Shown piece by piece: positions 1 to 64,000 of a DNA stretch of 64,000 bases. Each line of letters starts with the position of its first letter. The first letter of the stretch is position 1. A model generated the notes under the pieces. The model had not been told where the DNA came from, searched no databases, and was given only the letters and a program-made list of their open reading frames with translations. The position numbers and the translations under genes are program-made. The DNA comes from an uncultured Acidobacteriota bacterium. GTDB taxonomy: Bacteria > Acidobacteriota > Blastocatellia > RBC074. Location: the NCBI GenBank assembly GCA_963796275.1, contig CAWCKY010000006.1, forward strand, positions 1,146,981 through 1,210,980, in the 5' to 3' direction.

Positions 1-336
1 TGGCGTCCTGGGCGATCGCGTTGACCCGATCCGATGGCAGGCCGTGAAAAATCGTCACTGCCCCCCAGCGATGAAGATTGAGAGTGACTTCATCGGTGAC
101 CGGGACAGACGTGGGAGTAGCGATCGTGGCCTTCTGTTCGGGTGGTTGCCCAACTGCGGGTTGAACGGGCGGGGGTGATTGGGAGAAAACCGCAGTGACG
201 GTTAGCAGGAATAATATACATGAACTAATTTTAACAACGCTTGATCGAAGCACAATTTGTTCAATATTTATGGCCACTTAAATGGGTAGACTGACCATTC
301 TTCCTCAGGGTGGTCGAAGTTTTTCATTTTAAAAAA

Positions 337-1113
337 CTATTTAGCCGGCTGTTTTTTCTCACTGGCTTGCTCGGCCACAAATTTCTTGCGATCTTTTTCG
401 AGCCATTTATCCAGCTCGGCATTCGCTTTTGCCAATTCATCTTCATTGATCAAGCCGCGTTTCAAAGCTTCGAAGTAGGCGCGCGTGCGGATGTTGAATG
501 CCATTTTGTCAAAAGCCTCGTCGGCCGTCCCCTCAGAACTGAAGGGGAGAAGTTTTTCATAGAGGGTGGTCAGCCGGCTCTCGACTCCCCGCAAACTTAG
601 GTGGCATTTACGTGCGATCGCCCAATTGGATAACCCGAGTGCTAAGTAATAGAGAGCCTCCGCTTCGAAGTCTGTCAGGAGCGGTTGTGTGAATGCATCT
701 TTAAAATTCGGATCGATCATATCCGCGCCGTCTTCCAATACCGCGGCGACGAACCGCAGAAAACGGGTTTCCGGATTATTTTTATCGATGAAGCCGTAAG
801 CCGGCTGGGGTTGAACGCTGTGAACGATCTTGCGGATTTCGTTGATGTATATCTCGTGCGGGAATTGTGTCCAGAAGATTATCCGCGCTTGCGGAAAACC
901 CTTCCAGATCGCGCGCGCCGCTTTGACACCTGATAGGCCGGGCATCTGAATGTCCAGTACGCAAAGCTGGGGTCGGTCCGAGAGAGTCATTCTGACTACG
1001 CTATCACCGTCGGGGGCTTCCAGGATGGGGCGGTAATCCGGGAACTCCCGATCGAGTAGCTCACGCAGGTACGCTCGTTGGGCGACATTATCTTCAGCAA
1101 TTATAATCGACAT
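337..1113 (-). CDS. NarL/FixJ-family response regulator (N-terminal receiver domain + C-terminal LuxR/GerE-type HTH)
   Basis: Translation opens MSIIIAEDN...VLDIQMPGLSG, a typical CheY-like receiver with its phospho-acceptor Asp region. The C-terminus has a LuxR-type HTH (LSNWAIARKCHLSLRGVESRLTTLYEKL). Confidence 0.7.
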   Translation of the reverse strand: MSIIIAEDNVAQRAYLRELLDREFPDYRPILEAPDGDSVVRMTLSDRPQLCVLDIQMPGLSGVKAARAIWKGFPQARIIFWTQFPHEIYINEIRKIVHSVQPQPAYGFIDKNNPETRFLRFVAAVLEDGADMIDPNFKDAFTQPLLTDFEAEALYYLALGLSNWAIARKCHLSLRGVESRLTTLYEKLLPFSSEGTADEAFDKMAFNIRTRAYFEALKRGLINEDELAKANAELDKWLEKDRKKFVAEQASEKKQPAK

Positions 1114-1356
1114 ATAATTCAGTACCTTACCTGTTAAACGTTGGGGAGATCATAATTCAGCGTCGGCCGATTGAACAGGAGTTGATCACTCTCAATAAGC
1201 TGTGGGTATCCACGAGTTTGCAACGAGATAGTGCTTGATTTCGGCACACCTTTCGGATACCATCGAATTTACTGGAGGTGGGCTCGCGCCCACCTTTTTT
1301 ATCTGACCATTGTCTCCGGCGATTTTCAGCCTGAAATCACGGTCGAAGGAGGGTGG

Positions 1357-1818
1357 GTGAAGCTTGATTCGCGCGTCAGCGAGATCATCGAGCGAGTTAC
1401 TGAGCGCGAGGGGCTTGAGCTGGTCCATGCCGAATTGAGCGGCGGGCGCGATTCAGTCCTGACCGTTTATATCGATAAACCGGGCGGCGTCACCATCGAT
1501 GATTGTGCGGCTGTGAGCGAGCGCTTGAGTCTCATATTGGATGTGGAGGATGTGATTCCGCATCGGTACACGCTTGAGGTCGCCTCTCCGGGATTAGATC
1601 GGGGACTTTACAAGGAAGCGGACTACGAGCGCTTTGCGGGTCTCCCCTGCCACGTCAAGATTTCAGAGGCGGTAGCGGGACAGAGGAATTTTCACGGTAA
1701 GCTGATCGGTCTAGATCGCGAGGGAGAGGCCGCTGCGGTGGTTGAAGAGCCGAGCGGCACACGTCACCGGTTGCCGCTGTCGAAGATTGTGAAGGCGAAT
1801 GTTGAGATTGAACCATAA
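1357..1818 (+). CDS. rimP: Ribosome maturation factor RimP
   Basis: RimP/YlxS signature ELVHAELSGGRDSVLTVYIDKPGGVTIDDCAAVSERLSLILDVEDVIPHRYTLEVASPGLDRGL. It sits immediately upstream of nusA-infB. The likely start is GTG near 1357, preceded by GAAGGAGGG about 5 nt upstream; the ORF track extends further back to 1231. Confidence 0.8.
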   Translation: MKLDSRVSEIIERVTEREGLELVHAELSGGRDSVLTVYIDKPGGVTIDDCAAVSERLSLILDVEDVIPHRYTLEVASPGLDRGLYKEADYERFAGLPCHVKISEAVAGQRNFHGKLIGLDREGEAAAVVEEPSGTRHRLPLSKIVKANVEIEP

Positions 1819-1919
1819 TAGTTTTCAGTTTTCAGTTTTCAGTTTTCACCTCGCTGGTGAATGCCAGCGGCTGAGAACTGAGAACTGAGAACTGAAAAAC
1901 TAAAAACTGAAAACTGATT
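1819..1919 (+). repeat. Palindromic element built from (AGTTTTC)x4 / (TGAGAAC,TGAAAAC)x6 heptamer repeats with a central mini-hairpin (cgctgg-tgaatg-ccagcg); fills the entire rimP-nusA intercistronic spacer
   Basis: Read directly: agttttc x4, then acctcgctggtgaatgccagcggc, then tgagaac x3 and tgaaaaac/taaaaac/tgaaaac. As a + strand transcript the arms pair along their length using G-U wobbles; on the - strand these become C-A mismatches, so the element is strand-asymmetric. A second copy lies at 8209-8273. Confidence 0.6.
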
Positions 1920-1921
1920 GT

Positions 1922-3523
1922 ATGAACACACTAACTTCAATTGCCCAGAACATCGAGGTTCTAAGCAAGGAAAAGAAGATCGATTCGCAGCTCATCATAA
2001 GCGCGATCGAGGATGCTGTCGTCACCGCATCACGCAAGCAATTCAAATCGGGAGAGGATCTTCATGCGCGGTACAACCCCGACAGCGGGGCGATTGAGCT
2101 GTATGCGGTCAAGGTTGTAGTTGAAGATGTGGCGGATCCGGCGCGCGAGATGAGCGTCAACGAGGCTAATGTGGAGGTCGGCGAGGGCGCAGAGGTCGGT
2201 GATATGCTTGAGCTGCCGCGCCCTATGGAAGACCTGGGAAGGATCGCCGCCCAAACGGCCAAGCAGATCATCCTGCAGAAAGTCCGTGAAGCCGAGCGGA
2301 ATAATGTTTATGAGGAGTACATTGGCCGCGTAGGCGAACTGGTCAACGGATTCATCAAACGTTTCGAGGGTGGGAAGGTGATCGTCGACATCGGCAACGG
2401 CATCGAAGCCGTGATGCCGAAGTCGCAGCAATCGCGCGCCGAATCGTTTACGCAGGGTGAACGGGTTCGCGTCGTCATTCACGATGTGAACCGCGAATCG
2501 AAAGGGCCGCAGATCGAGGTATCGCGTACGAGCCCGGAGCTGCTCAAGCGCCTGTTTGAGATGGAAGTGCCCGAGATATACGACGGCACGGTCGTCATCA
2601 AAGCGGCCGTCCGCGAGCCCGGCGAACGCGCGAAAATAGCAGTGGTCTCCAACGAGCGGGACGTCGATCCGGTCGGCGCCTGCGTCGGAATGAAAGGCTC
2701 GCGCGTGCAATCCATCATCCGCGAGCTGCGCGGCGAGAAGATAGATATCATCGAATGGTCGGAAGACCCGGCGATCTTCGCGGCCAACGCGCTTTCGCCC
2801 GCCAAGGTCAGTAAGGTAACGGTCATCGATTTCGACGATAAGAATCTTCAGGTCACGGTCGAAAACGAACAACAGAGTCTGGCGATCGGCAAACGCGGTC
2901 AAAACGTCAGGCTGGCGGCGAGGCTCGTCGGCTGGGCGATCGACATCCGGAGCGAGGAGGAGATGAAGCGCGAGATCGCTTCTCAGATGGAGCAGATGAT
3001 CACGGCTGCCATCGTCCCTCTCTCATCGATCGAGGGCATATCGACGACCGATTCGGCTACGCTGGCCGAGCACGGAATCGAGACGATCGAGCAACTCGCT
3101 GAGGCGACCGTCGACGATGTCTCCGACTGGCTCGACCTCAGTATCGACGATGCGCAGGACTTGCTCGATATGGCGGTCGCAATTACCGATGCCCGTCGCG
3201 CACGGCTGAGCGGGGAACCAGATGCAGAACCGGGAGCGGCAACCGTTGCCGAGGAGGGTGCGGGCGAAGAATCAGTTGCTGCCCTGACCGGCGAAGCTGG
3301 TGAAGTTGAGGCTGGCGAAGTTACCGAAGATATTGAAGATATTGAAGAAATTGAAGAAATTGAAGATATTGAAATCTCCGGAGCCGCTGAGGCATCTGGA
3401 GGAGTTGCGCTGGAATCAGAATTGAATGAAACAGCTGGAATACATGAAACAGCAATAGACGAGCCAGATATACCAGAACTGGAACTGGACGAAGCTGATG
3501 AAAATAAGGTGGATAAACAATGA
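1922..3523 (+). CDS. nusA: Transcription termination/antitermination factor NusA
   Basis: 533 aa in conserved rimP-nusA-infB order. Shows the N-terminal domain, S1/KH-like region and an acidic C-terminal tail (EDIEDIEEIEEIEDIE). Confidence 0.95.
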   Translation: MNTLTSIAQNIEVLSKEKKIDSQLIISAIEDAVVTASRKQFKSGEDLHARYNPDSGAIELYAVKVVVEDVADPAREMSVNEANVEVGEGAEVGDMLELPRPMEDLGRIAAQTAKQIILQKVREAERNNVYEEYIGRVGELVNGFIKRFEGGKVIVDIGNGIEAVMPKSQQSRAESFTQGERVRVVIHDVNRESKGPQIEVSRTSPELLKRLFEMEVPEIYDGTVVIKAAVREPGERAKIAVVSNERDVDPVGACVGMKGSRVQSIIRELRGEKIDIIEWSEDPAIFAANALSPAKVSKVTVIDFDDKNLQVTVENEQQSLAIGKRGQNVRLAARLVGWAIDIRSEEEMKREIASQMEQMITAAIVPLSSIEGISTTDSATLAEHGIETIEQLAEATVDDVSDWLDLSIDDAQDLLDMAVAITDARRARLSGEPDAEPGAATVAEEGAGEESVAALTGEAGEVEAGEVTEDIEDIEEIEEIEDIEISGAAEASGGVALESELNETAGIHETAIDEPDIPELELDEADENKVDKQ

Positions 3524-3729
3524 AGAGCCGAGCGGGCCGGACGAGTAAAGCTTAGGGTGAAAACGACTATGAAGCTCGGTTTTTATTGCAATTTGTTTGA
3601 TGGGGGGCTGATGTGAATACGCTTCTGCTTTGAGTCGCCTGATTGTAGGAGAGCAGCGCGGGGCAGGAGTTTCAAAGCGTCAGCTCGAAACTCGTGTAGA
3701 CCGTACGCGCGCTTTTCTGAAAGGGTTCG

Positions 3730-6642
3730 ATGAGTAAGGTTAGAATTTACGATTTGGCGAAAGAATTAAAACTCGAGAGCAAGAAAGTGCTTGAAGATGC
3801 CCGGCGAATGGGTGTTGACGTAAGCGTCCCGTCAAATACGCTCGATGATAATATCGCGGCGAAAATCCGAGAAATGTACTATCCGAAGAAGGAGCAGACG
3901 GCCATCCCTCAAAAAGCACGTTTGATCAAGCATCATCCGGCGGCGCCCTCGGCGGACACATCGCTGGCATCCCAGACAACCGACAACGCGACAGGACAGA
4001 CCCGGGTTGAAACTCAACAATCTGCCGCTGCTCCACAGGCGGCGACGTCGCAGCCTGTTGTGCAGGCCAAAACCGCGGCTCAACCGGCTGTCAAATCAAC
4101 ATCGGTACAAGCTGAGGCGAGAAATCAACCTGTGATTAATGATTCGCCGAAGGCGCGGGTCGTTAAACTCGTTGCGCCGCAGCCCATTGTTCCAAAAGCC
4201 GAGCCGGCGCCCCAGCCGGAGCCGGAGCCGGAGCCGGCGATTGTTGAGGCCGAAATAGCCCCCGCACCGGAACCGGCGGCACCGGTGATCGCTCAACCGG
4301 AACTGGAAAAGAAGGAACCGGTCGTCGAGAAACCAGCTCCGGTCGTTCACGAGACGCCAAAACAGCACGCTAAGGTGGCGGCGCCTCCATCGCCGCCGGC
4401 TGTCTCCAGTCACGGACCGAAGTCGCCGACCGGGACGAAGGTTATCAAACTTGCGCCTCCCGCAGGTCCGTTGCCGAAACCGCAGCCGAGGCCGCAGCCA
4501 CAGAAGCCGCCACAAAGGCCGCAGCAGAGGCCGCATCAGAAACCGATGCCGCCGGGTGCCCATCGAGAGAGAACGATCACCGCCAGATCGGGCGATCGCA
4601 CTTCCGTCAACCCGCAGCTCAGAGAAGGCCAGCGCGAGGCGCGCGATAAGGAAGTCCACATACTGCCTTCCGGCGCGCAGCAGCGGACCGTCTACATCCC
4701 GCCGCAAAACCAGCGCCCTAAGGGCCGTCATCAGGTGCGGAAGGACAAAGAAGCGAAAGATAAGGAAGGGCAGCAGAAGATGGTACCCCGCCGCCAAGTT
4801 GCGGCAGGTCCCGCGGCGCGTCCGGTTCACACGGAATTTAAACCGGTCCGCATGGTCGAAGGCAGCACGGTGCGCGAGTTTGCCGAAAAGATCGATACCA
4901 AGCCTCGGGATATAGTGACGATACTCATGCATCGCGGGGTGATGGCGACTATCAACCAGACGATCAACCCCGATGTTGCGCGGGAGATCGGTAGAGATTA
5001 TGGTTTCGATATTTCGTTCGGCGATTACGAAGAGATGATCGTCGAATCGGAGTTCGAGATCACGCCCGAAGCGATGGAAGACACCGATATGCGCGCCCCG
5101 GTGATCACGGTCATGGGACACGTCGATCACGGCAAGACCAGTCTGCTCGATGCAATTCGTGTGGCGCGGGTTGCCGAAGGCGAAGCGGGAGGAATCACGC
5201 AGCACATCGGCGCGTACTCGGTCGAGGTCCCGGACCCCGACAATAAATCGCGTTTGAGGCGCGTTGTCTTCCTTGACACGCCCGGCCACAAGGCCTTCAC
5301 GATGATGCGCGCCCGCGGCGCCCAGGTCACCGACATCGTCGTGCTAGTCGTCGCCGCCGATGATGGTGTCATGCCGCAGACGATCGAAGCGATCGAGCAC
5401 GCGAAGGCCGCTGAGGTGCCGATACTCGTCGCGATCAACAAGGTCGACAAGCCTGACGCCAATCCTGATCGCGTCAAGAAAGAGCTGGCTGATCGCGGCC
5501 TGTTATGGGACGGGTGGGGCGGCGAGACGACGATGGTCGAGGTTTCGGCGAAGAAGAAACAGAATATCGAGGGCCTGCTCGAGATGATTCTGCTGAGCGC
5601 CGATCTGCTCGAACTCAAAGCCAATCCGAGACGTATGGCGACCGGCACCGTGCTCGAGGCGCAACTCGATCGCGGCCGCGGCGCCGTGGCGACGGTTCTC
5701 ATCCAGAACGGCACGCTACAGATCGGCGAACCGTTTATCGTCGGGAATTTTTTCGGCAAGGTCCGCGCATTGATGAACGAACACGGCGAGCGCGTTCAGA
5801 CGGCTGGCCCGGCGACGCCCGTCGAGGTTCTGGGTCTGGAGGGAGTGCCGGCAGCGGGCGACCAGTTCCAGGTCGTTGATGACGTATCGAAGGCCCAACA
5901 TATCTCGCAATTCCGCCAGACCAAGGCCCGCCAGATGGCGTTGGCGCGCTCGGCGGCACGCGGTCTCGATCAGCTGGCCGCACAGCTCGAATCGGGCGAG
6001 GTGAAGGAGCTGCTCGTTATTCTCAAAGCCGACGTACAGGGATCGGTCGAGGTGCTCAAAGACACTCTGCTCAAACTATCGACGGAAAAGGTCAAAGTGC
6101 GCATCATTCGCTCGGGGGTCGGGGCCATCACGGAGCATGACGTCCTGCTTGCGAGCGCGTCGAATGCGACTGACACCAGCGCAGCGACGGTCATCATAGG
6201 CTTCAATGTGCGGCCGGAGACGCGAGCCGATGAGGTCGCTAAACAGGAGAATGTCGACGTCCGCCTTCATTCCATCATCTACAAAGTCGAAGAAGAGATA
6301 CGCCTTGCGATGCTCGGACTGCTCGATGCGACGCTCAAGGAGGTTGTCATCGGGAAGGCGGAGATTCGCAATGTAATTCGTGTTCCTAAAGTGGGATCCG
6401 TCGCGGGTTCGATGGTCATCAACGGAATGGTCAAACGTGGCGCGCATGCGCGTCTCATCCGCGACAATGTGGTCATTTTCGAAAGCCATATCGGGAGTTT
6501 GCGCCGCTTCAAGGACGATGTCAGCGAGGTGCAGCAGGGATTCGAGTGCGGAATCACGATCGAACGATTCAACGATTATAAACTCGGCGATGTGATCGAA
6601 GCGTACATCATCGAGGAAGTCGCTCCGACAAAATTGGATTAA
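3730..6642 (+). CDS. infB: Translation initiation factor IF-2
   Basis: 970 aa. Low-complexity Pro/Ala-rich N-terminus followed by a GTPase domain (VITVMGHVDHGKTSLLD, DTPGH, NKVD) and conserved C-terminal IF-2 domains. Confidence 0.95.
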   Translation: MSKVRIYDLAKELKLESKKVLEDARRMGVDVSVPSNTLDDNIAAKIREMYYPKKEQTAIPQKARLIKHHPAAPSADTSLASQTTDNATGQTRVETQQSAAAPQAATSQPVVQAKTAAQPAVKSTSVQAEARNQPVINDSPKARVVKLVAPQPIVPKAEPAPQPEPEPEPAIVEAEIAPAPEPAAPVIAQPELEKKEPVVEKPAPVVHETPKQHAKVAAPPSPPAVSSHGPKSPTGTKVIKLAPPAGPLPKPQPRPQPQKPPQRPQQRPHQKPMPPGAHRERTITARSGDRTSVNPQLREGQREARDKEVHILPSGAQQRTVYIPPQNQRPKGRHQVRKDKEAKDKEGQQKMVPRRQVAAGPAARPVHTEFKPVRMVEGSTVREFAEKIDTKPRDIVTILMHRGVMATINQTINPDVAREIGRDYGFDISFGDYEEMIVESEFEITPEAMEDTDMRAPVITVMGHVDHGKTSLLDAIRVARVAEGEAGGITQHIGAYSVEVPDPDNKSRLRRVVFLDTPGHKAFTMMRARGAQVTDIVVLVVAADDGVMPQTIEAIEHAKAAEVPILVAINKVDKPDANPDRVKKELADRGLLWDGWGGETTMVEVSAKKKQNIEGLLEMILLSADLLELKANPRRMATGTVLEAQLDRGRGAVATVLIQNGTLQIGEPFIVGNFFGKVRALMNEHGERVQTAGPATPVEVLGLEGVPAAGDQFQVVDDVSKAQHISQFRQTKARQMALARSAARGLDQLAAQLESGEVKELLVILKADVQGSVEVLKDTLLKLSTEKVKVRIIRSGVGAITEHDVLLASASNATDTSAATVIIGFNVRPETRADEVAKQENVDVRLHSIIYKVEEEIRLAMLGLLDATLKEVVIGKAEIRNVIRVPKVGSVAGSMVINGMVKRGAHARLIRDNVVIFESHIGSLRRFKDDVSEVQQGFECGITIERFNDYKLGDVIEAYIIEEVAPTKLD

Positions 6643-6708
6643 TGATTCGCAGATAGTCGGCTATGGCTGGAACTTAACTTCTGCGAACCGGCAATCCGGC
6701 AACCGATT

Positions 6709-7062
6709 ATGCAATATCGTTCCCACAGGCTGGCTGAAGAGTTGAAGAACGAGATCAGTGCGATCATTTCTCAGGAATTACACGATCCGCGCGTCGGGTT
6801 CGCTACCGTGACTGAAGTCAAAGTCAGCCCGGATCTGCGATATGCCCGGGTTCTCATCAGCGTGTTTGGGTCGGCCGAGGAAAAGCAGCAGACGCTCGAT
6901 GCTCTGACGGGCGCGACCGGTTTTATCAGGCGTCAGATAGGCGCGCGCATAAGGCTACGTTATACGCCGGAGTTGACCTTCGATTACGATGAGTCTGTCG
7001 AACGGGGCGACCGGATGATGCGGCTCATCGAGGAGGTCAACAAGGATTTAGGGGAAAATTGA
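6709..7062 (+). CDS. rbfA: Ribosome-binding factor A
   Basis: 117 aa immediately downstream of infB. KH-like RbfA pattern (RVGFATVTEVKVSPDLRYARVLISV). Confidence 0.9.
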   Translation: MQYRSHRLAEELKNEISAIISQELHDPRVGFATVTEVKVSPDLRYARVLISVFGSAEEKQQTLDALTGATGFIRRQIGARIRLRYTPELTFDYDESVERGDRMMRLIEEVNKDLGEN

Positions 7063-7219
7063 TGGTGTATTGCGGGAATTCACCAGAACAATCAATCGTG
7101 CGAAATGCAAATGCGGCAGAGAAATGCGATTTCTCTCTCTCCCCTGACCTCTTGATGTCTATGCCATTTTCGTGATGTTAAATCCCGCATTCCGATATGC
7201 ATGATCGACGCTCCTGAAT

Positions 7220-8206
7220 ATGTTGGGACAGGTCATCGAACTTATTGAAAAGCACGGCCGCTTCGCCATCACATCGCATGTCAGGCCCGATGGCGACAGC
7301 CTCGGGTCTTCGCTGGCGCTCTGTTGGATATTGCGCGGGCTGAAAAAAGACGCCGAGGTGATAATGTGCGATCATGTGCCGCATGCCTACTCGAAACTGC
7401 CGGGCGCTGAAGACGTCCGCGTGGTGACTGACATCGACCGTGATTACGATGCGGTCTTCGTCATCGAATGCAGCGACGTCACGCGGCCCGGATTACCGGG
7501 ATTGAAAGATCAATTCGTAGTAAACATCGATCATCATTCGACGACCGCCCTTTTCGGCGATATTAACTGGATCGATTCGACGGCCGCTGCGGTCGGCGAG
7601 ATGATTTACAACCTGGCCAAAGCCATCGGCGCTAAGATCACATCTGAAATTTCCAGTTGCGTTTACGCCGCCTTGCTGACGGATACCGGATCGTTTCATT
7701 TCTCCAACACTACCGAACGCACATTTAAAATCGCGAGCGAGCTCGTACGACATGGCGCGCAGCCAGCCAAACTCTCGCAAGCTATCTTCTACAATTATCC
7801 TTACACCAAAGTCCGGCTCGTGGGAGAAGTGCTCTCGACGCTGGAGCGGGATGAATCGGGCCGGATAGCGTGGATCAAGATGACGAAAGATGTCATGGAC
7901 AGGACCGGCGCGACCGAGGACGACTCCGACGGCATCATCAATTATCCGCTCACGGTCGGCGATGTCGAGGCAGTCGCCTTCTTCCGGGAATTGTCCAACT
8001 CAACTTACCGCATCAGCCTGCGTTCCAAGAACCGCGTAAACGTTGCGCGCGTCGCGGAACACTTCGGCGGCGGCGGACACTGCAACGCCGCTGGCTTCAC
8101 CATCAAGGCCGGATACGACCAGCTCAGCCGCGAAGTCATAGCAAAGTTGAAAGAGGCGGTGACTAACGCCCCGGCAACAGTCGCGCGCGAAATCAAACCG
8201 AGATAA
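7220..8206 (+). CDS. nrnA: DHH/DHHA1 family phosphoesterase (NrnA-like bifunctional oligoribonuclease / pAp phosphatase)
   Basis: DHH motif region (HVRPDGDSLGSSLAL, NIDHH) and DHHA1 GGGGH motif (FGGGGHCNAAG). The rbfA-DHH arrangement is common across bacteria. Confidence 0.8.
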   Translation: MLGQVIELIEKHGRFAITSHVRPDGDSLGSSLALCWILRGLKKDAEVIMCDHVPHAYSKLPGAEDVRVVTDIDRDYDAVFVIECSDVTRPGLPGLKDQFVVNIDHHSTTALFGDINWIDSTAAAVGEMIYNLAKAIGAKITSEISSCVYAALLTDTGSFHFSNTTERTFKIASELVRHGAQPAKLSQAIFYNYPYTKVRLVGEVLSTLERDESGRIAWIKMTKDVMDRTGATEDDSDGIINYPLTVGDVEAVAFFRELSNSTYRISLRSKNRVNVARVAEHFGGGGHCNAAGFTIKAGYDQLSREVIAKLKEAVTNAPATVAREIKPR

Positions 8207-8208
8207 GG

Positions 8209-8273
8209 AAAGTTTTCAGTTTTCGGTTTTCAGTTGGAAGGTCTCGATCATCAATTGAAAACTGAAAACTGGT
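8209..8273 (+). repeat. Second copy of the AGTTTTC-heptamer palindromic element (agttttcagttttcggttttcagttgg ... caattgaaaactgaaaactgg)
   Basis: Starts 3 nt after the nrnA stop. Same heptamer unit and the same + strand-favouring G-U asymmetry as the 1819-1919 element. It lies between convergent genes. Confidence 0.55.
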
Positions 8274-8288
8274 TACAGGGTCGCCGGA

Positions 8289-8795
8289 TCAGAATCGGAA
8301 ACTCAACCCAACGCGAAAGCTCGGGAAATGGTCGGCGCTGGCATAAAACAGCGGAATGTGATCTCGCACCTCAAAACGCGTTCCTACACTATCTTTGAAC
8401 CAATAAGTTAATCCGCCGCCAAAATTGCCGCCGAGACCGTTGCAGCCGCCGATAGATGCGTGGCAACCGCCAAATAACGTAACTCCAGCAGTCACAAATG
8501 GCACCACTCTTTTTGACTTGCTCGCGTTCAGGAAGTGATATGACGGATTGACGGATACCAGAAAACCTGAATTACCGAAAACGCCCGGGCCGACAACGCC
8601 TATTTCACCGCCAATGCCGAATCCCTTAAAAAAGATTCCTTCTCCTCCGATGCCGGTATGCAGACTGACATGCTCTCCATTCTGGCTCACCAAAGGTGAT
8701 GCGAAAGCATAGCCGTACCCCCTTCGCTCATTTGGGGATTGCGCAAAAGCTAGAGCTGGCGTTAGAGCAATAAAGATCAGCATCAATTTTATCAT
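8289..8795 (-). CDS. Small outer-membrane beta-barrel protein (OMP_b-brl-like), paralogue 1
   Basis: Signal peptide (MIKLMLIFIALTPALAFAQ), Gly-rich alternating beta-strand pattern and a C-terminal aromatic residue (…LSFRF). It is a paralogue of 8931-9437. The start is placed at an internal ATG with an AAGGA ribosome-binding site; the ORF track extends to 8849. Confidence 0.55.
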   Translation of the reverse strand: MIKLMLIFIALTPALAFAQSPNERRGYGYAFASPLVSQNGEHVSLHTGIGGEGIFFKGFGIGGEIGVVGPGVFGNSGFLVSVNPSYHFLNASKSKRVVPFVTAGVTLFGGCHASIGGCNGLGGNFGGGLTYWFKDSVGTRFEVRDHIPLFYASADHFPSFRVGLSFRF

Positions 8796-8930
8796 TGTCA
8801 TATCCTTTTGGAGAACGAAAGATGTTTTGCTCATCTCACCGGAGTGCAAAGTTGATGCTTGGGAGAAGCGAGGAAGATTTTATTGTTCCCTTGTCTGCCG
8901 TTCTCCTGCTTCTTCCCCCAGCTCGTTCTG

Positions 8931-9437
8931 CTACCGGAAAGTAAACCCAACACGGAAACTGGGATGATGGCCAAACCCTGAATATATCGGGATCTGATCG
9001 CGCAGTTCTATGCGCATACCTATCCGATCCTTGAACCAATAAGTAATGCCTCCGCCGAAGTTGGCTCCGATAGCGCTCTCGCCGCGAAAGAATAGCGAGA
9101 ATCCGCCTGTCGCAAACGGCACCAGCTTTCTGGACTTGCTCACGTTAATAAAGTGATAAGATGGATTAACGGAGAGCAGACCAAATCCATAATCAGATCT
9201 TGACCCGGACGGGCGGACATAACCTATTTCACCGCCGACGCCGAATCCACCGCGAATGAATCCTTCGCCCCCGACGCCGGCATGCAGCCCCGTCTCTCCG
9301 GCACTCGGACGAACCGTAAGCCCTGTGAATGCATAGCCGTATCCATTCCTCTCCTTTTGTGCGGGCGCTTGCGCGTAGGATAAAACAGGCATCAGAACAA
9401 CAAACACAACAATCAGTTTTTTCATAATCACCTCCAT
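8931..9437 (-). CDS. Small outer-membrane beta-barrel protein (OMP_b-brl-like), paralogue 2
   Basis: Signal peptide MKKLIVVFVVLMPVLSYAQA. Shares the ...ERNGYGYAF...SVNPSYHF.N.SKS...VPF...PSFRVGF blocks with the neighbouring ORF, consistent with a tandem duplication. Confidence 0.55.
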   Translation of the reverse strand: MEVIMKKLIVVFVVLMPVLSYAQAPAQKERNGYGYAFTGLTVRPSAGETGLHAGVGGEGFIRGGFGVGGEIGYVRPSGSRSDYGFGLLSVNPSYHFINVSKSRKLVPFATGGFSLFFRGESAIGANFGGGITYWFKDRIGMRIELRDQIPIYSGFGHHPSFRVGFTFR

Positions 9438-9733
9438 CAGATCGTATTAACCATGTTTTTTTATCTCCACCACGTTTTCCGATTTGTTGGCAGAGCAATG
9501 CTGATGCCATTCAGGTGGGCGTTATAACAGAAGTGTTTATCATCAAGCTGAAGCGGAATGATGATAGAATTAGGAAAGAATCTCAGCCATTTGTCGGGTT
9601 TTTCCGGCAGGATGAAAATTCAAGCGGCGATTTTGCGTAAGCGCCACGCGGCTTGCCGAAATAAGACCATCAGGTTAGCATGCGGCTGATCTATTCACGC
9701 GATAGTCTCTCATCATACAAATAGGATCGAAAA

Positions 9734-11032
<1,299 letters not shown>

Positions 11033-11070
11033 TAATAGTTAATCAATTGAATCAAAAAGGAGAAATTGTA

Positions 11071-12429
11071 ATGGCAAGCAAGATCAATCGGCGTGATTTT
11101 ATTAAGCAGAGCGCCGCCACCGGCGCAGGGGCGGGGTTGACGCTGGGAGTGAATGATCACGCGCATGCATCGATCGTTGATTATGACCGCGGCGACACCC
11201 CGAACGGGCGCATCAACATCGGGTTTATCGGAGTCGGCGCTCGCGCGCAGCAGGTTCTGAGCGATGTGCTGGCGACGCCGGGTTTTGAGGTGGTTGCGAT
11301 TTGCGATGCTTACCAGGGGCGTATTCAGCGCGCCACCGAGCGCACCAGCGGACGCGCGAAGATCTATAAAGACCATCGTGAGCTGCTCGCCGCGCCGGGC
11401 ATCGATGCCGTCTATATCGGCACACCTGACCACCTGCACAAAGCGCATGCCATTGCCGCGCTCGAGGCCGGCAAAGACGTCTATATTGAAAAGCCGTTGA
11501 CCTTTAAGATCGACGATGGCCTGGAGATCATTGCTGCCGTGAAGAAGACCGGGCGCATCCTTCAGGTTGGCAGCCAGAACATCAGCTCGCCCGTTCAGAT
11601 CAAGGCGAGGGAGATAATCAGTTCGGGCCAGCTCGGGCAAATTACAATGATCCGTTCTACGACCAACCGCAATACTCCGGGAGGCGCGTGGATATATCCG
11701 ATCCCTCCGGATGCCAACGAGCAGACGGTAAATTGGCAGATGTTTTCGGGCAATGCGCCGAAACAAGCGTTCAGTCTCGAGCGCTTCTTCCGCTGGAGGT
11801 GTTACAAGGACTATTCCGGGGGGATTGCGACCGACCTTTTCGTTCATACGATGACGACCATCCATTACGTCATGGGCGCACAGGCGCCGGACTGTGTCAT
11901 AGCCACGGGCGATCTCTATCGCTGGAAAGATAGCCGCGACGTTCCTGATACGCTCAATGCGCTGATGCAATACCCAGAAGGGTTTACGGTGAACCTGAGC
12001 GCGACTTTCAACAACCAGTCGAGCGAACGGAGCATAGAGATACTGGGAACGAAAGGCACTCTCCTGATCGGGCGCGGTCTGACCTTAATACCTGAGGAGC
12101 CGATCGATGACAATGGATGGATAGTCGCGTCCTGGTCGCGCGCGCTCGAAGAGGCATACTACAAATCGCCGAAGGTTCGCAACACCGAGGTGTCACAGAG
12201 ATGGGATCCGAAGGTTGTTCAAACGGAGGAGACATGGCGGGCTCAGGGGCGCAACTCGACAGCCCTGCACCTCGAGCAATTTCAGAAAGCGATCAAAGAG
12301 CGCAAACAGCCGGCAGAAGACGTCTTCGCCGGACATCGCGCCGCCGCCGTCGCGCATATGATCAATGCGTCAGCTTACCAGAAGCGGCCGGTTTTTTGGG
12401 ATCGTTCACGCGATAACGTAAAGAGTTGA
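11071..12429 (+). CDS. Gfo/Idh/MocA-family NAD(P)-dependent oxidoreductase, Tat-exported
   Basis: Twin-arginine signal (MASKINRRDFIKQSAATGAGAGL). Rossmann GxGxxG-type N-terminus (INIGFIGVGARAQ) and the Gfo/Idh/MocA C-terminal domain. An AGGAG ribosome-binding site sits 8 nt before the ATG at 11071. Confidence 0.8.
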   Translation: MASKINRRDFIKQSAATGAGAGLTLGVNDHAHASIVDYDRGDTPNGRINIGFIGVGARAQQVLSDVLATPGFEVVAICDAYQGRIQRATERTSGRAKIYKDHRELLAAPGIDAVYIGTPDHLHKAHAIAALEAGKDVYIEKPLTFKIDDGLEIIAAVKKTGRILQVGSQNISSPVQIKAREIISSGQLGQITMIRSTTNRNTPGGAWIYPIPPDANEQTVNWQMFSGNAPKQAFSLERFFRWRCYKDYSGGIATDLFVHTMTTIHYVMGAQAPDCVIATGDLYRWKDSRDVPDTLNALMQYPEGFTVNLSATFNNQSSERSIEILGTKGTLLIGRGLTLIPEEPIDDNGWIVASWSRALEEAYYKSPKVRNTEVSQRWDPKVVQTEETWRAQGRNSTALHLEQFQKAIKERKQPAEDVFAGHRAAAVAHMINASAYQKRPVFWDRSRDNVKS

Positions 12430-12510
12430 GTCAACAAAGAGCGCGAGCGTTAGCGGCGAGGCCGAATAATTTAGTCGCGCGCGCTAACGCTACCTATCTA
12501 GCGGTACCTG

Positions 12511-14096
12511 TTGGGAGGGTCACTAATGGGTAGATTGATATCTGCCATCGCCATTCTCTTCTCGATCGTCTCTTATCAACCTGTAAATGAGAACAATCTT
12601 GATGGATTGAAGCAGGAGGCCGCCGGTGAGGTGGACAAGATGCAATCCTTCACGCAACAGATGGTTGACCAGATATTCAGTTATAGCGAGCTCGGTTTTC
12701 ACGAGTATGAGACGACCAAATACCTCACGGGCATCCTCGAGAAGAATGGCTTCAAAGTCGATCGCGGTGTAGCCGAAATGCCCACGGCCTGGGTGGCGAC
12801 TTGGGGAAGCGGCAAGCCCGTTATCGCTTTCATTACTGACATCGATTGCATCCCCCGAGCTTCACAGAAACCCGGCGTGGCATATCACGATCCCATAGTC
12901 GAAGGGGCGCCAGGTCACGGAGAAGGGCATAACTCAGGGATGTCCGTCAACGTGACTGCGGCGATAGTGCTGAAACGATTGATGGAGAAAAATAGGATAT
13001 CGGGCACGTTGAAGTTATTTCCCGGGGTTGCCGAGGAGCTGGTGGGGGCGAAAGCATTCTTCATCCGCGCGGGATTGTTCAAGGATGTCGATATCACTCT
13101 CGGTTCGCACGTCGACAGCGACTTCACGACTTCGTACGGACAGGGCGAAAGAAACAGCGGGCTTGTTTCGGTTCAGTATCAGTTTAGCGGTAAGGCCGCG
13201 CATTCGGCGGGCGCACCGTGGTCGGGCAGGAGCGCTCTCGATGCCGTCGAGTTGATGAACACAGCCTGGAATTTCAGACGCGAGCATCTGCGTCTACAAC
13301 AAAGATCGCATTACGTGATAACCAACGGCGGCGATCAGCCGAATGTCGTGCCTTCGGAGGCTGCCGTCTGGTATTACTTCCGGGAAATTGACTATCCGAA
13401 GATCAAAGAGCTGTACGAACTGGGGAGTAAATTCGCACAGGCTGCCACGATGATGACTGAAACGACGGTGACGCAGAGAATCGTCGGATCTGCCTGGCCC
13501 TCGCATTTCAACAAGGTGGTCGCCGAGATACAGCATAAAAATATCGAAAAAGTGGGTATGCCGGAATGGAGCGAGGCGGATCAAACTCTCGCCAAGGCCC
13601 TGCAGAAGGAGATCGGGGCAAAGGTCGATGGTTTGAAGTCGAAGATCAAAGCGCTCGAACCTCCCAAGGATCCTCTCGGTGGCGGCTCGGATGACATCGG
13701 CGATATCTCGTGGAATTGCCCGACCGTCTACCTTCGTTTTCCCGCTAATATTCCGAATCTGCCGGGCATGCCTGGCCGAACGCCGTTGCGATGGCCACGC
13801 CGATATCACACAAAGGCGCGACCGCCGGAGCAAAGGTCCAGGCGATGACCGCGCTCGATTTTTTGCTCACACCGGAGTCGGTTAAACAGGCGTGGGAATA
13901 TTTCCATAACGTGCAGACGAAGGATATCAAGTACCAGCCGTTGATCAATCCGGCGGATAAGCCTGCCATTGATCTGAATAAGGAGAAGATGGAGAAGTTC
14001 GCACCTCAAATGAAGAAGTTTTACTACGATTCGACCAAATACAAGACATATCTCGATCAACTCGGGATTCAGTATCCGACATTACGAAAGGAATAA
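12511..14096 (+). pseudogene. M20-family amidohydrolase/peptidase (AbgB-like), interrupted by a single-nucleotide frameshift near 13765
   Basis: The ORF 12511-13848 has M20 motifs and a secretion signal. Its tail becomes Arg-rich nonsense, while the overlapping ORF 13791-14096 in frame +2 continues the family's conserved C-terminus (…NAVAMATPISHKGATAGAKVQAM…). The switch is at ctgccgggcatgcc (LPG|HAW), consistent with a 1-nt indel in a G/C run. Confidence 0.7.
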
Positions 14097-14374
14097 GAAC
14101 AAAAGAGAGTACGACTCCATCTCATCGATGACCCCAATATCGTAAATCCGAATTTTTGTATTCATTTTCAAATATTCGTTTCTTATTTTGTTGTCGCCGT
14201 CGAATTCATTGGTCCCGCACCCTTCAATTTCAAGTATTTACTGAAGATTTCTGTTTTATTCCCATTATCCGGCAGATTATTTTGAATGGAACGCATGTTG
14301 CTATATTTATAGACCTAAATATCCCATCGGAAAAAACAGTATTCAAAATTCCCATAGAATCTTGAGGAGGACGT

Positions 14375-17300
14375 ATGAAGAAGGCACTCGGACGAGGCAT
14401 ATTAATTCTCGTAGCACTGATAAGTGTGTCCTGGCAGGCGCTCGCACAGACTACGGGAACGATTTCCGGAAGCGTGGCGGACGAGCGTCAGGCGTTGCTG
14501 CCGAACGCGACAGTCGTGGCGCGTAACGTTGAAACGAACACGAGCCGCAGGGCGACGACTGATGGAGAAGGGCGTTATCGCTTTTCGAACCTCCCGGTCG
14601 GGAATTACGAAATCACTGTTGAGGCGCCCGGCTTCGCTAAATATGTGCGTACCGGTATCACTCTGGCACTCAACCAGAACGCCGTCGTCGATATACCGAT
14701 GAACCCTTCCGCGGTATCAGAGATCGTTACGGTGACGGAGAACGCTTCACTGCTCAATACCAGTAATTCCGAGGTTGGGGTGCGTTTCGATTCACGCCGC
14801 ATCTCGGAATTGCCGCTGGCTACCAATCGAAATATATTCAACGTCGCGCTCTCTGCGGCCGGGGTGAGCCAATTGGCAAGCGGACAGCAAGATTTTGCCA
14901 ACGGGTTGAGTTTTTCGTCGAATGGCGGGCGTGTACGATCGAACAACTTCATGGTCGATGGACAGGATATCAACGATCCGAGTGTTGCTGGGAGCCAACA
15001 GCCGTTGAACAATCCTGACATCGTGCAGGAGGTACGATTGATTACCAACCAGTTTGCCGCTGAATATGGCCGCAATTCGGGTTCGATAGTCAACATTGTG
15101 ACCAAGAGTGGAACGAATGAATACCACGGCAGTCTTTTCTGGTTTCACAACAACAATCGTTTGAATACCTGTAGCAATCTGGATAAGGCCGGGAGCATGG
15201 ATAGTGGTTATTGTGATCCAAATGGGATCGGGGCGCGTCAAGGTTCCCCCTATCGTATTGAAAATCAATTTGGTGGGACCTTAGGCGGCCCGATCAAGCT
15301 GCCTGGCTTATACGATGGGAAAGACAAGACCTGGTTTTTCGGATCGCTTCAACGTTGGTCTGATCGGCAGGCCCTCCCGGGCGCCACTCTGAATGGAGCG
15401 CCGACTGAGGCAGGGCGTCAGATTTTACAGGCGGCGGCAGGCGATCGCCCGCAGGTTGCCGCGTTATTGAGGTTCCTTCCTCCTGCGCAAAGCCCAAACG
15501 GCAATTCCAGGCCCTTTACGATTGGTGGCCAAACCTACTCTGTTCCGCTAGGTGACCTTACTGGCTCGACAGCATTCAAGTTCGATGATTGGCAATGGTC
15601 AGGACGCGTTGACCACCAGTTCAATTCAAATCATCGTCTCGGCGGCCGTTATCTATATGATGATGCTTTGACTTTGGGTGAGGGACAGGTCACCCCTCCA
15701 GGCTTGACGACGATAGTGCCGGCACGTTCACAAGCGGCCAGTGTTTCATTGTCGAGCATTATCGGCAGCCGTCTGGTCAATGACGTGCGGTTATCATGGT
15801 CTCGTTTCGGTTCGCGATCGACAGCGAGCGATCTTTCATCGCAAGCAATTCCATCGATCGAGATTACCGATCTCGGTCTGACGGGATTCAATGCTGCGGA
15901 CAGTAGAACAGCAATCGGATTGGCAGTTAACCTTCCGCAATTCCGTTTCAACAACACCTATCAAATTCAGGACACTTTGGCCTGGACAAGGGACTCGCAC
16001 AACCTGAAGTTTGGTGTGAGTCTGCAGCGAACACAGGTGAGGAGCTTCTTCTTCCCTACGATTCGAGGCCTGTTGCGGTATGACAAGCTTCAGAATTACA
16101 TTGATGATGTGGCAAACGCGGCGAATATCAACAAATCATTGCCGGGCGGTTCAGAGGTCCAATACTACAACTATTACGATCACTCATTCTTCGCGCAGGA
16201 TGAATGGAAGGTTACACCGAACTTCACGCTCAACTTCGGATTGCGTTATGAGCTGCCGAATAACTCGGTGGCGAATCTGGTTCCATTCAATGACCAGATC
16301 GTTGCGGCGGCCGGTGGTGACGAACGATATCGCTTTACGCCCGTGCCGCAAAAGGACACGAACAACTTCCAGCCGCGGTTCGGCTTCAATTGGCGTGTTC
16401 TAGGGTTAGGATTCCTGAGCGGAAAAGAAGGGTTGGTGTTACGCGGCGGTTATGCGCGCACGAATGATTCTTCGTTCATCAACATCAATCTGAATGTTGC
16501 CAGCGCATTCCCGTACGTTGCGGCGATCAGTTTGCAGGCCAATGACCTTCAGGCTGATGGAACACGGAAGATCAATAACGCCTTCACGCGGTTGCCGGGG
16601 GCACAGTCTTTCCAAGACCCTCTGCAATTCACACGCACTATTGTAGGCGATGATTTTCGCTCGCCAAACTACGATCAATTCAGCCTGGAGTTGCAACGAG
16701 AATTTGGGCGCGACGTTGTCATGCGTGTCGGTTATGTAGGTACCAGAGGCACCGGACTCTTCCAGACTCTGGATGGAAATCCTCGCATCCCCAGTGTCTG
16801 TAACCCGACGACGACCTTTAATTGCAGAGTCGATCCGGCTCGCGGGGTGATCCGCTTACGCGCCAATGCGGCTTCTTCGATCTATCACTCGTTGCAAGTA
16901 AGTATGGACAAGCGCCTGAGCAGAGGTTTCAGCGCCGGCGTTCATTACACATGGAGCGCGTTCATCGATACCGCATCCGAGGTCTTCAACCCATCGAGCG
17001 GTGAAGTTGCCGTTGCGCAGGATTCATTCAACCTTAGTGCGGACCGTGCTCGTTCGGCATATGACCGTCCACACCGATTTACCGGAAATGTAGTTTATGA
17101 ATTGCCTTTCTTTCGTGACCAGAAAGGTACGACAGGCCACTTTTTGGGTGGTTGGCAGTTGAATTCATTCTTCACTATTCAAAGCGGTGCACCGTATACA
17201 GTACTCAATGGAGCCGACCCTGGAAACGCTCTGAGCGGCATAGATAGTCTGGTAGGTATGGCGATCCGTCCTAACCTCAATTCATCACTCGATATCTCGT

Positions 17301-17617
17301 CAATGACTATTTTGGAATTGATGCAGGCGGGCGGCAAGAACTTATTCCAAGAGTTGCAAACCGGTCAGAGACTTGGTAATGCTGGCCGCAATATTTTGCG
17401 GGCCGATGGGATTTTTGATCTGGGCTTCGGTTTCCTCAAGAACACTCGTCTCGCCGAGGGCCAACAGCTACAGTTCCGCGCCGATATGTTCAATGCGACG
17501 AACACTCGCAACTTCGGCATTCCTGAAGGCCGAGTCGGCGCGCCAGGGTTCCTCAATCAATGGTCGACTGACGGCGGAAAGCGGCGCATCATTCTCGGCT
17601 TGAGATACACGTTCTAA
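14375..17617 (+). CDS. TonB-dependent receptor with N-terminal carboxypeptidase-regulatory-like (CarboxypepD_reg) domain
   Basis: 1080 aa. Signal peptide, then a CarboxypepD_reg-like N-terminus (TGTISGSVADE…GRYRFSNLPVGNYEITVEAPGF), a plug/barrel region and a C-terminal …LGLRYTF aromatic terminus. The upstream region is AT-rich. Confidence 0.8.
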   Translation: MKKALGRGILILVALISVSWQALAQTTGTISGSVADERQALLPNATVVARNVETNTSRRATTDGEGRYRFSNLPVGNYEITVEAPGFAKYVRTGITLALNQNAVVDIPMNPSAVSEIVTVTENASLLNTSNSEVGVRFDSRRISELPLATNRNIFNVALSAAGVSQLASGQQDFANGLSFSSNGGRVRSNNFMVDGQDINDPSVAGSQQPLNNPDIVQEVRLITNQFAAEYGRNSGSIVNIVTKSGTNEYHGSLFWFHNNNRLNTCSNLDKAGSMDSGYCDPNGIGARQGSPYRIENQFGGTLGGPIKLPGLYDGKDKTWFFGSLQRWSDRQALPGATLNGAPTEAGRQILQAAAGDRPQVAALLRFLPPAQSPNGNSRPFTIGGQTYSVPLGDLTGSTAFKFDDWQWSGRVDHQFNSNHRLGGRYLYDDALTLGEGQVTPPGLTTIVPARSQAASVSLSSIIGSRLVNDVRLSWSRFGSRSTASDLSSQAIPSIEITDLGLTGFNAADSRTAIGLAVNLPQFRFNNTYQIQDTLAWTRDSHNLKFGVSLQRTQVRSFFFPTIRGLLRYDKLQNYIDDVANAANINKSLPGGSEVQYYNYYDHSFFAQDEWKVTPNFTLNFGLRYELPNNSVANLVPFNDQIVAAAGGDERYRFTPVPQKDTNNFQPRFGFNWRVLGLGFLSGKEGLVLRGGYARTNDSSFININLNVASAFPYVAAISLQANDLQADGTRKINNAFTRLPGAQSFQDPLQFTRTIVGDDFRSPNYDQFSLELQREFGRDVVMRVGYVGTRGTGLFQTLDGNPRIPSVCNPTTTFNCRVDPARGVIRLRANAASSIYHSLQVSMDKRLSRGFSAGVHYTWSAFIDTASEVFNPSSGEVAVAQDSFNLSADRARSAYDRPHRFTGNVVYELPFFRDQKGTTGHFLGGWQLNSFFTIQSGAPYTVLNGADPGNALSGIDSLVGMAIRPNLNSSLDISSMTILELMQAGGKNLFQELQTGQRLGNAGRNILRADGIFDLGFGFLKNTRLAEGQQLQFRADMFNATNTRNFGIPEGRVGAPGFLNQWSTDGGKRRIILGLRYTF

Positions 17618-17651
17618 AGTCGGGGAATTCACCGCAATCGTCGCAAAAAAC

Positions 17652-17694
17652 AAAAGGCACAAAAGATTCGCTTTCTTTTGTGCCTTTGCCTTTT
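17652..17694. terminator. Bidirectional intrinsic terminator between convergent genes (A-run, 10-bp stem ggcacaaaag/cttttgtgcc, T-run)
   Basis: The sequence aaaaggcacaaaag-attcgcttt-cttttgtgcctttgcctttt has a perfect 10-bp stem flanked by an A-tract on one side and a T-tract on the other. It lies between the TonB-dependent receptor (+) and tal (-). Confidence 0.6.
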
Positions 17695-17714
17695 ACAGTT
17701 TCTAACGGTTCACT

Positions 17715-18854
17715 TTAACGGCTCGTGCCGCTCTTCAGCGCCGCCTGCTTCGATTTAATGCTGGCCAACAGGCTCTCATACGAATCGGCAAAAGCCTTGA
17801 CGCCATCATCCTGCAACTGCTGGCAGACCTGTTGAAGATCGATTCCAGCCTCGGCGACCCTCGCGAGCGTCTCTTTCGCCTCGGCCAGATTCCTTTCCAG
17901 ACTGAGGCTGACCTTGCCGTGATCACGGAAAGGTTCGAATGTCTGGGGCGGAAGCGTGTTGACCGTGTCCGGCCCGATGAGCGCTTCTACGTACATCACA
18001 TCCGGATAATTGGGATTCTTGGTGCTAGTGCTCGCCCACAGAGGGCGTTGTACACGCGCACCCTGCTTCTTGAGCTTGGTGAATCGCTCGTTCGCGAATA
18101 TCTCCTTGAATTTCTGGTATTGGAGTTTCGAACACGCGATCGCGACATTGCCGAGCAGCGCGGATAACCGGGATTTCTCGGCGTCATCTTTCGTGCTGTC
18201 GATCCGTGCTTCCAGTTGTTTATCGATAGCCGTATCGATGCGGCTGACGAAGACGCTGGCGACCGATGCGACGTGATCGAGCGGTAACCCGGCGGCCGCT
18301 CTCTCTTCGAGCCCCGAGATGTAGGCGTTGGCCACCTGTTCGTAGTTGGCGAGCGCGAAGATCATCGTCACGTTGATGTTGATACCCGCGGCTATCGACC
18401 GCTGGATAGCCGGGATTCCCGCCGGAGTAGCCGGAATCTTGATCATCGCATTCGGCCGATTGAGCGCAGCCCATAACCGCCGAGCCTCGGCGACAGTCGC
18501 CTCGGTGTCGTGCGCCAACAACGGCGAAACTTCCAGGCTGACATAACCGTCAAACCTGTTCGTTCGCTCATAGACCGGTTTGAAAATATCGGTCGCACGC
18601 CGAATATCATCGGTGGCGAGCGCTTCATATATTTCAATGACGCTCCTTCCATCCGTTATCAGCTTCTGCATCGCATCGTTGTAATCGGAACTTCCCGTGA
18701 TCGCCTTCTCGAAGATCGTCGGATTGGATGTCACGCCGCGAAGGCCGTCCTCAGAGATCATTCGAGCAAGATCGCCGTTCTCAAGTATCGCGCGACGAAT
18801 GTTGTCGTACCAGATACTTTGTCCCAACTTTTGTAATTCGATTAGTGGATTCAT
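17715..18854 (-). CDS. tal: Transaldolase (long, roughly 370-aa type)
   Basis: N-terminus reads LIELQKLGQSIWYDNIRR…GLRGVTSNPTIFEKAI, the transaldolase signature. Confidence 0.85.
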   Translation of the reverse strand: MNPLIELQKLGQSIWYDNIRRAILENGDLARMISEDGLRGVTSNPTIFEKAITGSSDYNDAMQKLITDGRSVIEIYEALATDDIRRATDIFKPVYERTNRFDGYVSLEVSPLLAHDTEATVAEARRLWAALNRPNAMIKIPATPAGIPAIQRSIAAGININVTMIFALANYEQVANAYISGLEERAAAGLPLDHVASVASVFVSRIDTAIDKQLEARIDSTKDDAEKSRLSALLGNVAIACSKLQYQKFKEIFANERFTKLKKQGARVQRPLWASTSTKNPNYPDVMYVEALIGPDTVNTLPPQTFEPFRDHGKVSLSLERNLAEAKETLARVAEAGIDLQQVCQQLQDDGVKAFADSYESLLASIKSKQAALKSGTSR

Positions 18855-18904
18855 AATCCTCCTTCATCATTTAAGGGCAACATTATTAATTATGGAAACA
18901 AAAA

Positions 18905-18950
18905 AGACAAAAAAGGCAAAAGCGTTTGAATTCCAGGCTTTTGCCTCTTT
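18905..18950 (-). terminator. Probable intrinsic terminator downstream of the FGGY kinase gene (stem ggcaaaagc/gcttttgcc followed by a T-tract on the - strand)
   Basis: On the - strand the sequence reads aaagaggcaaaagcctggaattcaaacgcttttgcctttttt, a hairpin followed by a T-run. Confidence 0.45.
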
Positions 18951-19043
18951 GCACCCGGTTGCCTCTTTTTGTCTTTAGTGTCGATACTTTGCATTCCAAT
19001 CGAAAGAAATTTCGGTAATGATCCCGTTCGCATTACATTAAGG

Positions 19044-20583
19044 CTAAATCACATCTGCTCCATTCGCAATCAATAAATCATAAAATTTCTCTTGCCGAAT
19101 TCGGCCGCGCAGATAGAGTTCGCGCTTTCCTGCGTTCGGTTCGAACACTTCGCCCAGCGGTGTGGAGGTGGGGTCAAATCCCGCGATCATTCCGAACGCT
19201 TTGAGAGCCAGCATCGCTGCTCCGCGGCTCGACGCTTCCTGAACCGCAGAGGCCGCAACCGGCACGCCGATGACATCTGCCATCATCTGCGTCCAAACCT
19301 GCGAATGCAGAATGGCGCCGCCCGAGGCGATGATCCTGGCATTGCCGGGCAATTCCGCAGTCAAACGTTCGTATATCGCAGCAAAACGATAACAGACCGA
19401 TTCGAGAGAAGCCTGCAATATATCGATCGGTCGCGTGCTCAGGTTCATCCCGACGATCGCGGCGCGCGCTGAATCATTCCAGCCCGTGCTGCGTTCGCCC
19501 GAGAAGAATGGGAGGACGGTCAATCCGTGGCCGTCCGGTTCCATCGCACCGATCTGCTCCTCTAACGCCTCCTCATCCGCCGCCGTCAGTTGGCCGAGAC
19601 GTAAAGTCCTCGTGCACCAGGCATAGACATCGCCGCCGTTCGAGAGAGCACCCCCAATCAATGCATAGCGATGATTTGCGCGATAGCACCACAGGCCTTT
19701 CGGGAATCTGTACTTGCTCCGCGGGCCAGCACACGCGCATCGCGCCCGATGTGCCGACGTTGATCGCTATCGAATCACGTGTGAAGCACCCCGAACCGAT
19801 GTTGCTGCAAGCTCCGTCGCCGGCAGCCGGAAGCCATTTCGCTTCGCTCAGCGCCGGCCATCGCCCGCTGAACTCCCGCCTCATTCTGCTCAGCCCTTCA
19901 TTCTCTTGAGCCAGCGGTGATAGATGGTCCGAAGAGATCTTTATCGCCGAAAGCATCTCATCGTCCCAGCGGTTCAGATTGGGATTGAACAATCCGGTCC
20001 CTGATGCCATCGAGACGCCACACAAATACCGGCCGAACACTTTGAAATATAGGTATTCTCCGATCGACACCCATCGCGCGACACCGGCGGCCAACTTCGG
20101 GTCGGTCCGGCGCAGCCAGAGTATCTTTGCCGGATAATAGCTCGCGTGCGGCACGACGCCGGTGCGCGCGTGCACCCAATCGACGCCGAATAGCTCGGCG
20201 AGATTCCTGGCGTCGGCGGCGCTCCGCGTATCGCTCCAGTTGTAGAGCGGCGTTATCGCGTTATTCTCGCGATCGACGCCGAGCATCGCGTGCCAGAAGT
20301 TGCTGTACCCGACGCCTCCGATAGCCTGGTTGACATCAGGGAGCAATGCCGTTGCCTGGGTCAGACATTCGTCGATGGTGGCGCAGATGATCTCGACCAA
20401 CCTGTCTGCATTTATCTCGACGCCGCCATCCGATGTGACCGACATCTGGTATTGCGTTCGGCCTTCGATCCCCTCGAGCGCTTCTCCGCGCGAATCGTAG
20501 AGTACTGCGCGTACCGATGAAGTCCCGACATCGAGCGCGAGGACAAGTGGACGCAAAGCGTTTACTGGAGTGGTGGTGGACAT
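19044..20583 (-). pseudogene. FGGY-family carbohydrate kinase (gluconokinase-like), interrupted by a 1-nt frameshift near 19716-19740
   Basis: The N-terminal ORF (19573-20583) has ALDVGTSSVRAVLYD…NVGTSGAMRV. The C-terminal ORF (19044-19661), extended upstream in its own frame, reads …SKYRFPKGLWCYRANHRYALIGGALSNGG, the conserved FGGY block. The two halves sit in different frames and overlap around ggcccgcgg. Confidence 0.75.
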
Positions 20584-20873
20584 TGCGAATTTTATTCAAC
20601 CGATTATTGATGTGCGCTTTTCTCCATCATATCCTTTGAAAAGCCGAAGTAAAAGAAAAACATTTGTTATTATTTTTCTAAGGTATTAGCATGCTCCCCG
20701 TCCAGAATAGGTACCAGAGCAAACAGCCGATTGAATTAGCGTTCTATTCATCGGCGATAACGCAAAAAAAAGAACCGATAGACAAGATATACAGGATTCG
20801 TAGGATGTATCGTCAGCAATCCTTTCTCCTGATAATTCCTGTCAGTCTCGTCTAATTCCATCGGGAGGTCAGA

Positions 20874-21497
20874 ATGAGCCATAAACTGAAACTCTTCCTC
20901 GCTCTATGGGTTTTTTTACTGTTAGTGAGTGCCATTGTTGCAGGGCAATCCGGACGGAGGCAAAAGTCGGGGAAACAACCTCCGGTACAGGGCGTCAATC
21001 AGCCGGAGGCGCGTGTCGAGCCGGCGCCACAGGGGCCGCCGGAAAGACCGCCGAGCAAGGAGCCCGACCGCGTGATTATGGTCGCGAGCGCTATGCCGGA
21101 TATGATGATGCCCATCTTTTATGCCGACATCGCCCGCCAGGGATGCCTCAAAGAACTCCGCGCCGCTTTGAAATCTATTGATCTCCGCGAAGGAAGCAAT
21201 CAAACGCGTTCGGATGCAATCAAGGCCGCCAAAGATACGGGAGCCTATGTCGTGCACATGGAGATCGAACCGGATCAACTTGGCGGTTCGTCAACCAATG
21301 TCGGGGTTCGTTATACAATCTTCGAGCCTAAAACAGGTAAGGTTGCAGGCTCCGGATCAGGTTATCCCTCTCAACCATCGGGCGGCCTCCCAATACCACC
21401 GCCGGTTGGATCTCGTGAACAGGTTTATCTCGAATGGATGGGGCGCGACGTCGCGCGGCAGGTGATGAAACGATTGAACCTTGTTCCCATAATTTAA
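20874..21497 (+). CDS. Hypothetical secreted Pro-rich protein
   Basis: Signal peptide MSHKLKLFLALWVFLLLVSAIVAG with no recognisable domain. Lies directly upstream of the Ser/Thr kinase. Confidence 0.4.
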   Translation: MSHKLKLFLALWVFLLLVSAIVAGQSGRRQKSGKQPPVQGVNQPEARVEPAPQGPPERPPSKEPDRVIMVASAMPDMMMPIFYADIARQGCLKELRAALKSIDLREGSNQTRSDAIKAAKDTGAYVVHMEIEPDQLGGSSTNVGVRYTIFEPKTGKVAGSGSGYPSQPSGGLPIPPPVGSREQVYLEWMGRDVARQVMKRLNLVPII

Positions 21498-21512
21498 GAG
21501 TACCGAGTCGCC

Positions 21513-23963
21513 TTGTTCTCACAAACTATCTCCCATTACCGCATTCTGAATCAGCTCGGCACGAGCCTCACTGGCGATGTATATCTGGCTGAAGACACGC
21601 ACATCGGTCGGAGGGTCGCCATTACGCTCCTGCCCAAATGGTGTGATATCGATCGCATGCAGAGTCTCTCGCGGGAGTGCCACACCATATCCTCGCTCAA
21701 TCATCCGAACATCCGGACGGTCTATGAAGTCGGCCACGACAGATCGCAATATTTCATCGCCACCGAGTTTATTGAAGGACCGACGATGCGCGATTATCTC
21801 GGTTACACGCGTTTGCAACTCGATGAAGCGATCGATCTGGCGTTACAGATTCTGGCGGGACTTGATGCCGCGCACGCGGCGGGCGTATTACACCGGGATC
21901 TCAGGCCGGAGAATATTGTGCTCAGCTCCGATCGGATCGTGAAAGTCTGCGATTTCGGCCTCGCAAAACTCTCCGAGGAGGGTACGCGGACGGCCGAATC
22001 GGCAGATGTATCCGATATCACCGAAGAGTTGAAATATGATGAAGCGCAGCCGATTGCCCATTACTCGGCAGATATTGAGGCCGAATTCGATCCCTATAAA
22101 ACCCAACCAATGCCAAAACCCGTCACACATTCGTTTAATCTGCCAACTGTCGATCAGTTGCGCGGATTATCCACAGGTTTGTGGTGGAAAGCGACTATCG
22201 GTTACCTAGCACCCGAACAGATACGAGGCGAAGTTGTAGACGAACGCAGCGACGTCTTCAGTTTCGGCGTTGTGTTTTATGAGATGTGTGCCGGGCGGCT
22301 GCCGTTTGAAGGCGGCGGTGTGGCGGATGTCCTGGACTCGATATTGCAGAGCGAGCCGCCGCCGGTCCGGCATTTTATGCCTGAAGCGCCGGAGGAACTG
22401 GAACGAATCATCGAAAAAGCGCTCGCAAAAAAACGCGACGATCGTTACCAGCGGGCGTCCGACTGGCTGAACGATCTGCGGAGCCTGAAACACCGCTTGG
22501 AATTCGAAGCGAAGCGCCAGCTTAGAGCAATTCGCGAAGCGGGAGAACGCCGTGTCATTTCAAGACCGGGGTTGACGAGAAGCCGGAGCGAGGTGGTTGA
22601 TTCAATCGCCGTTCTGCCTATCTCGAATGCCGGTAATGACCGGGAGGCGGAATATCTTTGCGACGGGATCACCGAGGGGATCATCAATACGCTCTCGCGC
22701 CTGCCCGGTTTACGGGTGATGGCGCGCAGCACGGTTTTTCGTTACAAAGGACGCGATGTCTATCCGCAGGATGTCGGCCGCGAACTGAGTGTCCGCGCTA
22801 TCTTCATCGGACGACTGCTGCGGCGCGGGGAAAATATCGTCATCAAGACGGAATTGGTCGATGCGAGCGATGGCGCGCTTCTATTGGCCGAGCAGTATCA
22901 GAGAAAATCGGGCGACATCTTTGAACTTGAGGCCGATATTTCAAAACAGATATCTGACCACCTGCGGATCAAGATCGCCGGCGCGCAGCTGCGATCCGGG
23001 GGCCAAACGATCAACCCCGAGGCGTACGACCTCTACCTGAAGGGCCGGTTCTTCTGGAACCAGCGCAGCCCGGCGGCAATGAAGAAGGGCATAGAATATT
23101 TCGTTCAAGCGATCAAAAAAGACGCGAATTATGCCCAGGCTCACTCGGGTTTGGCCGACTGTTATACGTTGTTGAGCTGGTCGAGCGTGCCCCCCCGGCA
23201 ATTCGTTCCGAAGGCTCGGATGTCGGTGACGAAAGCCCTGGAGATTGACGATCAGCTTGCCGAAGCCCGCGCGTCATTGGGCTTCATCAGGCTCTGGTAC
23301 GACTGGGATATCATCAGCGCCGAGCAGGAATTTCTGCAGGCCATCGAGCTCAATCCGAACTACCCGACGGCGCACCACTGGTACTCATTCTGTCTTTTCG
23401 CGATGGAGAGATATGAGGAGGCTATGGAGCGCATCCGGTACGCTCTGGAAATAGACCCGCTATCATTGATCATCAACGCGGACATCGGCGAACAACTCTA
23501 CCGCCGGCGCCGCTATGACGAAGCGCTCGAGCAATTTCAACAGTCGCTCGAATTGGATCCGTCCTTCGATATCGCGAAGTACTGGATGCTGAGGACATGG
23601 TTGGAAGTCGGGAGAGTCTCGGAGACGATCCCGGAACTGGAGGCGGTACCTGCTGAAGATGGCCAGTATGGTTATACCGCGCTCCTAGCTATCGCCTATT
23701 CCCGGGCGGGAAGGAGCGAGGATGCGCGCAACATCCTCAATGAGTTGCAGGCGGTTGCAGATACCCGTTACGTTCCGCCCTATTATCTGGCGATGATCGC
23801 GGCGAGCGTGGGGGAGATTGATCAGGCATTCTCATGGCTCGATAATGCATATCAGGAGCGAAGCGGATGGATCCCCTGGCTCAAGCAGGACCCGCTCGCT
23901 GACGGATTGCGTGCAGATGCACGGTTCGAAGATTTACTGCGGAAAGTCGGATTGAAATTTTGA
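21513..23963 (+). CDS. Serine/threonine protein kinase with C-terminal TPR-repeat domain
   Basis: Hanks kinase motifs (HRDLRPENIVL, DFGLAK, GYLAPEQ) are followed by a long region with TPR-like helical repeats (…AYDLYLKGRFFWNQRSP…). Confidence 0.85.
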   Translation: MFSQTISHYRILNQLGTSLTGDVYLAEDTHIGRRVAITLLPKWCDIDRMQSLSRECHTISSLNHPNIRTVYEVGHDRSQYFIATEFIEGPTMRDYLGYTRLQLDEAIDLALQILAGLDAAHAAGVLHRDLRPENIVLSSDRIVKVCDFGLAKLSEEGTRTAESADVSDITEELKYDEAQPIAHYSADIEAEFDPYKTQPMPKPVTHSFNLPTVDQLRGLSTGLWWKATIGYLAPEQIRGEVVDERSDVFSFGVVFYEMCAGRLPFEGGGVADVLDSILQSEPPPVRHFMPEAPEELERIIEKALAKKRDDRYQRASDWLNDLRSLKHRLEFEAKRQLRAIREAGERRVISRPGLTRSRSEVVDSIAVLPISNAGNDREAEYLCDGITEGIINTLSRLPGLRVMARSTVFRYKGRDVYPQDVGRELSVRAIFIGRLLRRGENIVIKTELVDASDGALLLAEQYQRKSGDIFELEADISKQISDHLRIKIAGAQLRSGGQTINPEAYDLYLKGRFFWNQRSPAAMKKGIEYFVQAIKKDANYAQAHSGLADCYTLLSWSSVPPRQFVPKARMSVTKALEIDDQLAEARASLGFIRLWYDWDIISAEQEFLQAIELNPNYPTAHHWYSFCLFAMERYEEAMERIRYALEIDPLSLIINADIGEQLYRRRRYDEALEQFQQSLELDPSFDIAKYWMLRTWLEVGRVSETIPELEAVPAEDGQYGYTALLAIAYSRAGRSEDARNILNELQAVADTRYVPPYYLAMIAASVGEIDQAFSWLDNAYQERSGWIPWLKQDPLADGLRADARFEDLLRKVGLKF

Positions 23964-24081
23964 TGAGAGATGGAAATTTAGACAGGATTTACCGGGATTT
24001 TCAGAAAATCGCTCGGGCAGTTAAATTCTGAAAAATCCTGTGGATCCTGTTTATTTTCATGCGAATTAAATAGAGAGGTAT

Positions 24082-25230
24082 GTGATGAGCAATCGAGTAC
24101 GCACGATCGTTGCGGGCGCAACCGGATATTCGGGACGCGATCTGATCGGTCTCTTATTGAACCATCCTCATTTCGAACTGGTGGGCGCATACGCATCTGG
24201 TGAAGCGGCGCCGCTGGCGGCGATCCATCCTCAACTGACAGGTCTGACGCAACTCGATTGTCTGCCATACGATCAGGCTGCCATCGCGCGGCTGGAACCC
24301 GATCTGATATTCCTCGCGACACCCAACGAGTTCTCACACGAGGTCGTACCCGTGCTCCTGGAAAGCATTTCAGCGGGCGCTGCGAGGACGAAAGAAACAG
24401 CTAAGCGAACCGGGGCAACCAAGCCAACCGGCGCAAAAACCGTGGCAACCGGGGCAACTGGGGCAACTGGGGCAACTGGGGCAACTGGAATCACAGTGGT
24501 CGATCTGAGCGGCGCTTTCAGGCTGTGTGATGCTGCTCTTTATCCCAAGTATTACGGGTTCGAACACAAGCGGCCGGACCTCTTACTGCAGGCAGTATAT
24601 GGGTTGACTGAATTTGTACGCGAGCAGCTAAAAAATGCCAGGCTGATCGCCAATCCTGGCTGCTATCCGACGTCGATTCTGATTCCCATGATTCCACTGA
24701 TTAAGGCGGATCTTGTCGACGACCAGCAGCCGGTCATATGCGATTCAAAGTCTGGAGTGACGGGGGCAGGGAAATCGCCCGCCTCGACGACCCATTTTGT
24801 CGAAGTGAGCGAAAGCTTCAGAGCCTACAATGTCTTCAGGCATCGCCACACTCCGGAGATCGCCCAGGTTTTGGGTTTGCACGGCGAATCGCTGATCTTT
24901 ACGCCGCACCTGCTCCCGATCAACAGGGGGATACTCTCGACGATCTATATTCGTTTGAAGAAGGGTGTCTCCCGCCGGGATATTCTGAAAGTCTGGCAAG
25001 GCGCATTTGAATCGGACCCGTATGTGCGGGTCTTTGACGGTCCGCAGCTTCCTGAGATCAAATTCGTCGCCAACACCCCGTTCTGCGACATCGGATGCGC
25101 CGTCGATGAGTCGAGCGGGCAGGCGATTATCGTTTCAGCCATCGACAACCTGCTCAAGGGAGCAGCCAGCCAGGCGCTGCAGAATGCCAACATCGCATTT
25201 GGGTTCGATGAAAGAGCAGGTATGAGATGA
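24082..25230 (+). CDS. argC: N-acetyl-gamma-glutamyl-phosphate reductase, carrying an internal low-complexity insertion of about 37 aa
   Basis: NAD-binding N-terminus ([14 protein letters not shown]) and the catalytic Cys motif (NPGCYPTS). The stop overlaps the argB start (ATGA). At 382 aa it is longer than typical ArgC because of a Thr/Gly/Ala-rich insert encoded by 9-bp tandem repeats (ggggcaact x4). Confidence 0.9.
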
Positions 25231-26015
25231 GGCGCACGGTCATTAAGCTCGGTGGAAGCGTTTTGAGCGATGCAGCGCTTCGCCGAACACTTATCACACA
25301 GATTGGTGAACTCAGTCGATCGAATTTCGAATTGATGCTCGTTCACGGAGGTGGCAAACAGATCGCCTCATTGCTCGCTGAACTCGGGATCGAATCGCGC
25401 TTTCACGACGGCCTGAGAATCACAGATGATGCCACGCGCGATATCGCCCAGATGGTGCTGGCTGGAGGGGTGGGCAAGGGCCTGATAGCCGATCTGGCGA
25501 AAGTTGGGATAGCCGCAGTCAGTATTACCGGCGGAGATGGAATGAGTTTTCTTGCCGAGAAGATGAAGGCCGCAGATGGTACTGACCTGGGGTTCGTCGG
25601 CCGCATCGTCAAGACCGACCCGGCATTGATAGAAGTTATGCTGGCGGCGCGTTTGATGCCTGTAGTCGCGTGTCTGGGTCTCGGAATAGAGGACCGCGAA
25701 TACTACAACATCAACGGCGACCAGATGGCGGCTGCGGTGGCATCTGGGTGCAAGGCCGATACCCTGGTCTTCGTCACCGATGTCGGCGGAGTGAGGGATG
25801 AACGAGGCGGACAGATCGCGCAGCTCGATCGTGCGCGGATCGATCGTCTGCTCGAAAGCGGTGTGGCGAGCGGTGGAATGCGGCCGAAGCTTCGCGCGTG
25901 TTGCGAGGCGCTGGAGTCGGGGATCAAACGGATTTTGATCATAGGCGCGGCGGATGAGAGCTCACTGCTGCGTGCGCTCAAGAGCGGAGAGTCGATCGGG
26001 ACGCTGATTTCTTAA
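25227..26015 (+). CDS. argB: Acetylglutamate kinase
   Basis: Amino-acid kinase fold motifs ([18 protein letters not shown]). Translationally coupled to argC. Confidence 0.9.
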
Positions 26016-26077
26016 ATTGCGATTACAATCTTCCAGGTTCGAAAAGTAAGTAAGGAATTTAATACTTTATAAAACCC

Positions 26078-26485
26078 ATGGCGGAATATCTCTTCGTTTA
26101 CGGCACATTGCGTTCCCAACTCGTACCGCCGGATCTCAGTGGGCTGGTGCAACAATTGCGTAGATTCGGCGCCGCATCCGCGCGCGGGCATCTGTACGAC
26201 CTCGGCATGTATCCCGGAGCGATTCTCGATGCGGATTGTGACAACCGGATCATAGGCGAGATCCTTGAACTGCCCGACGACAAATCAGTACTGGCCGCGT
26301 TGGATCATTACGAAGGTATCGACGGCAAACAACCCGACGCGGGCTTATTTGTGCGAACCGAGTGTCATGCCATACTCGATAACGGTCAAGCGATCGAATG
26401 TTGGGTTTACGTCTACAACGGCGAAATCTCTTCAGAGAAACTTATTGAAAGCGGAGATTATCTTGGAAACAGAAGTCATAGTTAA
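26078..26485 (+). CDS. Gamma-glutamylcyclotransferase-like (AIG2/GGCT family) protein
   Basis: Opens [13 protein letters not shown], the YGTL motif of GGCT/AIG2-like proteins. At about 135 aa it matches the family's typical size. It is inserted between argB and argD. Confidence 0.7.
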
Positions 26486-27740
26486 AGAATCGACGGAATC
26501 GCCGATCACTCTCACACAAATCCAGCAGTTAGAATCCCAATTTTTGATGCAGACTTACGCGCGCAACCCGGTGATGTTCGTGCGCGGTAAAGGCTCCACG
26601 CTCTATGATGATCAGGGGAAACCTTATCTGGATTTCATCACGGGTATTGGGGTGAACGTGCTCGGCTACGACCACTCGCGCGTGCGGCGCGTTATGAGAG
26701 AGCAGGGTAGTCTGCTTCACACATCGAATCTCTATTATCACCAATATCAGGGGCAGCTTGCGGAGAGACTGGTGAAGGCTTCCGGTTTATCGCGCGTATT
26801 TTTTTGTAATACCGGCACGGAATCGGTCGAAGGCGCGCTGAAGCTGGCCCGCGCCTGGCAGCGCGCTCAGGGCCGCGCAGACAAAACGGAATTCGTCGCT
26901 CTGGTCAACTCATTTCACGGGCGCACTATGGGCGCGCTCTCCGTCACCGCGCAGGAGAAGTATCGCAAACCTTTCGAGCCGCTTATTTCGGGCGTGCGCT
27001 TCATCGATCCCGACAACGGCGGCGATAATTTTGCCGAAGCGCGAAAGGCGATAAATGAGCGAACGGCTGCAGTGATCGTCGAAACAATTCAGGGCGAATC
27101 CGGCATCCGCCCGGTCGATGACCGGTTCCTGCGGGCTGTTCGCGAGGCTTGCGACGATGTCGATGCGCTGCTCATTCTCGATGAGGTGCAATGTGGCCTC
27201 GGTCGAACAGGGAGTACTTTCGCATTTGAAAATACCTCGGTGACGCCCGACCTGCTCTGTGTGGCGAAGCCGCTCGGATTGGGCGTCCCGCTCGGCGCAT
27301 TCATTGTGGCCGAGAAAGCAGTAGATGGTTTGAAGACCGGCGACCACGGCTCGACATTCGGAGGCGGTCCGCTCGCTTGCCGGTTGAGCCTGGAATTTAT
27401 GGAGATGTTGCAGGAGGACAAGTTGATGGAGCGCGTGACCGACGTCGGCGGCTATTTCATCAAGCAATTGAAAAAATTACAGACGCGTCACCCGGAAGCG
27501 ATCAAAGAGGTCCGCGGCCTTGGCCTGATGGTTGGCCTGGAGATGAGTTTCCCGTGCAAGAGTGTGGCGACGAAGATGCTCGAACGAGGGTTTTTGATCA
27601 ACTGTACTCACGACACGGTGCTGCGGTTCCTTCCGCCATACATCATCAAAAAATCTGAAATCGGCGCAATGTTGGCTGTTCTTGAAGAGATTATCGCCGC
27701 TCAGCAGGCGACCGGGGCCGAGCCGGGCCCTGCATTTTAA
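26463..27740 (+). CDS. argD: Acetylornithine aminotransferase (class-III PLP aminotransferase)
   Basis: Conserved blocks: …[27 protein letters not shown]…, [14 protein letters not shown] (PLP Lys region) and [11 protein letters not shown]. The long ORF-track frame starts at 26265 but overlaps the GGCT gene. A TTG at 26463 with GGAG 7 nt upstream is the likely start. Confidence 0.8.
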
Positions 27741-27889
27741 ATTTATCATTTTAAATTTTAGATTTGATATTGAGATGCAGGCTTCGCGAGTCGATGACAA
27801 ATGACAAGTTTAAGATGGCAAATTTAAAATTCTTTCCCGACTGCTCCAGCAAACTTTCCGAGTCCGTTTGAGCCGAGGGAATATCCCTT

Positions 27890-29161
27890 TCACTCGGTAT
27901 CTTTGTGGTACATCTCGCGCCAGGCCTTCAAGTAGGGAGAATGACCGTCTTCGGATTCGCGTATTTGTTTGATGACAGGCTGCGTGAATTTATTGACGAT
28001 GGCGTTGAGCATTACCCGTAGAGCTTCTTCCTGCTCATCGGTCAGACTGCCCAGTCGCTTGCGGCTACGATCGAGCTCGGTGAATGCCATCGAGTTCACT
28101 TCCCGGCGGAATGCACCGATCACGGCATTGATGTCTCCCTCGGCCAGCGCAGCCGTGAAACGTTCGACCTCGGCATCGATGATCGATTCGGCACGGATCG
28201 CCTCCCGCCGGCGCTCGGTCCGATTACCCTCGGCGATCGATTCGAGGTCATCGACGTCAAAAACGAAGGCATTGTCGAAGTCGCTTATCGCCGGGTCGAT
28301 ATTTCGCGGTACCGAGATGTCGATCAGCATCATCGGGCGGTTGCGGCGAATGGCAAGGGCGCCTCGGATCTGATCGGGAGAGACCAGGTAGTGCGGCGCT
28401 CCGGTCGAACATATGACGATCTCTGCTTCGGGCAGCCGGCTGGCTAAATGCTCGAAACGGACCGGTTCGCCATTCATTTCGGCCGCCAGACGCTCCGCAT
28501 TTTCATAAGTTCGATTGACTATCAGTATCCGGCTCGCTCCATAGCTGAGCAGATGCCTGGCCGCAAGCTCCGCCATCTCGCCGGTGCCGATCAACATGAC
28601 GGTCGTTCCATGCAGACTCTCAAAGACTTTCCGGGCGAGTTCGACCGCGACGAAACTGATGGAGACGGCACTCGATCCGATGCCCGTTTCGTTCCTCACT
28701 CTTTTGGATACCGCGAACGCGCGGTTCATTAGGCGCGTCAGCAGGTGGCCGACGCTCTCCGCCTCCTGAGCCTGTTGGAACGCTTCTTTGACCTGTCCCG
28801 TGATCTGCGGCTCGCCGACGACCATCGACTCGAGGGAAGAGGTGACGCGGAAGATGTGTTTTATCGCAGATGAGTCCGAATGATGGTAGCAGTGCTTGCT
28901 GATCAGCGCGGAATCACATCTATGGAACTGATGGAGGAAGCCGTAGATGTGCGAGATGGCAGCCTCGGCTTCGTTCTGTTTGGGCGTCGCCGCAATCACC
29001 TCAACGCGGTTGCAGGTGGAGACTATCAGGCCTTCGCAGATCAACTCACGATCGACCAGCTGGCGCAGGGCCTCGTGAAGCTGCGTTTCAGCAAATGCCA
29101 GCTGCTCGCGAACCTCCACGGGCGCTGTTTTATGATTGACTCCGACGAGTACGATACTCAT
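27890..29161 (-). CDS. hemA: Glutamyl-tRNA reductase
   Basis: Opens MSIVLVGVNHKTAPVEVRE, with the catalytic …STCNRVE… and the NADPH-binding and dimerisation domains. Confidence 0.95.
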   Translation of the reverse strand: MSIVLVGVNHKTAPVEVREQLAFAETQLHEALRQLVDRELICEGLIVSTCNRVEVIAATPKQNEAEAAISHIYGFLHQFHRCDSALISKHCYHHSDSSAIKHIFRVTSSLESMVVGEPQITGQVKEAFQQAQEAESVGHLLTRLMNRAFAVSKRVRNETGIGSSAVSISFVAVELARKVFESLHGTTVMLIGTGEMAELAARHLLSYGASRILIVNRTYENAERLAAEMNGEPVRFEHLASRLPEAEIVICSTGAPHYLVSPDQIRGALAIRRNRPMMLIDISVPRNIDPAISDFDNAFVFDVDDLESIAEGNRTERRREAIRAESIIDAEVERFTAALAEGDINAVIGAFRREVNSMAFTELDRSRKRLGSLTDEQEEALRVMLNAIVNKFTQPVIKQIRESEDGHSPYLKAWREMYHKDTE

Positions 29162-29296
29162 ATGATTGCGGATCGCGGATGAAGATTCATCACAAAAAAC
29201 GCAAAGACAGACAAAATCCGTAAGGGATCGAATAGAAATCGTTTTGTGTACGTTGATGACATTTGCGATTTTTGTGGGGAAGATTCATCCGTAATC

Positions 29297-30211
29297 TTAA
29301 GTCTGTAAGTAACCGAAAACGTGATAGCCGCCCAGCGCCCGCGTGCCGAGCCAGGTCAAAAGTACGATGACGAATCCGATGATCGATAATAGCGCGACGC
29401 GGCGTCCACGCCATCCGGCCGTCAACCTGTAATGCATGATGAACAGGTAGATGACCCACGTCACCAGAGCCATCACCTCTTTCGGATCGTTATGCCAATA
29501 ACGACCATCCCGCTGATTATTCCAGATGATCCCGGTCACGACGCCCAGCGTGAGCGTGACAAACCCGATGCTCAGTGAGCGATAACCGATATCATCGCAC
29601 GTATTGAGCGCCGGTAGTCGCTGGAAGGCTGCTCCGAAGTGCTTGGCCTTCAGCTCATGCTCCTGAATCAAATACATTACGCCGCTGACGAAGGTAACAA
29701 TGAATGCCGCATAGGAAAATATGACGAGCGTCACATGCACCGGAAAAATGACTTTCGTGACAGCGTTCGTCGAGATTGCGCCTTCTAGCAGATGCGGCAA
29801 CAATTGCCCCGGATCAGGAAGCAGAAGCGAGATGAGCGTAAAGACAAAGACCAGCGGCAGGATGAAGGTCGGAAGCGCGCGCGCGTGATATCGTAAACTC
29901 ATGACGAGGTAATAAGCAACTATCGCCCAGGCGATGAATGAGCTGACCTCTTTAGGATTCACGATCGGGAAATGCCCCAGTCGCCACCAGTCACTCGCCA
30001 GTGCTGCCGTATGTACGATAAAACCCGCGCCGATAAAAGCGACCAGCTCGCGCCCCGGTCTCTCGGATTTCGTCGCGAACGTTATTATGGAATAGAAAGC
30101 GCCAGCCAAATATAGCAGCAGCGCTATGATCAGCAGGATTGACATAGAATTCCAACCACAGATTAGAATACGAATTGATATTAACACCGGATTTAGCGCT
30201 TTGACAGCCAA
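29297..30211 (-). CDS. Cytochrome c assembly (CcsA/ResC)-family membrane protein, HemX-like
   Basis: Polytopic membrane protein with a degenerate W-rich motif (GRYWHNDPKEV). A CcsA-like gene sits beside hemA as in B. subtilis hemAX. The annotated first codon is TTG; internal ATG starts are also possible. Confidence 0.65.
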   Translation of the reverse strand: MAVKALNPVLISIRILICGWNSMSILLIIALLLYLAGAFYSIITFATKSERPGRELVAFIGAGFIVHTAALASDWWRLGHFPIVNPKEVSSFIAWAIVAYYLVMSLRYHARALPTFILPLVFVFTLISLLLPDPGQLLPHLLEGAISTNAVTKVIFPVHVTLVIFSYAAFIVTFVSGVMYLIQEHELKAKHFGAAFQRLPALNTCDDIGYRSLSIGFVTLTLGVVTGIIWNNQRDGRYWHNDPKEVMALVTWVIYLFIMHYRLTAGWRGRRVALLSIIGFVIVLLTWLGTRALGGYHVFGYLQT

Positions 30212-30366
30212 CTCCTTACCGATACTGTTCCGGTTTTTGGAACTGTTAATAACGCAGGACGTATCAGGACGTATAATGGCGCGAATATGAGAATTTGATA
30301 TGAAATATAAATCATGAAAATGCCATATCTTAATGGGTTATCCGGACTCTTAGGAGATGATGCGTT

Positions 30367-30954
30367 ATGTGGGAAGCAATCGCTCAGTACAGTTCAATCA
30401 CCATATTCCTTATTGTAGGAGCCTTCGGCCTCGTTTTTCTGATTATCTCGTACTTCTTCGGGGAGTTCTTCGAAGTCCTTGATAACGAGGCCGATCTGGA
30501 TGCCGAAGATAGCGGGGGGATATTCAGCCTGAAGGTCATGAGCGTGTTTGTGACCGCTTTCGGGGGCGTTAGCGCGCTCGGGGTTTATGAGGGGTTCGGC
30601 ATGTTGCTGAGCACCGGCTTCGGAGTGGCCGGTGGTTTTGCCCTTGCCTTTTTGGTCTATTACTTTGGCCGAATGCTCTATTCGCAACAATCGTCAAGCC
30701 ACGTAAATACAGCCGATTTAGTAGGATGCAGGGCGGAAGTAATCGTGGGAATTCCCGGGGGAGGCTCCGGTCAGGTGCGTTGTCTCTTCGGTGAAACGAT
30801 GGTAGAGAAGATCGCCCGCTCACGCGACGGCAGCGCGATCGCGCAACATGTGGAAGTTCTTATTGAAGAAGTCCTCGGTGAAAGTGTAATCGTCCGCCCG
30901 TGGTCATCAGCAATGGAGGCGCGCTCTCTTTTTTCGACTACTATCGAGCCATAG
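30367..30954 (+). CDS. NfeD-like (YuaF-type) membrane protein, partner of the SPFH/flotillin gene
   Basis: N-terminal transmembrane helices and a C-terminal OB-fold-like beta domain (…VGCRAEVIVGIPGGGSGQVRCLFGETMVEKIA…). Located upstream of flotillin as in yuaF-floT. Confidence 0.6.
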   Translation: MWEAIAQYSSITIFLIVGAFGLVFLIISYFFGEFFEVLDNEADLDAEDSGGIFSLKVMSVFVTAFGGVSALGVYEGFGMLLSTGFGVAGGFALAFLVYYFGRMLYSQQSSSHVNTADLVGCRAEVIVGIPGGGSGQVRCLFGETMVEKIARSRDGSAIAQHVEVLIEEVLGESVIVRPWSSAMEARSLFSTTIEP

Positions 30955-31223
30955 AAATCGATTTGCATAAATACTGTTCAGCCGTAACTGCTCACACCTT
31001 ACGCCTGTAACGAAACAAACGGAGAAGCGATGCAGTATGTGGTCTCGCAGGCCGGGTCGCTTATGCTCATACTGCGCCGCAAATCGATCGATCAGGTTCA
31101 GCCTTTAATCGTCTCTTTTCCATAAGTTGGAAATTGAAATCAGTATCTAACTCTAGCCTGTGACTATAACGACATCTAACCGGAGCGCGGGACGCTCTCG
31201 GTTGGTGCAGAGGAGGTGTATCG

Positions 31224-32777
31224 ATGTTCGAAAATCTCTTGATAATTGCGGTCGCGGGAGCGGGGCTCCTGGCTCTCTTCATTGCGCTGATGATCATCAG
31301 CAAAAACTACATTAAAGTTCCGCCGAATGAGGCAGCGGTCTTCAGCGGGCGCAAACGCAAACTGCCCGATGGGCGCGTCGTCGGTTATCGACTGGTGCGT
31401 GGCGGGGCAGCTCTACGCGTACCGCTTCTTGAGAAAGTAGACTACCTATCGCTCAATGTGATCACCATACCGCTCGAGATCAGACGGGCATACACGTTGA
31501 AGGGCGTGCCCGTGTCGGTCAAGGCGGTCGCGAACGTTAAAATCCGCAGCGACGATGTATCGCTACAGGCTGCCGCCGAGCGTTTCCTCGGGATGTCGAC
31601 GCCGGAGGTCCAGAGGGTGATCTTTCAAACGCTCGAAGGGCATTTGCGCGCTATCCTGGGGACGCTCACCGTCGAAGAGATCAACAATGACCGCCAGAGC
31701 TTTGCGCAGAAGCTCACATCGGAAGCTGCATTGGACCTCGAGCGAATGGGCATCGGCGTCGACGTCCTCACTATCCAGGAGATCAGCGATGACGAAGGCT
31801 ACCTCGATGCGCTGGGGAAGCGGCGGACGGCCGAGGTCAAACGCGATGCGCAGATCGGAGAGGCCGAGGCCACGCGTGATTCGAAGATCAACGCATCGCG
31901 GGCCATGCAGGAAGGCGAGAAGGTCAAACTCGAATCCGAAGCGAACATCGCTTTCGCACAGCGCGAGCTGGAGGTCAAGAAGGCGCAATTTCAGGCGGAA
32001 GTCGAAACCGAACGCGCCCGGGCTGATCAGGCGGGTCCGCTCTCGAGCGCCAAAGCGCGTCAGGCTGTCATCGCCGAGGAAGTGCGTATCGAAAAGATTC
32101 GCACGGAAGAACGCATCTCTGTCGAAGAACAGGAAGTGAAACGCAGGGAGCGCGAGCTCGAGTCGACAGTGATCAAACCGGCCGATGCCGAACGGACAGC
32201 GGCGGTTCTGCGTGCCGAAGCGGCCAAACAGGCGGCGATCCTGGAGGCTGAGGGCAGAAAGGCCGCGCTGATCGCGATCGCTGAAGCCGAACAGGAGCGG
32301 TTGCGGCAAGAAGGCATGGGACGCGCTTCGGCCATCGAAGCCGAAGGTAGAGCCGAGGCCGCCAAGATCGAAGCTACCGGAATCGCGCAGGCGAGAGCAA
32401 TAGAAGCCCAAGGTCTCGCCGAAGCCAACGCGATCCTCAAGAAGGCCGAGGCCTGGAAACAATTCAACGAATCGGCGAGGCTGCAGACCATTCTCGAAAA
32501 ACTGCCGAGCATCCTCGAGGCGTCTGCGCCTGTCTTCAGCGCAGTCGCATCACCGCTCGGCAACATCGATAAGGTGGTGATGATCGAACAGGGCAATGGC
32601 CATGGTGCAAGCGGGATCAATCGCTTCGCCTCGACCGCGCCTTCGGTGGTCTTCGGCTTCCTGCAGCAACTTGAGGCCCTGGGAATCAATGTCCCCAATC
32701 TGATCGCGCAGTTGGGCATTGAAACCAAGGCTGATTCAACTAAGAGCGACGCTCTTACCAAAACTGCGGATCAATAG
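31224..32777 (+). CDS. Flotillin-like SPFH/Band-7 protein (FloT/YuaG-like)
   Basis: N-terminal membrane anchor, an SPFH domain, and a long Ala/Glu-rich coiled coil with EA repeats typical of flotillins. A GAGGAGG ribosome-binding site precedes the start. Confidence 0.85.
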   Translation: MFENLLIIAVAGAGLLALFIALMIISKNYIKVPPNEAAVFSGRKRKLPDGRVVGYRLVRGGAALRVPLLEKVDYLSLNVITIPLEIRRAYTLKGVPVSVKAVANVKIRSDDVSLQAAAERFLGMSTPEVQRVIFQTLEGHLRAILGTLTVEEINNDRQSFAQKLTSEAALDLERMGIGVDVLTIQEISDDEGYLDALGKRRTAEVKRDAQIGEAEATRDSKINASRAMQEGEKVKLESEANIAFAQRELEVKKAQFQAEVETERARADQAGPLSSAKARQAVIAEEVRIEKIRTEERISVEEQEVKRRERELESTVIKPADAERTAAVLRAEAAKQAAILEAEGRKAALIAIAEAEQERLRQEGMGRASAIEAEGRAEAAKIEATGIAQARAIEAQGLAEANAILKKAEAWKQFNESARLQTILEKLPSILEASAPVFSAVASPLGNIDKVVMIEQGNGHGASGINRFASTAPSVVFGFLQQLEALGINVPNLIAQLGIETKADSTKSDALTKTADQ

Positions 32778-33154
32778 CTCGTCCCTCTTCGGTGAAACCG
32801 CGGGGAACACGGGTGGCCTCGGATATCTCAGAATCCGCGCCTCCCGTGCCCCCCGTACAGCTGTGACCCGCGGTCATTTCCGACCAACACATGCATCAGC
32901 AATCTCCAAATTGTGGTTGACAAATGCGACCGTTAGAGGTATTTGTTACGTATTGAGACAAAATCTCGATATTGCCCATTGGAGGTTTAAGCAGCGGTCT
33001 TTAATGGGCAGACTCACAGATAGCCCCAGTAGTACGATCTCCCTGATTTACCACTAATAACATTAGCGATTTGCTATATCGGGTGCACGATCTAGCGATC
33101 GAATTGGCGGATACCCCTGCGTAATTAGTTATACATTAAAACAAAAGGAGATAC

Positions 33155-33835
33155 ATGAGATATACACAACCAGCACTATGCTTGTTTATCCTGATGATGG
33201 TGACGGGGATTGCGAGCGCGCAAAATCCACCGACGTGCAATGTGACGAATACAGTCATTGTTCGCGCAACGATCGTCGTCAGCAATACGGCGTTTGATGG
33301 TGGCTGTACGCGATATGTCGCAGGGCCGGAATTGGGCGATGGAAGTCAGGATGAAGATCAGCAGCCGGTTTTCAGGGTTACCAATGGTATGCTTCGAAAC
33401 GTTGTCCTGGGGGCACCGGCGGCTGACGGTATCCATACACGGGGGAATGTGACGCTGAACAATGTTCACTGGCAGGATGTCGGGGAAGATGCATTGACAG
33501 TGAAGGAATCGGGTACTGTCACCATCGACGGCGGCACAGCAACCAACGCCGACGATAAGATATTTCAGATCAATGCCGCCAGCACCTTCAATGTAAGAAA
33601 CTTCGTTGCGAGCAATGGAGGCAAATTCATTCGCCAGAATGGCGGGACGGAATTCACAGTCAACATATTCATCGATAATTGCAATATATCGAATATGGAT
33701 GAGGCGATCGCGCGGACCGACAGCCCCACCACTACGGTGAGGATGACCAACACTCGTTATAGCAATATCGGCGATGCACTCTTCATCGGCTTCGCTCCCG
33801 GTAATGTAAGTCAGTCAAATAATGTTGAGTACTGA
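33155..33835 (+). CDS. Secreted pectate lyase, PL3 family (Pectate_lyase PF03211-like)
   Basis: Signal peptide, then blocks matching PL3 pectate lyases (GAPAADGIHTRGNVTLNNVHWQDVGEDALTVK…DKIFQINAAS…GGKFIRQNGG). Size is about 226 aa. A TTGACA-N17-TATTTG promoter-like motif lies upstream. Confidence 0.6.
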   Translation: MRYTQPALCLFILMMVTGIASAQNPPTCNVTNTVIVRATIVVSNTAFDGGCTRYVAGPELGDGSQDEDQQPVFRVTNGMLRNVVLGAPAADGIHTRGNVTLNNVHWQDVGEDALTVKESGTVTIDGGTATNADDKIFQINAASTFNVRNFVASNGGKFIRQNGGTEFTVNIFIDNCNISNMDEAIARTDSPTTTVRMTNTRYSNIGDALFIGFAPGNVSQSNNVEY

Positions 33836-34285
33836 TATCTGTACACTGGTGCGGGGTCTGTCTTGAGAATACAGACGACGCGCACTTTAAACGATGACGA
33901 CTACTGGGAGCGCAATCGCTCCCAGTAGTCGCAATGAGATACTGACCGTTATTTGTGCCACTGGATAAATCACACCCAATTTCCATATGCTGCGGCGCAG
34001 GAAGTCGGCTGGCAAGCCATATTCGATAACTCCAGTGCGCCGGGGTTTGAAATCACTCCCACCACATTTACAAATGCTTCTCACTATCGATATGATGCTC
34101 AGCGCCATGGTTTTAAGCGGCGAGAATTAACCGTCAGCGATATCTTGTCAGCGAAAGCACTTACCGATACTAAAACCAGCCACATAGGCGGAGATACAGA
34201 GTAGGGAAAGGAAGTTTAACCGTCTGAGGCGATCATATTTCCTTTGTGTCTTTGCGCCTATTTGCTGATTTTTGAGGAGCCATCT

Positions 34286-35761
34286 ATGAAAAAAACAGAC
34301 CGGCACTACGCACTGGGGTTGTTCATCCTAATCTTTATTGTCTGCAGCACGCTCATTCCGCCTCGCGCATCTATGTCACCTGCATTCATGCTCGATGCGA
34401 CGAACTGGAGCCGGCAATCGATCTATTTCCTTCTGACCGACCGTTTCTCAAACGGAGTGGCAGCTAACGACAACTACGGCGGATTCAATTCTGACCGCAG
34501 TGATCCGCGTAAATGGCACGGCGGCGATTTCCAGGGATTGATCAACAAGCTGGACTACATCAAAGGCATGGGATTCACGGCGATCTGGATCACACCCGTG
34601 CAGATGCAACGCGGTATTCACTCCTTCCACGGCTATGCTACTTATGACTTCTATGGCATTGACGGCCATCTAGGCGACATGAATAAACTCAGGGAACTGG
34701 TCGACACGGCTCATGCGAAAGATATCTATGTCATGCTCGACGTGGTAGCCAATCACAGCGGCGATTTTCAGCCATCCAACGGCATCGCCGCGCCGCCTTT
34801 CGACAAATACGATTGGTATCATCACTTTGGAGACGTGCAAGATTACAATGACCAGTTTTGGGTCGAAAATGGAGACGTGGCGGGGCTCGACGATCTCAAC
34901 CAGGACAACCCGGCGACCGCGGCGGAGTTGAAGAATTGGATCTCGTGGCTGCGAACGCAGACCGGTCTGGACGGGTTGCGCGTCGATACGGCCAAACACG
35001 CGCCGAAATGGTTCTGGCGAGACTTCGATGCCGCGGCCAACACCTTCACCATGGGCGAGGTATATCACGGCGATCCGGGATACGTCGCCGATTACACCAA
35101 TTATTTAGATGCGACGCTCGACTTCCCGCTTTACTATACGATCAAGAATGTCTTTGCAAATGATCAGTCGATGTGGCAGATCAACCAGCGTTTCGGGGAC
35201 GACTGGCGGTATAAAAACAAATTCACCAACGGCGTCTTCATCGACAACCATGACGTGCATCGCTTTTTGTGCGACGCCACCGGCCGGCCGGGCGCCAACT
35301 GGGATAAATGGCCTCAGCTCAAAGCGGCTCTCGGCTTCGCCTTTACCATTCGCGGCATACCGATCGTCTATTACGGCACGGAGCAGGGTTTCACCGGGTG
35401 CGCCGATCCATTTAATCGCGAGGACCTATTCGAGAGCTTCAACACGACCAGCCCGCTCTACATCTATATTCAACAGCTCAATGCCGTGAAACGGGCGCAT
35501 CCGGCGCTTCAGGACGGCTGGCAGGAAGAGAAGTGGGTCAATGAAAGCTTTTATGCTTTCCAGCGCTCGAAGAACGGGAACGAGGCTGTCGTCTGCATAA
35601 ACAACAGCTGGGGTTTCCAGAGCATCAATGTGCCGAATATCAGCAACCTGCCGAACGGGACGGTGATGCACAACCGCATGGGCAGCGACAGTGTGACGGT
35701 CAACAATGGTACGGTTACATGCAGTATGGCGGCCAAGGAGGTAAAGATCTTTACAAGATAG
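34286..35761 (+). CDS. Alpha-amylase family glycoside hydrolase (GH13), secreted
   Basis: GH13 conserved regions I-IV (LDVVANH; GLRVDTAKH; EVYH; FIDNHD) and a signal peptide. A GAGGAG ribosome-binding site sits 8 nt before the ATG at 34286. Confidence 0.85.
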   Translation: MKKTDRHYALGLFILIFIVCSTLIPPRASMSPAFMLDATNWSRQSIYFLLTDRFSNGVAANDNYGGFNSDRSDPRKWHGGDFQGLINKLDYIKGMGFTAIWITPVQMQRGIHSFHGYATYDFYGIDGHLGDMNKLRELVDTAHAKDIYVMLDVVANHSGDFQPSNGIAAPPFDKYDWYHHFGDVQDYNDQFWVENGDVAGLDDLNQDNPATAAELKNWISWLRTQTGLDGLRVDTAKHAPKWFWRDFDAAANTFTMGEVYHGDPGYVADYTNYLDATLDFPLYYTIKNVFANDQSMWQINQRFGDDWRYKNKFTNGVFIDNHDVHRFLCDATGRPGANWDKWPQLKAALGFAFTIRGIPIVYYGTEQGFTGCADPFNREDLFESFNTTSPLYIYIQQLNAVKRAHPALQDGWQEEKWVNESFYAFQRSKNGNEAVVCINNSWGFQSINVPNISNLPNGTVMHNRMGSDSVTVNNGTVTCSMAAKEVKIFTR

Positions 35762-36001
35762 TGGGCACAAGGTGATCTCACACACAAAGCGGCTGAGACG
35801 CAAAGAGAAGATAATGGAAGATAAGAAATTAGATATTGAGAAATCCTCTATTTCTCATCTTTTCTTGTTCGAACTTGTTCGAAAGCCTAATCAGAGAATC
35901 ATCGATCAGGTCGTGAAGTTTTAGGAATCGAGAGCCGTCGATAAAAATTGCCCACAATAATCACAAATCTTTGTGACTATTGTGGGCAGTCTCAGGCAGG
36001 A

Positions 36002-37528
36002 TCAGTTAGCCTTATTATTCACTTCAAGTTCGTCCCAAATGCGATGGTGTTTTGTCTCCTTGAGCAGGAGCGAGCCGACGATGAAGGTGATACTCGCGAC
36101 TATAATCGGGTAGTAGAGTCCCGCGTAGATGTTCCCCGTCAAAGCGCATGAGACAAGACCGATGGTGGGCAGCAACCCGCCGAAGACTCCGTTGCCGATA
36201 TGGTAAGGCAACGAGAGCGACGTGTACCGCACTTTCGCCGGGAAGGCCTCAACCAGATAAGCAGCAATTGGACCGTAGACCATGCAGACGAAGATCACCT
36301 GAATGAAGACTAAGAAAATGAGAAGCGCTATGTTCGGATTCGTCGCCTCCTTCGCCGGCTCGAGCTTTGGCTGCCCCGTCACCGGATCTAGAATCGACTG
36401 GCCCGTCGCTGGATCTTTCGCGGATGTCTGCGGTGTCAGCTTGTAATCGAGTGGATTCTTTCCCTTCGTTGAGCTCAGTGCCACTACGTCATTGCCCGCC
36501 GCCTCAGTCATCGCCTGGTAGATCGGTAAATAAAAGATCACTCCGAGCAGACAACCGGCCATCATGATTTTCTTTCGTCCGATCTTGTCTGAGAGCGCGC
36601 CAAAGACCGTGAAGAACGGTGTTCCCAAGAGCACCGCAATGGCGATAATCATGCTGGCCGTGGCCGGTGGCACCTTGAGGATCGTTTGCATATAGTAGAG
36701 CGCATAAAACTGCCCGGTGTACCAGACCACTCCTTGCCCAGCGGTAGCGCCGAAGAGCGAGATCAGCACGCGCTTGAGGTTATCCCATTTGGTGAATGCT
36801 TCCTTCAATGGCTTGGCCGAAGTCATTCCCGCTACCTTGATATGCTGGAAGATCGGCGATTCTTTCATCCTCAGCCGGATATAGAGAGACATCGCAACCA
36901 GAAAGATTGAGAGAATGAACGGAATGCGCCAGCCCCATGCGGAGAAGTCCTCTTTGCTCAGCATATTCTGTATGCCGAGGATAACAACCAGGGATATGAA
37001 GAGCCCGGCTGTCGCTGTGATCTGAATGAAACTCGTATAGAAGCCGCGCCTGTGGTCAGGGACGTGCTCTGCGACATAGACGGCCGCACCGCCGTACTCT
37101 CCGCCGAGAGCCAGTCCCTGCAGCACGCGAAGCAGGATCAGCATTACGGGTGCGGCATAACCGATAGTCTGAAAGGTTGGTAGGAAACCGACAGCTGCCG
37201 TCGCGACGCCCATCAGTACGAGCGTTACGAGAAAGGCGTATTTCCGTCCTACCAGATCGCCGATTCGCCCGAAGAAGAGCGCGCCGAAAGGTCGCACCAC
37301 GAAGCCGACCGCGAAGGTGGCAAGGTATGCGATTAACGCCATCGTATCGTTGCCCGGCGGATAGAAGAGCGGCGATATTGTGACAGCCAGCGAACCGAAG
37401 ATATAGAAGTCATACCACTCGATCACCGTACCGACCGATGAGGCCGTGATGACCTTCCAGATGCTGTATTCCTTCGCCGCGCTCTGGAAAGCGCGTGACT
37501 CACCAACCGTTATGGAGGACTCTGCCAT
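36002..37528 (-). CDS. MFS transporter (metabolite:H+ symporter/ProP-like)
   Basis: 12-TM MFS with the characteristic loop motif (FFGRIGDLVGRKY). Confidence 0.85.
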   Translation of the reverse strand: MAESSITVGESRAFQSAAKEYSIWKVITASSVGTVIEWYDFYIFGSLAVTISPLFYPPGNDTMALIAYLATFAVGFVVRPFGALFFGRIGDLVGRKYAFLVTLVLMGVATAAVGFLPTFQTIGYAAPVMLILLRVLQGLALGGEYGGAAVYVAEHVPDHRRGFYTSFIQITATAGLFISLVVILGIQNMLSKEDFSAWGWRIPFILSIFLVAMSLYIRLRMKESPIFQHIKVAGMTSAKPLKEAFTKWDNLKRVLISLFGATAGQGVVWYTGQFYALYYMQTILKVPPATASMIIAIAVLLGTPFFTVFGALSDKIGRKKIMMAGCLLGVIFYLPIYQAMTEAAGNDVVALSSTKGKNPLDYKLTPQTSAKDPATGQSILDPVTGQPKLEPAKEATNPNIALLIFLVFIQVIFVCMVYGPIAAYLVEAFPAKVRYTSLSLPYHIGNGVFGGLLPTIGLVSCALTGNIYAGLYYPIIVASITFIVGSLLLKETKHHRIWDELEVNNKAN

Positions 37529-37565
37529 CGTGAATTGTTCCTTTCTCGTATCTTGCGTCGCTCAA

Positions 37566-39485
37566 CTAGAACGAGAAGATAGTTGCGAATTCCGATCGGA
37601 TATTGTGTGTCGACCGGCTGGGGATGCCACGAAATAGCGGCAACCCGCCGAAGGCCGCCGATGTGCTGTTCGCCGCGCGCGTGCGGTAATAAGATTGCTC
37701 GTAACCGAACGTCAGCCAGTTGTTGAACTTGTAGTAGATGGTCCCCGCCAGCATGTCGCCTTTGGCTCGATTGCCAAATCTGCGAACGTCACGTGCGAAT
37801 GCCTGGTCTATACCATAATGCAGATAGAAGGTCCACCCTGCATTTCGCCCTTCGGGGTTGGCGTTGAAGATGCGCGAGAGCGGGATCCCGAGATTGACGA
37901 ATCCCCCCTGTCCCCGCACCGGTAGTTGCGGGGCGATCGTCGGCACCCCGTCGAGCAGGCCGAACGCCATCATTGACGAGCCGTCAATCGATGGTCCCAT
38001 TGCCACGCTCTCCAACCCAAAAGTATCGGTGAAATTCGAGAAGAACTGATTGGCGAAGTAAAAACGCAAGTCGGCGCCCCGATAATATTTCAATAGCAAT
38101 GTCATGGCGCGCGTCGGCAGTTGCGCCTCGAGCGAATAACCCCAGCGATCGCTCTCCTGCGTCGCACCGTGAGGGAAATCCGCCAGATAGGCCGCAGGCA
38201 CATTTGCCCTGGGGATAATCAGCTTACGTTTGGACCAGACCCAGCTCGCGATAATTTGCGCGGGCACAACACCTCTGGCTTTGTCGAGCTGCCACTGCGT
38301 CACGAAGCGTCCCTGCATTTCCGGTCTGCCGGAATCTGCCCCCTGGCGCTCGCCAAACCCTTCCTGGTCGCCCACATCCCGGGGCAAGTTGCCGAAGGCC
38401 GGCATCACAAGGGCAAACTCGGGCTGGAAGCTCAATCCACTCTGGTTGCCGGGCACCCTGTAGTTGACTCCGAATCGCGCCTGCGGCGCACGTTCATAGA
38501 GGGTGCCATAGCCCAGGCCAAGCCCTGTGATCTCTAAAATATTGGGCAGCGTCGAGGAACCGAACGGCGTCCAGTCCTGTCCGAAGAGCGCGAAGGCGCT
38601 TGTGCTCTCTGATAACAAGCGATCTATCCGGCCATATGCCAGGCGGATAGAAGGCTGACTTGAACGAATGGTCGCAATATTACGGTTGTTCGAGCGCGGG
38701 AAGCTCCCTTCAAAGTCGAACTCGACCCTGCCGGTGAGCGCCATCCTGGGCGATAAGTCCGGCCACTCGAAATTTGCCCCCAACCGCAATGCGCGCGCCT
38801 TTATATGAAACTCAGGCGATGCATCGGGCCCGGTATCGCCCAGAAACCCTGGCAGCGGAAAATCGTTCCCCATCGGTGATGACGTGTTATGCATTATGCT
38901 CGCTCTGATGAAGCCATAGAGTTTCAGCTTTCCACCGGAGCCGAGCTTGAGATCGGGTATCAGGCCATCACGCTTGATCGGGTCGCTCTGCAATACACGA
39001 ATGGGCGCAGCCACTGCGATCACGGGCGCCTGCGTAGCGGCCGGCGCGGGCGTAGCAGGGGCAGAGACCGTGGTAGGCGCTGGCGCAGGCGCTGATGGAT
39101 TGAGCGCCGTTCCGGGCGTTTGCGGGGCCTGCACAATAACCGGCGCCTCCGGCCTCAGAGCTTCAAACTCACCGCGTGTGATGACCCCCTTGTTGAGTAA
39201 TAATTCCGCGAGCCTCTCACGCCGTTCGATGGGCGTGCCGCTGCCGCCTAAGGATATTGCCTCAGCGTTGTTCAATATCCCCTTGCTCACCAGCACGCGA
39301 ACCAATGGATCAACGATCGCCGCATCCGGAGTGGCCTCAGGCCCGTCCGCCGCCTTGGTCGGAACGTTGTTGCCTCCCGGCTTTTCCTTCCGTTCATTTT
39401 CACTGTATTGACCTGAAGCAAAGGTTGCGAGAAAACTTGACAGCACAAGCGCAATAAGCAGTGAAAGAGGTTTCACAGGTTGCAT
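37566..39485 (-). CDS. Putative outer-membrane beta-barrel porin with Ala/Pro-rich low-complexity N-terminal region
   Basis: Signal peptide (MQPVKPLSLLIALVLSSFLATFASGQ). Two short helical repeats (LVSKGILNNAEA / LLNKGVITRGEFEAL) precede an (A/P/T)-rich linker. The C-terminus ends …EFATIFSF (aromatic, OMP-like). The start is chosen at an internal ATG after GGAAGGAGG; the ORF track extends to 39530. Confidence 0.5.
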   Translation of the reverse strand: MQPVKPLSLLIALVLSSFLATFASGQYSENERKEKPGGNNVPTKAADGPEATPDAAIVDPLVRVLVSKGILNNAEAISLGGSGTPIERRERLAELLLNKGVITRGEFEALRPEAPVIVQAPQTPGTALNPSAPAPAPTTVSAPATPAPAATQAPVIAVAAPIRVLQSDPIKRDGLIPDLKLGSGGKLKLYGFIRASIMHNTSSPMGNDFPLPGFLGDTGPDASPEFHIKARALRLGANFEWPDLSPRMALTGRVEFDFEGSFPRSNNRNIATIRSSQPSIRLAYGRIDRLLSESTSAFALFGQDWTPFGSSTLPNILEITGLGLGYGTLYERAPQARFGVNYRVPGNQSGLSFQPEFALVMPAFGNLPRDVGDQEGFGERQGADSGRPEMQGRFVTQWQLDKARGVVPAQIIASWVWSKRKLIIPRANVPAAYLADFPHGATQESDRWGYSLEAQLPTRAMTLLLKYYRGADLRFYFANQFFSNFTDTFGLESVAMGPSIDGSSMMAFGLLDGVPTIAPQLPVRGQGGFVNLGIPLSRIFNANPEGRNAGWTFYLHYGIDQAFARDVRRFGNRAKGDMLAGTIYYKFNNWLTFGYEQSYYRTRAANSTSAAFGGLPLFRGIPSRSTHNIRSEFATIFSF

Positions 39486-39863
39486 AGAGGTGCAATTCCT
39501 CCTTCCATGGTCGATGTAGGGGCGATTCATCGATTAGTTGTAGGTAACAAAATTTTGATGGTACTTCGTGCTGACGTTTATCCTGACAATCCCTGTGCCT
39601 CACTCAATCTACGGGTTGTGAAGCTTGTCACCTTACTGAAAGCAGAAGCTTTATGCATATGAGCGCATTAACCGAGATGTCGTGAGAGTCTCAATCGAAG
39701 GACAGGTGAGATGATTTTGCATTGCTGAATTGGGAAGAAATTTCTCGCTCTGATATGTCAGAGTTTTCAGTGCCGTAGTTTAGATGACGGAATTCGAGAC
39801 AACGAGAAATAAAGATAGTAGAGACAGGATATAGAAATAGGCCAGCTCGGAACAACGATTACG

Positions 39864-40253
39864 TCAGTCATCTCCGAGCAATTGCCGGACGTGAGCGACG
39901 AGCTCTTTAGGCGAGAAAGGTTTGGTAATGTAAGCGTCCGCACCGAGGGATAGCCCCTTCTGAATCTCCGAATCACGGCCTCTGGCGGTGACCATGATGA
40001 TTCTGATCCCTTTCCATAGCGGGTTTGCGCGAATCTCACGACAAGCCTCGAAGCCGTCTTTGAGTGGCAACATGATATCGAGCAGGATGAGGTCCGGGTG
40101 TCCGGCGATCACCTGTGTCAGGACTTCCTCGCCATTGCGGGCGATCAGCGTCTGATACCCGTTACTCTCCATGAGGAACTCGAGTGAGGTGACAATATTC
40201 GGCTCATCATCGGCGATCAGAACTTTTCTAGTCATAAGCTCAACACTGCTCAT
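39864..40253 (-). CDS. Stand-alone CheY-like response-regulator receiver protein
   Basis: Roughly 125 aa beginning MSSVELMTRKVLIADDEPN…LLDIMLPLKDG…ITKPF. It starts 8 nt after the stop of the upstream histidine kinase. The long ORF-track extension (to 40520) overlaps the kinase gene and is not coding. Confidence 0.75.
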   Translation of the reverse strand: MSSVELMTRKVLIADDEPNIVTSLEFLMESNGYQTLIARNGEEVLTQVIAGHPDLILLDIMLPLKDGFEACREIRANPLWKGIRIIMVTARGRDSEIQKGLSLGADAYITKPFSPKELVAHVRQLLGDD

Positions 40254-40260
40254 ATCGACA

Positions 40261-43038
40261 TTATAGAATTCCGTCAGTATTTTCAATCGAGGGATGGCGC
40301 GTGTTTGTGACCGGCAGCGTAAATGAAAAGGTTGCGCCGGCCCCCGGTCTGCTCTCAACCCACAATCGGCCACCAAAGTGGGAGATGATCTGACGGCTGA
40401 TCGGGAGGCCCAGCCCCGTCCCCTGCGGCTTACCATTGTGGTGATCACGCACCTGCCGAAATTTATCGAAAATGCTCTGCTGGGCATCCTGGTCGATCCC
40501 GGGACCGTTGTCTCGTACATCCACGCGGATGTGCCGATTGACCTGATACACGCTTATGCTTACCTGTCCCGAGATCGGGTCACAAAATTTGACGGCATTT
40601 GAGAGCAAATTGAGCATTACCTGCATGAGCCGGTCACGGTCAACGGTAATGGCCGGGGCGGTCTCCGGAATATTGACATCTAGACTGATGTTCCTCTCGT
40701 TGAACAATTGACTGGTGGTAGCGACCGATTCGCCGATCACCTCTTTCAGATCGAGCTCGATGGGGTGCCATTCAGCGTTCCCCGATTCGATCTTCGCCAT
40801 ATCCAGCACCTGATTGATGAGGCGCGATAAGCGCTCGCTCTCCTTGGTGATAATAGACAGAAACTTCAACCGCTTTTCTCGATCGATGTCGGGGTTATCG
40901 TGGAGGATTTCGGCGAAGGAGCGAATGGATGTCAGTGGAGTCCGCAGCTCGTGGGTGACGGTGAAGATGAAGTCATCTTTGAGGTGATCCAGCTCCTTGA
41001 GCCGCTCATTGGCAGCTTTCAGTTCCGCCGAGGCTACCTCCAGTTCATAAGATTTCTTCTCCAGTTCGCGACTGTAAGCGATAAACTGTGAGGCCTCGTC
41101 CAGGATATCCATGACTTCGCTGATACTGAGCGGTTCTTCAGCGGAGACGTTGGAGACGACGATACGAGCCGAGGAAGCGCCGATAACGCCCGCCAGCAGC
41201 ATCTCCATCTCGTATACGAGCTTCGCATCGGCCTTCAGGCTCTGCCAGCTCTCGGCTCCGTGTTCCCTGGCGTAAGCCTCAAACACCTCATTGGCGCGGC
41301 CTGCCCCCAGGAACCGGCCGACCAGCGAATGCAGGGCAGTGACGGAAGCCGTCCCACGCCAGAACCGCAAACCCGCGGGAACACAGGGATCGATCCGATA
41401 GACGTCCACGAACAACGAGGCCTGTGTGTGTTCCGTGGCAGTCTGTCTGGTGACCAGCGAGACTCCGATGTAAAAGCCGGCGTTTGCCAGCAGGCTCCAG
41501 AAGAGAGCGTGTGAGTGCGTATCCCACCCGGTGAGGCCGAACAATTCGCCGGGCTTGAGCAGCGTCAAACCGAAGGGTCCGTGATCGAGGATGCTACGCG
41601 GCAACACGCCGGATTGCGCGAGCGGCGGCAGCATAAGCGTATAAAACCAGATGGCGAAGCCCGCGCCCAGCCCGATCCGCGCTCCTACCCGGGTGCCTGC
41701 TTTCCAGTAAATTCCCCCCAACAGTGCGGGGCCGAACTGCGCCACGGCCGCAAACGAAACCAACCCGATCGATACCAGCGCATAAGCTGCTCCGGCCCAT
41801 CTGAAATAGACGAAGCCCAGAAGCAGCAGCATGACGATCGTCACCCGTCGGATCGTGATCAATAACCGGCTCAGATTATGCTGCTCCGCCAGGCGCAGCT
41901 TCGACAAGCGCAAGAGCAGGGGTACCACCAGGTCGTTGCAGACCATAGTACTGAGGGCTATGGTTTCGACTATTACCATTCCGGTCGAGGCCGACATCCC
42001 TCCGATGAAGACCAGCATCGCTAACATCCCCTGATTTTCCGCCATCGGCAACGCCAGAACATAATAGTCGGGATCGATCCCTCCCTCGGGAAAACGCAGG
42101 AGCCCGGCAATTGCGATCGGCAGAACGAAGATATTGATGACAAGCAGATATAGAGGAAAGAGCCAGACCGCCCGCTTGAGGTGTGCCTCGTCCACATTTT
42201 CGACCACCGCCACCTGAAACTGGCGCGGCAGAAACATGATCGCCATCATCGAAAGGAAGAGAAGCCACGCCCAGCTGCCGTAAGAGTTGCCAGCGCTCCC
42301 GAACGGCACGAACAGCTCTGTCAATCTGGGGTTCGCCTCAGCTTGCCTGAAGATGTCGCCGGCGCCATTGAACATTTGGAAGGTCACGAAAAGGCCGACG
42401 CCAAGAAATGCCAGCAGCTTGACCAACGATTCAAAAGCAATCGCCGCCACCATCCCCTCGTGCCGTTCCGTCGCATCCAGGTGACGCGTGCCGAAGAGGA
42501 TCGCGAACGCGGCCATCAGCAATGCGACGTATAAAGCCTTGTCGCTGATCATTGGGGACTCAGCGATCTCAGCCGGGAGCGCAATGTTCGGGTGCTGCAG
42601 AAGCAAATTGAAGCTCGTCGAGACGGCCTTCAACTGGAGGGCGATGTAGGGGATCAAACCGATGACCGCAATGACGGTCACCAGCCCTCCCAGCAGTGCA
42701 TCTTTTCCGTACCGGGAAGCGATGAAGTCCGCGATTGTGGTAATGCGATTGAGTTTGCTTATGCGGAGGATCTTGTGCAGAACCAGATACCAGAGCGCCG
42801 CCATGAGCGTCGGTCCGATGTAGATGGTCAGGTAGCTGACGCCGCTGTTGACGAGTCTCCCGACGCTGCCGTAGAACGTCCACGAGGTGCAATAGACTGC
42901 CAGCGAGAGGGCATAAACCCAGGGGTTGCCGATGATGCTTCGCCCTCTGTCGGCCCGTTTATCTCCGTACCAGGCGATGGCGAAGAGGACGCCCAGGTAC
43001 GCGAAGGAGATGCCGGCGATGACCCATCCCTGAAGCAT
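40261..43038 (-). CDS. Hybrid sensor histidine kinase with N-terminal sodium:solute symporter (SSS/SLC5) domain (CbrA/CrbS-like)
   Basis: The first roughly 480 aa form a polytopic SSS-family transporter-like domain (…GNPWVYALSLAVYCTSWTFYGSVG…). A coiled-coil linker follows, then the HisKA H-box (FIFTVTHELRTPLTSI) and HATPase_c (GTGLGLPISRQII). Confidence 0.85.
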   Translation of the reverse strand: MLQGWVIAGISFAYLGVLFAIAWYGDKRADRGRSIIGNPWVYALSLAVYCTSWTFYGSVGRLVNSGVSYLTIYIGPTLMAALWYLVLHKILRISKLNRITTIADFIASRYGKDALLGGLVTVIAVIGLIPYIALQLKAVSTSFNLLLQHPNIALPAEIAESPMISDKALYVALLMAAFAILFGTRHLDATERHEGMVAAIAFESLVKLLAFLGVGLFVTFQMFNGAGDIFRQAEANPRLTELFVPFGSAGNSYGSWAWLLFLSMMAIMFLPRQFQVAVVENVDEAHLKRAVWLFPLYLLVINIFVLPIAIAGLLRFPEGGIDPDYYVLALPMAENQGMLAMLVFIGGMSASTGMVIVETIALSTMVCNDLVVPLLLRLSKLRLAEQHNLSRLLITIRRVTIVMLLLLGFVYFRWAGAAYALVSIGLVSFAAVAQFGPALLGGIYWKAGTRVGARIGLGAGFAIWFYTLMLPPLAQSGVLPRSILDHGPFGLTLLKPGELFGLTGWDTHSHALFWSLLANAGFYIGVSLVTRQTATEHTQASLFVDVYRIDPCVPAGLRFWRGTASVTALHSLVGRFLGAGRANEVFEAYAREHGAESWQSLKADAKLVYEMEMLLAGVIGASSARIVVSNVSAEEPLSISEVMDILDEASQFIAYSRELEKKSYELEVASAELKAANERLKELDHLKDDFIFTVTHELRTPLTSIRSFAEILHDNPDIDREKRLKFLSIITKESERLSRLINQVLDMAKIESGNAEWHPIELDLKEVIGESVATTSQLFNERNISLDVNIPETAPAITVDRDRLMQVMLNLLSNAVKFCDPISGQVSISVYQVNRHIRVDVRDNGPGIDQDAQQSIFDKFRQVRDHHNGKPQGTGLGLPISRQIISHFGGRLWVESRPGAGATFSFTLPVTNTRHPSIENTDGIL

Positions 43039-43220
43039 TAGCCTTTCCTCTCAACAACCAGCGCCAAAAGGGCGATTACGAGCGCCCAGACTGCAAAGAG
43101 CCAGAAGTACATGGTCGGGATCCCGATCACGGTGCCGGCTCGATTGAATAGAGACAGGATCGGATAGTTAAGCAGAAGGCATCCGAATAGAAACAGCGCG
43201 ACCAATCGCTGGCTTATCAT
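43038..43220 (-). CDS. DUF3311-like small membrane protein (accessory to SSS-domain sensor kinases/transporters)
   Basis: Roughly 60 aa: MISQRLVALFLFGCLLLNYPILSLFNRAGTVIGIPTMYFWLFAVWALVIALLALVVERKG, matching the DUF3311 pattern (…P..YNR..P..GIP.FYW…). An AAGGAGG ribosome-binding site sits 4 nt upstream. The stop overlaps the kinase start. Confidence 0.55.
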   Translation of the reverse strand: MISQRLVALFLFGCLLLNYPILSLFNRAGTVIGIPTMYFWLFAVWALVIALLALVVERKG

Positions 43221-43329
43221 AGACCTCCTTCGCTGACCGAACTGAAACGCGCGCGTTGGAACAGTGAAATTCACAGCGGATCGCCATAGATTGCGGCTGA
43301 TCGGCAGGGATCATATCTACAAATATGCA

Positions 43330-44763
43330 TTAATCCGTCGCATCCGCGCTGATCTGCGGTGAATTAACATTCTCAGGTTCTTTCGCTATCTGCGCGCCCC
43401 ACTGTCTGAGCTTGCTGTAGAGTGTGCGGCGGTCTATACCGAGAATCTTGGCAGCCTTGACCTGATTGCCGCCAACCGATTCCAGGGTCCGCAAGACGTG
43501 GCGGCGGACGACCTCTTCGATGCTGGCAGGCGTGAAGTCATCGGCGGCGACGCGCTCAAATGATTCCCCGCTGATGGTAGGCGGCAGATCTTCGACTCCG
43601 ATCACCAGGTTGCCGAGCGCCGTAGCGAATGAGATAGCATTCTCCAACTCGCGGACATTGCCCGGCCAGTCGTGGGAGATCAGCAATTGCATCGCCTCCG
43701 GAGTCACACGCGGCGGCTCGCCACCACGTTCGCGCGTGCGCCGTTCGAGCATCTGCAGGATGAGTTCGGGGATATCATCGCGGTGCTCTCGCAAAGGCGG
43801 CACCATCAATGGAATGACGGCCAGGCGATAGTAGAGATCGCGCCGGAAACGGCCTTCTTTAACCGCGGTCGCCAGGTCGTGATTGGTGGCGGCCACGATG
43901 CGAGCCTGCACCGGAATGTCTTCCCGACCGCCGACGCGGCGGATGACCCGTTCCTGCAGGACGCGCAGCAATTTTGACTGGACGACGGGCGACAGCGAGT
44001 TGACTTCATCGAGGAAAAAAGTCCCCCTGGCGGCCGACTCGAAGAGACCCGAGCGAGTCTCGGTAGCTCCGGTAAATGCCCCCTTCTCGTGTCCGAAAAG
44101 TTCGCTCTCGATTAGCGATTCGGGAATCGCTGAGCAATCGAGCGCGACGAAGGGCGAGCTGTTGCGCAGGCTATGCTGATGAATGGCCCGCGCGGCTAAC
44201 TCTTTCCCCGTGCCGGTTTCGCCGCTGATCAGGACCGTGTCTTCTGATGGCCCGATGCGTTCGATCAACTGGCGCAGCCGTTTGATGACCGTGCTCTTCC
44301 CCGCGATGTTGCGGTGGGCCCGGTGTGCGGCAACCTGTTTTTCCAGGTCGGCAACGCGCTGTTGTAAATTGCGATTGCCCAGCGCACGCTGTATGCGCAG
44401 CACGATCTCACTCATCTCGAACGGCTTACTTATGTAATCATATGCGCCGCGCCGGATGGCGCTGACTGCAGCTTCGATCGAGCCGAAAGCCGTCATCATA
44501 ATGACGATCGTCCGCGTGTCACGTGCCCTCACACGATCGAGCAGCTCATTGCCGTCCATACCCGGCATCTTGATATCTGACAGAACCAGATCGTAGTTCT
44601 TCGCCTCGAGACGGCCGAGAGCTTCGGCGGCAGTCGCTGCAGTCCCCACTCTGTAACCTTCGGCAGTGAGAAATTTTTGCAGCACCTCCCGCATCTGGTC
44701 TTTGTCGTCTACAACCAGAATGGAAGCCGGGCACGGGCGATGACCATCGAGCGATGACATCAA
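43330..44763 (-). CDS. Sigma-54-dependent Fis-family response regulator (NtrC/CbrB-like: REC + AAA+ + HTH)
   Basis: Receiver domain (ILVVDDKD…DIKMPGMDG) and a sigma-54 interaction domain (GETGTGKELAARAIH; ESELFGHEKGAFTGA with the GAFTGA motif), ending in a C-terminal Fis-type HTH. Confidence 0.9.
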   Translation of the reverse strand: MMSSLDGHRPCPASILVVDDKDQMREVLQKFLTAEGYRVGTAATAAEALGRLEAKNYDLVLSDIKMPGMDGNELLDRVRARDTRTIVIMMTAFGSIEAAVSAIRRGAYDYISKPFEMSEIVLRIQRALGNRNLQQRVADLEKQVAAHRAHRNIAGKSTVIKRLRQLIERIGPSEDTVLISGETGTGKELAARAIHQHSLRNSSPFVALDCSAIPESLIESELFGHEKGAFTGATETRSGLFESAARGTFFLDEVNSLSPVVQSKLLRVLQERVIRRVGGREDIPVQARIVAATNHDLATAVKEGRFRRDLYYRLAVIPLMVPPLREHRDDIPELILQMLERRTRERGGEPPRVTPEAMQLLISHDWPGNVRELENAISFATALGNLVIGVEDLPPTISGESFERVAADDFTPASIEEVVRRHVLRTLESVGGNQVKAAKILGIDRRTLYSKLRQWGAQIAKEPENVNSPQISADATD

Positions 44764-45093
44764 ATCTCCGCTGTTATTTATACTACTTCAGGTACTTATC
44801 TAGAATGTGAAGGCTGCTACGACGCTCTCAATAGCCGCCCCGCGTCCGCCAAATCCGGATTCGCCGATCGGGTTAACAATGCCCGCTTTTCTACGGTAGG
44901 GCACATGGCGTGCCATGACCATTAATTCCTGCATCGGTTGCTGCGGTCTGGAGCCGGACGAAGATCGAAGTTATTATGGAGCTATTAGTTAACAGGGGGA
45001 TTTCATTAAGCAGGGAACTAACCGGACATCAGATTGTAGCTGTCTCATCTGATATTCCAGATTTCGGCAGGTATAATAACATCGTCCGCATGG

Positions 45094-46797
45094 TTGTCAA
45101 AAGTACGGAAAAACATTAACAAACCCATCAATATGAACGAGCGAAGTCCACGATCAACGCCCCGATCTCGGCCGGCATCGGTCATCGGCAAAGGTAAGAG
45201 CCTCATCGCTCGGCGCAACGCCCAGTTCCAGGCGATCAACGCTGTCGCCGCGGCGATCAACGAACAACCCGGCCTCGTTCCACTTTTGGATCGGGCACTC
45301 GACGCGGTACTGGAGGCGACCGAACTTAGCGGCGGGTTTGCGCATTTGCTTGACGATGAAGAAGAGAGACTCTTGCTCGTCACGCACCGCGGACTCGAAC
45401 CGGTTGAAGGCGACCGGCATTTCGCCCCGGGGGAAGGTATGATCGGGCGGGCGGCTGTGGCCGGCGAACTGCTGATCACGACGAATGAACCCGATGACGG
45501 GCGAAACTCGGCGCATACGGAACGACGTATCGGCGCGATGGCTGCCGTACCGCTGATCGCGCGGGGACGCGTGCGCGGAGTTATCTCCTTCTACCAGACA
45601 GATCCGCGACAGTTCACCGGTCACGAAAAAGAGATGTTGAGCGTCATTGGCCGGCAACTCGGCGTCGCCCTGGAACAATCCCGTTTGCTCGAAGAGGTCG
45701 ACAAGTCACACAGAGAGTGGGAGCAGACCTTCGACGCCCTGGCTGACGGGCTGGCCATTCATTCACCTTCAGGCCGCATCCGTCTGGCCAATCGTTCCCT
45801 GGGCGGTCTCTTCGGCTTTGCCCCCGCAGCACTGGTCGGAATGCGTTGTTGCGAACTGTACCGCGAAGCGTCGAAGCCGCTGCCCAATTGCACGATTATG
45901 AAGACCGTGGCCGAACGCCGCGGACAGCGGGTCGAAATTCAGGAGACCGGACGCGTGCTGCGATTGACGACCGATCCGATCATCACGACTGATGGCAAGG
46001 TCAAGGGCGTCGTCTGCCTGACGCGGGATGTGACTGAAGAGAAACTGATCGAGCGACGTCTTATTCATCAAGAGAGAATATCGGCGATCGGTGAATTGGC
46101 CGCCGGCATCGCACACGAAATCGGCACTCCGCTCAATATAATCTCCGCCAATGTCGAATACCTCATCAGACATCAGAGCCGGCTGAATGAAGAGTCCTCG
46201 GGAATAGACGGGGAACTGATAGCGATCCGCGACCAGGTGCACAATATCACCCGGCTCATCAGGCAGTTACTCAACTTCGCCCGCGATCAGTCGCCCGCTT
46301 TCGTGCCGCTCGACATCAATGATCTGATCGAACGGACTCTGGAATTGCTCGCGCACCGACTCAACCAGGCGCATATCCACTGTCAAACAAGCCTCGATGT
46401 GAACGCTCCCAGCTTCAATGGAGACGCGGTACAGTTGCAGCAGGTCCTCTTCAACCTGATTGCCAATGCGCGTCAGGCGATTGAAGCGAGCGAACAAGAT
46501 AGCGGCCTGCTCAGAATATCGACCGCCATTTCATCGACTCAGACAGATGAGCGTTCCCGCCCGCATATCCTTATTACGATAACCGACGATGGCCCGGGAA
46601 TCCCGGAAGATATCTTGCCCCACGTCTTCAACCCTTTCTTCACCGCCAACAAGGAGGGCGGCACTGGACTCGGGCTGGCGATCTGCCAGCAGATCGTTCA
46701 GCGGCATTACGGGTCTATGACCATCGAGAACGCCACCCCCCACGGTGCGATCGTCAAAATCTATCTGCCATTGCTTATAGAACGATCGAACATATGA
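45094..46797 (+). CDS. Cytoplasmic sensor histidine kinase (GAF + PAS + HisKA + HATPase_c)
   Basis: No transmembrane segments. GAF-like and PAS-like regions are followed by the H-box (AAGIAHEIGTPLNII) and a G-box (GGTGLGLAICQQIV). The annotated start is TTG at 45094; an ATG at about 45133 is an alternative. A TATAAT hexamer at about 45068 suggests a short leader. Confidence 0.8.
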   Translation: MSKVRKNINKPINMNERSPRSTPRSRPASVIGKGKSLIARRNAQFQAINAVAAAINEQPGLVPLLDRALDAVLEATELSGGFAHLLDDEEERLLLVTHRGLEPVEGDRHFAPGEGMIGRAAVAGELLITTNEPDDGRNSAHTERRIGAMAAVPLIARGRVRGVISFYQTDPRQFTGHEKEMLSVIGRQLGVALEQSRLLEEVDKSHREWEQTFDALADGLAIHSPSGRIRLANRSLGGLFGFAPAALVGMRCCELYREASKPLPNCTIMKTVAERRGQRVEIQETGRVLRLTTDPIITTDGKVKGVVCLTRDVTEEKLIERRLIHQERISAIGELAAGIAHEIGTPLNIISANVEYLIRHQSRLNEESSGIDGELIAIRDQVHNITRLIRQLLNFARDQSPAFVPLDINDLIERTLELLAHRLNQAHIHCQTSLDVNAPSFNGDAVQLQQVLFNLIANARQAIEASEQDSGLLRISTAISSTQTDERSRPHILITITDDGPGIPEDILPHVFNPFFTANKEGGTGLGLAICQQIVQRHYGSMTIENATPHGAIVKIYLPLLIERSNI

Positions 46798-47113
46798 CTC
46801 CGGACGGTCTAATCGCCTCAGACCGACAGCAGGAAAAAGAGATCGCGCGTGATGTCCTGGAGCAATTGCATAAGGAAAGGGGTAGGGAAGAGAGGAGGAC
46901 ATTCCAAGGTATATAGTATTTAGAAGGTAATGAGATGAAAGGAAAAGCTGCGGAGTGCCCTAAACATGCGATCTCCGCAGCCTAGAAGTGGTAATCAATC
47001 GATCGATATACAATTTAACCAGATAGGCGAACTTGTTAGAAAGAACATTTGGAATCAACCATGGCTACGAAGTGGCCGTGTAAGCAGATTGCTGCAATCG
47101 CACGTTTTAATGC

Positions 47114-50088
<2,975 letters not shown>

Positions 50089-50794
50089 TGTCGGTCATTG
50101 TCGGTCTCTTCGATCTGTCGGGTCTGTTTGTCCTGCGCCTGAATACCGACAATCGGCAGGTTGATGGTCAGTATGAGACAGCAACAGAAGAACAATGTAG
50201 CGATAACTGAGTTGGTGAGTCATGACAATGCCCCCAATAAGCGATGGAGATGAGAGTGAGCGGCACTCAGAATACGAGCTATATCATAACCTGAGTTGAA
50301 GGGATGCGCAAAACTGACATCAGATTCCTTGCAAGGTCCTTCTACTTAGCTGAAATCCGGGGTTGACAAAACTTTGTTCGCACACTAGAAGTCATGCGGG
50401 TAGCGCGGAAATATGTAACACCCAGACAACCTTGTGCAGTCGCTCTCTCTTGCGATGGAAGAATTAGGTTATGTCAGAAATCCAACCCATAGCGCACAGT
50501 CCGAAAAAGTAGACAGTTACGAGGAATGTGAGAGCAATGACCCCCAAAGCAGAAGTTACATTGTCGAGCGAGATTTTTCCGGTAGCAAATCGGAATCGGA
50601 CCTTTTGCCCCGCCAACCTTTGAGCGACCAGAGGGTCGCAATCCCAAACCAGATTGATTTGTAAAACGGACTGACTTAAAGATGGTAGGGCAAGGTATGT
50701 CTACTCCCTAATTTAAGATCATAAGCCAGACGTGTGTCTAACTCCACTACGTTGAGATCGGCAAAAATCAAAACACTATAATAAGGAGTAGAAC

Positions 50795-51208
50795 ATGTAC
50801 GAATGTGCCCCTTGGGCGGAAGTCTATCTATACGAATGGCTTATCACAGGGGCTTTTGCGGTGGTGCCGTCGACTTTATGTCTGATCAGTGACCGGAGCA
50901 GCTCAAACTCAGACCAAAAGATACCAATGCCATGCCTCAGTCAACCAACTATCTCTGAATCGAATGAAGTTGCAGAGTTGCCATCTGGCCCTTCAACGAT
51001 GGGGTTATTGGGTAGGTGGCAATATTTCGCTTACATCGATGGTTTTGCCAATTTGAGCGGAGTCTCTTCGTATACAATCGTAAGAAAAGCATACGACTCC
51101 CTAATGACACAGATCGTCGGCAAAAGCGCGCCTACTACCGTTGCAGTGAATGACTTGGATCAGACTCAAGCCAATGTCGGAGATCCATGCATTGCACCGA
51201 GGAAATAA
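50795..51208 (+). CDS. Hypothetical protein (orphan, low-GC segment)
   Basis: An AAGGAG ribosome-binding site sits 7 nt before the ATG. 137 aa with no recognisable domain. A strong hairpin terminator follows. Confidence 0.4.
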   Translation: MYECAPWAEVYLYEWLITGAFAVVPSTLCLISDRSSSNSDQKIPMPCLSQPTISESNEVAELPSGPSTMGLLGRWQYFAYIDGFANLSGVSSYTIVRKAYDSLMTQIVGKSAPTTVAVNDLDQTQANVGDPCIAPRK

Positions 51209-51271
51209 ATACGAAAATCAGCCAACAGATTGCGAGAAAATCGGTGTATTGGGGCAGGACGGGTCACAGCA

Positions 51272-51335
51272 TTAAATAGACTGCGGAAGTGGCCACATCT
51301 CGGCCGTGGCTATTCCGCAGTCTATTTACCTTTTG
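51272..51335 (+). terminator. Strong hairpin (perfect 16-bp stem taaatagactgcggaa / ttccgcagtctattta) followed by ccttttgg
   Basis: Perfect inverted repeat with a 24-nt loop containing the palindrome gtggccac. A T-rich tail follows on the + strand, about 60 nt downstream of the 50795-51208 ORF. Confidence 0.6.
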
Positions 51336-51557
51336 GACGTACCAAGGAAATATCCCCCACTCATTGAATGTCCATCGATGGTTGGGGAAAGGTTGTTAAT
51401 CAATTGAGCAAATGAATCATCACAAACGATCCGCATTTCAGACAAATATCAATTGATTTCCCTAACTCGTTTTTGTTGCTGGCGGCCGGGAGTAATATCA
51501 AATACGCCGAGATTGTGTTGGCAGAGGCATCGATGAGCGGCATAAGTTTCGGCTGTC

Positions 51558-52274
51558 TCACTCTGTGAGTATCGCCGTTTGCGGTCGCGTCCATTGAATC
51601 CAGACCTCGGCTGCAATGAAATGCAGCACAAAGCCGATCCAAAACGCGGGGCCGAAAAATTCGTATGGCGTCAGCCCGGAAAATGGACTGGTGGCGAAGA
51701 AGACGGCGATGATCGGCCGAATAGTGGCGACAGCCAGACCAATCGAGAAAGCGCGAATCATCCATTCTCGGTGCAGCGCGATTTCGCGTCTCAAAACATG
51801 TCGAAACGCTTTACCCAACGCGAACAAAAACCACACGCCAAACAGCGTTGTTGATGCTGCTTGATTGACGCCGCCGATGGCCGGCATCGCAAAGCTCATC
51901 ACCAGAGCCGACACGCCGATCACCGTGCCGCATAAAAATAAGATGCGACCGCTCCGCCGGTGCCATTGAAGATGTCGTTTGCGGAATCCTGAATTGAACT
52001 GCAACGGCCCCAACGCAATAAAGAGCAAGCCGGGGAGGATATGAACGAGCGTCAAAAGGGGATTGGGCGCGAACACGCCATCAAGCGCGGCGAACTGCGC
52101 CAATCTGGGATTGGATGGGATAGCGGGCGGACTGTATCCATAGATCAAAATAGGCGCCAGGTGCACCATCCTCCGCACAACGGCGAATGCGCCGATCAGC
52201 GCTAGGAAGATGATTGCCCCCCACAAAATGCGGTGGGCGCGAATACCGGGTCTCAGCATTTTTAAATCTTTCAA
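51558..52274 (-). CDS. Hypothetical polytopic membrane protein
   Basis: Six or more predicted transmembrane helices (…ILWGAIIFLALIGAFAVV…) with no clear family. The start is uncertain (MKDLK… or MLRPG…). Confidence 0.5.
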   Translation of the reverse strand: MKDLKMLRPGIRAHRILWGAIIFLALIGAFAVVRRMVHLAPILIYGYSPPAIPSNPRLAQFAALDGVFAPNPLLTLVHILPGLLFIALGPLQFNSGFRKRHLQWHRRSGRILFLCGTVIGVSALVMSFAMPAIGGVNQAASTTLFGVWFLFALGKAFRHVLRREIALHREWMIRAFSIGLAVATIRPIIAVFFATSPFSGLTPYEFFGPAFWIGFVLHFIAAEVWIQWTRPQTAILTE

Positions 52275-52442
52275 TACTCTATAAACGTTGTAGCGTCCTT
52301 CTTATTAACAGGCTAATTAACAGGCTAACAAATTTTTGCTCGGTTTAGCCCCCAGACGCAGCCACCCTTGACTTCATATCAGGGTGAGAGCATCCTTCCT
52401 ATAGACTTACTATGGAAGAAAATCTATGAGAGGAGGGAATTT

Positions 52443-52793
52443 ATGAGAAAAGACGACAAGCAGCAGAAAGCTGAAATGTTGCCGGGAACTTTGGAGATGT
52501 TGATCCTCAAAACTCTGGAGAGAAACGCTCAACCGATGCACGGTTATGGCATAGCCCTGTACCTCAAACAAATTTCGCAGGACGTTCTCAAAGTGGAGGA
52601 AGGATCGCTCTATCCCGCACTCCAGCGATTGGCGATAAAAGGTTGGGTGAAAGCTGAGTGGGGACAGTCTGACAACAATCGGCGCGCGCGTTTTTACAAA
52701 TTGACGCCTGCCGGACGGAAGCAGCTCAGGCGGGAGGAGGCTGACTTCGAGCGCATCCTGGAGGCGATCTTGCGCGTCATGCAACCGGCGTGA
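52443..52793 (+). CDS. PadR-family transcriptional regulator
   Basis: Winged-helix PadR signature (…LEMLILKTLERNAQPMHGYGIALYLKQISQDVLKVEEGSLYPALQRLAIKGWV…). A GGAGG ribosome-binding site precedes the ATG at 52443. Lies immediately upstream of the large FtsX-type permease, the typical acidobacterial PadR-ADOP pair. Confidence 0.85.
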   Translation: MRKDDKQQKAEMLPGTLEMLILKTLERNAQPMHGYGIALYLKQISQDVLKVEEGSLYPALQRLAIKGWVKAEWGQSDNNRRARFYKLTPAGRKQLRREEADFERILEAILRVMQPA

Positions 52794-52805
52794 AGAGTGT
52801 GAATT

Positions 52806-55472
52806 GTGTTGAATCAGCTTCTTCAGATCTGGCGCAGGCTGCTCTTCTATTTGAGGCGCGATCGATTTGACCGCGAGTTGGAAGAGGAGATGCGGTTCCA
52901 CCTGGAGATGAAGGCTCAAGCGAACGCCGAGGCCGGGATGGAGCCTCTGGAAGCGCGCTATGCCGCCGGGCGGCAATTCGGCAATCAAACATTACTCCGG
53001 GAGGTGAGCCGCGAGATGTGGGGAGTCAGATCGATCGAAACGCTCTTTCAGGATTTGCGATACGGTGGGCGGATGCTTCTGAAAAACCCGGGGTTCGCGT
53101 TGATTGCTGTGTTCACAATGGCGCTAGGCATTGGGGCGAACACGGCCATCTTCAGCGTCATCAACAGCGTGCTGCTCAAACCGCTGCCTTACCATGAACC
53201 GGACCGCATCTATCAAGTGCTGAGGTGCAATCCGTCGGGCATGTCGACGACCGTGTCGGTTTCGAAGTTCTCGTTCTTTCACCAGCATAACCAAACTTTC
53301 GAGAGTCTGGCGGCGTGCGACACGTTCGGGAGCGGGATCAACCTGCTCGCGGGCGACGAGGCGCACTTTGTCAGCGGCCTCAGGGTTTCCGCCGATTTCT
53401 TCCAGGTCCTGGGCATCAATCCCCTGTTGGGCAGGTCGTTCACAGCGGCGGACGACCAACCCGGCGGCGCCCGCGTGGTTGTCATCAGTCATTCGCTCTG
53501 GAAACAGGTATTACAGGGCGATCGGCAAATCGTCGGCAGGACCGTATCCCTGGGCGGCGAGGGGCACGTGGTTGTGGGCGTCATGCCGCCCGGGTTCCAG
53601 CCCAAACCCTCCGCTGAAATCTGGATGCCGCTTCGCGCGGTTTTCGATGCGGCGAATAAGAGCAACGATTATATGATGCTTGGGCGGACCAAACCCGGCA
53701 TCACTTCAGAGCAGTCGCAGGCCGATATGGATCGAGTGCTGACGTTGATGCGCAGGGATTATCCCGACCACGTGGGCGACAATGAAATGACGGCGGTCGT
53801 CAGATATAAGGACCGGCTTGTCGGAGACACGAAGCAGCCGCTGCTCCTGCTTCTGGGTGCGGTCGGGTTCGTGTTGTTGATCGCATGCGCGAACGTGGCC
53901 AATCTTCTCCTCTCGCGCGCCGCCGCGCGGAGCAGGGAGATGTCAGTCCGCGCCGCTTTGGGGGCGGGCCGATTCAGGCTGACACGCCAACTGCTGACCG
54001 AAAGCCTGTTACTGGCAGGCGCCGGCGCAGCCCTTGGATTGTTGCTTGCCCATTTCGGCCTGAAGTCTCTGCTCGCCCTGGTACCAGACAGTCTGCCGCG
54101 AGCGAGCGAAATCAGGATCGACCCGCTGGCACTGCTGTTCATGCTCGGTGTTGCGGCGGCGGCCGGAATCGTATTTGGACTGGCTCCGGCGCTCAACGCG
54201 GGCAGGCAGAATTTGGCGAATGCGTTGCGCGAAGGCGGCGGCCGGACGTCTGGCACCGCATCGACCGCGCGGATACGCAACATCTTCGTCGTCTTGGAGA
54301 TCGCCCTCTCGATGGTCCTCTTGATTGGGGCCGCTCTCCTGATACGCACTTTCGCGAACCTTCATAATGAAAGCCTCGGCTTCGACCCCCACAATGTGCT
54401 CACAATGAGGGTTTCCCTGGACGGTCAACGTTATTTGACCACGGCGGAAACTGATAAATTCTTTCGCCAGGTCTTTGAACGGATCAGGCAGATACCGGGC
54501 GTCGTATCGGCCGCCTATGTCACCGCTCTGCCGATAGAATTCAGCCCTGATCTGCCGTTCCACATTGAAGGACGGCGAGAGAACGCCCGGGGATCGGCGA
54601 TCTATAAACACGTCACTCCGGATTTCTTTCACACGATGACTGTGCCGTTACGGCAGGGCCGCCTGATAGAGGAGCGCGACAGCGAAAACGCTCCCGGTGC
54701 GGTGATCATCAATGAATCGCTCGCCCGCCAGTTCTTTCCGAATGAGAATCCCCTTGGTCAGCTAATCACGGTGGGCAAAAACTTCGGGCCGGACTTCGCG
54801 GATCGCTCCCGCGAAATCATCGGTGTTATCGGCGACTTGAGGGAAGAAAGCGTCGACCTTCCCCCGGCGCCGGCGGTCTACGTTCCGCTTGCCCAACGGC
54901 CCGACCGGGTGACCCGGTTCGTCAATAGACTTGGTGGAGCGACGTTCGTCGTAAAAACGAGACAGAACCCCGCAAACTTGCAAAACGCCGTGCGCGCCGC
55001 GTTGCGCGCCGCTGATGCCACGCAGGCGGTCTCCAACATGCGGACGATGGATGATGTCCTGTCGGTGTCGCTGGCGAGACGACGATTCAACATGCTCCTG
55101 TTATCCGTGTTCGCGAGCCTCGCGCTGCTGCTCTCGTCGATAGGCATCTATGGGGTTATGTCGTATTCAGTGCAGCAGCGCACGCATGAGATAGGTATTC
55201 GCATGGCTCTCGGCGCACAAGCGCGTGACGTACTGTGGTTGATCATCCGACAGGGGCTGGCGATGACGCTGATCGGAGTGACGCTGGGTTTGGTGGCGGC
55301 TATTGCCTTGACGCGCTTAATGGAAACTCTGTTATTTGGCGTAAGTGCGACTGATCCGCTGACATTTACCATGATTACGTTCCTGCTGACGTTCATCGCC
55401 CTGCTGGCTTGCTGGATTCCAGCGAGACGGGCTACGAGAGTCGATCCAATGGCGACTCTGCGATTCGAGTAA
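52806..55472 (+). CDS. ABC-transporter permease, duplicated FtsX/MacB-like type (ADOP family: MacB periplasmic core domain + FtsX, repeated) with no adjacent ATPase
   Basis: 888 aa with a conserved N-terminal leader (MLNQLLQIWRRLLFYLRRDRFDRELEEEMRFHLE…) characteristic of the ADOP family. Two FtsX-like 4-TM modules each follow a large periplasmic domain. Confidence 0.85.
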   Translation: MLNQLLQIWRRLLFYLRRDRFDRELEEEMRFHLEMKAQANAEAGMEPLEARYAAGRQFGNQTLLREVSREMWGVRSIETLFQDLRYGGRMLLKNPGFALIAVFTMALGIGANTAIFSVINSVLLKPLPYHEPDRIYQVLRCNPSGMSTTVSVSKFSFFHQHNQTFESLAACDTFGSGINLLAGDEAHFVSGLRVSADFFQVLGINPLLGRSFTAADDQPGGARVVVISHSLWKQVLQGDRQIVGRTVSLGGEGHVVVGVMPPGFQPKPSAEIWMPLRAVFDAANKSNDYMMLGRTKPGITSEQSQADMDRVLTLMRRDYPDHVGDNEMTAVVRYKDRLVGDTKQPLLLLLGAVGFVLLIACANVANLLLSRAAARSREMSVRAALGAGRFRLTRQLLTESLLLAGAGAALGLLLAHFGLKSLLALVPDSLPRASEIRIDPLALLFMLGVAAAAGIVFGLAPALNAGRQNLANALREGGGRTSGTASTARIRNIFVVLEIALSMVLLIGAALLIRTFANLHNESLGFDPHNVLTMRVSLDGQRYLTTAETDKFFRQVFERIRQIPGVVSAAYVTALPIEFSPDLPFHIEGRRENARGSAIYKHVTPDFFHTMTVPLRQGRLIEERDSENAPGAVIINESLARQFFPNENPLGQLITVGKNFGPDFADRSREIIGVIGDLREESVDLPPAPAVYVPLAQRPDRVTRFVNRLGGATFVVKTRQNPANLQNAVRAALRAADATQAVSNMRTMDDVLSVSLARRRFNMLLLSVFASLALLLSSIGIYGVMSYSVQQRTHEIGIRMALGAQARDVLWLIIRQGLAMTLIGVTLGLVAAIALTRLMETLLFGVSATDPLTFTMITFLLTFIALLACWIPARRATRVDPMATLRFE

Positions 55473-55931
55473 GTCCGCCCTTGTTTAGCAAGCTTTCGCA
55501 TATCAGTAAACGCATTCAGGGTAAACGCATTCAGGAAAGAGCGTGCATCTCGCCACCTAGCAGGAACACGTCGTCGTCGGCCAGTGGCGAGGAACCCGCG
55601 AATTTGTTGATAGAACGAGGTCACTCACCCGCCACTAAGTTGCTTTGCAACTATAGTGGGGGCTTGTCGGGTAACCGATGAGCCTGGTTGACCAGACTAA
55701 GCTGGGGCCAAAAGGCTTGCAGCTACGATGTTTGAGTTAGGTTTAAACCGAGACACCCACGGATGCGATAGCCAGTCCGTGGCCACTGTCGTTTAGCGTT
55801 AAACAGCGGTTACGGGTAATCGCCAGTGCGTTGAACTAAGAAGCTCAGACATCATTGTCGAGGCTAACTTAACGGCAGCAATGCCAGAGGCCCGAAAGGG
55901 CCATTCTCACAATGCAAGTAGGGGGATGATA
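55473..55931 (+). other. Roughly 460-nt non-coding region with tandem 15-bp direct repeats and multiple nested hairpins (candidate cis-regulatory leader / ncRNA)
   Basis: Direct repeat gtaaacgcattcagg x2 at about 55507-55536. Hairpins: ctcgccac…gtggcgag; agttgc-ttt-gcaact nested within cccgccacta…tagtggggg; ccacgga-N12-tccgtgg; and ggccc-GAAA-gggcc (a GNRA tetraloop). No ORF of 60 aa or more. Confidence 0.3.
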
Positions 55932-56669
55932 ATGGCCAAAAGAATATTTATTTGTGGATCATTGTGCCTGGCAATCTTTGGCGGCTTGATCCTTGGCAAG
56001 TATCGAACTACTGCCGCAGACGACCATTGGCAGATACGCGGTGCGCTCAGCGAAGCCTGTACCTGCAGTGTGCCTTGCACCTGCAACTTCGGCCAGGGCC
56101 CGTCGCCACACAGCTACTGCCATGTGGTTTATGCCTACGACATCAAGGAAGGTAATTTTAACGGGATCAAACTCGACGGCTTAAAATTAGGAGCGATGGA
56201 GACGGCAAAAGGCAATGCCATGTACCTCGACGCTTCAGCCAGCCCCGATCAGCGCAAAGCGATCGAAACGATCGCCCGACAGATGATGCGCGTTTCGAAT
56301 GACCGAATGGGCGGGGCCAGCTTTCTCGGCATCAAGTGGGTGAAGATCAAGCAGGAATACAATGAAAAGCAGGATAAGCTGGACCTCGGCGGTTTCGGCG
56401 GCTTCAAATCCAATTACATCATGGGCCGAGACAAAACAAAGCCAGTCATCGTCGTCAACAATACCGAATGGGCCATACGCGAAGCCATCAAAGGTAAGAC
56501 TGAGTATCTGCGCGTTAAAGATGAATACGGCAACGAGTATTCGGTGAAGGATTCCAACTCAAATCACGGCGACTTCGAGTACACCGAGAAGTCTCATCCC
56601 GGAAGCGGATGGCCCGCTTCCACATGCTCAGTCAATACGAAAGAGGGTGAGCAGAAACATAAACATTGA
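55932..56669 (+). CDS. DUF1326-like secreted protein with CxCxxxCxC motif
   Basis: Signal peptide (MAKRIFICGSLCLAIFGGLILG) and the motif SEACTCSVPCTCNFGQGPS. An AGGGGG ribosome-binding site sits 6 nt before the ATG at 55932. The family assignment is made from motif memory only. Confidence 0.45.
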   Translation: MAKRIFICGSLCLAIFGGLILGKYRTTAADDHWQIRGALSEACTCSVPCTCNFGQGPSPHSYCHVVYAYDIKEGNFNGIKLDGLKLGAMETAKGNAMYLDASASPDQRKAIETIARQMMRVSNDRMGGASFLGIKWVKIKQEYNEKQDKLDLGGFGGFKSNYIMGRDKTKPVIVVNNTEWAIREAIKGKTEYLRVKDEYGNEYSVKDSNSNHGDFEYTEKSHPGSGWPASTCSVNTKEGEQKHKH

Positions 56670-57001
56670 ACTCGGCCAGGAAGAGCTTCCACAAAAATCA
56701 CATACAGAGAGCAAATAGCGCAAAGAACACCTGCTATTCCTGGTGCAGTTCTTTTATGTTTTTGATGTCATTTTTTGATGTCATTTGGTGATCTTTGTGA
56801 TGAATCTCCGGTAAATCTTCGCTACTCCTCTTTGAACCCCTTCCTTTCTGCAATTTTTTTCAAAAGATGTAGTGATTAATTGTCATGTTTTAGAGGCCTC
56901 CATTCACTCAAAACATGAGAAAGAAATGCAACCGGCTTATTCCGCCAGACTGGCTTCACCCTTGTAATTAGGGGTGTTCCATTAAACAGTCGGGATCTTT
57001 T

Positions 57002-57442
57002 TTGACGATTGTCGCGCGGCATCTCGTTGAGGGGGCTGGCATCAACACGAGGCCAAAGAAGCATAGGCAGGGACAGATGTTGATGATCTCTAAAAAGCAG
57101 ATGGAAGTTTTGCGACAGGTGGCGCGAGGAGAGTTCATTCGGAGAACGCTCGCAGTTCTCCGTGAAGCGGTTCCCGGCTTCCTTGCTGGAGTGGACGAAG
57201 CGACAGCTCTGAGACGGGTGGAGGATAGTGTCGCCCAAGCGGAAGCTTATGGGTTGTCCACCGAGCGCCAGGTCCGGGATTTCATCGCGATTGAGACGGT
57301 TGCGGGTGAGGATTTCGCCAGCAATCCGCGCTTCGCCGGAGCACGTGGGGCTCTTGCTGATTTCACTGTCTCACCCGCCGATCGTTTGGCGCGCGCACGC
57401 CAGCGTGTCGCCGAAGCCCTGGCGCAAAAGGACAAGGGATGA
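57002..57442 (+). CDS. Hypothetical small helical protein, translationally coupled (ATGA overlap) to the downstream toxin-like gene
   Basis: …MLMISKKQMEVLRQVARGEFIRRTLAVLREAVPGFLAGVDEATALRRVED…. No known domain. The true start may be the internal MLMISKK at about 57077. Confidence 0.4.
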   Translation: MTIVARHLVEGAGINTRPKKHRQGQMLMISKKQMEVLRQVARGEFIRRTLAVLREAVPGFLAGVDEATALRRVEDSVAQAEAYGLSTERQVRDFIAIETVAGEDFASNPRFAGARGALADFTVSPADRLARARQRVAEALAQKDKG

Positions 57443-58891
57443 GCGAAAGTCTTTTCCCAGACCTGGGTGGCGCAGACCGCCCGGCCGATTCCACGGTTAT
57501 ACCGTGCCCAAATACATTAACTAATTGGATCGACCTCGAATACCTCTATGCGGATGGGACAGGCGTCGCCGGGGCCTCTTACATCGTCCATATCCCTAAT
57601 GGCGGACAGGTGGGCGGAAGCGTGCTTGCCCAGGGGACTCTCGACCGCAAAGGCCAGGCGCGCGCTGTCTTACCTGCTGAAATAGAAGGGGTCGCAGTCT
57701 ATTTCCACGATGATCCGGACGGAGCGCCCTATCGTGACGCCGATGCGGATAGCCCGATTCAGGAACCATATCCTGGCTTTTTCAGTCGTATCTGGGATGG
57801 GATAACTGATGGAACGAAATGGGTGGGCGGTGTGTTGGCTGGAGATTTCAAGGAAGATTCCTCAACCGGCCAGATTGTCGCCAACATGATCGTGACGATG
57901 ATTCCGGGCATCGACCAGCTTGGCGATGCCCGCGATATCGTTGCGAATCTCAAAAAGCTGATTTGGGATCGCCGCTGGAACGAAGCGGGGATGTGGCTCA
58001 GCCTCTTGCTATGCCTGATCGGGTTGATCCCCGAGCTCGGCTCTCTGGCTAAAGGAATCATCAAGGTTGCGCTGCGCAATACGTCCAAGCTGGCGGATCT
58101 GCTGGCAGTCTTCAACTTTTTCAAAAAGGGTAATGGAGTTCACTGGTTACGCGAGTTCGCCGAGAAACTGCCGACCGCACACGCGTCGGCCGCGGCAAAC
58201 AAACTCAAAGAACTACTGGACAGAGCCGCGCCCTATCTGCAACAGGCACGGAACCGCTGGTTCACGCCGCGGACGACGATCGACCGTCTCCTGAATAACA
58301 TAGAAGAGGTCAAGCAACTCGTCCCCCAGAAGTTGAAAGAGGCTGCCGAATACGTCGCCGAAAAGATCGAGCAAGCGTTAAATGAAGTGAGGGAGTTGCT
58401 GCCCGGTAGTGCAAAAGAGCGATTACAGTTGCGCCAGGTTAGGGCAGCCCCTCACGAATCAATTCCTGTCCACGGAACGCCAGTATCCTCAACGCGTCCG
58501 AGAATTTTCGATCAATCACGAACAGGGAAACAAACTGGATATGGCCCAGGGATTGGGAGGCGCGCGTTACGAACTTGCCACAGGTCGAAAGATTTCAACG
58601 ACAACGGTGGAGGGGGCCGACCTGGTTGACCCGATAACTGGCCCATTCCAGCTCAAAGGGCCATTAGTCAATAAGAAGACCGGCCAGCCATTAATCATCA
58701 ACGATAGGATGGTCGATGGGCTTGCTCAATCGGTTGGAGATGATTTGCGTTACAATACGTATACGAAAAGCATAGTTGTCGATACCATGGGGATGTCCCC
58801 CGCGCAGCGTGACCGATTGAAACGAGCTATCGATGCAGATCTCGCTGCACGGCCTGTGGCGCAACCCAAACCGATCATTATCCTTGAGTGA
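57439..58891 (+). CDS. Putative polymorphic-toxin protein: N-terminal beta-rich domain + PT-TG (pre-toxin TG) domain + helical linker + C-terminal variable (toxin?) domain; apparent frameshift at about 58410-58520
   Basis: The PT-TG-like block IVTMIPGIDQLGDARDIVANLKKLIWDRRWNEAGMWLSLLLCLIGLIPELGSLAKGIIKVAL is in frame 57439. After about 58440 that frame becomes Arg/Gly-rich nonsense, while the overlapping frame (58409-58891) encodes a protein-like domain (…GGARYELATGRKISTTTVEGADLVDPITGPFQLKGPLVNKKTGQPLII…). Confidence 0.5.
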
Positions 58892-58902
58892 GGTGACAAT
58901 CG

Positions 58903-59319
58903 ATGGGACATTCTTACGTTAAATTCAGCGATCGGGTACAGATGATGAATGATATGGAGATCATTATCGCCGTCCATGTCATCCTCGATGTGACGCGGAA
59001 GACTCCGGACATTCCTGCTCCCCGAGTGACGGAAAACATCAAAATCTTGCTCGATTCCTGGGAGCACCTGATCGATGTCTATGGGCCTGGCATGGTTGGC
59101 TTTAACTTTAGTGAATATATGCAGACGGATGAGGACCGTGACTGTCTGCTAAGATTGATTGACATCTCTCGTCGGAGGTTGCAGCAATTCGGTGAAGTAG
59201 TTCCGGGGGACTACCTGAATAGAGTCGTCGACGCATCGGCGATACTCGAATTCGAGGATCGGCCGATAGCAAAGGTGCTCACCGCATTCGACAAATTCAC
59301 CAAGCTTCTTAGCGGCTGA
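58903..59319 (+). CDS. Hypothetical protein, candidate immunity protein for the upstream toxin-like gene
   Basis: 138-aa ORF starting 12 nt after the toxin-frame stop, with no known domain. A small cytoplasmic-looking protein in the position expected of a cognate immunity gene. Confidence 0.4.
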   Translation: MGHSYVKFSDRVQMMNDMEIIIAVHVILDVTRKTPDIPAPRVTENIKILLDSWEHLIDVYGPGMVGFNFSEYMQTDEDRDCLLRLIDISRRRLQQFGEVVPGDYLNRVVDASAILEFEDRPIAKVLTAFDKFTKLLSG

Positions 59320-59382
59320 AAAGCTATGTGCGGTGGAATCAAATGCCTGGGCAGCTTTCTTGTCGCGACCTACGCGGTTGAA

Positions 59383-60084
59383 TCAGCTCCGGGCCAATCT
59401 CACCAGGGTTGCTCGTGCCTCCTCGGTAGTTTTGATCGGCGAGTCGAAATCTATTCTCAATTTCCGTCCATCGGCTAACAGATCGATCCCTTCGCTATCG
59501 ATCCCGATCATTAGCGCCGCACCCGCTTTTACACCCTTCAGCGCCTCGCAATAATGAAATAGGGCAGGCTTGTGATCCTGATTCATATGCTGAATGATCA
59601 TACGCTCGCTTTCGCGGAAAGGATTCCCGATAAGCATGTCATCTGGTTCGATCCAGTAGATCTGTCCAAAGCCTCCAATAAAACGCGCCCTCCGCAATTT
59701 GATTCGATAGAAAGAAAAATCGTGCGTCTCAAAATATGATTCCGATGAAGGAAAGTATCGTAGATATCGATCGCGCGTCTCCGCATCGCGCGGATCGACC
59801 GGCTCGGCATCTCCCAACCATGTCAGGCGACCGTTGGCCTGTGGATCATCGGCCTGCTGATCGAATACAGTGAGCGACACTTTATTGTTATGCTTGATAT
59901 TACGCGTGTGCTGGGCAATATCGCTGATGAGTAGGATCGGCTCGCCGTCATAATTGAGTGTATAAGGCGCGATCGAGCCAAATGGATATCCGGCAACATC
60001 CACCGAATGAGTTGAGAGCACACCGACACTCTGTTGATTTAACAATCGTCTTGAATTTGATGCTTGGTCTGACATGGCCGCCAT
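59383..60084 (-). CDS. Pyridoxamine-5'-phosphate-oxidase-like FMN-binding split-barrel protein with C-terminal DUF2470-like region
   Basis: …VGVLSTHSVDVAGYPFGSIAPYTLNYDGEPILLISDIAQHTRNIKHNNKVSLTV… (PNPOx-like), followed by a C-terminal …MIIQHMNQDHKPALFHYCEALKGV… (DUF2470-like). Confidence 0.6.
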   Translation of the reverse strand: MAAMSDQASNSRRLLNQQSVGVLSTHSVDVAGYPFGSIAPYTLNYDGEPILLISDIAQHTRNIKHNNKVSLTVFDQQADDPQANGRLTWLGDAEPVDPRDAETRDRYLRYFPSSESYFETHDFSFYRIKLRRARFIGGFGQIYWIEPDDMLIGNPFRESERMIIQHMNQDHKPALFHYCEALKGVKAGAALMIGIDSEGIDLLADGRKLRIDFDSPIKTTEEARATLVRLARS

Positions 60085-60303
60085 TTTAACTGATTTATCT
60101 TATTTTGATGGTGATTCTGATTGGAAACTCGCACCGGTTGCGGTTTAAAACGACGACGCTTCCCAGAATACCCCCGCAGATTCGGGCAGATAAAGTTCAG
60201 GAAAGGCGAAGAAGCATCATAATTAGACTTTCTCCATCCAACTGATCGTGACATGATCAGCCTGTTCCAGCCTTCAAAATTACCACAGTGAAAGGGGCTC
60301 ACC

Positions 60304-60696
60304 ATGAGTCGAGAAGACATATCACCCAAAATTTTCGATGCTTTGTTTGATGCTGTGAAGTCAATAGTTACGGAAGAGTACAAACGTTCGAGTGATGTAC
60401 AGCTGGATTTTATTTTACTGCCCAATTCAATCTTCAAAGTAAAACGTAATGGCATCATCTTGACGGTGAAGTTATCGCCTGATAGGAAATCTTTCGATGT
60501 CGAGCATTCGCGACTAGCCTCCCGGCAGGCTGACTCTGAGACAGAAACCAGGAAGCTCGTCTCTATAGTAGAAGGGGATGATGCTGTGAGGCTCGGATAT
60601 GAAGATGGTGAGCCTATGTCTGTCGAGGAGACTGCCAGGTCGTTGATGCAATCGCTCTTTGTACGAGTTTATGATCGAATATATACGAATATATAA
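60304..60696 (+). CDS. Hypothetical protein
   Basis: 130-aa ORF preceded by AAAGGGG with no recognisable domain. Confidence 0.4.
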   Translation: MSREDISPKIFDALFDAVKSIVTEEYKRSSDVQLDFILLPNSIFKVKRNGIILTVKLSPDRKSFDVEHSRLASRQADSETETRKLVSIVEGDDAVRLGYEDGEPMSVEETARSLMQSLFVRVYDRIYTNI

Positions 60697-60885
60697 TTGC
60701 GCAATATAAAACTTTTCTTGGGCGGAAACAGGGGATCAGGGGCATCGATATAAACATCGATAAATAGCCCGCTTTATATATTCGTTCACCATCTCCCAAA
60801 CCGTCATGCCTGTCTCGACCTAGAGGGTGACAATTTGCCGCCTCTGGCAGTTCACGCTTATTGCTGCACTACGTTCTGGAGTTTT

Positions 60886-61275
60886 TCAAAGGCTGGTTTT
60901 TGCTGCTGTTCGTTTGATCAATTCATACAAGGCTGATCGGTGGCAGTGGTCTTCGTTATCGCAATAGCAGCCGATGGCGATGGGTGTTTTTGTGGCAACC
61001 TGCGCGAGCGACTGTATCGCCTGCCGGCTATCGGTGTTCTTCATAATCTCGCGTTCATACCTTTTCCTGAACTCACCCCATTTCTCGTCAACTGTATGCA
61101 GCCAGTGTATGAGCTCTTGACTCGGAGCGAGTTGGGGATACCATACATCGAAATAATCGAGTTTGGCGTAGCTCTCCTTCATAACTCCACGCGGCAGATA
61201 TCTGACGGCGCCGATCCGGAGTCCCTCCCCCTTTTTCCTGGGCGTTCCGATTTGAAAAGTACGAAGCTTGAGCAT
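60886..61275 (-). CDS. DUF488-family protein
   Basis: …YLPRGVMKESYAKLDYFDVWYPQLAPSQELIHWLHTVDEKWGEFRKRYEREI… matches the DUF488 pattern (W.P.LAPS.EL..W…..W.EF…Y..E.). Confidence 0.7.
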   Translation of the reverse strand: MLKLRTFQIGTPRKKGEGLRIGAVRYLPRGVMKESYAKLDYFDVWYPQLAPSQELIHWLHTVDEKWGEFRKRYEREIMKNTDSRQAIQSLAQVATKTPIAIGCYCDNEDHCHRSALYELIKRTAAKTSL

Positions 61276-61299
61276 TTCGTATTGCTAAATGAGGCCGGA

Positions 61300-62211
61300 T
61301 CAACCGGCAAATTGCAGTTTTTCGATATCCTTCAATACTTCTTCGGGCACCCATTCATTCCCGCGGTAAACCTTGAACACTTTGCCGTCAGGCGTGATGA
61401 GAGCCGTGCGCAGACCATGAATTACTTCTTTTTTTTCCGGCCAATAATTCAACCCGAAAAAAACGGCCACTGCCTTGACTTGCTCCGGCGTTCCTGACGC
61501 GAATTCCCATTGCTTGAAGGCCTCGGCATTTTTCGATCCGGTATAACGTGCGCCGTACTCGCGCAGCACAGGAGGCTTGTCATACTCCGGATCGACGCTG
61601 ATGCTGAGCAGGTGCGTCCGGCCTTTCAATGTCGGGTTTTTCTCCATATCCCGGTTGAGCTCGGCGAAGTTCAGGCTCATCAGCGGACAGTAGTCCGGCA
61701 GCGGGCAGCGCGTGTAGATGAAGGTCACCAGCAGAGCACGTCCGCGATACTGATTGAAATTGACTTTCCTGCCGTTCTGATTGATGAGAGCGAAGTTAGG
61801 GACTGCCGTTCCAGTATCCGGTTCGACTCCGCTCTCTTCGATTCTCCCCACCTGACTGGGATCTGTGATCTTGGTTACGACCGGGTTTTTCAGCCACGAT
61901 TTATCCCCATCGACAACCAGAGTGGCTTGAATGATGGCACCGGGCACCAGGTCCTCATAGACCCAATCGTCGTAGAGATTGAACTCCATAGTCATTTTCT
62001 CCATATACCCGGGTATCGCTTCATGATCGATGGTCACCTTGTGGTCGGATCTATTGGACGAGACTACTTTACCTTTGATTTCATATTCTTTGGCACTTTG
62101 GGAAGCCAGTGGCTCTTGTGTTTTGGTGCCGCAGGAAGAAATGCAAAGCTGTAGAACGAGTAGAAAAACAACGGGGAAGAGTTTAGAAAATAAAAGGGTA
62201 TTTTGCTTCAT
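61300..62211 (-). CDS. SCO1/SenC-family thioredoxin-fold protein with N-terminal CusF-like metal-binding beta-domain
   Basis: Lipoprotein-like signal (…LQLCISSCG). The N-terminal domain resembles CusF-type copper binders (KVTIDHEAIPGYMEKMTMEF). The C-terminal half is a Sco1 fold with a CxxxC motif (TFIYTRCPLPDYCP). Confidence 0.6.
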   Translation of the reverse strand: MKQNTLLFSKLFPVVFLLVLQLCISSCGTKTQEPLASQSAKEYEIKGKVVSSNRSDHKVTIDHEAIPGYMEKMTMEFNLYDDWVYEDLVPGAIIQATLVVDGDKSWLKNPVVTKITDPSQVGRIEESGVEPDTGTAVPNFALINQNGRKVNFNQYRGRALLVTFIYTRCPLPDYCPLMSLNFAELNRDMEKNPTLKGRTHLLSISVDPEYDKPPVLREYGARYTGSKNAEAFKQWEFASGTPEQVKAVAVFFGLNYWPEKKEVIHGLRTALITPDGKVFKVYRGNEWVPEEVLKDIEKLQFAG

Positions 62212-62279
62212 AAGACTACACTTTCTTATGTTGAGATAGATTTTAACGATGCAATTCTACACCAGGTCCCTACATCGCT

Positions 62280-63917
62280 TCACGCCTTACTTGAAGGCAT
62301 CAATTTTCCGCCTGGCAGCACGCGGAAACTCACGCCACGCCACTCGACTTCATCACCGACAAAACTCATAACCCATACGGCAAACGTAATCAGATCGCGT
62401 ACCGGCACCAGCCAGAACCAACGCGCGAGCGCCATGTCTTTCAGACCGAAGACCCCGATGACGAACACCGTCAGAAAACGGGTTAACAATGACATCGCAA
62501 ATAACCACCAGGCAAAACTTGAAAACCCCCAGGCGGCTAATGCCAGCAATGACGTGGCCGTTCCGTAGGTGAAAAGCAACCCACAATAACCCCAGGGCCG
62601 TGAGATACGGATCGCGCGCGCCCATCTCAGCTGCTGTTTCAGCATTGCGGCAAATCCTCCGGTCGCCGTGACGTGTTCGACCACATAATCCGAGAGCACA
62701 ATCTCGTAACCGGCTTTCGCCGTGTAATTGCCCAGAAGAAAATCGTCGGCGAGATAGTCGGCCACTACCTGAAATCCGCCGATTTGTTCGAGCAGATCGC
62801 GCCGCATCGCGATCGTTGATCCAAAGGCGAATGCGATGCCCTCGAGCGAACGCGACGAACAGACATCGGGGGCGAAGGTCGATGAAATGCCGATATTTTC
62901 CATCAAAGCCGCGTAAGTCTTCGCCTGCGAACCGCGATACAGACAGGTCACCATTCCGACCTGCGGCAGTTGTAGCGGGGCGATCACACGACGTAAGTAA
63001 TCTGTCCCGACGCGGATGTCGCTGTCCGCGATCAAGAACAGGCCGTGTTTGGCGCGCGCATACATATTTTGAAGGTTCGATACTTTCCCATTGTAGCCGC
63101 TCACGTTTTGCGAGATTACCAGCTCGATATCGCGATCGGGTGAGTCTGCAATCAAACGATTTATAATAGCCACAGCCGGATCGCTCTCGGCGCGCACACC
63201 GAAAATGACCTGAAATTCGGGATAGTCCTGCAGACAGAAACTCGCGAAATTATCATAAGCCTCGGTATCTGCGCCGGACACCGGCTTGAATATGGTAACG
63301 GGCGGCGTGTAGTTCAACCCGAGCGAACATTGCTTTCGACGATCGCGGAACCACGATATTCCTGCGAATAATGAGAACAGGTGGTATGCAATCGCCGCAC
63401 TCACGCATATAAGCAAGGCGAGGCGAACTAAAATTACCAACTGATTGGTAATCGGTGATTGGAAAAGGCCGACCGTTTCATCGGGCGCCAGAAGAGCGTA
63501 GAACTTATACGCCCAATTAGTCGCATTTGCGTTGAGGATCGATTCAATGCGGTCCGAAAGTGAAACGATCGATACACCGCAGGCAACCAGCAGAGTCCCC
63601 AGCCAACGTTCTTTCGACACTCGCTCTTTCAGGAAGAAATGCGCGCCGAGCGTGTTGGTTATGTAACCGACTGATGTCAGCGGCAGGATGAAACTCAATT
63701 CGGCGTAACTAAGCAGGCTGATGAAAGAGAAAAACGAGAGGGCCAGGGAACTGACGCCGGCGACCAGATAAAAATTGCGGACCATTCGCCAGATTGCGCC
63801 GATTAGAGCGCGTGGCCGAAAAGAGACTCGACCGACCTGTTTCATGCCTTTGGCGGCGAGTATCTCGCCCATTGAGCTGAAGGCGATCAGGCTCGTAAGA
63901 AGCAAGAATGTTTTCAT
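62280..63917 (-). CDS. Family-2 glycosyltransferase (ceramide-glucosyltransferase/HpnI-like) fused to an N-terminal EamA/DMT-like 4-TM domain
   Basis: N-terminal 4-TM small-transporter-like module (…FLLLTSLIAFSSMGEILAAKG…), then a GT2 catalytic region (…PEFQVIFGVRAESDPAVAIIN…DSDIRVGTDYL…) and C-terminal transmembrane helices. The probable start is MKTFLLL, after GGGAGAG. Confidence 0.65.
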   Translation of the reverse strand: MKTFLLLTSLIAFSSMGEILAAKGMKQVGRVSFRPRALIGAIWRMVRNFYLVAGVSSLALSFFSFISLLSYAELSFILPLTSVGYITNTLGAHFFLKERVSKERWLGTLLVACGVSIVSLSDRIESILNANATNWAYKFYALLAPDETVGLFQSPITNQLVILVRLALLICVSAAIAYHLFSLFAGISWFRDRRKQCSLGLNYTPPVTIFKPVSGADTEAYDNFASFCLQDYPEFQVIFGVRAESDPAVAIINRLIADSPDRDIELVISQNVSGYNGKVSNLQNMYARAKHGLFLIADSDIRVGTDYLRRVIAPLQLPQVGMVTCLYRGSQAKTYAALMENIGISSTFAPDVCSSRSLEGIAFAFGSTIAMRRDLLEQIGGFQVVADYLADDFLLGNYTAKAGYEIVLSDYVVEHVTATGGFAAMLKQQLRWARAIRISRPWGYCGLLFTYGTATSLLALAAWGFSSFAWWLFAMSLLTRFLTVFVIGVFGLKDMALARWFWLVPVRDLITFAVWVMSFVGDEVEWRGVSFRVLPGGKLMPSSKA

Positions 63918-64000
63918 ACTCTCCCTGCTTCTCTGCCGGTCGTGTGTTGTTCGGTACGCGATACTACAGCAACGCCCAGGCAAATTATTATCGTACCTAG

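Follow-up and report, generated by a model that had tools for sequence, protein, structure and literature searches.

Among the closest described counterparts of the locus analysed here are VgrG cargo effectors that depend on DUF4123 (Tap/TEC) adaptors and are encoded in the order adaptor, effector, immunity protein (Colautti et al. 2024, PMC11582642). DUF4123 adaptors combine a VgrG-binding N-lobe with a variable effector-binding C-lobe (PMC11582642). The locus lies in the window (the whole 64-kb stretch of acidobacterial DNA that was analysed) and shows the same gene order. Relatives of its effector sit after vgrG or DUF4123 genes, and the protein encoded upstream of the effector resembles the region C-terminal to DUF4123. 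In contrast to the DUF4123 systems, this upstream partner has only 121 aa and no VgrG-binding lobe, no vgrG gene is nearby, the effector itself bears a copy of a VgrG C-terminal domain, and its family is not among the five listed (Rhs, Tle, alpha/beta hydrolase, MIX and MATE; PMC11582642).

Two other groups of T6SS effectors invite comparison. In 'evolved' spike effectors (PAAR-toxin, Tox-PAAR-like (DUF4150)-toxin and VgrG-Rhs proteins), the same beta, TG-like and helical modules stand between the spike part and the toxin, as in L018, P0011 and L014. The window protein, unlike these, has no PAAR or VgrG part, which would make it a cargo effector and not a fusion. The WHIX, MIX and FIX markers are conserved N-terminal domains of polymorphic vgrG-linked effectors and probably mediate loading (PMC12135965), a likeness to our protein, which differs from them in length and motif and has no MIX or FIX Pfam match. 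WHIX itself is a bipartite domain of about 470 aa with a WHxxxH motif (PMC12135965). It was rejected as an identity for the window protein, which has no WHxxxH, and no W followed by H, anywhere in its 483 aa; the WHIX domain is also much longer. A limited literature search found no published name for the TG-like N-terminal domain. In our view the locus probably encodes a polymorphic toxin system of the T6SS cargo-effector type, made up of an adaptor-like protein, a modular effector and an immunity protein.

A three-gene cassette with a modular central gene

Three co-directional ORFs were confirmed in the 57002-59319 region, and the same cassette recurs in at least four further contigs. The MAG itself has a paralogue, P0057, on another contig (1.32 Mb). 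The locus is a genuine three-gene polymorphic toxin cassette, encoding a small adaptor-like protein, an effector and an immunity protein (Table 1). The layout agrees largely with the original prediction, made from the sequence without database searches: the ATGA overlap between the upstream and central genes is present at 57439-57442, and the three peptides it quoted were all found in the frames it gave. Two details needed correction. The third gene is preceded by a gap of 11 nt (58892-58902) instead of 12. For the upstream gene, ATG 57077 is the most likely start codon, not TTG 57002, giving a product of 121 aa, since the 24 homologues are all about this long and start with MLxISK. None of the four ORFs had a match above noise in Pfam or NCBIfam, and a scan for promoters and terminators did not rise above background. 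The next gene past the 138-aa ORF is convergent and of the PNPOx/DUF2470 type.

Table 1. Features of the cassette, in positions of the window.
Feature	Position	Strand	Remark
Helical partner, 121 aa (probable adaptor or chaperone)	57077..57442	+	Conserved upstream of the toxin whatever the tip
N-terminal leader, ~25 aa (MSESLFPDLGGADRPADSTVIPCP)	57439..57513	+	Only in members with the 121-aa partner upstream
Beta-sandwich domain, residues ~15-110 (NWIDLEYLYADGTGVAGASY...)	57481..57768	+	Homologous to VgrG C-terminal extension
Hydrophobic helical (TG-like) domain, residues ~120-215	57796..58083	+	Holds most of the invariant family columns
Long-helix region and constant/variable junction (...LQLRQV...GTP)	58084..58482	+	Family conservation ends here
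Single extra G, frame 1 to frame 2	58483..58483	+	Comparison with intact L001/P0001
Toxin tip, 135 aa and stop codon, frame 2; predicted PD-(D/E)XK-fold nuclease	58484..58891	+	
138-aa cognate immunity protein (inferred)	58903..59319	+	Homologues directly after the same tip

The central gene, whose product has 483 aa once the frame is repaired, is a polymorphic toxin: a constant region of about 340 aa carries exchangeable C-terminal tips. Residues 1 to ~340 are common to 14 homologues bearing different tips, and at least seven unrelated tips occur among the homologues, including Tox-REase-5 (P0006) and WHH plus Colicin-DNase (P0011). In the family alignment, conservation stops after a K-x-x-x-RQ(V) stretch, where the unrelated tips begin. 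The downstream gene changes with the tip and encodes proteins of 138, 248 or 223 aa or a SUKH/SMI1_KNR4 protein, which bears out the predicted toxin-immunity module. Exchangeable tips, a downstream immunity gene that varies with them and a tip found in several secretion types are among the features by which polymorphic toxin systems are recognised (PMC3482391), and these three are seen here. A classical intracellular toxin-antitoxin pair was ruled out by the 340-aa modular carrier and by the fact that CdiA and Rhs proteins carry the tip too.

Within the constant region, the beta domain was modelled with six strands (pLDDT 57-74) and helices were placed across residues 215-318. Foldseek searches of the N-terminal model (pLDDT 57.8, low confidence) against the PDB gave nothing significant and only weak transthyretin matches; 'transthyretin-like' is no more than a hint for the beta fold, as the model is too weak to name it. 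The hydrophobic domain has the motif GDF-x-Q-x-IPxxDQxxDxRD ... W...IGLIPxLGSxxKG, with invariant columns at G135, D136, F137, Q145, I155, P156, D159, Q160, D163, D166, W186, I194, G195, P198, G201 and K205.

The PT-TG domain owes its name to a conserved TG dipeptide and belongs to an LXG/WXG context. The original prediction took the hydrophobic domain for PT-TG (PF14449), in a polymorphic toxin with no delivery route assigned and with a novel tip; toxins of this kind are described mostly among LXG/T7SS or Sec-dependent ones. Parts of that view fit what we see: the toxin-immunity architecture is real, the hydrophobic helices punctuated by proline and glycine superficially resemble a pre-toxin helical module, each being a helical module ahead of a variable tip in a polymorphic toxin, and no secretion system is visible in the window. 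The PT-TG assignment itself is not supported at the level of sequence. PF14449 does not appear among the Pfam matches of the window protein at E≤1, nor in any of 13 family members (the window protein and 12 homologues) even at E≤10. The only TG site of the domain, residues 143-144, is variable (TG, TA, AG, VA, TS, IA or YG), so that no TG dipeptide is conserved. In addition, the relatives of the domain are overwhelmingly vgrG-linked or fused to PAAR or VgrG, associating the family with T6SS spike genes, and the tip has a known predicted fold. A PT-TG toxin thus appears very improbable.

The toxin tip and the gene that follows it

Several CdiA-CT toxins share the PD-(D/E)XK fold. Those of Burkholderia pseudomallei strains E479 (5J4A) and 1026b (4G6V) are Mg-dependent tRNases, and those of Escherichia coli EC869/TA271 (4G6U) and Yersinia pseudotuberculosis YPIII (4ZQU) are Zn-DNases; the active site of CdiA-CT YPIII consists of E177, D198, S209 and K211 (PMC9086364). 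The window tip is predicted to adopt this fold. In the tip family alignment, the E...D...(D/E)xK arrangement is conserved at E30 (116/124), D46 (124/125) and K58 (123/125). Position 56 is usually S or Q, not D or E (S in 85, D in 22, Q in 12 and E in 3 sequences), and S at this position matches the SxK of CdiA-CT YPIII (PMC9086364). Differences from the CdiA-CT toxins are substantial: the window tip shares 11-15% sequence identity with them and has no sequence-level match to any PDB chain, its immunity protein is unrelated to theirs by sequence, and it is borne on a 480-aa carrier of T6SS type, not on a T5SS filament. The tip has no match to a Pfam, NCBIfam or Tox-REase model. A sequence-profile search and a Foldseek search against the PDB gave nothing significant. 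From its predicted fold and motif, we suggest that the tip may act as a nuclease.

Relatives of the tip number 230 at the 50%-cluster level. The tip also ends a CdiA protein (P0094; ESPR+TPS+Fil_haemagg), several Rhs proteins and TadE-like proteins. Only 2 of the 139 tip-bearing proteins checked are TadE-like carriers, so the tip's main context is not Tad delivery. The tip had been described as novel, and the tip and the 138-aa ORF as lacking obvious homologues. These descriptions hold for curated models, none of which covers the tip, and neither protein matches Pfam or NCBIfam. They do not hold more widely, given the known predicted fold, the wide occurrence of the tip, which CdiA and Rhs proteins also carry, and at least four homologues of the 138-aa ORF.

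The downstream gene provides evidence of a different kind. Homologues of the 138-aa protein (52-88% identity) stand directly after every copy of the tip for which downstream DNA is available, namely in L001, in L002 (two tandem copies) and in L007, where the carrier is TadE-like; no homologue follows any other tip in 90 loci. Among the tip-bearing proteins with such a gene after them is P0013, a TadE-like fusion, and P0041 is a deletion hybrid of the N-terminal part of the tip and the C-terminal part of the immunity protein. Since the gene follows the same tip whatever the N-terminus, even the quite different TadE-like one, the 138-aa product fits the role of cognate immunity protein that had been proposed for it, and this pairing suggests that it would neutralise the tip. 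Searches of Pfam, NCBIfam and PDB sequences gave no match for the protein. The original prediction also raised the possibility of orphan tip or immunity cassettes downstream; no second copy of either was found in the window.

The constant modules, the upstream partner and the T6SS spike

As noted in the original prediction, no T6SS, T7SS or Rhs machinery is visible nearby: Pfam searches of 20 large ORFs found no such genes in the 64-kb window, and tblastn with VgrG and PAAR queries found no match there. T6SS delivery in this genome would therefore have to be read from relatives. A scan of GTDB species genomes recovered 140 relatives. In about 12 loci the beta domain forms the C-terminus of VgrG and the TG-like domain opens the next gene; one example (L029) is a VgrG of 925 aa with Phage_GPD, Phage_base_V, T6SS_Vgr and DUF2345 that ends in a beta-domain homologue. 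In most of 79 loci, tblastn placed vgrG directly upstream, and the TG-like domain lay 13-61 aa from the start of a protein of ~400-560 aa directly after it. The modules also occur fused to spike proteins, as PAAR-beta-TG (L018), Tox-PAAR-like-beta-TG (P0011, in a cluster that also holds DUF2169 and a Tle1-like gene) and VgrG-beta-TG-DUF6531-RHS (L014). DUF4123 adaptor genes adjoin the toxin in L016, L019 and L021.

Homologues of the 121-aa partner, at 47-80% identity, directly precede the toxin gene and overlap it by 4 nt, no matter which tip it encodes. This tip-independent protein, to which the original prediction gave no function, is most likely an adaptor or chaperone. Pfam and NCBIfam gave no match for it, DUF4123, DUF1795 and DUF2169 included, and a PDB sequence-profile search with its alignment gave nothing significant. 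Profile-profile comparison by hhalign related the partner to a 110-aa protein encoded behind DUF4123 within a vgrG cluster (probability 89%, E 2e-6) and to the post-DUF4123 part of the long adaptors upstream of toxin relatives (probability 63.5%, E 7e-5). L092 encodes, in this order, VgrG, DUF4123, a pair of small helical proteins that includes a partner homologue, and a 507-aa protein. A metagenome scan for partner homologues yielded one locus. These profile scores are moderate (63-89% probability), and on their basis the partner may act as an adaptor. Taken together, the homologies of the constant modules and of the upstream protein point to loading onto a T6SS spike. The delivery route, which had been called unknown, thus has a probable direction, although use of a T6SS by this genome remains a matter of inference.

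Some observations speak against the T6SS reading. Neither PAAR nor VgrG is fused to the window protein, the partner lacks the VgrG-binding DUF4123 domain, and the source is acidobacterial, as an ADOP permease also suggests, whereas nearly all T6SS-linked relatives are from Proteobacteria. In addition, no T6SS gene was found in the flanks of the partner-type loci L001-L004, L090 and L091 (~0.4-10 kb per side, limited by contig ends). The lack of DUF4123 and of T6SS genes near the partner-type loci could also be read to mean that leader and partner are a self-contained export signal and chaperone pair for another machine (a contractile injection system, a Tad-like apparatus or lysis and release), the beta and TG-like modules being kept for entry into the target cell only. 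Such a pair would explain why the two travel together onto another toxin: in L090 and L091 the leader heads an otherwise unrelated 217-aa protein, with a partner homologue before it and Imm42 after it. It would also suit the fusion of the same tip to a TadE-like pseudopilin in a Tad operon from similar metagenomes. What makes this route decidedly unlikely in our view is that the partner is homologous to proteins that, in a vgrG cluster, are encoded after DUF4123 and before the effector, and that one gammaproteobacterial MAG, HOU_bin.0101, combines a partner-type cassette (L004/L010) with a paralogue beside vgrG and PAAR (L013). Moreover, orphan effector cassettes far from the T6SS core genes are common. 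A T6SS has also been reported in Acidobacteria (Table 1, PMC3482391).

A more speculative extension of the T6SS reading takes the 121-aa protein and the 25-aa leader as a portable, undescribed recognition pair. The partner would then be a 'split' Tap adaptor cut down to its effector-binding module, which recruits unrelated toxins (the nuclease effector, and the 217-aa toxin with Imm42 of L090) to the spike in Acidobacteria-like soil bacteria. We think this unlikely as it stands. In a bolder variant, the pair could recruit toxins to some non-T6SS machine, given that a TadE-like minor pilin carries this tip as well.

The frameshift at the tip junction

The central gene is frameshifted, as had been proposed: a frame-1 ORF (57439..58629) is followed by a frame-2 ORF (58409..58891), with the tip in the other frame. 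The cause is an extra G exactly at the junction of the constant region and the tip. The intact homologue P0001/L001, 87% identical, reads ...ACGCCA-TATCC... where the window reads ...ACGCCAGTATCC..., and gene callers divide the window gene into products of 396 and 94 aa. Programmed frameshifting was considered and rejected, the homologues being in frame and the site (ACG CCA G TAT) having no slippery sequence. In this assembly, the 1-nt insertion uncouples the tip from its delivery region. It is either a recent inactivation of this copy or a sequencing error.

If the frameshift is true, the locus may be a decaying remnant, with a dead effector and an immunity gene kept under selection against neighbours firing the same toxin; an internally initiated, harmless tip fragment could possibly be kept too. 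The frameshift is, after all, present in the deposited assembly and splits the called gene, and L088, an independent Logan contig from the same run, has the extra G as its final base and so terminates exactly at 58483. Behind a second partner paralogue from this sample (L089) lies a leader whose frame is interrupted by stop codons, and orphan immunity genes are well known. The condition of the tip speaks against decay: its ORF extends over 135 codons without an internal stop, retains every motif residue and has a dN/dS of 0.25 (against L001). The Logan contig break itself suggests inconsistent reads at the site. Indel errors do occur in these data, as a comparison of the two assemblies of this run over 4.8 kb shows two 1-nt homopolymer indels. 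We therefore hold the remnant reading to be possible but somewhat doubtful.

Under the favoured reading of a T6SS cargo-effector cassette, the 121-aa protein would bind the N-terminus of the effector and keep it loadable. The complex would then be placed on a VgrG/PAAR spike whose genes lie elsewhere in the genome, and shot into an adjacent cell, where the hydrophobic and helical region may help the tip to reach the cytoplasm. There the tip would cut nucleic acid, either DNA or tRNA. In the producer and its kin, the 138-aa protein would bind and block the tip.

Our analysis replaces a PT-TG annotation guess and gives, by homology, a probable delivery route, the T6SS spike. It delineates four uncurated families, each of which could yield a profile model: a widespread N-terminal domain of vgrG-linked effectors, found from Acinetobacter and Stenotrophomonas to Roseobacter; a beta domain common to VgrG C-termini and effector N-termini, a 'Rosetta-stone' hint that these parts touch in loading; a PD-(D/E)XK toxin tip with 230 clusters on CdiA, Rhs, T6SS cargo and TadE-like carriers; and the immunity family of that tip. 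The general understanding of polymorphic toxins is unchanged by these results. For the poorly studied soil Acidobacteria, they provide a concrete candidate for interbacterial antagonism.

Layout of the cassette and the toxin frameshift

Three co-directional genes, as the original prediction described, were present in the ORF listing (Table). The first, encoding the partner, almost certainly begins at ATG 57077, since its homologues are ~121 aa long with the N-terminus MLxISK. The TGA of the partner gene overlaps the ATG of the toxin gene in the predicted ATGA, the C-terminal part of the toxin is indeed carried in another frame, and all of the peptides quoted in that prediction were found in the sequence. 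The small gap ahead of the third, putative immunity gene was also there, at 11 nt instead of the 12 nt given, and a Shine-Dalgarno-like GAGGTG spans the toxin stop codon in front of it. On the whole, the observations made beforehand were largely right and their interpretation half right.

Features of the cassette and of the rest of the window (window coordinates)
Feature	Position	Strand	Remark
Gene 1, partner	57002..57442 (mechanical ORF)	+	likely ATG start 57077; 24 homologues
Gene 1/gene 2 overlap	57439-57442	+	TGA/ATG
Gene 2, toxin, frame 1	stop at 58629	+	
Gene 2, toxin, remainder	58409..58891	+	frame-2 ORF
Gene 3, putative immunity	58903..59319	+	138 aa
Constant part and partner compared with L001	57077-58482	+	
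Tip compared with L001	58484-58888	+	
ORF without Pfam/NCBIfam match	37566-39530	-	654 aa
ORF with CHAT (caspase-like) domain	48055-48996	-	313 aa
Homopolymer differences, Logan/window	56992; 59319-59321		GG vs GGG, AA vs AAA (1-nt lengths)
Substitutions, Logan/window	61402; 61412; 62029		

The search with the fused toxin retrieved P0001, an intact protein of 483 aa with 87% identity over its full length (P-numbers denote homologous proteins and L-numbers fetched DNA loci, L001 being the DNA of P0001). L001 reads ...GGAACGCCA-TATCCTCAACGC... against ...GGAACGCCAGTATCCTCAACGC... in the window, and from this comparison the predicted frameshift is a single extra G at 58483. Programmed frameshifting was considered and is not indicated, because no slippery sequence marks the site and every homologue reads in frame. 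Position 58483 is also the junction between constant region and tip, since at this codon boundary begins the stretch (...G.P.P.RVRE...) that the window toxin has in common with P0012 and P0013, whose N-terminus differs completely.

We take the frameshift to be either an artefact or an event of very recent date. The tip ORF in frame 2 is free of stops over 135 codons, shows a dN/dS of 0.25 against L001 and retains all of the conserved motif residues. Of two short Logan contigs from ERR11592904, the run behind the window, one (L088) terminates exactly at the G of 58483 and the other (L087) begins at 58842, the tip region not being assembled together with its flanks. Against the window, these contigs show three substitutions and two 1-nt homopolymer indels over 4.8 kb, so indel noise exists in these data, and such indel-level uncertainty may touch other gene calls in the window. 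Relative to L001, synonymous divergence (dS) was 0.15 in the tip, roughly a third of the values for the constant region (0.44) and the partner gene (0.50), a suggestive pattern, from a small sample, of the kind expected if the tip, with its immunity gene, had recently been exchanged by recombination.

The window otherwise carries housekeeping and regulatory genes (NusA, IF-2, transaldolase, kinases, sigma-54 regulators, a CarboxypepD_reg outer-membrane barrel, a glycosyltransferase) and, as had been noted, no T6SS, T7SS or Rhs genes within its 64 kb. Next to the cassette's neighbour, on its upstream side, lies a gene for an ADOP-family duplicated permease (TIGR03434, E 8e-292), and the closest loci, L001 and L090, have neighbours of the same kind. 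These surroundings suggest that the DNA probably comes from a member of the Acidobacteriota. Elsewhere, directly downstream of a cassette with the partner in a gammaproteobacterial MAG (L004:10656-17089), NACHT, SIR2_2 and DUF87 ATPase genes form a neighbourhood resembling a defence island.

The predicted nuclease tip and its putative immunity gene

The AlphaFold2 model of the tip, built on a 24-sequence alignment, was confident (pLDDT 94.5, pTM 0.87). Its structural matches were the CdiA-CT of B. pseudomallei E479 (5J4A, score 10.1, 105/116 residues aligned), CdiA-CT 1026b (4G6V, 7.8), the restriction endonuclease AspBHI (4OC8, 6.5), EC869 CdiA-CT (4G6U, 6.3) and Y. pseudotuberculosis CdiA-CT (4ZQU, 6.1), and the tip is thus modelled as a PD-(D/E)XK nuclease sharing its fold with CdiA-CT toxins; its substrate would be DNA or tRNA. 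Across 125 representatives, conservation was highest at D46 and G59 (124 each), K58 and D100 (123 each) and P60 (122), followed by E30 (116/124) and D49 (104), with position 56 occupied by S (85), D (22), Q (12) or E (3); the window tip has all of the conserved residues, with Q at position 56. The claim of a novel tip therefore holds in that curated libraries have no model for it; the predicted fold is not new.

An exhaustive HMM search placed 230 representative clusters in the tip family, the domain lying nearly always at the extreme C-terminus of proteins of ~130 to 4915 aa. Since its carriers include a CdiA with ESPR, TPS and haemagglutinin repeats (P0094), Rhs proteins (P0103, P0121, P0155, P0183, and Rhs C-terminal fragments), a protein judged WXG-like by eye (P0176) and TadE-like proteins (2 of the 139 tip-bearing proteins checked), the tip is a promiscuous predicted nuclease domain of polymorphic toxins that curated libraries miss. 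In the two TadE-like cases, P0012 (L006) and P0013 (L007), a Gly-rich linker joins the tip to a TadE-like pseudopilin N-terminus, and the gene sits behind a TadG-like (PF13400) gene and ahead of an immunity homologue. As a carrier of a polymorphic toxin, a minor pilin would be unusual.

In the family alignment, homologues are alike over residues 1 to ~340 and wholly divergent after a K-x-x-x-RQ(V) stretch. Pfam assigned Tox-REase-5 to the tip of P0006 and WHH plus Colicin-DNase to that of P0011; at least four unannotated tips occur in P0005, P0008, P0009, P0010 and P0014. The gene 3' of the toxin varies with the tip, encoding 138 aa after the window-type tip (L001, L002), 248 aa after the Tox-REase-5 tip (L003), 223 aa in L004 and a SUKH/SMI1_KNR4 immunity protein after the WHH tip (L005). 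By tblastn over L001-L086, the loci fetched by that point, and the window, matches to the 138-aa protein lay only 3' of a window-type tip. The strongest point for a tip-immunity pairing is P0013 (L007:634-3399), in a Tad operon, where a window-type tip (58% identity) is followed by a 137-aa protein 52% identical to the window ORF. P0041 (124 aa, on a 377-kb JGI contig) joins the first third of the tip (~50 residues, to GADLMDGADL) to the last third of an immunity homologue (~70 C-terminal residues). This natural hybrid, in which a deletion has apparently taken out the catalytic core of the toxin, again places the tip and immunity genes side by side. With exchangeable tips and an immunity gene that tracks them, the proposed toxin-immunity module is a genuine cassette of polymorphic toxin, immunity protein and helper.

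In L002, two tandem immunity paralogues (L002:11463-12316), 78% and 60% identical to the window copy, follow one toxin gene, with an Imm42 gene and a PemK fragment farther upstream on that contig.

T6SS links, leader and partner

Upstream of the tip, the toxin comprises a leader, a beta domain, a TG-like GDF...IPxxDQ domain and a helical region. The TG-like domain had been taken for PT-TG; PF14449 was missing from the Pfam matches of the window protein at E<=1 and gave no match in 13 family members at E<=10, and the family alignment has no TG among its invariant residues, so this assignment is not supported. No Pfam or NCBIfam model covers either the beta or the GDF...IPxxDQ domain.

Scanning one genome for each GTDB species yielded 140 relatives, mostly in Proteobacteria (Roseobacter, Jannaschia, Acinetobacter, Stenotrophomonas, Luteimonas, Massilia, Vibrio, Pseudomonas). 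In about a dozen loci (L029, L033, L036, L039-L041, L045, L048-L051, L058, around locus position 10000), the beta domain (query ~7-110) is the C-terminal end of a ~850-1020-aa protein, in L029 a canonical VgrG (Phage_GPD, Phage_base_V, T6SS_Vgr, DUF2345), and query ~113 onward matches the next gene, starting with the GDF...IPxxDQ domain. Because the beta domain ends VgrG in some genomes and starts the effector in others, this split and fused, 'Rosetta-stone' arrangement suggests that it lies at the VgrG-effector interface. In most loci the motif GDF-x-Q-x-IPxxDQxxDxRD stands 13-61 residues from the start of a ~400-560-aa protein, and vgrG ends just ahead of that gene (tblastn with VgrG). Fusions comprised PAAR-beta-TG-helical-tip (L018), Tox-PAAR-like-beta-TG-WHH (P0011, clustered with DUF2169, another PAAR-like gene and a Tle1-like gene) and a 2139-aa VgrG-beta-TG-helical-DUF6531-RHS (L014); in L016, L019 and L021 the toxin gene adjoins one for a DUF4123 protein of 453-622 aa. 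Such vgrG adjacency, VgrG/PAAR fusions and DUF4123 neighbours are standard genomic signatures of T6SS spike-loaded effectors, and the carrier modules are thus T6SS-associated in these relatives.

Among the ~500-aa effectors with an N-terminal GDF...IPxxDQ domain after vgrG, those of Acinetobacter (L083-L086), Stenotrophomonas (L072, L046, L057) and Pseudomonas (L052) have a common unannotated C-terminal domain (ICWM..EF...WR..FAVW..WN.NGEY) without Pfam or NCBIfam match.

The partner gene sits immediately 5' of toxin genes carrying three different tips, which it overlaps by 4 nt (L001-L004; 47-75% identity), and its product is read here as a constant helper and not as an immunity protein. Across the family alignment, conservation of the leader is confined to members having the partner. 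In L090:4492-6122 and L091:4423-6053, a partner homologue (151 aa) precedes a 217-aa protein and an Imm42 (PF15593) gene; since that protein has only its first ~25 residues (SEGIFPDLGGDDRSADSTVIPCP) in common with the window toxin, the rest being unrelated, leader and partner move together between toxins. A second partner paralogue, 66% identical, occurs in the window's sample (Logan locus L089, from the window's run; P0057, on a 1.32-Mb NCBI contig) and is followed by a leader (MSESLFPDMGGSDLPTDS) running into stop codons; it marks either a second, degraded cassette within the window's own genome or a cassette from another genome in the sample.

The sole match of the metagenome scan for partner homologues (L092:6931-11880) has five tightly packed genes, for a VgrG (Phage_GPD, Phage_base_V, Gp5_trimer_C), a short, DUF4123-only protein of 179 aa (E 2e-32), two small helical proteins of 110 and 118 aa, the latter being the partner homologue (32% identity, E 1e-6), and an unannotated 507-aa protein. 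This locus looks like a Tap adaptor divided into separate lobes. The profile of 23 partner sequences matched the 110-aa protein (89% probability, E 2e-6) and the post-DUF4123 region of the long adaptors in L016, L019 and L021 (63.5%, E 7e-5), with which the partner has the motif A-x-x-YG(L/F)(S/T)...F...G..F..DPRF in common. DUF4123 adaptors combine a conserved VgrG-binding N-lobe with a variable effector-binding C-lobe (Colautti et al., PMC11582642); unlike them, the partner has no VgrG-binding lobe. From this two-lobe architecture and the moderate profile scores, we infer that the partner resembles an effector-binding module standing on its own.

Acidobacteria are among the taxa for which a T6SS is reported (PMC3482391, Table 1). 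The gammaproteobacterial MAG HOU_bin.0101 contains a partner-type cassette (L004/L010) together with a paralogue beside vgrG and PAAR (L013), so cassettes with the partner do occur in genomes with vgrG and PAAR. No spike gene was found in the fetched flanks of the six partner-type loci (L001-L004, L090, L091). The leader and the small DUF4123-less partner, with no spike gene nearby, are the least conventional element, which gives some scope to another delivery route or to a loading variant as yet undescribed. The cassette as a whole is assembled from several uncurated families and belongs to a kind of system already known.
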